From Copranaerobaculum intestinale (GTDB lineage Bacteria; Bacillota_I; Bacilli_A; Erysipelotrichales; Erysipelotrichaceae), in assembly GCF_009831105.1 (NCBI RefSeq), contig NZ_WUUQ01000004.1:1-32000 (forward strand): a stretch of 32,000 nt of DNA. Direction: 5' to 3'. Below the pieces are notes generated by a model that saw only the letters and a program-made list of their open reading frames with translations, ran no database searches and was not told where the DNA came from. Below are positions 1-32,000 of the stretch, piece after piece (within the stretch, counting starts at the first letter, position 1; each line of letters starts with the position of its first letter). The translations under genes and the position numbers were made by a program.

Positions 1-233
1 CCTGTGTCTGCTCCGTTCTTAACGCTCACGAGCCTTGTAAGGCTCGTGGCTAAACGGAACAGCCCCAGTCAGAAACCTTATTTTCGGTCTGATAGTCCAT
101 GTTTATTCATGCTATCAAAGTGAAAATATATCTTTTCTATGCTTACTCAAGCGTGTGATTGACCCTAGCGTGCTTAATCACTCTATCTGATACGATAATA
201 ACGTCATTAGAATTACTTGTCAAGAAGTTTTTG

Positions 234-262
234 TTGACTTTTAGATACATATTAAGTATGAT
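234..262 (+). promoter_or_regulatory. sigma-A-like promoter of the XRE regulator gene
   Basis: TTGACT (234-239), 17-nt spacer, TATGAT (257-262), about 50 nt upstream of ATG 313. Confidence 0.5.
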
Positions 263-312
263 ATGCTTATAAACACCAAAAAAAGCAACGAAAGGAGCGG
301 TTATACTAAGTT

Positions 313-984
313 ATGGAGCATTATGAAAAGAAAATCAGTTTCTTAGGAGAGAACATACAGACCATAAGAAAACATAGAGGAATGAAACAGCAGGAACTTG
401 CGGATAAAATCGGTATCAATATGCAGAGCCTTTCCAAGATTGAACGAGGTGTGAATTATCCTACCTTTGATACGCTGGAAAAGATAATGGACGTGCTGGG
501 TGTAACGCCCAATGAATTATTGTCGGGAGAATGGAAGTATATCGACCACACCGAGCCATATATCATGGATATTATCAAACGGGAACAGGACTTCAATGTT
601 TCTTTAGATTATCTGTCTGAAAATGAATTTTTCGATAATGAAAACGAATACAGATTTTACATGGAAACCATATTGATTAGATACATCAGCAATTATCTTT
701 CTAATGAGGTTGTAGAAATTGAAGAACTTATGGAAATCAAACAGTTGATACAGCGTCAAAAAATAGAACGCATGATGAAAGTACATAAGGAAATGCGAGG
801 GTTAGACCGATACAGAGAACAGCCGAAAGAATACAAATATCACAACCCTTATGATGACTGGATATTCCGTCAACTTGCAGATATAGATAACAGAAAAAAT
901 ATTCCTAATACTTCTCCACAAGTAGACTTTAATGAGGGAGATTATGAAGATTATCTAAAGGCGAAATGGAACAGAGGTCTTTAA
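313..984 (+). CDS. XRE-family helix-turn-helix transcriptional regulator with a ~150-aa uncharacterised C-terminal region
   Basis: 223-aa ORF. Residues ~10-70 (LGENIQTIRKHRGMKQQELADKIGINMQSLSKIERGVNYPTFDTLEKIMDVLGVTPNELL) follow the classic Cro/C1-XRE HTH pattern. Promoter upstream and hairpin terminator downstream. Confidence 0.85.
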   Translation: MEHYEKKISFLGENIQTIRKHRGMKQQELADKIGINMQSLSKIERGVNYPTFDTLEKIMDVLGVTPNELLSGEWKYIDHTEPYIMDIIKREQDFNVSLDYLSENEFFDNENEYRFYMETILIRYISNYLSNEVVEIEELMEIKQLIQRQKIERMMKVHKEMRGLDRYREQPKEYKYHNPYDDWIFRQLADIDNRKNIPNTSPQVDFNEGDYEDYLKAKWNRGL

Positions 985-1014
985 TTTCCTCTTGCATGGA
1001 AGATACAGCAAACA

Positions 1015-1082
1015 AAAAGCCCAGTAAAGAGTGCAAAGCACCACCAATGGTGGCAAGGCTCTTGACAGGGCTTTTTCTTTTC
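1015..1082 (+). terminator. compound hairpin terminator after the XRE gene
   Basis: AAAAAGCCC ... GGGCTTTTTCTTTT outer stem enclosing an inner CCACCAATGGTGG hairpin, followed by a T-run. Confidence 0.55.
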
Positions 1083-1162
1083 TGTGGTGGGTAATCAAGA
1101 GGAAGAAAGAAAAAGTGTGTATGTTCAATGCAGAAAATATTTAAAGGGTATGTTGATTTTTA

Positions 1163-1191
1163 TTGTGGCAGATATATGGAACTGTTATAAT
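1163..1191 (+). promoter_or_regulatory. sigma-A-like promoter with extended -10 for the small membrane protein gene
   Basis: TTGTGG (1163-1168), 17-nt spacer, TGtTATAAT (TATAAT at 1186-1191), about 50 nt upstream of ATG 1241. Confidence 0.5.
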
Positions 1192-1240
1192 ATGGATATG
1201 AAGAAACGGACAGATTTGAATTTGCAAAGGAGGACTATGT

Positions 1241-1483
1241 ATGCGTATGTGGAAAGCAATCTTTAGCGTATTAACTATTATTTTTGGCTCTCTGGGACTA
1301 ATGAACATAGTGTCCACTGATATAACACTGCCGATTATGTTTGTATTTATGGGATTAACCTTTTTGACAAAGGCAAAGGAGTGTTATGATAAGGGTGCGA
1401 AGAAAGATGCTATGATATTTACGGGTATAGCAATTTTTATCTATGTAATCACAGCATATAATTTGATAAGCAGATTTATGTAA
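1241..1483 (+). CDS. small three-TM membrane protein, DUF3953-like
   Basis: 80-aa ORF with AAGGAGG RBS 7 nt upstream. It has three hydrophobic helices separated by a Lys-rich loop (TKAKECYDKGAKKD). Size and architecture recall the DUF3953 family (assigned from memory, not searched). Confidence 0.65.
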   Translation: MRMWKAIFSVLTIIFGSLGLMNIVSTDITLPIMFVFMGLTFLTKAKECYDKGAKKDAMIFTGIAIFIYVITAYNLISRFM

Positions 1484-1546
1484 ATTTCAGTTTGACAACT
1501 TCATATCTCTACATACAAAGCAGTTAGTCTTAGGATTGACTGCTTT

Positions 1547-1582
1547 TAAAAAGACACCATTTAGGTGTAATGGTGTCTTTTG
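1547..1582. terminator. bidirectional rho-independent terminator
   Basis: AAAA-AGACACCAT-(9-nt loop)-ATGGTGTCT-TTTT: a 9-bp perfect stem flanked by an A-run and a T-run. It lies between convergent genes 1241-1483 (+) and 1652-2440 (-). A weaker hairpin (AAGCAGTT/GACTGCTT) sits just upstream at 1518-1547. Confidence 0.7.
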
Positions 1583-1651
1583 GGTGTTATTATAATGGTC
1601 ATATCAAGGCTCATTCAATCGTGGTAAATTCGTGGTAAAATGAATGATTTT

Positions 1652-2440
1652 CTATACTGCAAAATACTTGAAAGTATAGTGTTTATGCGGATAATCAAAA
1701 ATTAGATATAAAATTTCTAATAAATAATGGCGGTTTTTTAATCCGGTAAGCTGGTCAACGTTAACCAGTTCAACCAATAGATCATTTTTCTTTTGAATTT
1801 CATCATACTGCTTTGAAATTGTATCATGATCACTAAATTCAATTGCAGTACTGCGATAGTAGCGAAAGGATATGTAATAAGCTAATACAGTTACCAAAAT
1901 GCTGTTTACTATATAAGCAAAGCTATTACTGTGATTTGGCGAAAAACAAATTGCCATAATAACCAGAATCAGCCAGCATCCGCCAAAAATAACAGCACTT
2001 TCAACAGGTGTCATAAGCAGCACTGCTGCGGTTGTGGGTATTAAGTAACAATATACAGAAAGCCCCTTTCCGCCGACCAATTCCATATAAGATACCCCGA
2101 GTACCCAGATACATAAAACTACAGTATAACCTCGCCGGAGCCAAAAAAATTGTTTTAATTCTTTCTTTTTTACCGTATACGGATATAAAACAAGAGCGAT
2201 ACAAGTCATAATAAATAAAAAAATATACAAACTGAAATAACCTAGAGATCGTGGAGATGCCGCAGATAATTTATTGCCGAAAAGAAATAATAGAATCATA
2301 ACGAATTGGCTGATGGCAACCAGAATAGCTACGTATTTTTCGGTCGTATATACTTTTGTTGGAATGTATGACTGAAAGCTTCTTTTCTGTTCTGGAGATA
2401 AACTGAAAAAAATATTTGCTTTCAAGTTTTTTTCATCCAT
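1652..2440 (-). CDS. membrane sensor domain plus truncated GGDEF (diguanylate cyclase) domain; probable gene remnant
   Basis: 262-aa ORF with AAGGGAGGG RBS. It has about 6 predicted TM helices, then VNVDQLTGLKNRHYLLEIL, the D-x-LTGL-x-NR motif that opens GGDEF domains. About 20 unrelated codons and a stop follow, and no GG(D/E)EF motif is present. Confidence 0.6.
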   Translation of the reverse strand: MDEKNLKANIFFSLSPEQKRSFQSYIPTKVYTTEKYVAILVAISQFVMILLFLFGNKLSAASPRSLGYFSLYIFLFIMTCIALVLYPYTVKKKELKQFFWLRRGYTVVLCIWVLGVSYMELVGGKGLSVYCYLIPTTAAVLLMTPVESAVIFGGCWLILVIMAICFSPNHSNSFAYIVNSILVTVLAYYISFRYYRSTAIEFSDHDTISKQYDEIQKKNDLLVELVNVDQLTGLKNRHYLLEILYLIFDYPHKHYTFKYFAV

Positions 2441-2769
2441 AAACAGCCCTCCCTTGTATTTCTTATCCTTACATATTCATCATTGATCATTTTCATTATA
2501 AAGGTTTTATGAAATAATTTATACTAGAAAAAACCGGTCAAGGGAATATTCGTAAAATATAACTGTCTATTTATATGTCATACCGGGAACAGCTTTACGA
2601 TAAAATTGAATTTGATCTAATATATTTTGCTATGCTTTATTTTGCTAGTAATGATTATTTATATAAATTTCATGAAACGGATATAATCATACAGCTGCGA
2701 TCAAGTAGATTTATAAAAGAATAACATGTGAAAGCGGGCTTTTTATAAGGGTGAAAAAGCAAGTGATTA

Positions 2770-2798
2770 TTGACTTATCGCCAATCCTTCTTTATGAT
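2770..2798 (+). promoter_or_regulatory. sigma-A-like promoter of the aminotransferase gene
   Basis: TTGACT (2770-2775), 17-nt spacer, TATGAT (2793-2798). It lies inside the long GTG-2751 ORF, which argues for the ATG-2826 start. Confidence 0.6.
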
Positions 2799-2825
2799 GA
2801 AACAAATAAAGAAAGAGGTGTTAGA

Positions 2826-4010
2826 ATGGGTTTGTTTGATCATGAGGTGATTGATTTTAAGATTTTAAAGGAACGTGCTTATAATCTTCGCTGGGCGGAA
2901 ATGGAGGACGGTGTGCTTCCGATGACTGCGGCGGATACGGATTTCCCATGCGCAAAAGAAATCGGTGAAGCATTGATTCGCTATATTCAGGGAGGTTATT
3001 TCTGTTATACACCAAAGACCGGATTTACATCACTGAAAGAAAGTATTGCCAAGGCGATGTGGAAACGTAAAAAGGAATCGGTTGACCCTGAATTGGTTTT
3101 ACCGATTGACAGTGCTGCCAGAGCGATGTATATCGCTGCCAAAACAGTATTGAAACCCGGTGATGAGTGTATTATTTTTGATCCGGTTGACTTTCTGTTT
3201 AAAAAATCGATGACCGCGGCTGGGGCGAAATGTATCTATTTCCCGGCAAACATCAAAGACGGTCATATCGACCTCAGTACCTTAAAGGACTATGTTACTC
3301 CAAGAACAAAAATGCTTGGCTTATGCAATCCCCACAACCCGCTTGGTCAGCTGTATACACTTGAGGATCTTCAGCTGATTCAGGATTTGTGCTTTAAGCA
3401 TGATATGTATATTATGAATGATGAAATTTGGTCGGATATTGTATATCCGCCGAATACCTTTCACAGTATTCTGCATCTTGATCCCACTAAAAATAACAAG
3501 GTGATGACGATTTATGGCTTTTCAAAGGCATTTGGGGTGGCGGGTCTGCGGGCCGGCTGTATTTATGCGCAGGATGCAGAACTCTTTGAGAAAATTGTGG
3601 AAGCCAGCGAAGTGCTGACAACTGCCGGTGGTATTTCCTCTTTATCACAGGTAGCAGCCCAGACCTGTCTGGATGAGTGCTTTTATTGGGTGGACGGTTT
3701 TGTTGAACAGCTTACCAAAAATCGCGATTATGCAGTAAACCGTATTAATGCGATAGAGAAGCTGAGCGTGGTGAAGCCCGATGCGACGTTTGTATTGTTT
3801 ATCAACATTAAGGAAACCGGTATGGACAGCGAGAGCTTTGTTGAATTTATGAAGAAGGAAGCAAAGCTGGCCCTAGTACCGGGATCAGATGCATTTTTCG
3901 GCCCCAATTCTGCCGGATATGTAAGATTGTGTTTCTCGACCAGCGATGTTGTGCTGAAGGAGGGACTTGATCGTCTTGAAAAGGGCATGGAAATCTTGTC
4001 AAAGAAATAA
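2826..4010 (+). CDS. class I/II PLP-dependent aminotransferase, MalY/PatB-like (putative C-S lyase)
   Basis: 394 aa from ATG 2826 (AAGAGGTG RBS 5 nt upstream; the track ORF starts at GTG 2751). Motifs LCNPHNPLG, MNDEIWSD and the PLP-lysine context YGFSKAFGVAGLRAG, plus the N-terminal R-W...LPM-AD-DF pattern typical of PatB/MalY. Confidence 0.85.
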   Translation: MGLFDHEVIDFKILKERAYNLRWAEMEDGVLPMTAADTDFPCAKEIGEALIRYIQGGYFCYTPKTGFTSLKESIAKAMWKRKKESVDPELVLPIDSAARAMYIAAKTVLKPGDECIIFDPVDFLFKKSMTAAGAKCIYFPANIKDGHIDLSTLKDYVTPRTKMLGLCNPHNPLGQLYTLEDLQLIQDLCFKHDMYIMNDEIWSDIVYPPNTFHSILHLDPTKNNKVMTIYGFSKAFGVAGLRAGCIYAQDAELFEKIVEASEVLTTAGGISSLSQVAAQTCLDECFYWVDGFVEQLTKNRDYAVNRINAIEKLSVVKPDATFVLFINIKETGMDSESFVEFMKKEAKLALVPGSDAFFGPNSAGYVRLCFSTSDVVLKEGLDRLEKGMEILSKK

Positions 4011-4013
4011 TGG

Positions 4014-4048
4014 AAAAGGGCGGCTGTCGGTACAGTCGCTTTTTCTTT
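4014..4048 (+). terminator. rho-independent terminator after the aminotransferase gene
   Basis: GCGGCTG-(TCGGTA)-CAGTCGC stem (7 bp including one G-U) followed by TTTTTCTTT. Confidence 0.7.
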
Positions 4049-4108
4049 GAGCATATGACATGAAATTTACATGGAAGTACTATATGATATGCGTGATGAG
4101 GTGATAAT

Positions 4109-4567
4109 GTGCATGATTTTGATGCTTTTGTGAAATTGGTCTGTGAGGATAATGAGGTTCATGAAGAAACTGGCTGCTGTTCAGGCTGCTGTGATTCTAT
4201 GAATTATTCAGAACTTTATAACTGGCCGATCAAGCTGACTCAAATACCGGTAGATGATCATCATTTTGATGATTGTGACCTCTTATTGGCGGCTGACTGC
4301 ACGGCCTTTGCCTATGCTCAGTTCCATGAGCGATTCATCAAAGATAAGGTTGCTCTGATTTTCTGCCCGCATGATGCGATGTCTCTGCATGCACGGCTAA
4401 AGGATATTTTAAGTCTACATACCATCAAAACAATGATGCTGGTGATTATGGACAAAGAATGCTGTGAAAACGCCGTACCGTTTGTGGCAAAGAGTTTAAA
4501 AGAAAGCAAACGGGCAATTCCATTTGAAATTATTCGTATTAATAAAGATGGGGAAATAGTGCAGTAA
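4109..4567 (+). CDS. small cysteine-rich hypothetical protein (CCSGCC motif)
   Basis: 152-aa ORF with GTG start and GAGGTGA RBS. N-terminal GCCSGCCD cluster. The WPIKLTQIPV...CDLLLAADCTAFAY..F...F block resembles, from memory, the C-terminal part of some clostridial Fe-S-binding proteins. No ferredoxin CxxCxxCxxxCP motif is present. Confidence 0.5.
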   Translation: MHDFDAFVKLVCEDNEVHEETGCCSGCCDSMNYSELYNWPIKLTQIPVDDHHFDDCDLLLAADCTAFAYAQFHERFIKDKVALIFCPHDAMSLHARLKDILSLHTIKTMMLVIMDKECCENAVPFVAKSLKESKRAIPFEIIRINKDGEIVQ

Positions 4568-4585
4568 TGTTCCACAATACTAATG

Positions 4586-4617
4586 GAGTATCTCATATTT
4601 TTGAGATACTCTTTTTG
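4586..4617 (+). terminator. rho-independent terminator
   Basis: GAGTATCTC-(8-nt loop)-GAGATACTC: a perfect 9-bp stem followed by TTTTT. Confidence 0.8.
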
Positions 4618-4814
4618 TTATTGAGAATGCATGCTTCGATTTACGATTGTATTGATTACATTTAGATTCCTCACCATATGTTTTGTAATCTTAACGATCG
4701 TGCTCGATCTATTGGCTTTAGCGCTTCTGCAGATGTTTATCCTCAGGTAAATCATATCCTGAATGGTTTTCGAAAGTCTTTTTTGAAAACACCATATCCG
4801 AAATACCTATTTTT

Positions 4815-4843
4815 TTGACAATCCTAATAAGGAAAGGAATATT
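4815..4843 (+). promoter_or_regulatory. candidate sigma-A promoter of the mannose-family PTS operon
   Basis: TTGACA (4815-4820), 17-nt spacer, AATATT (4838-4843). The -10 is weak. Confidence 0.35.
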
Positions 4844-4959
4844 ATGGAAAACGTGTATTGTGGCTGTCTTATTTCACCAGTGATAGTGAAAAAACAGCCA
4901 TTTTACTTTTTTGGAAATCTTTTATAATAAAATTAAGGAAATGAAAGAAGGGGATATAT

Positions 4960-5442
4960 ATGATTGTTTTGGTACGTGTAGATGACCGTTTACTACATGG
5001 GCAGATGGCTATATCATGGACCAAGCATCTGCAGGCAGATACCATTTTAATTGCCAATCAGGCAGCGGTGAATGATGAATTTACAATGATGTCATTGCGT
5101 TTAGCCAAACCGCGCGGCGTTCAGATCATCATTCAGGATCTGTCACAGGCATTTTTATATTTAAAAGAAGCCGCAGATAGTGACTCACGGATCATGGTAG
5201 TCATTAAGAATCTGCGTGATGCTCAATGTATCCTCGAACAATTTCCGATGATTACCGAATTGAATATCGGAGGTCTTCGATCCCGCAGTCATGTACTGCG
5301 CATTCAGGATTCGGTTGCGCTCAATGCGGCAGATATTGAGCTATGCCGTAAAATCGGAGAGCGGGCTTGTGTCTATGTACAGGAAATTCCCAGTGAGAAG
5401 CGAAAGCCGATTCAGGATTTCATTAAGGATATTGATGTATGA
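4960..5442 (+). CDS. PTS mannose/fructose/sorbose-family EIIB component (copy 1)
   Basis: 160 aa. The N-terminal IVLVRVDDRLLHGQ motif, with the phosphorylatable His, is diagnostic of EIIB-Man. Confidence 0.9.
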   Translation: MIVLVRVDDRLLHGQMAISWTKHLQADTILIANQAAVNDEFTMMSLRLAKPRGVQIIIQDLSQAFLYLKEAADSDSRIMVVIKNLRDAQCILEQFPMITELNIGGLRSRSHVLRIQDSVALNAADIELCRKIGERACVYVQEIPSEKRKPIQDFIKDIDV

Positions 5443-5819
5443 AGCGATTAATTTTGATCACACATGATACATTGGCGGATGCCTATCTGGAAACGCTGCA
5501 TAATTTTCTTGCGGATACTTCCTTTATTCGCTGTATTGGTGTGGATGCAAGAGCAAGTCTGGAAGCAGTGCAGAAAAAGCTGCTGGAAGAATGGAATGAA
5601 AATGATACCTTTTTGGTGCTGAGTGAGCTATCGATTGCCAGCAGTACCAAGGTGGCTGTCAATGCCGCGAAAGGAAGACCGAATATGTATGTCATCAGCG
5701 GATTAAATATGCTGATGCTGATTCAATTTGCGCTGCAGCCGCTGGAGGCGGACATGGAAGCGTATATTAAACGGATAACTGCTGATGCGCAGGCAGATAT
5801 CAGATATTGGAAACAGTAG
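5439..5819 (+). CDS. PTS mannose-family EIIA-like component (copy 1, divergent)
   Basis: 126 aa. ATGA start/stop overlap with the preceding EIIB gene. N-terminal LILITHDTLADAYL keeps the His at the EIIA-Man position, but the D-x-x-GGSP loop is degenerate (SELSIASST). Confidence 0.7.
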   Translation: MKRLILITHDTLADAYLETLHNFLADTSFIRCIGVDARASLEAVQKKLLEEWNENDTFLVLSELSIASSTKVAVNAAKGRPNMYVISGLNMLMLIQFALQPLEADMEAYIKRITADAQADIRYWKQ

Positions 5820-5835
5820 AAAGGAGAACAGGATT

Positions 5836-6309
5836 ATGGATCAGCCGAATATTCTGTTGGGGAGAATAGACAACCGCCTTGTGCACGGGCAGGTTGGAGT
5901 CTCCTGGACAAATTATCTGGGAGCCAATTTAATCGTCGTGGCTGATGATGAAGTGGCACATGAAGAGGTGCAGCAGGAATTGATGGAACTCACGGCAGTG
6001 ACATCAGGAGCTGAAATCCGCTTTTTTACCGTACAGGAAACCATCGACATCATCTGGAATGCATCCGATGATCAGCGGATCTTTATTGTGACCAGAACAC
6101 CGTTTGAAATGCTGAAGCTGATTGAAGGCAATGTTCCGATCAAAAAAGTGAATATCGGTAACATGCACTTTGAAGAGGGAAAGCATCAAATCAGTTTAAA
6201 AGTCTTTGTTGATGATGAAGATCTGAAGAATCTTCATGCAATGCAAGACAAGGGAATTGAAGTATTTATACAGGAAATACCAGGAAAAATGGCAGAACAA
6301 TTTAAATAA
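5836..6309 (+). CDS. PTS mannose-family EIIB component (copy 2)
   Basis: 157 aa from ATG 5836 (AAGGAGAA RBS; the track ORF starts further upstream). ILLGRIDNRLVHGQV motif. Confidence 0.9.
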   Translation: MDQPNILLGRIDNRLVHGQVGVSWTNYLGANLIVVADDEVAHEEVQQELMELTAVTSGAEIRFFTVQETIDIIWNASDDQRIFIVTRTPFEMLKLIEGNVPIKKVNIGNMHFEEGKHQISLKVFVDDEDLKNLHAMQDKGIEVFIQEIPGKMAEQFK

Positions 6310-6318
6310 GGAGGCATT

Positions 6319-7086
6319 ATGCAAATTACATTACTACAGGGGATTCTGCTTGCCAGTATGGCATTTATTGTCGGTCTTGATGATTTGATGGAAGCGTTTT
6401 TTCTCTTCCGTCCGATCATGGTTGCGACCTTCAGCGGAATTATCTTAAATGATTTGGAAACCGGCGTCATTGCCGGAGGCTTAGTAGAACTGGCGTTTGC
6501 CGGTTTGACGCCAGCCGGCGGAGCATCGGTACCAAACGGTACGATTGCCGGCATCATGACTACGTATCTGGCAATTACGCAGGGAATAAAACCAAGTGAA
6601 GCATTCCCGCTGGCATTACCATTCTGCTTCTTGATGCAGTATTTAGGAACATTAAAAGGTACGATCTTTGCATTTTTCATGAAACCTGCTGACAATATGG
6701 CAGAAAAAGGCGATGCCAAAGGCCTGGTTCGCTTGCATGTCTTAACGCTGATCATTACCGGCTTATGCTTTGCAGTTGTTACTTTCCTTTGTACCTATGC
6801 GGCTCAGGATTTGATTACATCCATTGTCAATTCCTTCCCGGAACGTCTGATGAATGGACTCAGTGTTGCCGGCGGATTACTGCCTGCAGTTGGTTTCTGT
6901 ATGCTGCTGGCGGTTCTGCTGAAACGCGAATTCATGGCATATTTGATCATCGGATTTGTATGCGCCTGCTTCATTTCATTTGGCAATATCCTTCCGGTTG
7001 CCCTGATCGGCGGTGCCCTGGCATTGCTTGATTATCACAATACCGGTAAAGAAAAAGCGTCAGGAGGTGTAAAACGTGGAATCTAA
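6319..7086 (+). CDS. PTS mannose-family EIIC component
   Basis: 255-aa polytopic membrane protein in the canonical position after EIIB. Gly/Ala-rich helices typical of ManY/AgaC-type EIIC. Confidence 0.88.
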   Translation: MQITLLQGILLASMAFIVGLDDLMEAFFLFRPIMVATFSGIILNDLETGVIAGGLVELAFAGLTPAGGASVPNGTIAGIMTTYLAITQGIKPSEAFPLALPFCFLMQYLGTLKGTIFAFFMKPADNMAEKGDAKGLVRLHVLTLIITGLCFAVVTFLCTYAAQDLITSIVNSFPERLMNGLSVAGGLLPAVGFCMLLAVLLKREFMAYLIIGFVCACFISFGNILPVALIGGALALLDYHNTGKEKASGGVKRGI

Positions 7087-7870
7087 TAAATTAACGAAAA
7101 AAGATATAACCAAGATGGCGGCACGTTCTGTGCTCCTGCAGGCTTCCTTTAACTATGAGCGTATGCAGGGTGCAGGCTGGGCAGCATCCATTGCTCCTAC
7201 CTTGGCGAAAACTTACGGTGATGACAAAGAAAATCTCGGTCTGGCTTTAAAGGATCATACTAAATTTATCAATACCCACCCAACGCTGGCTCCTTTCTTA
7301 ATGGGGATCATCGTTGCGATGGAAGAGGCAAGAGAGCCGCGTGATCTGATCAACGGTTTAAAGAACTCCATGTTTGCTCCGATCGCCGGTATCGGTGATG
7401 CGGTCTTCTGGTTTACCGTTCTGCCGATTACCGCCGGAATCAGTGCATCCATTGCCCAGCAGGGAAATGTGCTGGGACCAGTAATCTTCTTCGCTGTCTT
7501 CTTTGCGTTCTTCCTTTGTCGTTTCCTGCTTGCTCATATGGGTTATCGTTTGGGAACGAAGGCAGTATCCTCTTTGAAATCACAGACGGCTCGTGTGTCC
7601 CGTGCCGCGACGATTTTGGGTACAACCGTTATCGGCGGTTTGGTGGCATCATTTGTATCGCTGTCCCTGACCCCGGAAATCGTATTGAACAGCGCGAATA
7701 AAATTTCTTTGCAGAAGGATTTAATCGACAATATTTTTCCAAACTTACTGCCGGCGTTATTCACCATGCTGATTTATTACCTGTATAAGAAGAAAGGCAT
7801 TAAACCGACGGTTCTGATTGCCGGCATCATTGTTTTGGCAGTCGTTCTCTCTTATCTGAATATTGTCTGA
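7076..7870 (+). CDS. PTS mannose-family EIID component
   Basis: 264 aa with GTG start preceded by GGAGGTG. The N-terminal block RS.LLQASFNYERMQG.GWA is the hallmark of ManZ/AgaD EIID. Confidence 0.9.
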   Translation: MESNKLTKKDITKMAARSVLLQASFNYERMQGAGWAASIAPTLAKTYGDDKENLGLALKDHTKFINTHPTLAPFLMGIIVAMEEAREPRDLINGLKNSMFAPIAGIGDAVFWFTVLPITAGISASIAQQGNVLGPVIFFAVFFAFFLCRFLLAHMGYRLGTKAVSSLKSQTARVSRAATILGTTVIGGLVASFVSLSLTPEIVLNSANKISLQKDLIDNIFPNLLPALFTMLIYYLYKKKGIKPTVLIAGIIVLAVVLSYLNIV

Positions 7871-7871
7871 C

Positions 7872-8267
7872 ATGAATTATCTGATTGTCACTGGGCATGA
7901 ATGCTATGCCGACGGAGTAAAAGGAACGCTGGAAGCAATCGCAGGCGAGCAGAAACAGATTTATTATATCAATTATGATACCTGTACATCAGCCGCCGCT
8001 TTGACTGCACTTTATCAGGAAGTTGTAAACCGTGATACCGACGGAGGCTATTTGTTCGTATGTGATATTGCGGGAGCTACCCCATATCAGGCCGCTGCGA
8101 TGATGGCGATGAAGAATCCTCGGATTCATGTCGTGGGAGGAATGAATTTATCAGCTATTCTCGAGGTAATCTTCCATCTGGAGCTATCACTGGAGGAGCT
8201 TGCAGAAATGATGATCCATACCACTCAGCAGACGGCTATCCAATTTTTACCCAAAAAGAGGCAGTAG
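7872..8267 (+). CDS. PTS mannose-family EIIA component (copy 2)
   Basis: 131 aa from ATG 7872. NYLIVTGHECYADG contains the His, and CDIAGATPYQ corresponds to the D-x-x-GG(S/T)P-x-N loop of EIIA-Man. Confidence 0.75.
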   Translation: MNYLIVTGHECYADGVKGTLEAIAGEQKQIYYINYDTCTSAAALTALYQEVVNRDTDGGYLFVCDIAGATPYQAAAMMAMKNPRIHVVGGMNLSAILEVIFHLELSLEELAEMMIHTTQQTAIQFLPKKRQ

Positions 8268-8295
8268 CTGCCTCTTTTCTGAAAGGAGATGCAAT

Positions 8296-9459
8296 ATGAT
8301 TGATCGTATGAATACGGATGAGAAAATACTTAAGAATTCAGCTTATGTACTTCGGGAAATCGAACAGCAGCCAACCATTTGGATGCAAACCTATGAGCTG
8401 ATTCAATCTATGAAAAACGAGCTTCAGGAATTTTTAAAGGATTATGATGAGGTGATCTTTACCGGTGCTGGTACCTCTGAGTTTGTCGGCAATACGGTAT
8501 ATCGATCACTTTGTAAGAATGGGAATAAAAATGTATATTCGATCGGTACTACTGATCTGCTGTCCCATCCGCAGCTGTATTTTGATGATACGAAAAAGAC
8601 CGTGCTGGTATCCTGTGCCCGCAGCGGTAATTCACCGGAATCTGTAGCAGTGGTGGAGCTGGCCAACCAGTATTTAAAAAATCAGGTAAAGCATCTGATC
8701 CTGACCTGTAATCCGTTGGGTAAGCTGGCACAGTACGGAAAACAAAAGGAGCATGCGCTTTTGGTGCTCATGCCGGAGGGAACCAATGATTTAAGCTATG
8801 CAATGACCTCCAGCTTTACCTCGATGGTGCTGTCCGGCTATTTGTGTTTTCATCTGGATTCCCTGGATCAGCAGCTTCCCTATGTGGACTGGATCGTAAA
8901 AAACGGTAATGCTGTGCTGAACACATACAGCAGCGACTTGAAGAAGATTGTCAATGAACGGGCTTTTGATCGCTTGATCTATCTGGGCAGCGGCAATTTG
9001 AAAGGACTGGCACAGGAAGCGGCGCTGAAAGCACTGGAGTTGTCGGCAGGCAAGCTGTGTACGATGTATGATTCACCGCTTGGCTACCGCCATGGCCCTG
9101 CCTCCTTCGTCAAAGAGCGCTTTTCCTCTTTGATCGTGTGTCTGTTTACCGGTGATGAATATGCAGATGCCTATACACTGGATATGCTGAAGGAAATGCG
9201 GGGATATGAAAATGAGCATAACTTCTTTCTTGTGATGGCCCCAGACACCAAAGCGGACTATGCACCGTACTGTGATGGCGTTGTGAAGCTTGCGGGAACG
9301 AATATTCCGGAATGCTATTTGGCCTTGCCGTATATTTTGGCAGCTCAGCTGATCGCGGTATACCGAAGCTGGCTGTACGGCATTGGGTGTGATATTCCCT
9401 TTGGCACGTATGAAACTACATCTCCGGTAAAAACCATTATTCATCCAAAATCTTCCTAA
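8296..9459 (+). CDS. agaS: AgaS-like double-SIS-domain sugar-phosphate isomerase/deaminase (putative galactosamine-6-P deaminase / tagatose-6-P ketose-aldose isomerase)
   Basis: 387 aa. Blocks REIEQQP, FTGAGTSEFVG, SCARSGNSPESVAVVELANQ, YAMTSSFTSM, YLGSGNLKGLAQEAALKALELSAGK and YDSPLGYRHGP align colinearly with E. coli AgaS as I recall it. Confidence 0.8.
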   Translation: MIDRMNTDEKILKNSAYVLREIEQQPTIWMQTYELIQSMKNELQEFLKDYDEVIFTGAGTSEFVGNTVYRSLCKNGNKNVYSIGTTDLLSHPQLYFDDTKKTVLVSCARSGNSPESVAVVELANQYLKNQVKHLILTCNPLGKLAQYGKQKEHALLVLMPEGTNDLSYAMTSSFTSMVLSGYLCFHLDSLDQQLPYVDWIVKNGNAVLNTYSSDLKKIVNERAFDRLIYLGSGNLKGLAQEAALKALELSAGKLCTMYDSPLGYRHGPASFVKERFSSLIVCLFTGDEYADAYTLDMLKEMRGYENEHNFFLVMAPDTKADYAPYCDGVVKLAGTNIPECYLALPYILAAQLIAVYRSWLYGIGCDIPFGTYETTSPVKTIIHPKSS

Positions 9460-9507
9460 ACTATACTTTTTATAGTTAATGGTTTAGGATATGAATGAGG
9501 TGATTGC

Positions 9508-11439
9508 ATGTATTTGAGTAAGCGAACGATATTATTATTTCATACCCTTTCTAAGAGCGAAGGACCGCTTACCAGTAATTATCTGTCACAGGTTGTCGGC
9601 GTCACCTCCCGTACGGTGAAAAAAGATCTGCAGGTTTTGGGCGAAATCATCGCTTCGTATGGAGCGAAGCTTTGCTCAAAACCGGGCCGCGGCTATCAGA
9701 TCTATGTCGATGATGAGCGATCTTATCAAGAACTGGTACGGCTGATGGAACAAAATGATCTGGTTGCGGATCAGAATATTCCCCGTTATTCCTACGAGCG
9801 AGTGAATTACATCATAAAAAAATTATTGATCATAGATTATTACATTAAATTTGAAGATTTTATGGAAGAACTGTATGTCGGGCGATCAACGATTACCAAT
9901 GATATGAAAATGGTGCGTGAAAATCTTCAGCAATATGGTCTGAAGCTGATCCATACTCCATCACGGGGCACGATCATCACCGGAAAGGAAAGCGCTAAAC
10001 GCCAATGCATTGCCGAGTATTTCTTTCATAATGCAGTGGGGGAGCGCTTCTATGTCAAAGATAATATTATGTTCAATTCCAATCAGAATCAAAAAGAGCT
10101 GGCGCATCTTCGTCATGAATTATTGTCGGTGCTGATGGATTATCACATTCATCTGTCAGATCTGTCTGTCGAAAATCTGATGATTCATATTGCGGTCATG
10201 ATGCGCAGACTGACTTTTTCCAATTATGTAGAATGCAGTGAAGAACAGATGTCCTATGTGGCTGACACACCTGAATGGGAAGCTGCTTTGAAATACTGCG
10301 GAATTTTGGAAGACGTGCTGGATATGGATATTCCCCGATCGGAAGTTGTTTATCTGACGATGCATTTGATCAGCAAACATATTAATGAACAGATGGATGT
10401 ATCAGCGAAACGGCAGAATGATCTGCGGGAGGTGATTATCAAGGGACTTAGGGCAGTGAAGAAGCAATACCGGATTGATCTTTGCGGTGATCTCGAATTG
10501 ATCGATCTTCTGATTCTGCACTTGGAGCCGATGATCAGACGAATCCAGATGGGGATGGTCATGCGGAATCCGTTAGCCTATGAATCGACGATTCGTTATT
10601 TATATGCGTCGTGGATCACAGCCGGTTTCTGCCGGGAGATCGAAGCCAGCTATCATATCCACATTGATTTTAATGAGTTCGGTTATCTGGTGCTGTATTT
10701 CAATATGGCAGTGGAACGCTGCCGCAATGCGGAAGTGAAGAAGGTTGCGCTGGTCTGCGGCCGCGGCCGTCCGGAAATGATAACGATATTGTCACAGATG
10801 AAGGAAGCCCTGGCAAAGTATCATGTGACCTTCACGATGATGGATACCTATCAGATTCCTCAAATTAATGTACAGGATTACTATCTGATCATCAGCACAG
10901 TTCCGCTGGAATTGCCGAAAAGTGCACCGCTGATTGTTTTGCATGCGTTTGATGAATCGGAAATTCACACCGTAAAACATTTTTATCAGTATTTAGAATT
11001 TAAGGATATTCCTTTTTCCCGCTATTTGAAAAGCAGTCGGGTCGTATCCCTTCGCGGTGAACATATTCATGCGGTATTGAAATCCTTTTCCCGCATTTTG
11101 GAAAAACGGATGGATGACTCTGCCGGAAAATGGAATCAGATCAACGAAATGCCGCTGTGCATCAGCGATAATCACATTGCCGTGCTGCTAAACGGCGTAG
11201 ATGCGGCTGAGACATCGTTTTTAATCGGTAAGCTGGAAAAACCAATTGAAAAAGATCACCGCATCATTCAGGTGATCATCTGTGTGCAATGTGCTGCTTG
11301 TGATATGGGATGGCTGTCCGGTATTCTGTATGTTCTTTCTAAATGGATTCGTGATGAAGAACAGGTAAACAGTTTTTTCAAGGACAGCAGTATTTCCTGC
11401 ATTCAAAAACAATTTTTAGATATCATTGAGCGTGAATAA
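9508..11439 (+). CDS. PRD-domain transcriptional activator of the MtlR/ManR/LicR type (HTH-Mga-PRD1-PRD2-EIIB-like-EIIA-like)
   Basis: 643 aa. N-terminal winged HTH (LTSNYLSQVVGVTSRTVKKDLQVL). Two PRD-like segments with conserved His (LMIHIAVMMRR, YLTMHLISK, LILHLEPMIRR). EIIB-Gat-like VALVCGRGR with Cys. C-terminal EIIA-like region. No sigma-54 AAA+ module. Confidence 0.8.
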   Translation: MYLSKRTILLFHTLSKSEGPLTSNYLSQVVGVTSRTVKKDLQVLGEIIASYGAKLCSKPGRGYQIYVDDERSYQELVRLMEQNDLVADQNIPRYSYERVNYIIKKLLIIDYYIKFEDFMEELYVGRSTITNDMKMVRENLQQYGLKLIHTPSRGTIITGKESAKRQCIAEYFFHNAVGERFYVKDNIMFNSNQNQKELAHLRHELLSVLMDYHIHLSDLSVENLMIHIAVMMRRLTFSNYVECSEEQMSYVADTPEWEAALKYCGILEDVLDMDIPRSEVVYLTMHLISKHINEQMDVSAKRQNDLREVIIKGLRAVKKQYRIDLCGDLELIDLLILHLEPMIRRIQMGMVMRNPLAYESTIRYLYASWITAGFCREIEASYHIHIDFNEFGYLVLYFNMAVERCRNAEVKKVALVCGRGRPEMITILSQMKEALAKYHVTFTMMDTYQIPQINVQDYYLIISTVPLELPKSAPLIVLHAFDESEIHTVKHFYQYLEFKDIPFSRYLKSSRVVSLRGEHIHAVLKSFSRILEKRMDDSAGKWNQINEMPLCISDNHIAVLLNGVDAAETSFLIGKLEKPIEKDHRIIQVIICVQCAACDMGWLSGILYVLSKWIRDEEQVNSFFKDSSISCIQKQFLDIIERE

Positions 11440-11509
11440 AAAATCCCATGTGAAATGACCCGCTTTGTTGGCAGTCCAACTCTGGGTATCATCTCATAGG
11501 GATTTTTTT
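11438..11509. terminator. structured bidirectional terminator region between convergent genes
   Basis: AAAAAATCCCATG...CATAGGGATTTTTTT outer pairing with an inner GTTGG-CAGT-CCAAC hairpin. The outer stem is imperfect and the loop is long. Confidence 0.4.
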
Positions 11510-12350
11510 ACGACTTCATTTTGACAACCCGGTAAGGATAGGCAAAGGGGATGCCTGCTTCATCAAAGCGCTTCTTGATAGTGAGACGCAGATCACACAG
11601 CATCGCGAATCCGATAGCGTTATCTTTGGAGTATGCGGTTGTCTTTAAGAGAATGCCGCGCTCCTGGTAATCGACCAGCCGGGTGATGACCGGAGGTACT
11701 TTGTCTTTGATTTCCTTGGGCGTACGTACATCGATAAAGTCCGGATGTTCATATACTGCCTGATTGATAATCGAGATAGCCATATCGATATCAGCGTCAT
11801 AGCTGATCGGTATTTCCAGAAAGTTCGCTTTCTGATTCCCGTTGTCCGTGACATTTTCAAGCGTTGCCTTATTCATTTCACTGTTGGGAATCATTACATG
11901 AGTATTTTCAAACGTCCGGATCACCGTATGGCGAAGTGAAATATCTTCCACTGTTCCAACCAGCTGACCGTCGTTTAATTTGATCAGATCGCCGATGCGA
12001 AACGGCTTGAATATCGAGATCATCATGCCGTTTACGAGGTTTCCGAGTGCTTCCTGGGCCGCTAAGCCGACGACAACTGCGACAACTCCGGAGCTGGCTA
12101 ATAAAGTTGTCCCGATGCGCTGAAGCGGTATGATCTGCATCATGATCGCGTAGGCGGCAAAGCTGTAAACAATGATACTTTTGATGCGCAGTGCGAATTT
12201 TGGTTTATCTTTCGCGCGATGCAGTATCACTTTTTTCAAAACGTTAGATATGATAAAGGATATGAGCAGGATAATGAGAACGGAAAGGATAAAGTTTAAA
12301 AGTCCGTTTTCCAGATAACTGCTTCCAAATTCTGATAATTGCTTCCACAT
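11508..12350 (-). CDS. mechanosensitive ion channel, MscS family
   Basis: 280 aa from ATG 12350 (GGAGGA RBS 7 nt upstream; the track ORF extends to 12542 without support). TM helices followed by the MscS beta-domain signature GDLIKLNDGQLVGTVEDISLRHTVIRTFENTHVMIPNS. Confidence 0.85.
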   Translation of the reverse strand: MWKQLSEFGSSYLENGLLNFILSVLIILLISFIISNVLKKVILHRAKDKPKFALRIKSIIVYSFAAYAIMMQIIPLQRIGTTLLASSGVVAVVVGLAAQEALGNLVNGMMISIFKPFRIGDLIKLNDGQLVGTVEDISLRHTVIRTFENTHVMIPNSEMNKATLENVTDNGNQKANFLEIPISYDADIDMAISIINQAVYEHPDFIDVRTPKEIKDKVPPVITRLVDYQERGILLKTTAYSKDNAIGFAMLCDLRLTIKKRFDEAGIPFAYPYRVVKMKS

Positions 12351-12430
12351 AGGAATTTCCTCCTTTACTGACACTATTATACACGCATTTCCCCCTTTGA
12401 TAAAAAAATAAGTGGAATTATGTGATACAG

Positions 12431-12458
12431 TTGATATAAACCGAAAAAGATATATAAT
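12431..12458 (+). promoter_or_regulatory. sigma-A-like promoter
   Basis: TTGATA (12431-12436), 16-nt spacer, TATAAT (12453-12458). It is followed by an AGAGGTG RBS and GTG 12485. Confidence 0.6.
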
Positions 12459-12484
12459 TATGAGTAAACAGAGGTGTAAATAAC

Positions 12485-12940
12485 GTGGATATAAGGAGTA
12501 AAAAGCTAAAAACCAGAAACTTGCCAGAACCCCGAGAAGCAATTGACAAAATCAACGCTAAGCCGTATGTATTTATCGCATTGTTTCTTTTTATTGGTCT
12601 GTATATGTTTTTCATGACAAGCTATCTATGGGGCATTTTCATGATTGCCATATTCCTGTATTATCTGGTGTTTGTAAAAAATAAGATACTAACAGAATTT
12701 TATGAGGATTACATCGTTTTCTATAATGAAAAAGATGCGGAGGAGTGCTACATCGTATTTTATGATGAGATAAAAAGCTGGTCTTACGAAGTAGGGCGCT
12801 TTGCGACTGATACGGTGCAGATTACATTTAAAAACGGTAAACGGATTGCTTTTGACTGTTTGTCAAAACGGAAAATGAAACGTTATTTAAGTGAACATGT
12901 CGGTGAGATGACAAAGAAAAAAAGCACAGCGGTCAAATAA
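12485..12940 (+). CDS. hypothetical membrane protein (two TM helices plus a small C-terminal soluble domain)
   Basis: 151-aa ORF with GTG start, supported by the promoter and RBS just upstream. Hydrophobic segment YVFIALFLFIGLYMFFMTSYLWGIFMIAIFLYYLVF. I recognise no family. Confidence 0.5.
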   Translation: MDIRSKKLKTRNLPEPREAIDKINAKPYVFIALFLFIGLYMFFMTSYLWGIFMIAIFLYYLVFVKNKILTEFYEDYIVFYNEKDAEECYIVFYDEIKSWSYEVGRFATDTVQITFKNGKRIAFDCLSKRKMKRYLSEHVGEMTKKKSTAVK

Positions 12941-12956
12941 CGCTGTTTTCTTTTTT
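12926..12956 (+). terminator. weak terminator/attenuator overlapping the stop codon
   Basis: ACAGCG-(9-nt loop)-CGCTGT followed by TTTCTTTTTT. The stem is only 6 bp. Confidence 0.45.
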
Positions 12957-12974
12957 CAAGGATGGAGGATGTTT

Positions 12975-13814
12975 ATGAAAAATTATCAGGATTATAAGCG
13001 CATGATGATGGATTGTTTTCGCGATAACCGGGTTAAGCTTACGGTAATGGTGATCGTGCTGCAGCTGCTGAATGCCTTGATCGGCTATGCGGATGCAATG
13101 ATCACGGAGAATGTGAGCGGATCGGCACTGCTGATGTATGTGCTGCTGTTCGGCTTATTATTGATCGTAAATTTTGCTTTGCTGTTTGTCTTTTTATCTA
13201 CGCTTCGCGGTTCCTGTTCGATTATAGAAGAAGCAAAATATTCACTGAAGCGGTTTCCGACCGAGCTTGGCTTTACGGTTTTGATGAGTATTTTTTCCAC
13301 CATGATCATGATGCTGCTCGCGATCATGCTGACAGCGATTCCTATGCTTTACATGGTGCTTGCTTTTATCGTATCGGTCATCGTTGTCATCTTGCAGTGC
13401 TTCTTCGCTTTTGCGGTACACGATGGATGCAAGGGGGTATTCTCAATCCTAGCAACGTGTATTACGCTGCTGAAGCGTAACTGGAAGCCGCTGGTGCGGG
13501 CTATGATCCCTTATCTGGTATTCAGCCTGGTGATATCCTTCGCACTGCAGCTGCTGATTCAGGGTCAGTTTAAAAACAGTGTTACGACCCAGCAGGCAAT
13601 CATACAGGCATTTGATAAGCAGAAGATGACGCTTGCCTATGAAATCCTTGGTCTGTATCTATTGAATTACCTTGGTTCAGCTGTATTGCTGACCTATGTT
13701 TATCTGTATTATGCACAGGTTTATGAAACCGAAATTGAATTATTTCCGGTACAGAATCCGATATCCGGAACTATTACAATCGACATTGTAGAAGAACATA
13801 CTGAGGACATATGA
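12975..13814 (+). CDS. multi-pass membrane protein of unknown function
   Basis: 279 aa from ATG 12975 (GGAGG 6 nt upstream; the track start 12969 abuts the RBS). About 6 hydrophobic helices. No recognised catalytic motif. Confidence 0.6.
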   Translation: MKNYQDYKRMMMDCFRDNRVKLTVMVIVLQLLNALIGYADAMITENVSGSALLMYVLLFGLLLIVNFALLFVFLSTLRGSCSIIEEAKYSLKRFPTELGFTVLMSIFSTMIMMLLAIMLTAIPMLYMVLAFIVSVIVVILQCFFAFAVHDGCKGVFSILATCITLLKRNWKPLVRAMIPYLVFSLVISFALQLLIQGQFKNSVTTQQAIIQAFDKQKMTLAYEILGLYLLNYLGSAVLLTYVYLYYAQVYETEIELFPVQNPISGTITIDIVEEHTEDI

Positions 13815-13915
13815 TAAAAATTTCACTTTTGTGATTAAAATTACACAAAATGTTATAAATTAGCAGAATTTAGCGGTTTTTATGTAGATATTTGTCATTT
13901 TTATGACTCAAGATA

Positions 13916-13944
13916 TTGAAAGATTGACTATGACATTGTATAGT
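13916..13944 (+). promoter_or_regulatory. sigma-A-like promoter of the LysR-family gene
   Basis: TTGAAA (13916-13921), 17-nt spacer, TATAGT (13939-13944). Confidence 0.5.
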
Positions 13945-13983
13945 TAAACTGTAAATTACATAAAGGCCGGAGGAATCAACTAT

Positions 13984-14892
13984 ATGTTAGACTATCGATT
14001 ACTGACATTCATGAATCTTTATCAGACGATGAATTATACGAAAACAGCCAAAAATCTGAAAATTACACAACCGGCTGTGACCCAGCATATTAAGTATCTG
14101 GAAGCAGCCTATCAGGTAAAGCTGTTTCATTATGCTAAGAAAAAATTGACCACGACCAAAGAGGGAGAATATTTATACCGCTGTGCTTCTGCACTGCAGG
14201 CAAACAGCTCAAAAGTGTTCTCAGACATTCTGTGTTTGAATGAAGACAAGACAAGCCTGAAGCTGGGAGCAAGCGCTACGATTGCCCAGTATTGGATGCC
14301 CGCCGTACTGAAACGGCTTGAAGATACCGATCGTATGTTCGAGGTTGAATTGACGGTAGATGCAACCGATCAGCTGGTGAATCAGCTGCGCCGCGGTGAA
14401 ATTGATATGGCGTTTGTCGAGGGCAACTTTGACAGCAGTACCGTACACGCTCAGGCGCTCCGTAAGGAAGAAATTGTGTTGGCAGTTCCTGTGGATCATG
14501 AACTTTCATCAAAAGGTACGGTCAGCTTCAATGATATTTTAGATGAGCGGCTGCTGCACGGGGATGAGCATGATGTATGCGGCGCGGTAGTGAACCAGGC
14601 TTTGCAGACAAACAATCTGAGCGTGGGCAGCTTCCGTTCTCATATGGTAATCAATGACAATGAAGTGATCAAGCAGATGATCAAAGAGGGGATCGGCATC
14701 GGCTTTGTATACCAAAGCGCAATCCGTGAAGAGCTTGCGGAGCATGCTTTAGCGGCAGTTAAGATCAAGGGCTGTAAACTGATGCGTGAATTCTTTATGA
14801 TTTATTTGAATGAAACGATTTTTAAGGATCAGTTTCAGGAATTTTATCACAGCTGTCAGATGATACTGAAGGATTTGAATTCCAATATATAA
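13984..14892 (+). CDS. LysR-family transcriptional regulator
   Basis: 302 aa with GGAGGA RBS. The N-terminal L..F..L...MNYTKTAKNLKITQPAVTQHIKYLE is the LysR HTH signature, followed by a periplasmic-binding-fold effector domain. Confidence 0.9.
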   Translation: MLDYRLLTFMNLYQTMNYTKTAKNLKITQPAVTQHIKYLEAAYQVKLFHYAKKKLTTTKEGEYLYRCASALQANSSKVFSDILCLNEDKTSLKLGASATIAQYWMPAVLKRLEDTDRMFEVELTVDATDQLVNQLRRGEIDMAFVEGNFDSSTVHAQALRKEEIVLAVPVDHELSSKGTVSFNDILDERLLHGDEHDVCGAVVNQALQTNNLSVGSFRSHMVINDNEVIKQMIKEGIGIGFVYQSAIREELAEHALAAVKIKGCKLMREFFMIYLNETIFKDQFQEFYHSCQMILKDLNSNI

Positions 14893-14900
14893 TATAGGAT

Positions 14901-14929
14901 AGTCAGTCTTGATAAGGACTGACTTTTTT
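14901..14929 (+). terminator. rho-independent terminator after the LysR gene
   Basis: AGTCAGTC-(TTGATAAG)-GACTGACT: a perfect 8-bp stem followed by TTTTTT. Confidence 0.8.
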
Positions 14930-15075
14930 AGTAAAAGCACGGGGCGGTGATGTTTATATGTCACGGCTTTTTTTCTAGTTTTATCAGTTTTTATGAAAAT
15001 CGAATATCCTTTTCCAACTGGGCACATATAATAGAGTGTCTTGAAGTATGTGTGTGATATCGAAGGAGGATAAAG

Positions 15076-18000
15076 ATGAATTCATGGAGAAATGTAGTAT
15101 TCGGCAGATGTATTCCTAGTCTTCTGGCAACGATTGGCCCGGATGACTGCCAGCCTAATTCTTCGGGGTCACTGGATGTCATCGTCCAGCTTAAGGATAT
15201 AGCAGGCAACGTATCACCGTTGCCGGATGGTCTATTTTTGACAGTCAGTGATTCTAAGGAAACGATGCAGACGCTGCCGTTGGCAGCCAATGATGATGGT
15301 ATTGCTCATCTGACATTAACCGATATGACCGGGGTAGAGGCAGTTGCGGTCTTGACCGATAAGGATGGTTACCAGATGATGAACGGGGACCGTTTTATGA
15401 TTCGCTATGTGGTGGATGAGGAAGTGCAGGAAGAGGATTATGCTCATATATACTTCCGCAACGATCATCATGAACTGCGTATCGAATGTATGAAGCAGGA
15501 TCCGACAGAATTAGAGCTTTACACAGTAAAACGCAATGAATTTAATGAAATCGTGCCGCTTGAGGATGATGACTGTTATGTCGTGCATATCACGCAGTCA
15601 AAACGAGATCACGTGGTCACACTGGATCGCGGTAATGATCACCACGTTACGCTTCAGGATGTGTTCAGCGGTATGGTGTGCATCCATATGGAAGATGCAG
15701 AGGGTTATGCGTTGAGCTATCGTTTCAATAACGGACCGGAAACCGATTGCGGTGAAATGGATATTTTAGCCGGCACGCATAACGAAGCACAGTTGATCCT
15801 CACCAAGAAGCCATCGAATATATTGACATTGACTAAGCTGATCCGCGAGGATGACGGTACCCTGGTTGTACCGCAGAATGGATGCTTCTCGGTACATGTA
15901 TTGGGTGCTTCGATGGATCAGATCGTGATGTTGAATGAAGCCAACCATTTTACCGCTGATCTATTCGATATGTGTCCGGGCACGTATTCCATCAGTGAAG
16001 AATGCACCGGCGGCTATGAGGTAAGCTACATTGTGAACGGAATGCCGGAATGTAATTATGCCCAGGTGGAAATGGATGCCTGTGACAGCAACGACGTTAT
16101 GATCATCAATTCGTATCCGGTGAGTGATGACTGCTGTGGATCACGTTTGCGCATTTGCAAGTATATCCGTGATGATCATGGGCGGCTGAATCGGCCATGC
16201 GGCTGTGAAAGCTTTAAGGTCATGCTTACCGGCTGCGGCCGTCAGGAAGTATTTAATTTAAACGAGTCTAATAATTGGTGTGTGGATATTGATACGATCT
16301 GCAGCGGCTATTATGAGGTATGCGAGCTAGACTGCAATGAATACAGCACTTCTTATATTGTGAACGGCGGCGAAGAAATGACAACTGCCTGTGTCAATGT
16401 GAGTGAGGGCTTCTCCAACAGTGTTAAAGTGGTCAACACCGAACGCTGTAAAGGAAGGGTTACCATCAGCAAATATATTCGTAATGAAAATGGTGAGCTG
16501 GTGCGTCCGAAACGTGATTATGTGTTTTATGCGACGCTGAAAAGCTATTTCATGAAAGAGAGCTTTGTGCTGAACGAGGCGAATGATTGGTGTGTCAGCT
16601 TCGATAATCTTCGCGAAGGCAGTTATGAAGTCAAGGAACAGTGTCTGGATGATATGGACACATGGTATATGGTAAACGGCTGCCCGATGAATCGTAAAGC
16701 TCGTTTCATCGTAGAGGGAAGTGGCACCAATGAAGTAAAAATCGTTAATGAAGAACGTCCTAGTCACATCGGTACGCTGACGATCTGCAAGATGATGGAA
16801 ACCGAAGGCGGAGCATTGGTAAAGCCGTCCGGCAGTGATCGTTTTGAAATTCGGCTGGAAGGCGGCGGAGAATGTGTGGATACGACCCTTTCATACCGTA
16901 ATGGTTGGAGAATCTGTGCGGATGATCTGCGCCAGGGAACATATTGTGTCAGCGAGTTGAACAGTGAGAATGTACGCTATCTGGTTGATGGCTGTGAACG
17001 CAGCTGTGCCTGTGTGGAAATGGATGAATGTCCGCATGAGATCGTTATTATCAACCCGGAGGATCGCTTTGGCACACTGCGTATCTGCAGCCGCATTGAA
17101 ACCTGCGACGGCGATCTCAACCGACCGGATGATCGTGAATGCTTCACGGTGCTGGTAGAAGGCCGCAAATTCTCTAAGGAATATGTGTTAAGCTGTGAGA
17201 ATAACTGGTGTATCAGCATGGATCAGCTACCAAAGGGACGCTACCGCATTTACCAGAAGGATGATTATGGTTATCTGGTAAGCTATGAAATCAACGGAAA
17301 ACGCAAAAACCGTGCTTCAGTTTCATTATATGAACAGGATATCGAAGTAACGATCATCAATCAGGTCCGCACCTGTGTCGGAGAAGTCTGCATCAGTAAG
17401 TGGATATGTGACGACGGTGAGCTGTATACGCCGGAATATGGCTGCTATGAAATAGAGCTGAAAGGCCGTCGGTACAAGGAATGCTTTACGCTGGATGCGG
17501 AGAATAGCTTTACAGTTTGTCTGAATGATCTGGAGGAAGGCAAATATCATGTGAAGGAAATCAAGGGAAATGGTCGTATTTTAATCAATGGCTGCGACAG
17601 TGACGGTTCCTTTATAGTAGGCCGTAGTGATATTGATATCAGAGTAGTAAATGACACGATACCGGTACCGCTTGTAACGATTGAAAAACAGCTCAAGGAT
17701 GAGTGCGGCAATTTATGTAAGCCAGAAGAGGATGACTGTTTCGAAATTCTGGTGGAAGGCAAAAACTGCCGAGACTACTATACGCTGGACTGCACCAACG
17801 ACTGGAAGATCTGTCTGGATCAGCTGGAAGCAGGCATGTATCACATTTATGAAAAAGCATGCGGCTATGAAGTAAGCTTTATGATTGACGGAGAGTGCCG
17901 CAATGACGGCAGCTTCTCAGTTGCAAAGAAAGATGTCCACATCCTGATGATCAACGAAATGCTTCCGCATGCCGATGTTGAAGTCAGCAAGTGGATTCGT

Positions 18001-21000
18001 GATGAGAGCGGGATGCTGGTAAGACCGCATCGAGATGAATGCTTTGAAATTAAGATCGAGGGGGAATCGTACTGTCAGACCTTTGATCTCAATTATGACA
18101 ACAACTGGTGTTTATGTCTGGATGATTTACGGCCGGGAAGATATGAGATCAAGGAGGCCATGTGTCCGGAATACGATGCAAGCTTTATCATCGATGATAA
18201 AGAAATGACGCAGGGTATCTTCTTTGTTGATATGAATGATGTAGAGATCAAGGTCATCAATCAGGATCGGGTAACCGGAAATCTGGATATCTGTGCATTT
18301 GTAAGAGAGGGCGGAAGCCTGTATGATCCGATCGACAGCGATGCTTTTACATTCTGTATCGCCAAGGACGGCTGCAATGAAGAATATACACTCGACTGCA
18401 GCAACGACTGGTGCATTCGATTAGAGAATCTGTACAGCGGTATTTATCGTATCAGTGCGGCAGACAGCGATTATCAAATGGAAGTAGAAGTAGACGGCTG
18501 TCCGGTTATGGAAGGCCGGGTACCGGTTGACTGCGGGGATACGGCAGTTAAACTGATTTTTGCGAAAATTGGCTGTGATGTGCATGTATGTAAGTGCATG
18601 ATGGAAGAGGAGTGTCTGATAAAGCCGACCAATGATCAGCACTTCACAATGAAGCTGAGCGGTGAGGGACGTGAAGAAACCCTGCATCTCACACATCGTA
18701 ACAATTTTGAGATGACAGTACACGATGTGAAAAATGGCCGCTATGAAATTGTTGAAATCAATCATGAGGGCTTTGAAACGATGTATGAGATCAATGGCTG
18801 TGAACAGATGGACGGTCGATTTGAAGTAATGGATGAGGATGTGGATATTACGGTAATCAATGAAGAAATGCAGAACAGCGGCATCCTGAGTATTCACGCA
18901 ATGATCCGCGACTGTAATAACAATCTGCTTTCACCGAGCGGCAATATGCGTTTCCATGTTGATGTGGAAAGCCGTGAGTTTTCAAATCACTATGTTCTCA
19001 GCAGCGCCAATCAATGGAGAGTTGAAATTGCCGGATTGAAACAAGCTCGTTACAGCATTGTCCAGGAGCTGGAAGAGGGCATGGAAAAAGTGCGCTACCG
19101 CATCAATGGGGGAAGAGAACTGAATCATGCGATGGTTTCCATCAGTGAACAGGATCAAAGTGTTGAGATCATTAATGTGATGGACTGTAATAAGGGAAGT
19201 ATTTCTATCTGCAAACTCTATCGTGACAACAGCTGCGGCTGTTTAAGCAAGCCGATTGGCGATGAAGCTTATAAGATTGTGCTGAGTGGTCCTGCCGAAG
19301 ACCGCGAGTACGTTCTGAATGCGGAAAATGAGTATTGTGTCAAAGCTGAAATGCTGGATGACGGCATGTATCTGATTAAGGAAGTGCCGATTGTGGGCAA
19401 TCAGGTAACGTATATGGTAGACGGAGGGAAGGAAACCAAGGAAGCAGTTGTGCATGTTTTGGGATCTGCTCATCAGGTGAAGGTGATCAATAGCTCCGCA
19501 TCCGGTGACTCAGCTATTCAAATTTGTAAGTTTATCCGCAGCGACGGCAGCTTAAGCCGGCCGTCAAGGGGCACCTATCAGGTGGTATTGAGAAGCGGCA
19601 ATTTCTCACAGGAATTTACGCTGAATCAGGCAAATCGCTACTGTGTCAAAGTTGATCAGCTGCAAGACGGCGTCTATGAGGTTGAAGAACTAGGCGGCAG
19701 AGATGTCACTTATATCGTTGATGGCAAAGCAGAGACGCAAACGGCTCGCGTATCGGTAAACGGCGGCAGCCATAGCATCAGTGTGATCAACCGCGAGGGT
19801 GAAAGCGATGCCGGCAGTATTCGTATCTGTAAATATTTGAGAAATGCCGGCGGCGAACTGGTGAAGCCTGCTTCATCGGCTGTGTTTGAAGCAGTACTGG
19901 AAGGTCCGGGGATGGCAAAAACAATGATCCTGAGCGCTGCCAACAACTGGTGCGCGGCTGCTGATGATTTACAAGCAGGCACTTATCGGATCATGGAGAA
20001 AAACAGCGGCGATAACACCGTCTCATATATGGTGAATGATGAAGCGGAGAGCGATGAAGCTTATATTGAAGTAGACGGCAGTGCGAATGAGGTAAAAATT
20101 ATCAATACGCCAAGTGTCCAAGACCGCGGCTCGATTACCCTGCGCAAATATGTACGCAGCGCTGACAATCAAATGATGCAGCCGGATTCATCGGCCCGCT
20201 ATCGTATCCATGTCAGTAAGTCCGGCTTCAATCGAACCATTACGCTGGATAAAAATAATAACTTTACGATGATCTTAAGTAATCTCACTGACGGCAACTA
20301 CACCGTAGAAGAATTAGGCGATCATCAGGTAACCTATATCATCGATGGCGGAAATGAAGTGAATTTCGCTGTCGTAACCGTACTTGGCTCAGCTCATCAG
20401 GTAGATATCATCAATCAGGAGGAAACAAAGGATAACGGTACCATTCAGATTTGCAAATATATCCGTGATACTGCGGGAGATTTGATTCGTCCCAGCGGCA
20501 ACCGTGAATTTGAAGTACAGATATCAAAAGCCGGATACAATGAAACAAAAAAGCTGAATCGGATGAATAACTGGTGTGTGACGCTGGAAAATCTGAAGCC
20601 GGGTAATTATACGGTGCAGGAAATGAACAACGGCGATGATGTCACCTATATCGTCAATGACGGCAGTGAAATCGATTATGCGGTAGTTTATGTCAATGGG
20701 GAAGCAAATACGGTTCAGATCATTAACCGAAGCGAAGCTTCGCAGGGCGGAAGCTTGCATTTGTGTAAGTTTATCCGCAACACGCAGGGACAGTTGATTC
20801 GTCCCAGCGGTGATGCGAAATATTTGATGCATGTTTCTGGACCGGGGCTGAATCTGACCCGTACCCTGGATCGTGACAACGACTGGTGTGATACGCTGAA
20901 TAACCTGCCAACTGGAACGTATGTACTGCAGGAGCTGTCTACAGCCGATAAAGTAACGTATATTATCAACAATGGTTCGGAGGTGGACAATGCGATCGTC

Positions 21001-22686
21001 CGCATTGATCAAACCGCCAGCCATGTGCAGGTCATCAATACCGCCCTGTCACCAAGCGGCGGCAGTATTCAGCTTTGCAAGTATATCCGCGATGAACGCG
21101 GCTTACTGGTTCGTCCCAGCGGTGATGCAGAGTTTTTGATGCATATATCCGGTCCGGGACTCAATACCGGTACAAAGCTGAACCGTGATAATAATTGGTG
21201 CACTGTATATGACCGGCTGGGAGAGGGAACTTATGTACTCCAGGAAATTACTACCGGCGACAAGGTCACCTATATTGTCAACGGCGGCAGTGAAGTGGAT
21301 AACGGCATCATCGATGTCCGCGGCAACACCAATATCGTACAAGTGGTCAATTCCCAGATGACGCCGCCGCAGGGCGGAACGATTCAAATCTGCAAGTATC
21401 TGAGAAACAGCGATAACCAGTTGGTGAAGCCAAGCGGTGCAGCCAGCTATCAGGTGCGTATCACCGCGGCCGGATATAATGAGATACAGCGTCTTGACAA
21501 CACCAACAACTGGTGTGTTAAGCTTGAAAATTTAAGCAACGGCAACTATACGATCAGTGAAGTGGATAATCCGAATAAAGTATCTTATATCATCAACGAT
21601 GGCAGTGAAGTGGATTATGCCACGGTCTTTGTCAACCATGACGTAAATGAAGTAAAGATGATCAATTATCCTGGTGTATCTACCGGCTCCATCACCTTAC
21701 GCAAACGTATCAAGTCGGCAGACGGCTCAGAGAGCGCACCGGTACTGGGAGATGAATTCTCAGTTGCGCTGATGTCCGCAAATTTCTATCAGATCTATAC
21801 GCTGAATTATGATAATCGCTTTATCGAAACGATCAGTGATCTGCCGAAGGGCACATATACGGTACAGGAAGCAGATAATTCCGGAGAATATCAGGTGACG
21901 TATCGGATCAATAACCAGGCACCGGTGGAGATTGGTCAGCTGAATGTTGACAATAATGCTAATCACGTGGATATCATCAATGAGCTGACAGCCGATGCCA
22001 ATAGTTTGGAATTCATGAAGTTTGTAGTACAGGAAAACGGTACCTTGGGCAAGCCGCGAAACGATGAAGTGTTCCAAGTGATCGTGCAGGGGCCAAGTGT
22101 GAATGAAACCGTTGAACTGAACCAGGCAAACAACTGGTATCACTATATGAACAATCTTCCGGAGGGCAATTATACGCTCCGGGAATCCCAAGCAGCCGGC
22201 TATACGACATCTTATATTGTAAACGGCGGTGAGCCGCTTGCGGAAGCAGCCTTCTTTGTTGGGCCGGATGTAAGCAATTTGGTGGAAATATTGAATACGG
22301 CCGATGATCAGGCAGTACGCGGCTCAATTACCGCTCAGGTCATGGTCGAGGATGCTGACGGTATTCTGCATAAGCCGCAGCCAAAGCAGGAGTTCCATGT
22401 GCGTTTCAGCGGTGAGGATATTGATCAGGTAGTTGCACTGAATCAAAACAACCGTTTCATGTATATCAATGAGCAGTTGGATACCGGCACTTACTATGTC
22501 GAAGCACAGGATTCCTATGGCTATGAACCGTATTATCGGATCAACGGTGGTGAGAAGCAGCCCTATGCACGAGTGAATGTTGTCGATTCCCGCAATCATA
22601 ATGTAACTTGTGTCATGAAGCAGGTACGGCCGCTGTATGAATCCGATCAAAAAAACGATCATTCTATCAGTATTGTAATCGAATAG
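15076..22686 (+). CDS. giant tandem-repeat protein of about 23 CnaB/SpaA-like (prealbumin-fold, isopeptide-type) modules; no signal peptide, LPXTG or other anchor recognised
   Basis: Single 2,536-aa ORF with GGAGGA RBS 6 nt before the ATG. The recurring ~100-aa pattern is GsIxICKYIR..G.LvrPSG..F.V...L....NNWC...L..G.Y.V.E...VtYiVnGG....V.V....V.VIN. Terminators flank it on both sides. Confidence 0.9.
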   Translation: MNSWRNVVFGRCIPSLLATIGPDDCQPNSSGSLDVIVQLKDIAGNVSPLPDGLFLTVSDSKETMQTLPLAANDDGIAHLTLTDMTGVEAVAVLTDKDGYQMMNGDRFMIRYVVDEEVQEEDYAHIYFRNDHHELRIECMKQDPTELELYTVKRNEFNEIVPLEDDDCYVVHITQSKRDHVVTLDRGNDHHVTLQDVFSGMVCIHMEDAEGYALSYRFNNGPETDCGEMDILAGTHNEAQLILTKKPSNILTLTKLIREDDGTLVVPQNGCFSVHVLGASMDQIVMLNEANHFTADLFDMCPGTYSISEECTGGYEVSYIVNGMPECNYAQVEMDACDSNDVMIINSYPVSDDCCGSRLRICKYIRDDHGRLNRPCGCESFKVMLTGCGRQEVFNLNESNNWCVDIDTICSGYYEVCELDCNEYSTSYIVNGGEEMTTACVNVSEGFSNSVKVVNTERCKGRVTISKYIRNENGELVRPKRDYVFYATLKSYFMKESFVLNEANDWCVSFDNLREGSYEVKEQCLDDMDTWYMVNGCPMNRKARFIVEGSGTNEVKIVNEERPSHIGTLTICKMMETEGGALVKPSGSDRFEIRLEGGGECVDTTLSYRNGWRICADDLRQGTYCVSELNSENVRYLVDGCERSCACVEMDECPHEIVIINPEDRFGTLRICSRIETCDGDLNRPDDRECFTVLVEGRKFSKEYVLSCENNWCISMDQLPKGRYRIYQKDDYGYLVSYEINGKRKNRASVSLYEQDIEVTIINQVRTCVGEVCISKWICDDGELYTPEYGCYEIELKGRRYKECFTLDAENSFTVCLNDLEEGKYHVKEIKGNGRILINGCDSDGSFIVGRSDIDIRVVNDTIPVPLVTIEKQLKDECGNLCKPEEDDCFEILVEGKNCRDYYTLDCTNDWKICLDQLEAGMYHIYEKACGYEVSFMIDGECRNDGSFSVAKKDVHILMINEMLPHADVEVSKWIRDESGMLVRPHRDECFEIKIEGESYCQTFDLNYDNNWCLCLDDLRPGRYEIKEAMCPEYDASFIIDDKEMTQGIFFVDMNDVEIKVINQDRVTGNLDICAFVREGGSLYDPIDSDAFTFCIAKDGCNEEYTLDCSNDWCIRLENLYSGIYRISAADSDYQMEVEVDGCPVMEGRVPVDCGDTAVKLIFAKIGCDVHVCKCMMEEECLIKPTNDQHFTMKLSGEGREETLHLTHRNNFEMTVHDVKNGRYEIVEINHEGFETMYEINGCEQMDGRFEVMDEDVDITVINEEMQNSGILSIHAMIRDCNNNLLSPSGNMRFHVDVESREFSNHYVLSSANQWRVEIAGLKQARYSIVQELEEGMEKVRYRINGGRELNHAMVSISEQDQSVEIINVMDCNKGSISICKLYRDNSCGCLSKPIGDEAYKIVLSGPAEDREYVLNAENEYCVKAEMLDDGMYLIKEVPIVGNQVTYMVDGGKETKEAVVHVLGSAHQVKVINSSASGDSAIQICKFIRSDGSLSRPSRGTYQVVLRSGNFSQEFTLNQANRYCVKVDQLQDGVYEVEELGGRDVTYIVDGKAETQTARVSVNGGSHSISVINREGESDAGSIRICKYLRNAGGELVKPASSAVFEAVLEGPGMAKTMILSAANNWCAAADDLQAGTYRIMEKNSGDNTVSYMVNDEAESDEAYIEVDGSANEVKIINTPSVQDRGSITLRKYVRSADNQMMQPDSSARYRIHVSKSGFNRTITLDKNNNFTMILSNLTDGNYTVEELGDHQVTYIIDGGNEVNFAVVTVLGSAHQVDIINQEETKDNGTIQICKYIRDTAGDLIRPSGNREFEVQISKAGYNETKKLNRMNNWCVTLENLKPGNYTVQEMNNGDDVTYIVNDGSEIDYAVVYVNGEANTVQIINRSEASQGGSLHLCKFIRNTQGQLIRPSGDAKYLMHVSGPGLNLTRTLDRDNDWCDTLNNLPTGTYVLQELSTADKVTYIINNGSEVDNAIVRIDQTASHVQVINTALSPSGGSIQLCKYIRDERGLLVRPSGDAEFLMHISGPGLNTGTKLNRDNNWCTVYDRLGEGTYVLQEITTGDKVTYIVNGGSEVDNGIIDVRGNTNIVQVVNSQMTPPQGGTIQICKYLRNSDNQLVKPSGAASYQVRITAAGYNEIQRLDNTNNWCVKLENLSNGNYTISEVDNPNKVSYIINDGSEVDYATVFVNHDVNEVKMINYPGVSTGSITLRKRIKSADGSESAPVLGDEFSVALMSANFYQIYTLNYDNRFIETISDLPKGTYTVQEADNSGEYQVTYRINNQAPVEIGQLNVDNNANHVDIINELTADANSLEFMKFVVQENGTLGKPRNDEVFQVIVQGPSVNETVELNQANNWYHYMNNLPEGNYTLRESQAAGYTTSYIVNGGEPLAEAAFFVGPDVSNLVEILNTADDQAVRGSITAQVMVEDADGILHKPQPKQEFHVRFSGEDIDQVVALNQNNRFMYINEQLDTGTYYVEAQDSYGYEPYYRINGGEKQPYARVNVVDSRNHNVTCVMKQVRPLYESDQKNDHSISIVIE
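15466..22620 (+). repeat. in-frame tandem array of about 23 diverged ~290-315-nt coding repeats
   Basis: Module boundaries were read from the translation; each ends in (V/I)-x-(V/I)-(I/V)-N. Modules 17-20 (20437-21666) are the most alike, about 55-60% aa identity by eye for modules 18/19. They share only short DNA identities, for example CGTCCCAGCGGTGATGC near 20800 and 21112. Confidence 0.8.
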
Positions 22687-22700
22687 AGTAACCGATATTG

Positions 22701-22728
22701 AAAAAGGGCAGCCTCAGCTGCCTTTTTT
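22701..22728 (+). terminator. rho-independent terminator after the giant gene
   Basis: AAAAAG-GGCAGC-(CTCA)-GCTGCC-TTTTTT. Confidence 0.8.
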
Positions 22729-22826
22729 ATGTTTATTTTTCTGTTCATACAAATTAATAAATTCACAAGTTTTTGATATGGAGATTGTAAGAACTTTCCA
22801 AGGCAGAAATTATTTCCAGCTATTAA

Positions 22827-22844
22827 TCGTGTATTTTTTCACAA
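22827..22844. promoter_or_regulatory. candidate Rex (redox-sensing repressor) operator upstream of the PFOR gene
   Basis: TCGTGTA-TTTT-TTCACAA against the Firmicutes Rex consensus TTGTGAA-N4-TTCACAA (12 of 14 half-site positions), 127 nt upstream of ATG 22971. Confidence 0.3.
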
Positions 22845-22970
22845 GGGTGAGGTAAAAATTTATGGAAATTGGAGGAATTTATAAAGAAAACACCAAAAAA
22901 TGCACAATAAAAACTGGCAATATAGGTTCGTAAGGGCTATAATAAGAAAGGACTATAAGGAGGAAAACAA

Positions 22971-25900
22971 ATGACAAAACAGTTTATGTCAATGGATGGT
23001 AATACCGCTACTGCGCATTGCGCCTATGCGTTTACCGAATTGTCTGCTATCTACCCGATCACTCCGTCTTCACCGATGGCTGAAGTTGTTGATGTTTGGG
23101 CAAGTCAGGGACGTAAAAATCTTTTCGACACGGTCGTAAAGGTTGCTGAGCTTCAATCTGAGGGCGGTGCAGCCGGCGCTGTACACGGTGCTCTGCAGGC
23201 TGGAACCCTTGCGACAACCTTCACAGCATCCCAGGGATTGCTGCTGATGATTCCTAATATTTACAAAATGGTCGGCGAAATGCTGCCGGGCGTACTGCAC
23301 GTTTCTGCACGTGCACTGGCTTCCCGTGCACTGAATATCTTCGGTGACCATGAAGATATCTATGCATGCAGACAGACTGGTATCTGCATGATGGCTTCTC
23401 ACTCCGTACAGGAAGCAATGGATCTGGCCGGTGTTGCACATCTTTCCGCAATCAAGGCACAGGTTCCGTTCATGCATTTCTTTGACGGATTCCGTACTTC
23501 ACATGAAATTCAGAAGATTGAAGTCATGGATACTGAAGTATTTAAAGATATGATTGACTATTCAGCACTGGACGCATACCGTGCCAGAGCGTTGAATCCG
23601 CACACTAACCCGGTTACCCGCGGCGGTGCGGAAAACGATGATATCTTCTTCCAGGGTGTAGAAGCAAGAAACAGCCACTACGATGCCGTACCGGATGTTG
23701 TTGCTGACTATATGAAGAAAATCTCAGAAATCACGGGACGTGAATATGCACCGTTCACGTATTATGGTGCAGAAGATGCAGAACGTGTTATTGTGGCAAT
23801 GTGTTCGGTAACGGAAACAATTAAAGAAACCGTAGATGCGTTATGCGCACAGGGAGAAAAGGTCGGCTTGATCAAGGTTCATCTGTATCGTCCGTTCTCC
23901 GTGAAATACTTAGAAGCAGTTCTGCCGAAGAGCGTGAAGAAGATTGCGGTACTCGACCGTACCAAGGAAACCGGCGCTACCGGGGAGCCTCTGTACCTGG
24001 ATGTATTGGCTGCTCTGCACGGTCACAAAGACATCGAAATCGTTGGCGGCCGCTATGGCTTAGGTTCAAAAGATACGCAGCCTTGCCATATCAAAGCGGT
24101 TTATGATCACCTGAAACAGGACAATCCGTTCACCGGCTTTACCGTTGGCATCAACGATGATGTAACCAACCTGAGCCTGCCTTATGATGAAAGCTTCCAG
24201 GTGAATGCAGACTACACGAGCTGCCTGTTCTGGGGACTTGGATCAGACGGTACGGTTTCTGCCAATAAATCAACTGTTAAGATCATCGGTGACAATACCG
24301 ATCAGTATGCACAGGCTTACTTTGCATATGACTCCAAGAAAGCCGGCGGGGTAACGCGTTCACACCTGCGCTTCGGCAACTCACCGATTCATTCTACGTA
24401 CTATATTAATAATGCTGACTTCGTTTCCTGCTCATTGGATGCCTATATGTTTAAATATGACATGGTAAGAAACCTGAAAGACGGCGGTTCCTTCTTATTG
24501 AATACCACATTCTCGAAAGAGGAAATTGTGGAGCACATGCCTAACCGCATGAAGGTACAGCTGGCTAAAAAACATGCTAAGCTGTTTATTATCAACGCCA
24601 CAAAGATCGCTCAGGAGATCGGCATGGGCCGCAGAACGAATACGATCCTGCAGTCTGCGTTCTTCGCTTTGAATGAGCAGATCATGCCGTATGCAACAGC
24701 AGTTGATCTGATGAAAGCAGCGGCTAAAAAATCTTACTCCAAAAAGGGTGATGCTGTGGTTCAGTTGAACTACAAAGCAATCGACGCCGGCAAAGACGGC
24801 ATCGAAGAGGTTGCTGTAGATCCAAGCTGGGCAGAGTTGACTTACAATGCTGGCCGCAAGCTGACCGGTGATGAATATTTTGATAATCATGTTGCCGCAA
24901 TCAATGGTCTGGAAGGCTATGATATGCCGGTATCTGCATTTACCGGAGATTTCCTGCTGGATGGTTCGATCCGCAATGATGTTTCCTTTAAGGAAAAACG
25001 TACGATTGCGGTTCAGGTACCGACATGGCACCCAGAAAATTGTATCCAGTGTGGATTCTGTAGCTTTGTTTGTCCGCATGCGACCATTCGTCCATTCCTG
25101 CTGACGGAAGAAGAAATTAAGAATGCTCCGATGGAATTCAAGACCATCCAGGCAATGGGCAAAGGTGTTGAAAACATGCAGTACCGCATTCAGGTTACAC
25201 CGGCAAACTGTGTCGGCTGTGGTCTGTGCGTTGTGGAATGTCCAGGTAAAGCCGGTAAGAAGGCACTGGAAATGGTTGACATCAACGAAAAATTGGATCA
25301 GGAGCCATTGGCTGACTATCTGTTCAAAGAGGTTGATTATAAGAGTGAATATTTCCCAACTACTACGGTTAAGGGCTCACAGTTCCTGATGCCTTACTTT
25401 GAAGTATCCGGAAGCTGCCCGGGCTGTGGTGAAACTCCTTATTACAAATTGGTATCTCAGCTGTTCGGACGCGATATGCTGGTTGCGAATGCAACTGGAT
25501 GTTCTTCCATCTATTGCGGATCTACCCCATCTACTCCGTTTGTAACGGATAAGAATGGTGAAGGTGTCGCTTGGGCGAACTCTTTATTCGAAGACAATGC
25601 GGAATTCGGCTATGGTATGGCACTGTCTCAAAACTATAAAGAAGCACGTATCCTGAAAACCATGGAAGAAAACATGGATAAGGTAGCTCCAGAGCTGAAA
25701 GAGGCATTTGCTTCTTATATCAGCGTACACGGAGATCGTGAAAAAGAAAGAGAATTGGCACCGGTTATCAAAGAGCTGGCTGCGAAATCTGATATTGATG
25801 CTGTAAAAGCATTGACCAAGGAAGATCTGGTAAGCAAATCTGTATGGATCATCGGTGGTGACGGATGGTCTTATGACATCGGTTACGGCGGACTTGATCA

Positions 25901-26474
25901 TGTATTGGCAAATAATCTGAATGTAAACGTTCTGGTAATGGATACTGAAGTGTACTCCAATACCGGCGGTCAGTCTTCAAAATCTTCACAGGCTGCTTCC
26001 ATTGCGAAATTTGCGGCCGGCGGTAAATCCACCGCGAAGAAAGACCTCGGCCAGATTGCTATGGCTTACGGTCATGTTTATGTGGCTCAGATTTCTATGG
26101 GTGCTGACAAGAACCAGACATTGAAAGCAATCCGTGAAGCGGAAAGCTATGATGGACCATCTTTGATCATCGCATACTCACCATGTGTTGAGCACGGTAT
26201 TAAGGGCGGTCTGTCCAATCATCAGATTACCCAGAAGAAAGCGGTTGAATGTGGTTATGTAGATCTTTACCGCTACGATCCGAGAAATGAACAGCCGCTT
26301 ACCATCGACTCTAAAGAACCGGATTACGAGAAGATGGTTGACTTCATGATGAATGAAACCCGTTATGCTCAGCTGCCGAAGTTAAAAGGTGAAACAGCAT
26401 ACGAAATGTTCGAAAAGACGAAGAAGGATGCTATGCGCCGTCACAAACGCTTAGTAAAACTGACTCAGGAATAA
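22971..26474 (+). CDS. nifJ: pyruvate:ferredoxin (flavodoxin) oxidoreductase, single-polypeptide NifJ/PFOR type
   Basis: 1,167 aa. N-terminal MDGN.A.AH.AYAF.E...IYPITPSSPMAE. Two ferredoxin motifs (CIQCGFCSFVCPH and CVGCGLCVVECPG). TPP-binding region GGDGWSYDIGYGGLDH...VLVMDTEVYSNTGGQ. Confidence 0.97.
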   Translation: MTKQFMSMDGNTATAHCAYAFTELSAIYPITPSSPMAEVVDVWASQGRKNLFDTVVKVAELQSEGGAAGAVHGALQAGTLATTFTASQGLLLMIPNIYKMVGEMLPGVLHVSARALASRALNIFGDHEDIYACRQTGICMMASHSVQEAMDLAGVAHLSAIKAQVPFMHFFDGFRTSHEIQKIEVMDTEVFKDMIDYSALDAYRARALNPHTNPVTRGGAENDDIFFQGVEARNSHYDAVPDVVADYMKKISEITGREYAPFTYYGAEDAERVIVAMCSVTETIKETVDALCAQGEKVGLIKVHLYRPFSVKYLEAVLPKSVKKIAVLDRTKETGATGEPLYLDVLAALHGHKDIEIVGGRYGLGSKDTQPCHIKAVYDHLKQDNPFTGFTVGINDDVTNLSLPYDESFQVNADYTSCLFWGLGSDGTVSANKSTVKIIGDNTDQYAQAYFAYDSKKAGGVTRSHLRFGNSPIHSTYYINNADFVSCSLDAYMFKYDMVRNLKDGGSFLLNTTFSKEEIVEHMPNRMKVQLAKKHAKLFIINATKIAQEIGMGRRTNTILQSAFFALNEQIMPYATAVDLMKAAAKKSYSKKGDAVVQLNYKAIDAGKDGIEEVAVDPSWAELTYNAGRKLTGDEYFDNHVAAINGLEGYDMPVSAFTGDFLLDGSIRNDVSFKEKRTIAVQVPTWHPENCIQCGFCSFVCPHATIRPFLLTEEEIKNAPMEFKTIQAMGKGVENMQYRIQVTPANCVGCGLCVVECPGKAGKKALEMVDINEKLDQEPLADYLFKEVDYKSEYFPTTTVKGSQFLMPYFEVSGSCPGCGETPYYKLVSQLFGRDMLVANATGCSSIYCGSTPSTPFVTDKNGEGVAWANSLFEDNAEFGYGMALSQNYKEARILKTMEENMDKVAPELKEAFASYISVHGDREKERELAPVIKELAAKSDIDAVKALTKEDLVSKSVWIIGGDGWSYDIGYGGLDHVLANNLNVNVLVMDTEVYSNTGGQSSKSSQAASIAKFAAGGKSTAKKDLGQIAMAYGHVYVAQISMGADKNQTLKAIREAESYDGPSLIIAYSPCVEHGIKGGLSNHQITQKKAVECGYVDLYRYDPRNEQPLTIDSKEPDYEKMVDFMMNETRYAQLPKLKGETAYEMFEKTKKDAMRRHKRLVKLTQE

Positions 26475-26485
26475 TCGATCAAATG

Positions 26486-26517
26486 AAAAAGGGAAGCAAG
26501 TTTGCTTCTCTTTTTTT
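26486..26517 (+). terminator. rho-independent terminator after nifJ
   Basis: AAAAAGG-GAAGCA-(AGTT)-TGCTTC-TCTTTTTTT. Confidence 0.75.
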
Positions 26518-26552
26518 CAGATAACTTCCAGAAATTTCTGGAAAAGGGAGGA

Positions 26553-26581
26553 TTGACAGAAGCGAAATCTCATTATAAGAT
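26553..26581 (+). promoter_or_regulatory. sigma-A-like promoter of the antiterminator/PTS operon
   Basis: TTGACA (26553-26558), 17-nt spacer, TAAGAT (26576-26581). The RAT element starts about 30 nt downstream. Confidence 0.55.
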
Positions 26582-26615
26582 ATAGACAAATAGATACATT
26601 TATAAATTTATGTGA

Positions 26616-26645
26616 GATTGTTACTGTAGAAAACAGGCAAAACTT
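26616..26645 (+). promoter_or_regulatory. RAT (ribonucleic antiterminator) element of the LicT/SacY/BglG type
   Basis: GATTGTTACTGTAGAAAACAGGCAAAACTT against the B. subtilis RAT consensus GGATTGTTACTG-(loop)-CAGGCAAAACC. Its 3' half overlaps the 5' arm of the following terminator. Confidence 0.85.
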
Positions 26646-26698
26646 ACTTTTCACAAGACTTGCTTTTAAGCGGTCGGAAAGTAGTTTTGTCTTTTTTT
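26638..26698 (+). terminator. conditional terminator overlapped by the RAT
   Basis: CAAAACTTACTTT (26638-26650) pairs with AAAGTAGTTTTG (26678-26689), followed by TCTTTTTTT. Confidence 0.8.
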
Positions 26699-26723
26699 GT
26701 TTAAAAAGAAAGGAAGGATGAAT

Positions 26724-27554
26724 ATGCAGGTCGTTAAGGTATTCAACAACAATGCCGCTGCAGTAGTCCTTGAGGATGGCAGTGAAGCGATTGTCACCGG
26801 CAAGGGTGTCGGCTTTAGTAAAAAGCCGAAGGACTTTGTCAATCTAGGACGCGTTCAAAAGGTGTACACCATAGAGAAAAACAAGCGGAATCGTCTGTAC
26901 CGGCTCATGGAAACAACCCCCTATGAATACATTCGGGTGTCAGAAGCCATTCTGGAAAAAGTGAAAAAAGAGCTGTATCCCAATATCAATGACTTGTGTT
27001 TATTCAGTCTTGTCGATCATATCTCTTTTGCTATTGAACGTGTTCAAAAGGGGATTGAGCTTCCCAATTTGATCCTAAGAGAAACTCGCTGGCTGTATCC
27101 TCAGGAGTATGATATTGCGAAGTGGGCATTACAGGAAATTCATCAAACCAGTCAGGTGCAGTTACCGGATGACGAAGCGGGTTATATTGTGCTTCACATT
27201 TTAAACGCATCCGGAACCAATAAGAAGGACAATCTATTGGATATCATGAACTGCACCAAGATCATTACCGGAATCATCGAGGAAGAGATGAAACTGGAAA
27301 TCGATCAGAATGATTTTGATTATTACCGTTTTGTCATGCATGTTAAATACTTACTGTCGAAGCTGAAAACCGGGCAGGATCAGGCTCTGGCTAATGCCGA
27401 TGAGCTTTACGCGATATTTATTGAAAAAGATGCAAAGCTGCGTAAGAGCATTGATCGGATCAATACCCTGATTCAGAAGGAATACGGGGTTTCCTTAAGC
27501 AGACAGGAAATTGTCTACTTGGCAATTCATATCACCAAGTTCATCAAACGATAA
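26724..27554 (+). CDS. licT: BglG/LicT-family PRD transcription antiterminator
   Basis: 276 aa from ATG 26724. The N-terminal CAT RNA-binding domain MQVVKVFNNNAAAVVLEDGSEAIVTGKGVGF matches the MKI.KV.NNNV....G.E.I..G.GI.F pattern. Two PRDs follow with conserved His (LVDHISFAIER, YIVLHILNA, FVMHVKYLL, YLAIHITKF). Confidence 0.9.
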   Translation: MQVVKVFNNNAAAVVLEDGSEAIVTGKGVGFSKKPKDFVNLGRVQKVYTIEKNKRNRLYRLMETTPYEYIRVSEAILEKVKKELYPNINDLCLFSLVDHISFAIERVQKGIELPNLILRETRWLYPQEYDIAKWALQEIHQTSQVQLPDDEAGYIVLHILNASGTNKKDNLLDIMNCTKIITGIIEEEMKLEIDQNDFDYYRFVMHVKYLLSKLKTGQDQALANADELYAIFIEKDAKLRKSIDRINTLIQKEYGVSLSRQEIVYLAIHITKFIKR

Positions 27555-27688
27555 AAAGCATTGTTTCAACCGGAAAGGAAGAAGAAAGAGATGCGATGCT
27601 GAAAAGTCAATATGAAAAGCAGGAGGTGAGAGTGAGGAGCTTGAAAGAAGTACCGTCTACCAAATACAGAAAAAGGAGTGATGAAATT

Positions 27689-29113
27689 ATGAAAAAGTAT
27701 TGGAACCGATTTATGAATCAAATGAATAAGTTCGGCAAAGCTATGCTGCTGCCGATCGTCGTGCTGCCGCTTGGCGGTTTGCTGCTGTTTTTAGGAGATC
27801 CGACCATCCTGAATTTACCGGTATTGACTGCGGTGAGTTCTGTCGTATTCGGAAATATCGATCTGTTATTTGCAATTGGCGCAATCAGTGCATTCGCAAA
27901 AACCAAGGATAAAACCAGCCCGATCGTTGCGGTCGTCTTATCCTTGATGGCTTTTAAAAATGTGCTTACAACAGTTAATGAAAATGTAAGCATGGGTGTA
28001 TTTGCCGGTATTTTGGTAGGTATCACCACGGTATTTATTTATAATCACAGCCGTGAGTGGAAAACCCCGAGCATGTTTAATTTCTTCACCGGTGATAAAT
28101 TTGTTATCACGTTAGCACCGCTGTGTATGATTGCATTAGGCTGTATCTTCGCCTATGTATGGGCTCCAATTCAGGATGTTTTGAATACCTTTGCGATCTG
28201 GATCGGTTCCGCCGGAGTGATCGGCGTCATTATTTACGGTATTTTGAACCGTCTGTTGATCCCCATCGGACTGCATCATATTCTGAATGTTTATATCTTT
28301 TATGAAATGGGTTCTTTCGCTGTAAACGGCGGTATCGTAAAGGGAGAAATTGCTCGCTTTGCGGCCGGTGATCCTACGGCCGGTGCCTTTTTGGCCATGT
28401 ACTTCGTTGTTACAATGTTTGGATTACCGGCAGTCTGCGCCGCTATCTACAATACTGCCAAGAAAGAGAAAAAATCAGAAATCAAAGGTGCGATGGTTAC
28501 CAATGCCCTGACATCCTTTGTTACCGGTATTACCGAGCCGGTTGAATTTTCCTTTATGTTTGTCGGACCTCAGCTGTATGTCATGCACGCGTTGTTCACC
28601 GGTATTGCAGGCGGCTTTCTGTATCTTTTAAATGTTAAAGAAGGCTTAACCTTTGGATTCAGCTTCATCGACTATGTTGTACTTTATAATAAAGCTTCAG
28701 CGCCGCTTATGATCTTAGTGGTCGGTATTCCAATGGCCCTGCTGTACTATTTCAGTTTCCGTTACGTGATTGTTAAGAAGGATATCAAAACCCCGGGCCG
28801 TGAGGATGATATAGAATATGGTGAAGCAATCAGCGAGGATGAACAAAATCTGAAGCTGGCTCATACCAATTACCGCTATATGGCGAAAAAGGTATTAGAG
28901 AATCTGGGCGGTAAAGCGAATATTGTAGATATGGAAAACTGCATTACCCGTCTGCGTGTGGAATTAAAAGACGGCAAGCTGATCAATGAGGACAATATAT
29001 TAAAGACTGGGGCAAAGGGAGTCGTTCATCTTGGCGACAATGCGATTCAGATTGTCATCGGTACTGATGTGAAATATATCATGCAGGAAATTGAAGCTTT
29101 GATGGAGGATTGA
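27689..29113 (+). CDS. PTS glucose-family EIICB component (EIIC N-terminal, EIIB C-terminal)
   Basis: 474 aa from ATG 27689 (AAAGGAG RBS; the track ORF begins upstream at 27596). Glc-family motifs NRLLIPIGLHHILN and GITEPVEFSFMFVGPQLY. C-terminal EIIB-Glc Cys motif ENCITRLRV. Confidence 0.9.
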   Translation: MKKYWNRFMNQMNKFGKAMLLPIVVLPLGGLLLFLGDPTILNLPVLTAVSSVVFGNIDLLFAIGAISAFAKTKDKTSPIVAVVLSLMAFKNVLTTVNENVSMGVFAGILVGITTVFIYNHSREWKTPSMFNFFTGDKFVITLAPLCMIALGCIFAYVWAPIQDVLNTFAIWIGSAGVIGVIIYGILNRLLIPIGLHHILNVYIFYEMGSFAVNGGIVKGEIARFAAGDPTAGAFLAMYFVVTMFGLPAVCAAIYNTAKKEKKSEIKGAMVTNALTSFVTGITEPVEFSFMFVGPQLYVMHALFTGIAGGFLYLLNVKEGLTFGFSFIDYVVLYNKASAPLMILVVGIPMALLYYFSFRYVIVKKDIKTPGREDDIEYGEAISEDEQNLKLAHTNYRYMAKKVLENLGGKANIVDMENCITRLRVELKDGKLINEDNILKTGAKGVVHLGDNAIQIVIGTDVKYIMQEIEALMED

Positions 29114-29114
29114 T

Positions 29115-30515
29115 ATGTTGAAGATGCGAGAAGAAACCATCTGCCATTTTCTTGATATTCTGAAGCGCCGGCATATCGAATGTCATGCTTTGAGTATTTG
29201 TCAGAATGATCAGCTTCTGATTGAGGAAGCTTTTCATCCATATGAACTGGAGAAACTGCATCCCGTATATTCGGTTACCAAGTCCTTTACCTCAATGGCG
29301 ATCGGATTTCTGGAAGCAGAACAGAGGATTGATATTGAAAAGCCATGGATATCCTATTTTCCTGAGTATCGAAACGATGTGGAAGATCCGGCATTTTTGC
29401 AGGTTACGATTCGCCATCTGCTGACGATGTCTTTGGGACAGGACTGCGAGGTGGAGGTGATGAGGGGGGATCATTGGATTCAGACAATTTTGGGAAAGAA
29501 GCTGGCATATGCTCCGGGTTCAGTATTTTTCTATAACAGTCATTGTTCACATATGCTGTCTGCCCTTGTAACAAAGCTTACCGGGGAAAAAATGAGCGAG
29601 TATTTAAGACCACGATTGTTTGCTCCGCTGCAGATCGTTGATTATTACTGGCAGGAGGATCAGCAGGGTTTGTCGATCGGCGGCTATGGTCTGCACCTGC
29701 GTATTCACGATTTGATGAAATTCGGTAAATGCTGTTTGGATCATGGGACTTATAAGGGATTGCAGGTACTTTCAGAATCCTGGCTGAAGCAAGCAACCAG
29801 CTATCAAATGAAAAATGTGAATGTTTATCCGGCACAACGAAGTGAAAATCGACAGGGTTATGGTCTGCATTTCTGGATGTGTACAAGAGGCGGCTATCGG
29901 ATGTCCGGTCTGCATGCTCAGCTGTGCTTCATTCAGCCGGAAAATAATCTGGTCGTTGCGATGTTTAATAATTCAACCGGCAGTCAGGCGATTTTGGATT
30001 GTTTATTTGAAGCGATGGAGGATCAGCCGGAAACTGCACCGATACCCGTGTTTAAAATATTACCGCTATCTGGTACATCTAAAGAAACGGTCTTAGATCC
30101 ATGGCTGCATGAATTGATTCCTGCTGGTGTAAATGATTTTAAATTGGATTGGATTCGCTTTGAATCAGAGGATGACAAAATTCAAATTCATATCAGCCGC
30201 AATCAGCAGACGTACTGCGTATTAGCAGGATATAACAGTTGGCTGGCACAGGATAATCAGTTCCATACTTTTAATACGTTTATGTCTTATGATAGTCTGT
30301 GCAATGAACAGCCCAGCACGGTTGATAATACTTTATTTGCATCCTATGCCTGGATAACGCCGACCACGCTGAAGGTTGTCATACGTGAGCATGATCATTC
30401 TGCGGTGACAACCTTGACCTTTGCATTTGATCGTTATCATGTTGTACTGTATTATCATATCGACGGTTTATATACGAATCTGACTGAAACAAAGTGTGTC
30501 TTCAAACGACTATGA
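29115..30515 (+). CDS. beta-lactamase-fold serine hydrolase (PBP/class-C-like family), apparently cytoplasmic, with an extra ~150-aa C-terminal domain
   Basis: 466 aa with GGAGGA RBS; the start lies 1 nt after the EIICB stop. S-x-x-K motif at S53-K56 (PVYSVTKSFTSMAIG). A PGSVFFYNS segment sits at the Y-x-N position. The GYRMSGLHAQLCFIQPENNLVVAMFNN block resembles the family C-terminal (K/H)-T-G region. No N-terminal hydrophobic signal. Confidence 0.8.
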   Translation: MLKMREETICHFLDILKRRHIECHALSICQNDQLLIEEAFHPYELEKLHPVYSVTKSFTSMAIGFLEAEQRIDIEKPWISYFPEYRNDVEDPAFLQVTIRHLLTMSLGQDCEVEVMRGDHWIQTILGKKLAYAPGSVFFYNSHCSHMLSALVTKLTGEKMSEYLRPRLFAPLQIVDYYWQEDQQGLSIGGYGLHLRIHDLMKFGKCCLDHGTYKGLQVLSESWLKQATSYQMKNVNVYPAQRSENRQGYGLHFWMCTRGGYRMSGLHAQLCFIQPENNLVVAMFNNSTGSQAILDCLFEAMEDQPETAPIPVFKILPLSGTSKETVLDPWLHELIPAGVNDFKLDWIRFESEDDKIQIHISRNQQTYCVLAGYNSWLAQDNQFHTFNTFMSYDSLCNEQPSTVDNTLFASYAWITPTTLKVVIREHDHSAVTTLTFAFDRYHVVLYYHIDGLYTNLTETKCVFKRL

Positions 30516-30566
30516 GAAATGTAAATATTCATAGATTGCATGAATATTGCAGATGGGGAGGAAATG

Positions 30567-31043
30567 ATGATGTTTAAATTTTTTAAAAAGAAAGCTGTTC
30601 ATGTATATGCACCGGTTGACGGTATTCAAATTCCTCTGGAAGCGGTAAATGACCCGGTATTCGCAACAAAGATGATCGGTGCAGGGGCAGCCTTTGAACT
30701 ATCGGGGGATACGATATATTCACCATGTGCAGGAACGATTCATTTGATTGCGGATACACTTCATGCTTTCGGTATCGTTATGCCCGGCGGTATTGAAATT
30801 CTCATCCATGTCGGTCTGGAAACGGTCCGCCTGAAAGGGCAGGGATTAACACCGCTGAGAAAACAAGGAGATTCAGTTCAAGTGGGGACGCCGCTGCTTA
30901 AAATTGATCGTGGATTCATGAAGGAGCAGCAGGTGGATCTGACCACGATTGTGGTTATCGTGAAAGATAACGGTCTGCATACTGTGCTTTGTGACAATAC
31001 GCAAGTAAGCAGCGGCACTACCGAAATCTTCACGCTGCAATGA
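30567..31043 (+). CDS. PTS EIIA-Glc component
   Basis: About 158 aa. Start chosen among ATG 30564/30567/30570, after the GGGGAGG RBS at 30555-30561. PLE.V.DPVF, then HAFGI...G.EILIHVGLETV containing the two conserved His of Crr-type EIIA. Confidence 0.88.
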   Translation: MMFKFFKKKAVHVYAPVDGIQIPLEAVNDPVFATKMIGAGAAFELSGDTIYSPCAGTIHLIADTLHAFGIVMPGGIEILIHVGLETVRLKGQGLTPLRKQGDSVQVGTPLLKIDRGFMKEQQVDLTTIVVIVKDNGLHTVLCDNTQVSSGTTEIFTLQ

Positions 31044-31114
31044 TGCATACAGGATTATGAATGGATTTATCGGTTATGAAGACTCTTCGATCCTGAATAT
31101 ATCATGCAATTTCT

Positions 31115-31143
31115 AAAAGAAGCAGCTGTCTGCTTCTTTTTTC
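31115..31143 (+). terminator. rho-independent terminator ending the PTS operon
   Basis: AAAA-GAAGCAG-(CTGT)-CTGCTTC-TTTTTT. Confidence 0.8.
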
Positions 31144-31216
31144 TTGAATAGTATGATTTGCTTTTTCTCTAGTTTTTGGTTATGATTATGTGTACTTTAA
31201 GAAAGCGAGGGGAATT

Positions 31217-32000
31217 ATGGAAGATATTATTCATATTATCGGACATAAAAATCCTGATACCGATTCAATCGTATCGGCGATTGCATATGCGGAATTAAAG
31301 CGCCGCCTGGGGATTAGTGCGATCGCGTGCCGAATCGGAGAATTAAATTCAGAAACAACCTACATCCTGAATAAATTTAACGTTCAGGAGCCGATTTATA
31401 TTCAAAATGCAAAACTGAAGCTGTATGATGTACCATTTGATCAGCCGCTGACTATCACCAAGGAGAAAACACTGAAAGAAGCATGGGATAAAATGTGTGT
31501 GAGCACAGATCAGGGACGCAGTACATCGCTGTACGTGGTTGATTCTGACAATCGCCTGATCGGCGTTGTATCACTATCAGATATTGCCCATATCCTGCTG
31601 AATCCCAGGGCGAATATCAAAGCGCTGATGGCGGAAACACCGGTAGAAAATATCTGTGAGGTGCTGGACGGAAATCTGGTATATAAACCTGATCGTTTCC
31701 GGCGGAAGGGAAATGTGCATATCATAACCTCCAATCATCATGACCGCCATGAAATTGATTTTAGAGACAGCGTTGTCGTGATGAGTGATGATTTAAGCCT
31801 GCAGCGTCATGTGGTAGAAAACGGTGCTTCCTGTTTGATTCTGGCAGGAGTTGATATCATTTCAAAGGGTATTGTCGAAAGTGCAAAAGAAAACGGATGT
31901 ATTATCGTACAGACGATGAAATCAATGATGGATGTAGCAAATATCATCTATCAGGCGATTCCGGTATCCAGCATTATGTGCCGAAAGGTGGTATCCTTTG
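31217..32000 (+). CDS. family II (DHH) manganese-dependent inorganic pyrophosphatase with CBS-DRTGG-CBS insert (CBS-PPase), 5' partial
   Basis: Open frame from ATG 31217 to the window edge, translated by hand and absent from the ORF track because it lacks a stop. MEDIIHIIGHKNPDTDSIVSAIAYAELKRRLG is the DHH motif I-II region. It is followed by a CBS-like segment (LYVVDSDNRLIGVVSLSDIA) and a DRTGG-like segment (GNVHIITS...VVVMSDD...GASCLILAG). Confidence 0.8.
   Translation, partial: MEDIIHIIGHKNPDTDSIVSAIAYAELKRRLGISAIACRIGELNSETTYILNKFNVQEPIYIQNAKLKLYDVPFDQPLTITKEKTLKEAWDKMCVSTDQGRSTSLYVVDSDNRLIGVVSLSDIAHILLNPRANIKALMAETPVENICEVLDGNLVYKPDRFRRKGNVHIITSNHHDRHEIDFRDSVVVMSDDLSLQRHVVENGASCLILAGVDIISKGIVESAKENGCIIVQTMKSMMDVANIIYQAIPVSSIMCRKVVSF

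Follow-up and report, generated by a model that had tools for sequence, protein, structure and literature searches.

Here we analysed a PTS operon of Copranaerobaculum intestinale in which a gene for a serine hydrolase lies between the EIICB and EIIA genes. The window, meaning the whole stretch of DNA that was analysed, spans 32,000 nucleotides, and the genes and control elements of the operon are listed in Table 1. The hydrolase reading frame is intact and, as the first-pass annotation had described, begins one nucleotide past the EIICB stop codon (TGA, 29111-29113), with an EIIA gene next, recognised by its PF00358 domain. The GGAGG Shine-Dalgarno sequence of the hydrolase sits within the 3' end of EIICB. 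For EIICB and EIIA, starts at 27689 and 30564 are favoured because of homologue lengths and Shine-Dalgarno position. Also in line with the earlier description, neither the ORF list nor a Pfam scan indicated a glycosidase in the operon.

Table 1 Genes and control elements of the hydrolase-PTS operon, in window coordinates.
Feature	Position	Strand	Basis or detail
Sigma-70-type promoter-like site, TTGACA-17-TAAGAT	26553..26581	+	10/12 consensus bases
RAT (ribonucleic antiterminator) element	26614..26646	+	core pattern at 26617-26640; bulged hairpin when folded
Terminator hairpin overlapping RAT, then U run	26627..26699	+	-26.3 kcal/mol, z -3.35
BglG/LicT/GlcT-family antiterminator	26697..27554	+	CAT_RBD and two PRD; probable start 26718 or 26724
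PTS EIICB, divergent NagE-like	27689..29113	+	TIGR01998 best EII model; trees
Hydrolase ORF	29115-30515	+	466 aa; cytoplasmic PF00144 serine hydrolase, NylB/BAS-suc branch
C-terminal calycin (FABP/lipocalin)-like beta-barrel of hydrolase	30033..30512	+	structure matches
PTS EIIA-Glc type	30540..31043	+	PF00358 E 6.5e-40; TIGR00830 above cut-off; probable start 30564
Intrinsic terminator-like hairpin at operon end	31115..31140	+	-12.7 kcal/mol, z -2.59

The operon has the anatomy of a BglG-antiterminated PTS operon, with a CAT+PRD+PRD protein and a RAT that overlaps a terminator. The antiterminator scores 235 bits on the LicT model and 195 bits on the GlcT model, both below cut-off. The RAT was assigned against what we take to be the family consensus, and its core pattern also occurs 5' of the antiterminator gene in L001, L040 and L131; L040 has a second RAT-like site before its EIICB (L040:6469-6492). 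Promoter-like sites are no commoner in this region than in shuffled sequence, so that position is the sole support for the one listed, and an Rfam search returned chance matches only. In BglG/GlcT systems, dephosphorylation of the PRD antiterminator leads to read-through. We infer the same regulation here, in which substrate would drive dephosphorylation of the antiterminator and thereby read-through of the RAT terminator.

The GC content of the hydrolase gene is 0.43 compared to 0.42 for the genome, and the entire operon lies on a single contig in two independent public assemblies. Among the comparisons listed, 14 of 17 substitutions in the hydrolase gene fall at third codon positions, and near-identical DNA is present in gut samples from pig and mouse. 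A recent chance insertion is ruled out by the GC match, the intact copies in other assemblies and the conserved gene order. Elsewhere in the window (15076-22686) is a gene for a 2536-aa Cys-rich protein with many prealbumin-like (SpaA) repeats, in which a C-terminal sortase motif or membrane anchor is not visible.

The hydrolase matches PF00144 over residues 16-290 (E 2.6e-27, 96.3 bits against a gathering cut-off of 27), and its predicted model (pLDDT 95) has a PBP fold with a Foldseek probability of 1.0. The catalytic domain comprises approximately residues 1-305 and contains the motifs S53-V-T-K56, already recognised in the first-pass annotation as that of the PBP/beta-lactamase superfamily, Y140-N-S142, and R262-M-S264-G265. 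S53, K56, Y140, R262, and G265 are invariant among 42 clade members, and S264 is not. The enzyme is cytoplasmic, as first proposed: a hydropathy check (not SignalP) found no signal peptide, the maximum 19-residue Kyte-Doolittle mean being 0.97, and every clade member has its catalytic Ser at position 52-54. Judging from conservation, K128, H194, and R246, which are clade-specific, and the family-wide R262 could bind phosphate. The extra C-terminal domain reported earlier is real, with a pLDDT of 92 and about ten antiparallel strands in the predicted model, and it matches LBP-8 (Z 10.2), D-aminopeptidase 1ei5 (Z 7.2, rmsd 2.1, 83 aligned), and Pab87 2qmi (Z 6.2). It is not special to this enzyme, as outgroup family members have a median of 144 residues in the same position; the barrel is common to the wider family and therefore does not mark the clade.

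Profile and structure comparisons uphold the PF00144 assignment, with the NylB/BAS-suc branch rather than AmiE/YfeW as the closest named family. The BAS-suc model (NF045925), the best curated match, gives 167 bits over residues 20-284 against an equivalog cut-off of 800. Class C beta-lactamase models reach 16-18 bits against cut-offs of 415-850, and the hydrolase has Y-N-S and M-S-G instead of the class C Y-x-N and K-T-G motifs and lacks a signal peptide; it is not a class C beta-lactamase. The PBP4B model NF002968 gives 19.8 bits against a cut-off of 385, and the similarity to E. coli YfeW/PBP4B, encoded in the murQP operon, is 28.5 bits over 46 residues. YfeW was used as a stand-in for B. 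subtilis AmiE, to which we presume it is related, and kinship with AmiE/YfeW was rejected on this weak match. The nearest solved structures are Lsa45 (8DC1), 4GB7, and NylB (E 1e-17 to 1e-20, about 20% identity), and those of NylB and Lsa45 are an amidase and an esterase.

In a database search, 43 clusters at 34-99% identity stood apart as a group, below which identity dropped to about 30% in a large family, and the clade has a FastTree support of 0.986. Its distribution is patchy. The 396 genomes of the order yielded one clear orthologue, the closest named orthologue belongs to an uncultured Erysipelotrichales genome, and among the 397 genomes scored in the phylum sample the clade was not found outside the host genome, save one sister-group match. 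Plasmids contain distant relatives only, and an ESM Atlas search gave generic names only. An incomplete literature search found no description of this clade or of a PTS-linked PF00144 hydrolase. This is a conserved, real system that lies outside the chb deacetylase, AmiE/YfeW, BAS-suc, and class C beta-lactamase families. Among distant relatives, P0064 is a BAS-suc-branch hydrolase (367 bits) fused to a ChbG/YdjC deacetylase, P0073 bears a BNR domain, and those in L021, L026, and L031 have ABC sugar permeases on one side and a CE4 polysaccharide deacetylase on the other. For one plasmid match (H8, Parabacteroides distasonis), the annotation under the matched stretch is ChbG/HpnK deacetylase.

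To survey hydrolase neighbourhoods we combined protein look-ups with a scan of metagenomes and with whole genomes; clustering at 70% identity gave 21 lineages, a count that leaves out the 31%-identity sister L004. Inferred hydrolase/EIICB pairings, at least one of them doubtful (P0140/P0021), are likewise left out of the counts. The hydrolase lies in a PTS operon in 19 of the 21 lineages (35-100% identity), together with EIIC proteins of four families: NagE-like (7), BglF-like (8), Man-type (2), and Cel-type (2). Its linkage to PTS genes is thus conserved and not peculiar to this strain, and the earlier view of it as an integral operon member is borne out. Since the lineages are related, these are not 19 independent events. 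L037 has full context and no PTS, and for one further lineage the contig is too short to decide.

The seven NagE-like lineages share the order antiterminator, NagE-like EIICB, hydrolase, with EIIA in most, and none has an in-operon glycosidase. At the eight BglF-like loci the EIIBC gene precedes the hydrolase, and seven of them have a GlvA-like GH4, usually with GntR. This GH4 scores 665 bits against the maltose-6P glucosidase GlvA, which suggests a neutral alpha-glucoside at these loci. At one, NagB adjoins the GntR-GH4-EIIBC-hydrolase operon (L066:3237-3971), maybe as a chance neighbour. The two Man-type lineages have a tandem GNAT that matches the Clostridium acetobutylicum acetyltransferase structures 5KF1/5KGA, presumably GlmA, and one also has a MurQ over cut-off. 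The two Cel-type lineages have RpiR alongside the EIIC, with a GH1 nearby in L060.

Several further arrangements were seen. GlmA-like GNAT, mannose-family PTS, hydrolase, and RpiR genes occur together at L035:4964-11238, which includes MurQ, and L061:2829-7255; such loci might serve in the salvage of muramic acid in deacetylated or lactam form. In L007-L009 and L119, a mannose-family PTS operon that has a BtpA/SgcQ gene also includes a sister-group hydrolase. The region L120:1528-12456 encodes GntR, a split MalX-like EIICB, GH4, a glyoxalase-fold protein, EIIA, a sister-group hydrolase, M24 and M20 peptidases, and YhfT, a gene set that hints at a glyco-amino-acid substrate. The EIIBC and hydrolase frames at L078:6472-9375 are broken, possibly by sequencing error. 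An Rce1-like (CAAX protease) gene is near the hydrolase in two separate lineages (L033:9878-10732 and the PTS-free L037:7032-7961).

The EIICB of the window operon scores 414 bits on the NagE model TIGR01998 (cut-off 553), the best of all EII models, and 361 bits on PtsG, also below cut-off; it is NagE-like, not NagE. It is the genome's only Glc/Nag-type EIICB, and homologous EIICBs make up a larger clade. In trees it branches among the EIICBs of hydrolase-free sister operons, which are 44-63% identical to a Vibrio member. All nine of the sister operons inspected, from Vibrio, Clostridioides, Peptostreptococcaceae, Carnobacterium, and five GTDB genomes, have the order YdjC-EIICB-GH4. Conserved loci of this kind are L109, L110, L111, L113, L117, L118, and L128-L130; the antiterminator of L110 is split (5282-6139), and G316 has a further EIICB copy directly 5' of such an operon. 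The hydrolase-linked EIICBs form two strong groups in the tree, yet a single origin is not rejected (p-AU 0.37), so two origins of the EIICB-hydrolase pairing are not demonstrated.

A GH16 gene neighbours two of the nine sister operons, one product scoring 669 bits against 1UPS and the other being 61% identical to it. 1UPS is the endo-beta-galactosidase that releases GlcNAc-alpha-1,4-Gal, and the two GH16 proteins are GngC-like. The sister-operon GH4 is of the alpha type and 41% identical to the GlvA-like GH4 of L070, and the YdjC-EIICB-GH4 operon beside GngC probably uses the gastric-mucin disaccharide GlcNAc-alpha-1,4-Gal. Since the window operon lacks this GH4, it must serve a different substrate from the sister operons. 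A GH4 induced by mucin in Hoskinsella mucinilytica (PMC13096917) was also considered; it is grouped with GlvR, a malP-type EIICB, and two short hypothetical genes and so belongs to a different system.

The host genome (2.3 Mb, 98.9% complete) contains no MurQ and no YdjC. Six NagA proteins are over cut-off and two just below (NagA-like genes at C11:3037, C5:133834, C5:141681, C4:178350, C4:179570, C4:115680, C6:81612, and C3:117299), several of them beside mannose-family PTS and SIS genes. There are two NagB-like genes, with an internal TAA in C8:86829-87548. With NagA and NagB present, GlcN-6P and GlcNAc-6P are usable by the host. On the NagA count we rejected the hydrolase as a NagA replacement, and because six or more NagA are already present the acyl group is probably not plain N-acetyl. 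The single GH4 is located elsewhere in the genome with a Cel-type EIIC, and an Ntn asparaginase-2 protein (glycosylasparaginase family) is encoded outside any sugar locus.

We favour, with slightly better than even confidence, a role for the hydrolase as a deacylase of a glucosamine-type sugar 6-phosphate, from which it would remove an N- or O-acyl group. EIIA and the NagE-like EIICB would import an acylated glucosamine-type sugar and phosphorylate it at C6. The hydrolase would then form an acyl-enzyme at Ser53 and so strip the acyl group, Lys56 and Tyr140 acting as base and acid, and the product, GlcN-6P or GlcNAc-6P, would enter glycolysis via NagA/NagB. For the bond itself we lean towards a C2 amide (non-acetyl N-acyl, aminoacyl, or lactam) over an O-acyl ester. 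The enzyme would thus do the job of ChbG/YdjC in the sister operons with unrelated chemistry. At the GH4 loci deacylation would precede glycoside cleavage, and at the GNAT and MurQ loci deacylation or lactam opening would be followed by re-acetylation and then MurQ.

Hydrolase and YdjC never share a locus among those inspected, and the hydrolase occurs beside GH4; a deacylase therefore fits better than a glycosidase substitute. The first-pass annotation had placed the gene in the slot of a glycosidase, but hydrolase and GH4 share a locus in 7 of the 21 lineages, and the sister operons indicate a deacylase slot. The amino-sugar partners seen elsewhere in the clade (GlmA-like GNAT, MurQ, and NagB) point to an amino-sugar substrate. 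Distant relatives that are fused to YdjC, or encoded next to a CE4 deacetylase and ABC sugar permeases, also speak for a deacylase. On the other side, a fusion to YdjC suggests that the two activities complement each other and are not equivalent. The earlier proposal that an amide or ester bond is cleaved on an imported sugar phosphate is probably correct, while its analogy to AmiE and muropeptides finds no support in this organism.

A replacement for the glycosidase, in which an acyl bond at the anomeric carbon is cut to give the sugar 6-phosphate in one step, is unlikely. Its substrate would be GlcNAc-beta-Asn, an N-glycan remnant, or a 1-O-acyl sugar. The window operon's lack of both YdjC and GH4, the glycosidase-free NagE-type loci, the NagE-like EIIC, and the GH1 near the Cel-type locus L060 all agree with such a reaction. 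However, GH4 is retained beside the hydrolase in seven lineages, the genome already has the Ntn asparaginase-2 protein (though not in a sugar locus), and the GNAT and MurQ loci would be left unexplained. Quite unlikely, in turn, is an O-deacylase for neutral sugars such as acetylated or succinylated glucose, maltose, or trehalose phosphates, with 2-O-acyl glucose serving as a GlcNAc mimic for the transporter. This would suit the seven lineages with GlvA-like GH4, BglF-like EIIBC, and GntR, the title of esterase given to the top fold match Lsa45, and the O-succinyl esters made by BAS-suc, the nearest named family (PMC11749272). The sister transporters nevertheless serve N-acetylated sugars, judging from YdjC and GngC, and the MurQ, GlmA-like, and NagB partners indicate amino sugars.

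We regard it as very unlikely that the locus is an ordinary glcT-ptsG-type glucose/GlcNAc PTS with a passenger gene, whether for a generic esterase, a BAS-suc-like acyltransferase, or a beta-lactam-binding protein. The EIICB is the sole one of its type in the genome, a Faecalibacterium hydrolase locus also has HPr and EI, like ptsGHI, and L037 lacks a PTS. A passenger would not track four EIIC families, though, the EIICB is below both the NagE and PtsG cut-offs, and the enzyme is cytoplasmic, scores no higher than 18 bits on class C models, and has neither Y-x-N nor K-T-G. A cytoplasmic MurNAc-6P-L-Ala amidase for muropeptide scavenging, which has precedents in murP-amiE (PMC5061867) and murP-yfeW and some support from one clade member beside RpiR and MurQ, two beside a GlmA-like GNAT, and MurQ elsewhere in the related genome G318, is highly improbable here, because MurNAc-6P would be a dead end in a near-complete genome that has no MurQ, the hydrolase bears no real resemblance to YfeW, and the EIIC is unrelated to MurP beyond EIIB.

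Deacylation of an amino-sugar 6-phosphate may also extend to the clade as a whole. Tentatively, and at somewhat less than even confidence, its members would be an undescribed family of carbohydrate deacylases with the serine beta-lactamase fold. Their substrates would be amino-sugar 6-phosphates made by the PTS, and they would stand in for ChbG and NagA, to which they are not homologous, on acyl groups that those enzymes cannot remove. In that case some gut nutrient would so far have escaped recognition as a PTS substrate; aminoacylated glucosamine is one example and, at the GNAT and MurQ loci, muramic delta-lactam is another. There would also be a hint that sugar acyl hydrolases were the starting point of the BAS-suc branch. 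If correct, this reading would provide a new deacylase scaffold in bacterial sugar catabolism and a role for a branch whose members go by 'beta-lactamase family' or 'CubicO peptidase' in gut metagenomes, a label that can be misread as resistance. It also places a bile-acid enzyme, BAS-suc, in a family with repeated sugar-uptake links. The operon provides its own assay, as an antiterminator-based reporter could be used for inducer screening.

Several known systems resemble this one in part. NylB, 4GB7, and Lsa45 have the same Ser-Lys-Tyr catalytic set, but not the C-terminal barrel or a sugar-phosphate role. BAS-suc, the 3-succinylated cholic acid synthase of Bacteroides uniformis, is of similar length and has the beta-lactamase fold; the hydrolase belongs to a separate clade with R-x-S-G instead of R-x-D-G and is found in PTS operons, with no bile-acid link found. 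In B. subtilis murQRP-amiE and E. coli murQP-yfeW, a beta-lactamase-family gene likewise directly follows the PTS EII gene. Those systems have a MurP-type EIIBC and need MurQ, whereas the window operon has no MurP-type EIIBC, its hydrolase is on a different PF00144 branch from YfeW, and AmiE acts outside the cell (PMC5061867). B. subtilis glcT-ptsGHI has a BglG-type antiterminator and a Glc-family EII like the operon described here and also lacks a glycosidase (PMC3648570), contrary to the earlier premise that a BglG-type operon should encode one; it differs in having no hydrolase, and the EIIC here is NagE-like and divergent. In E. coli chbBCARFG, ChbG deacetylates chitobiose-6P before cleavage by ChbF (PMC9402603), and we infer a similar course for the window operon, in which a sugar is imported by the PTS and its 6-phosphate is then deacylated in the cytoplasm. 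The chb deacylase is a metal-dependent barrel, whereas the one proposed here would be a serine enzyme of the PBP fold, served by a Glc/Nag-family transporter and controlled by antitermination, with neither YdjC/ChbG nor GH4 in the operon.
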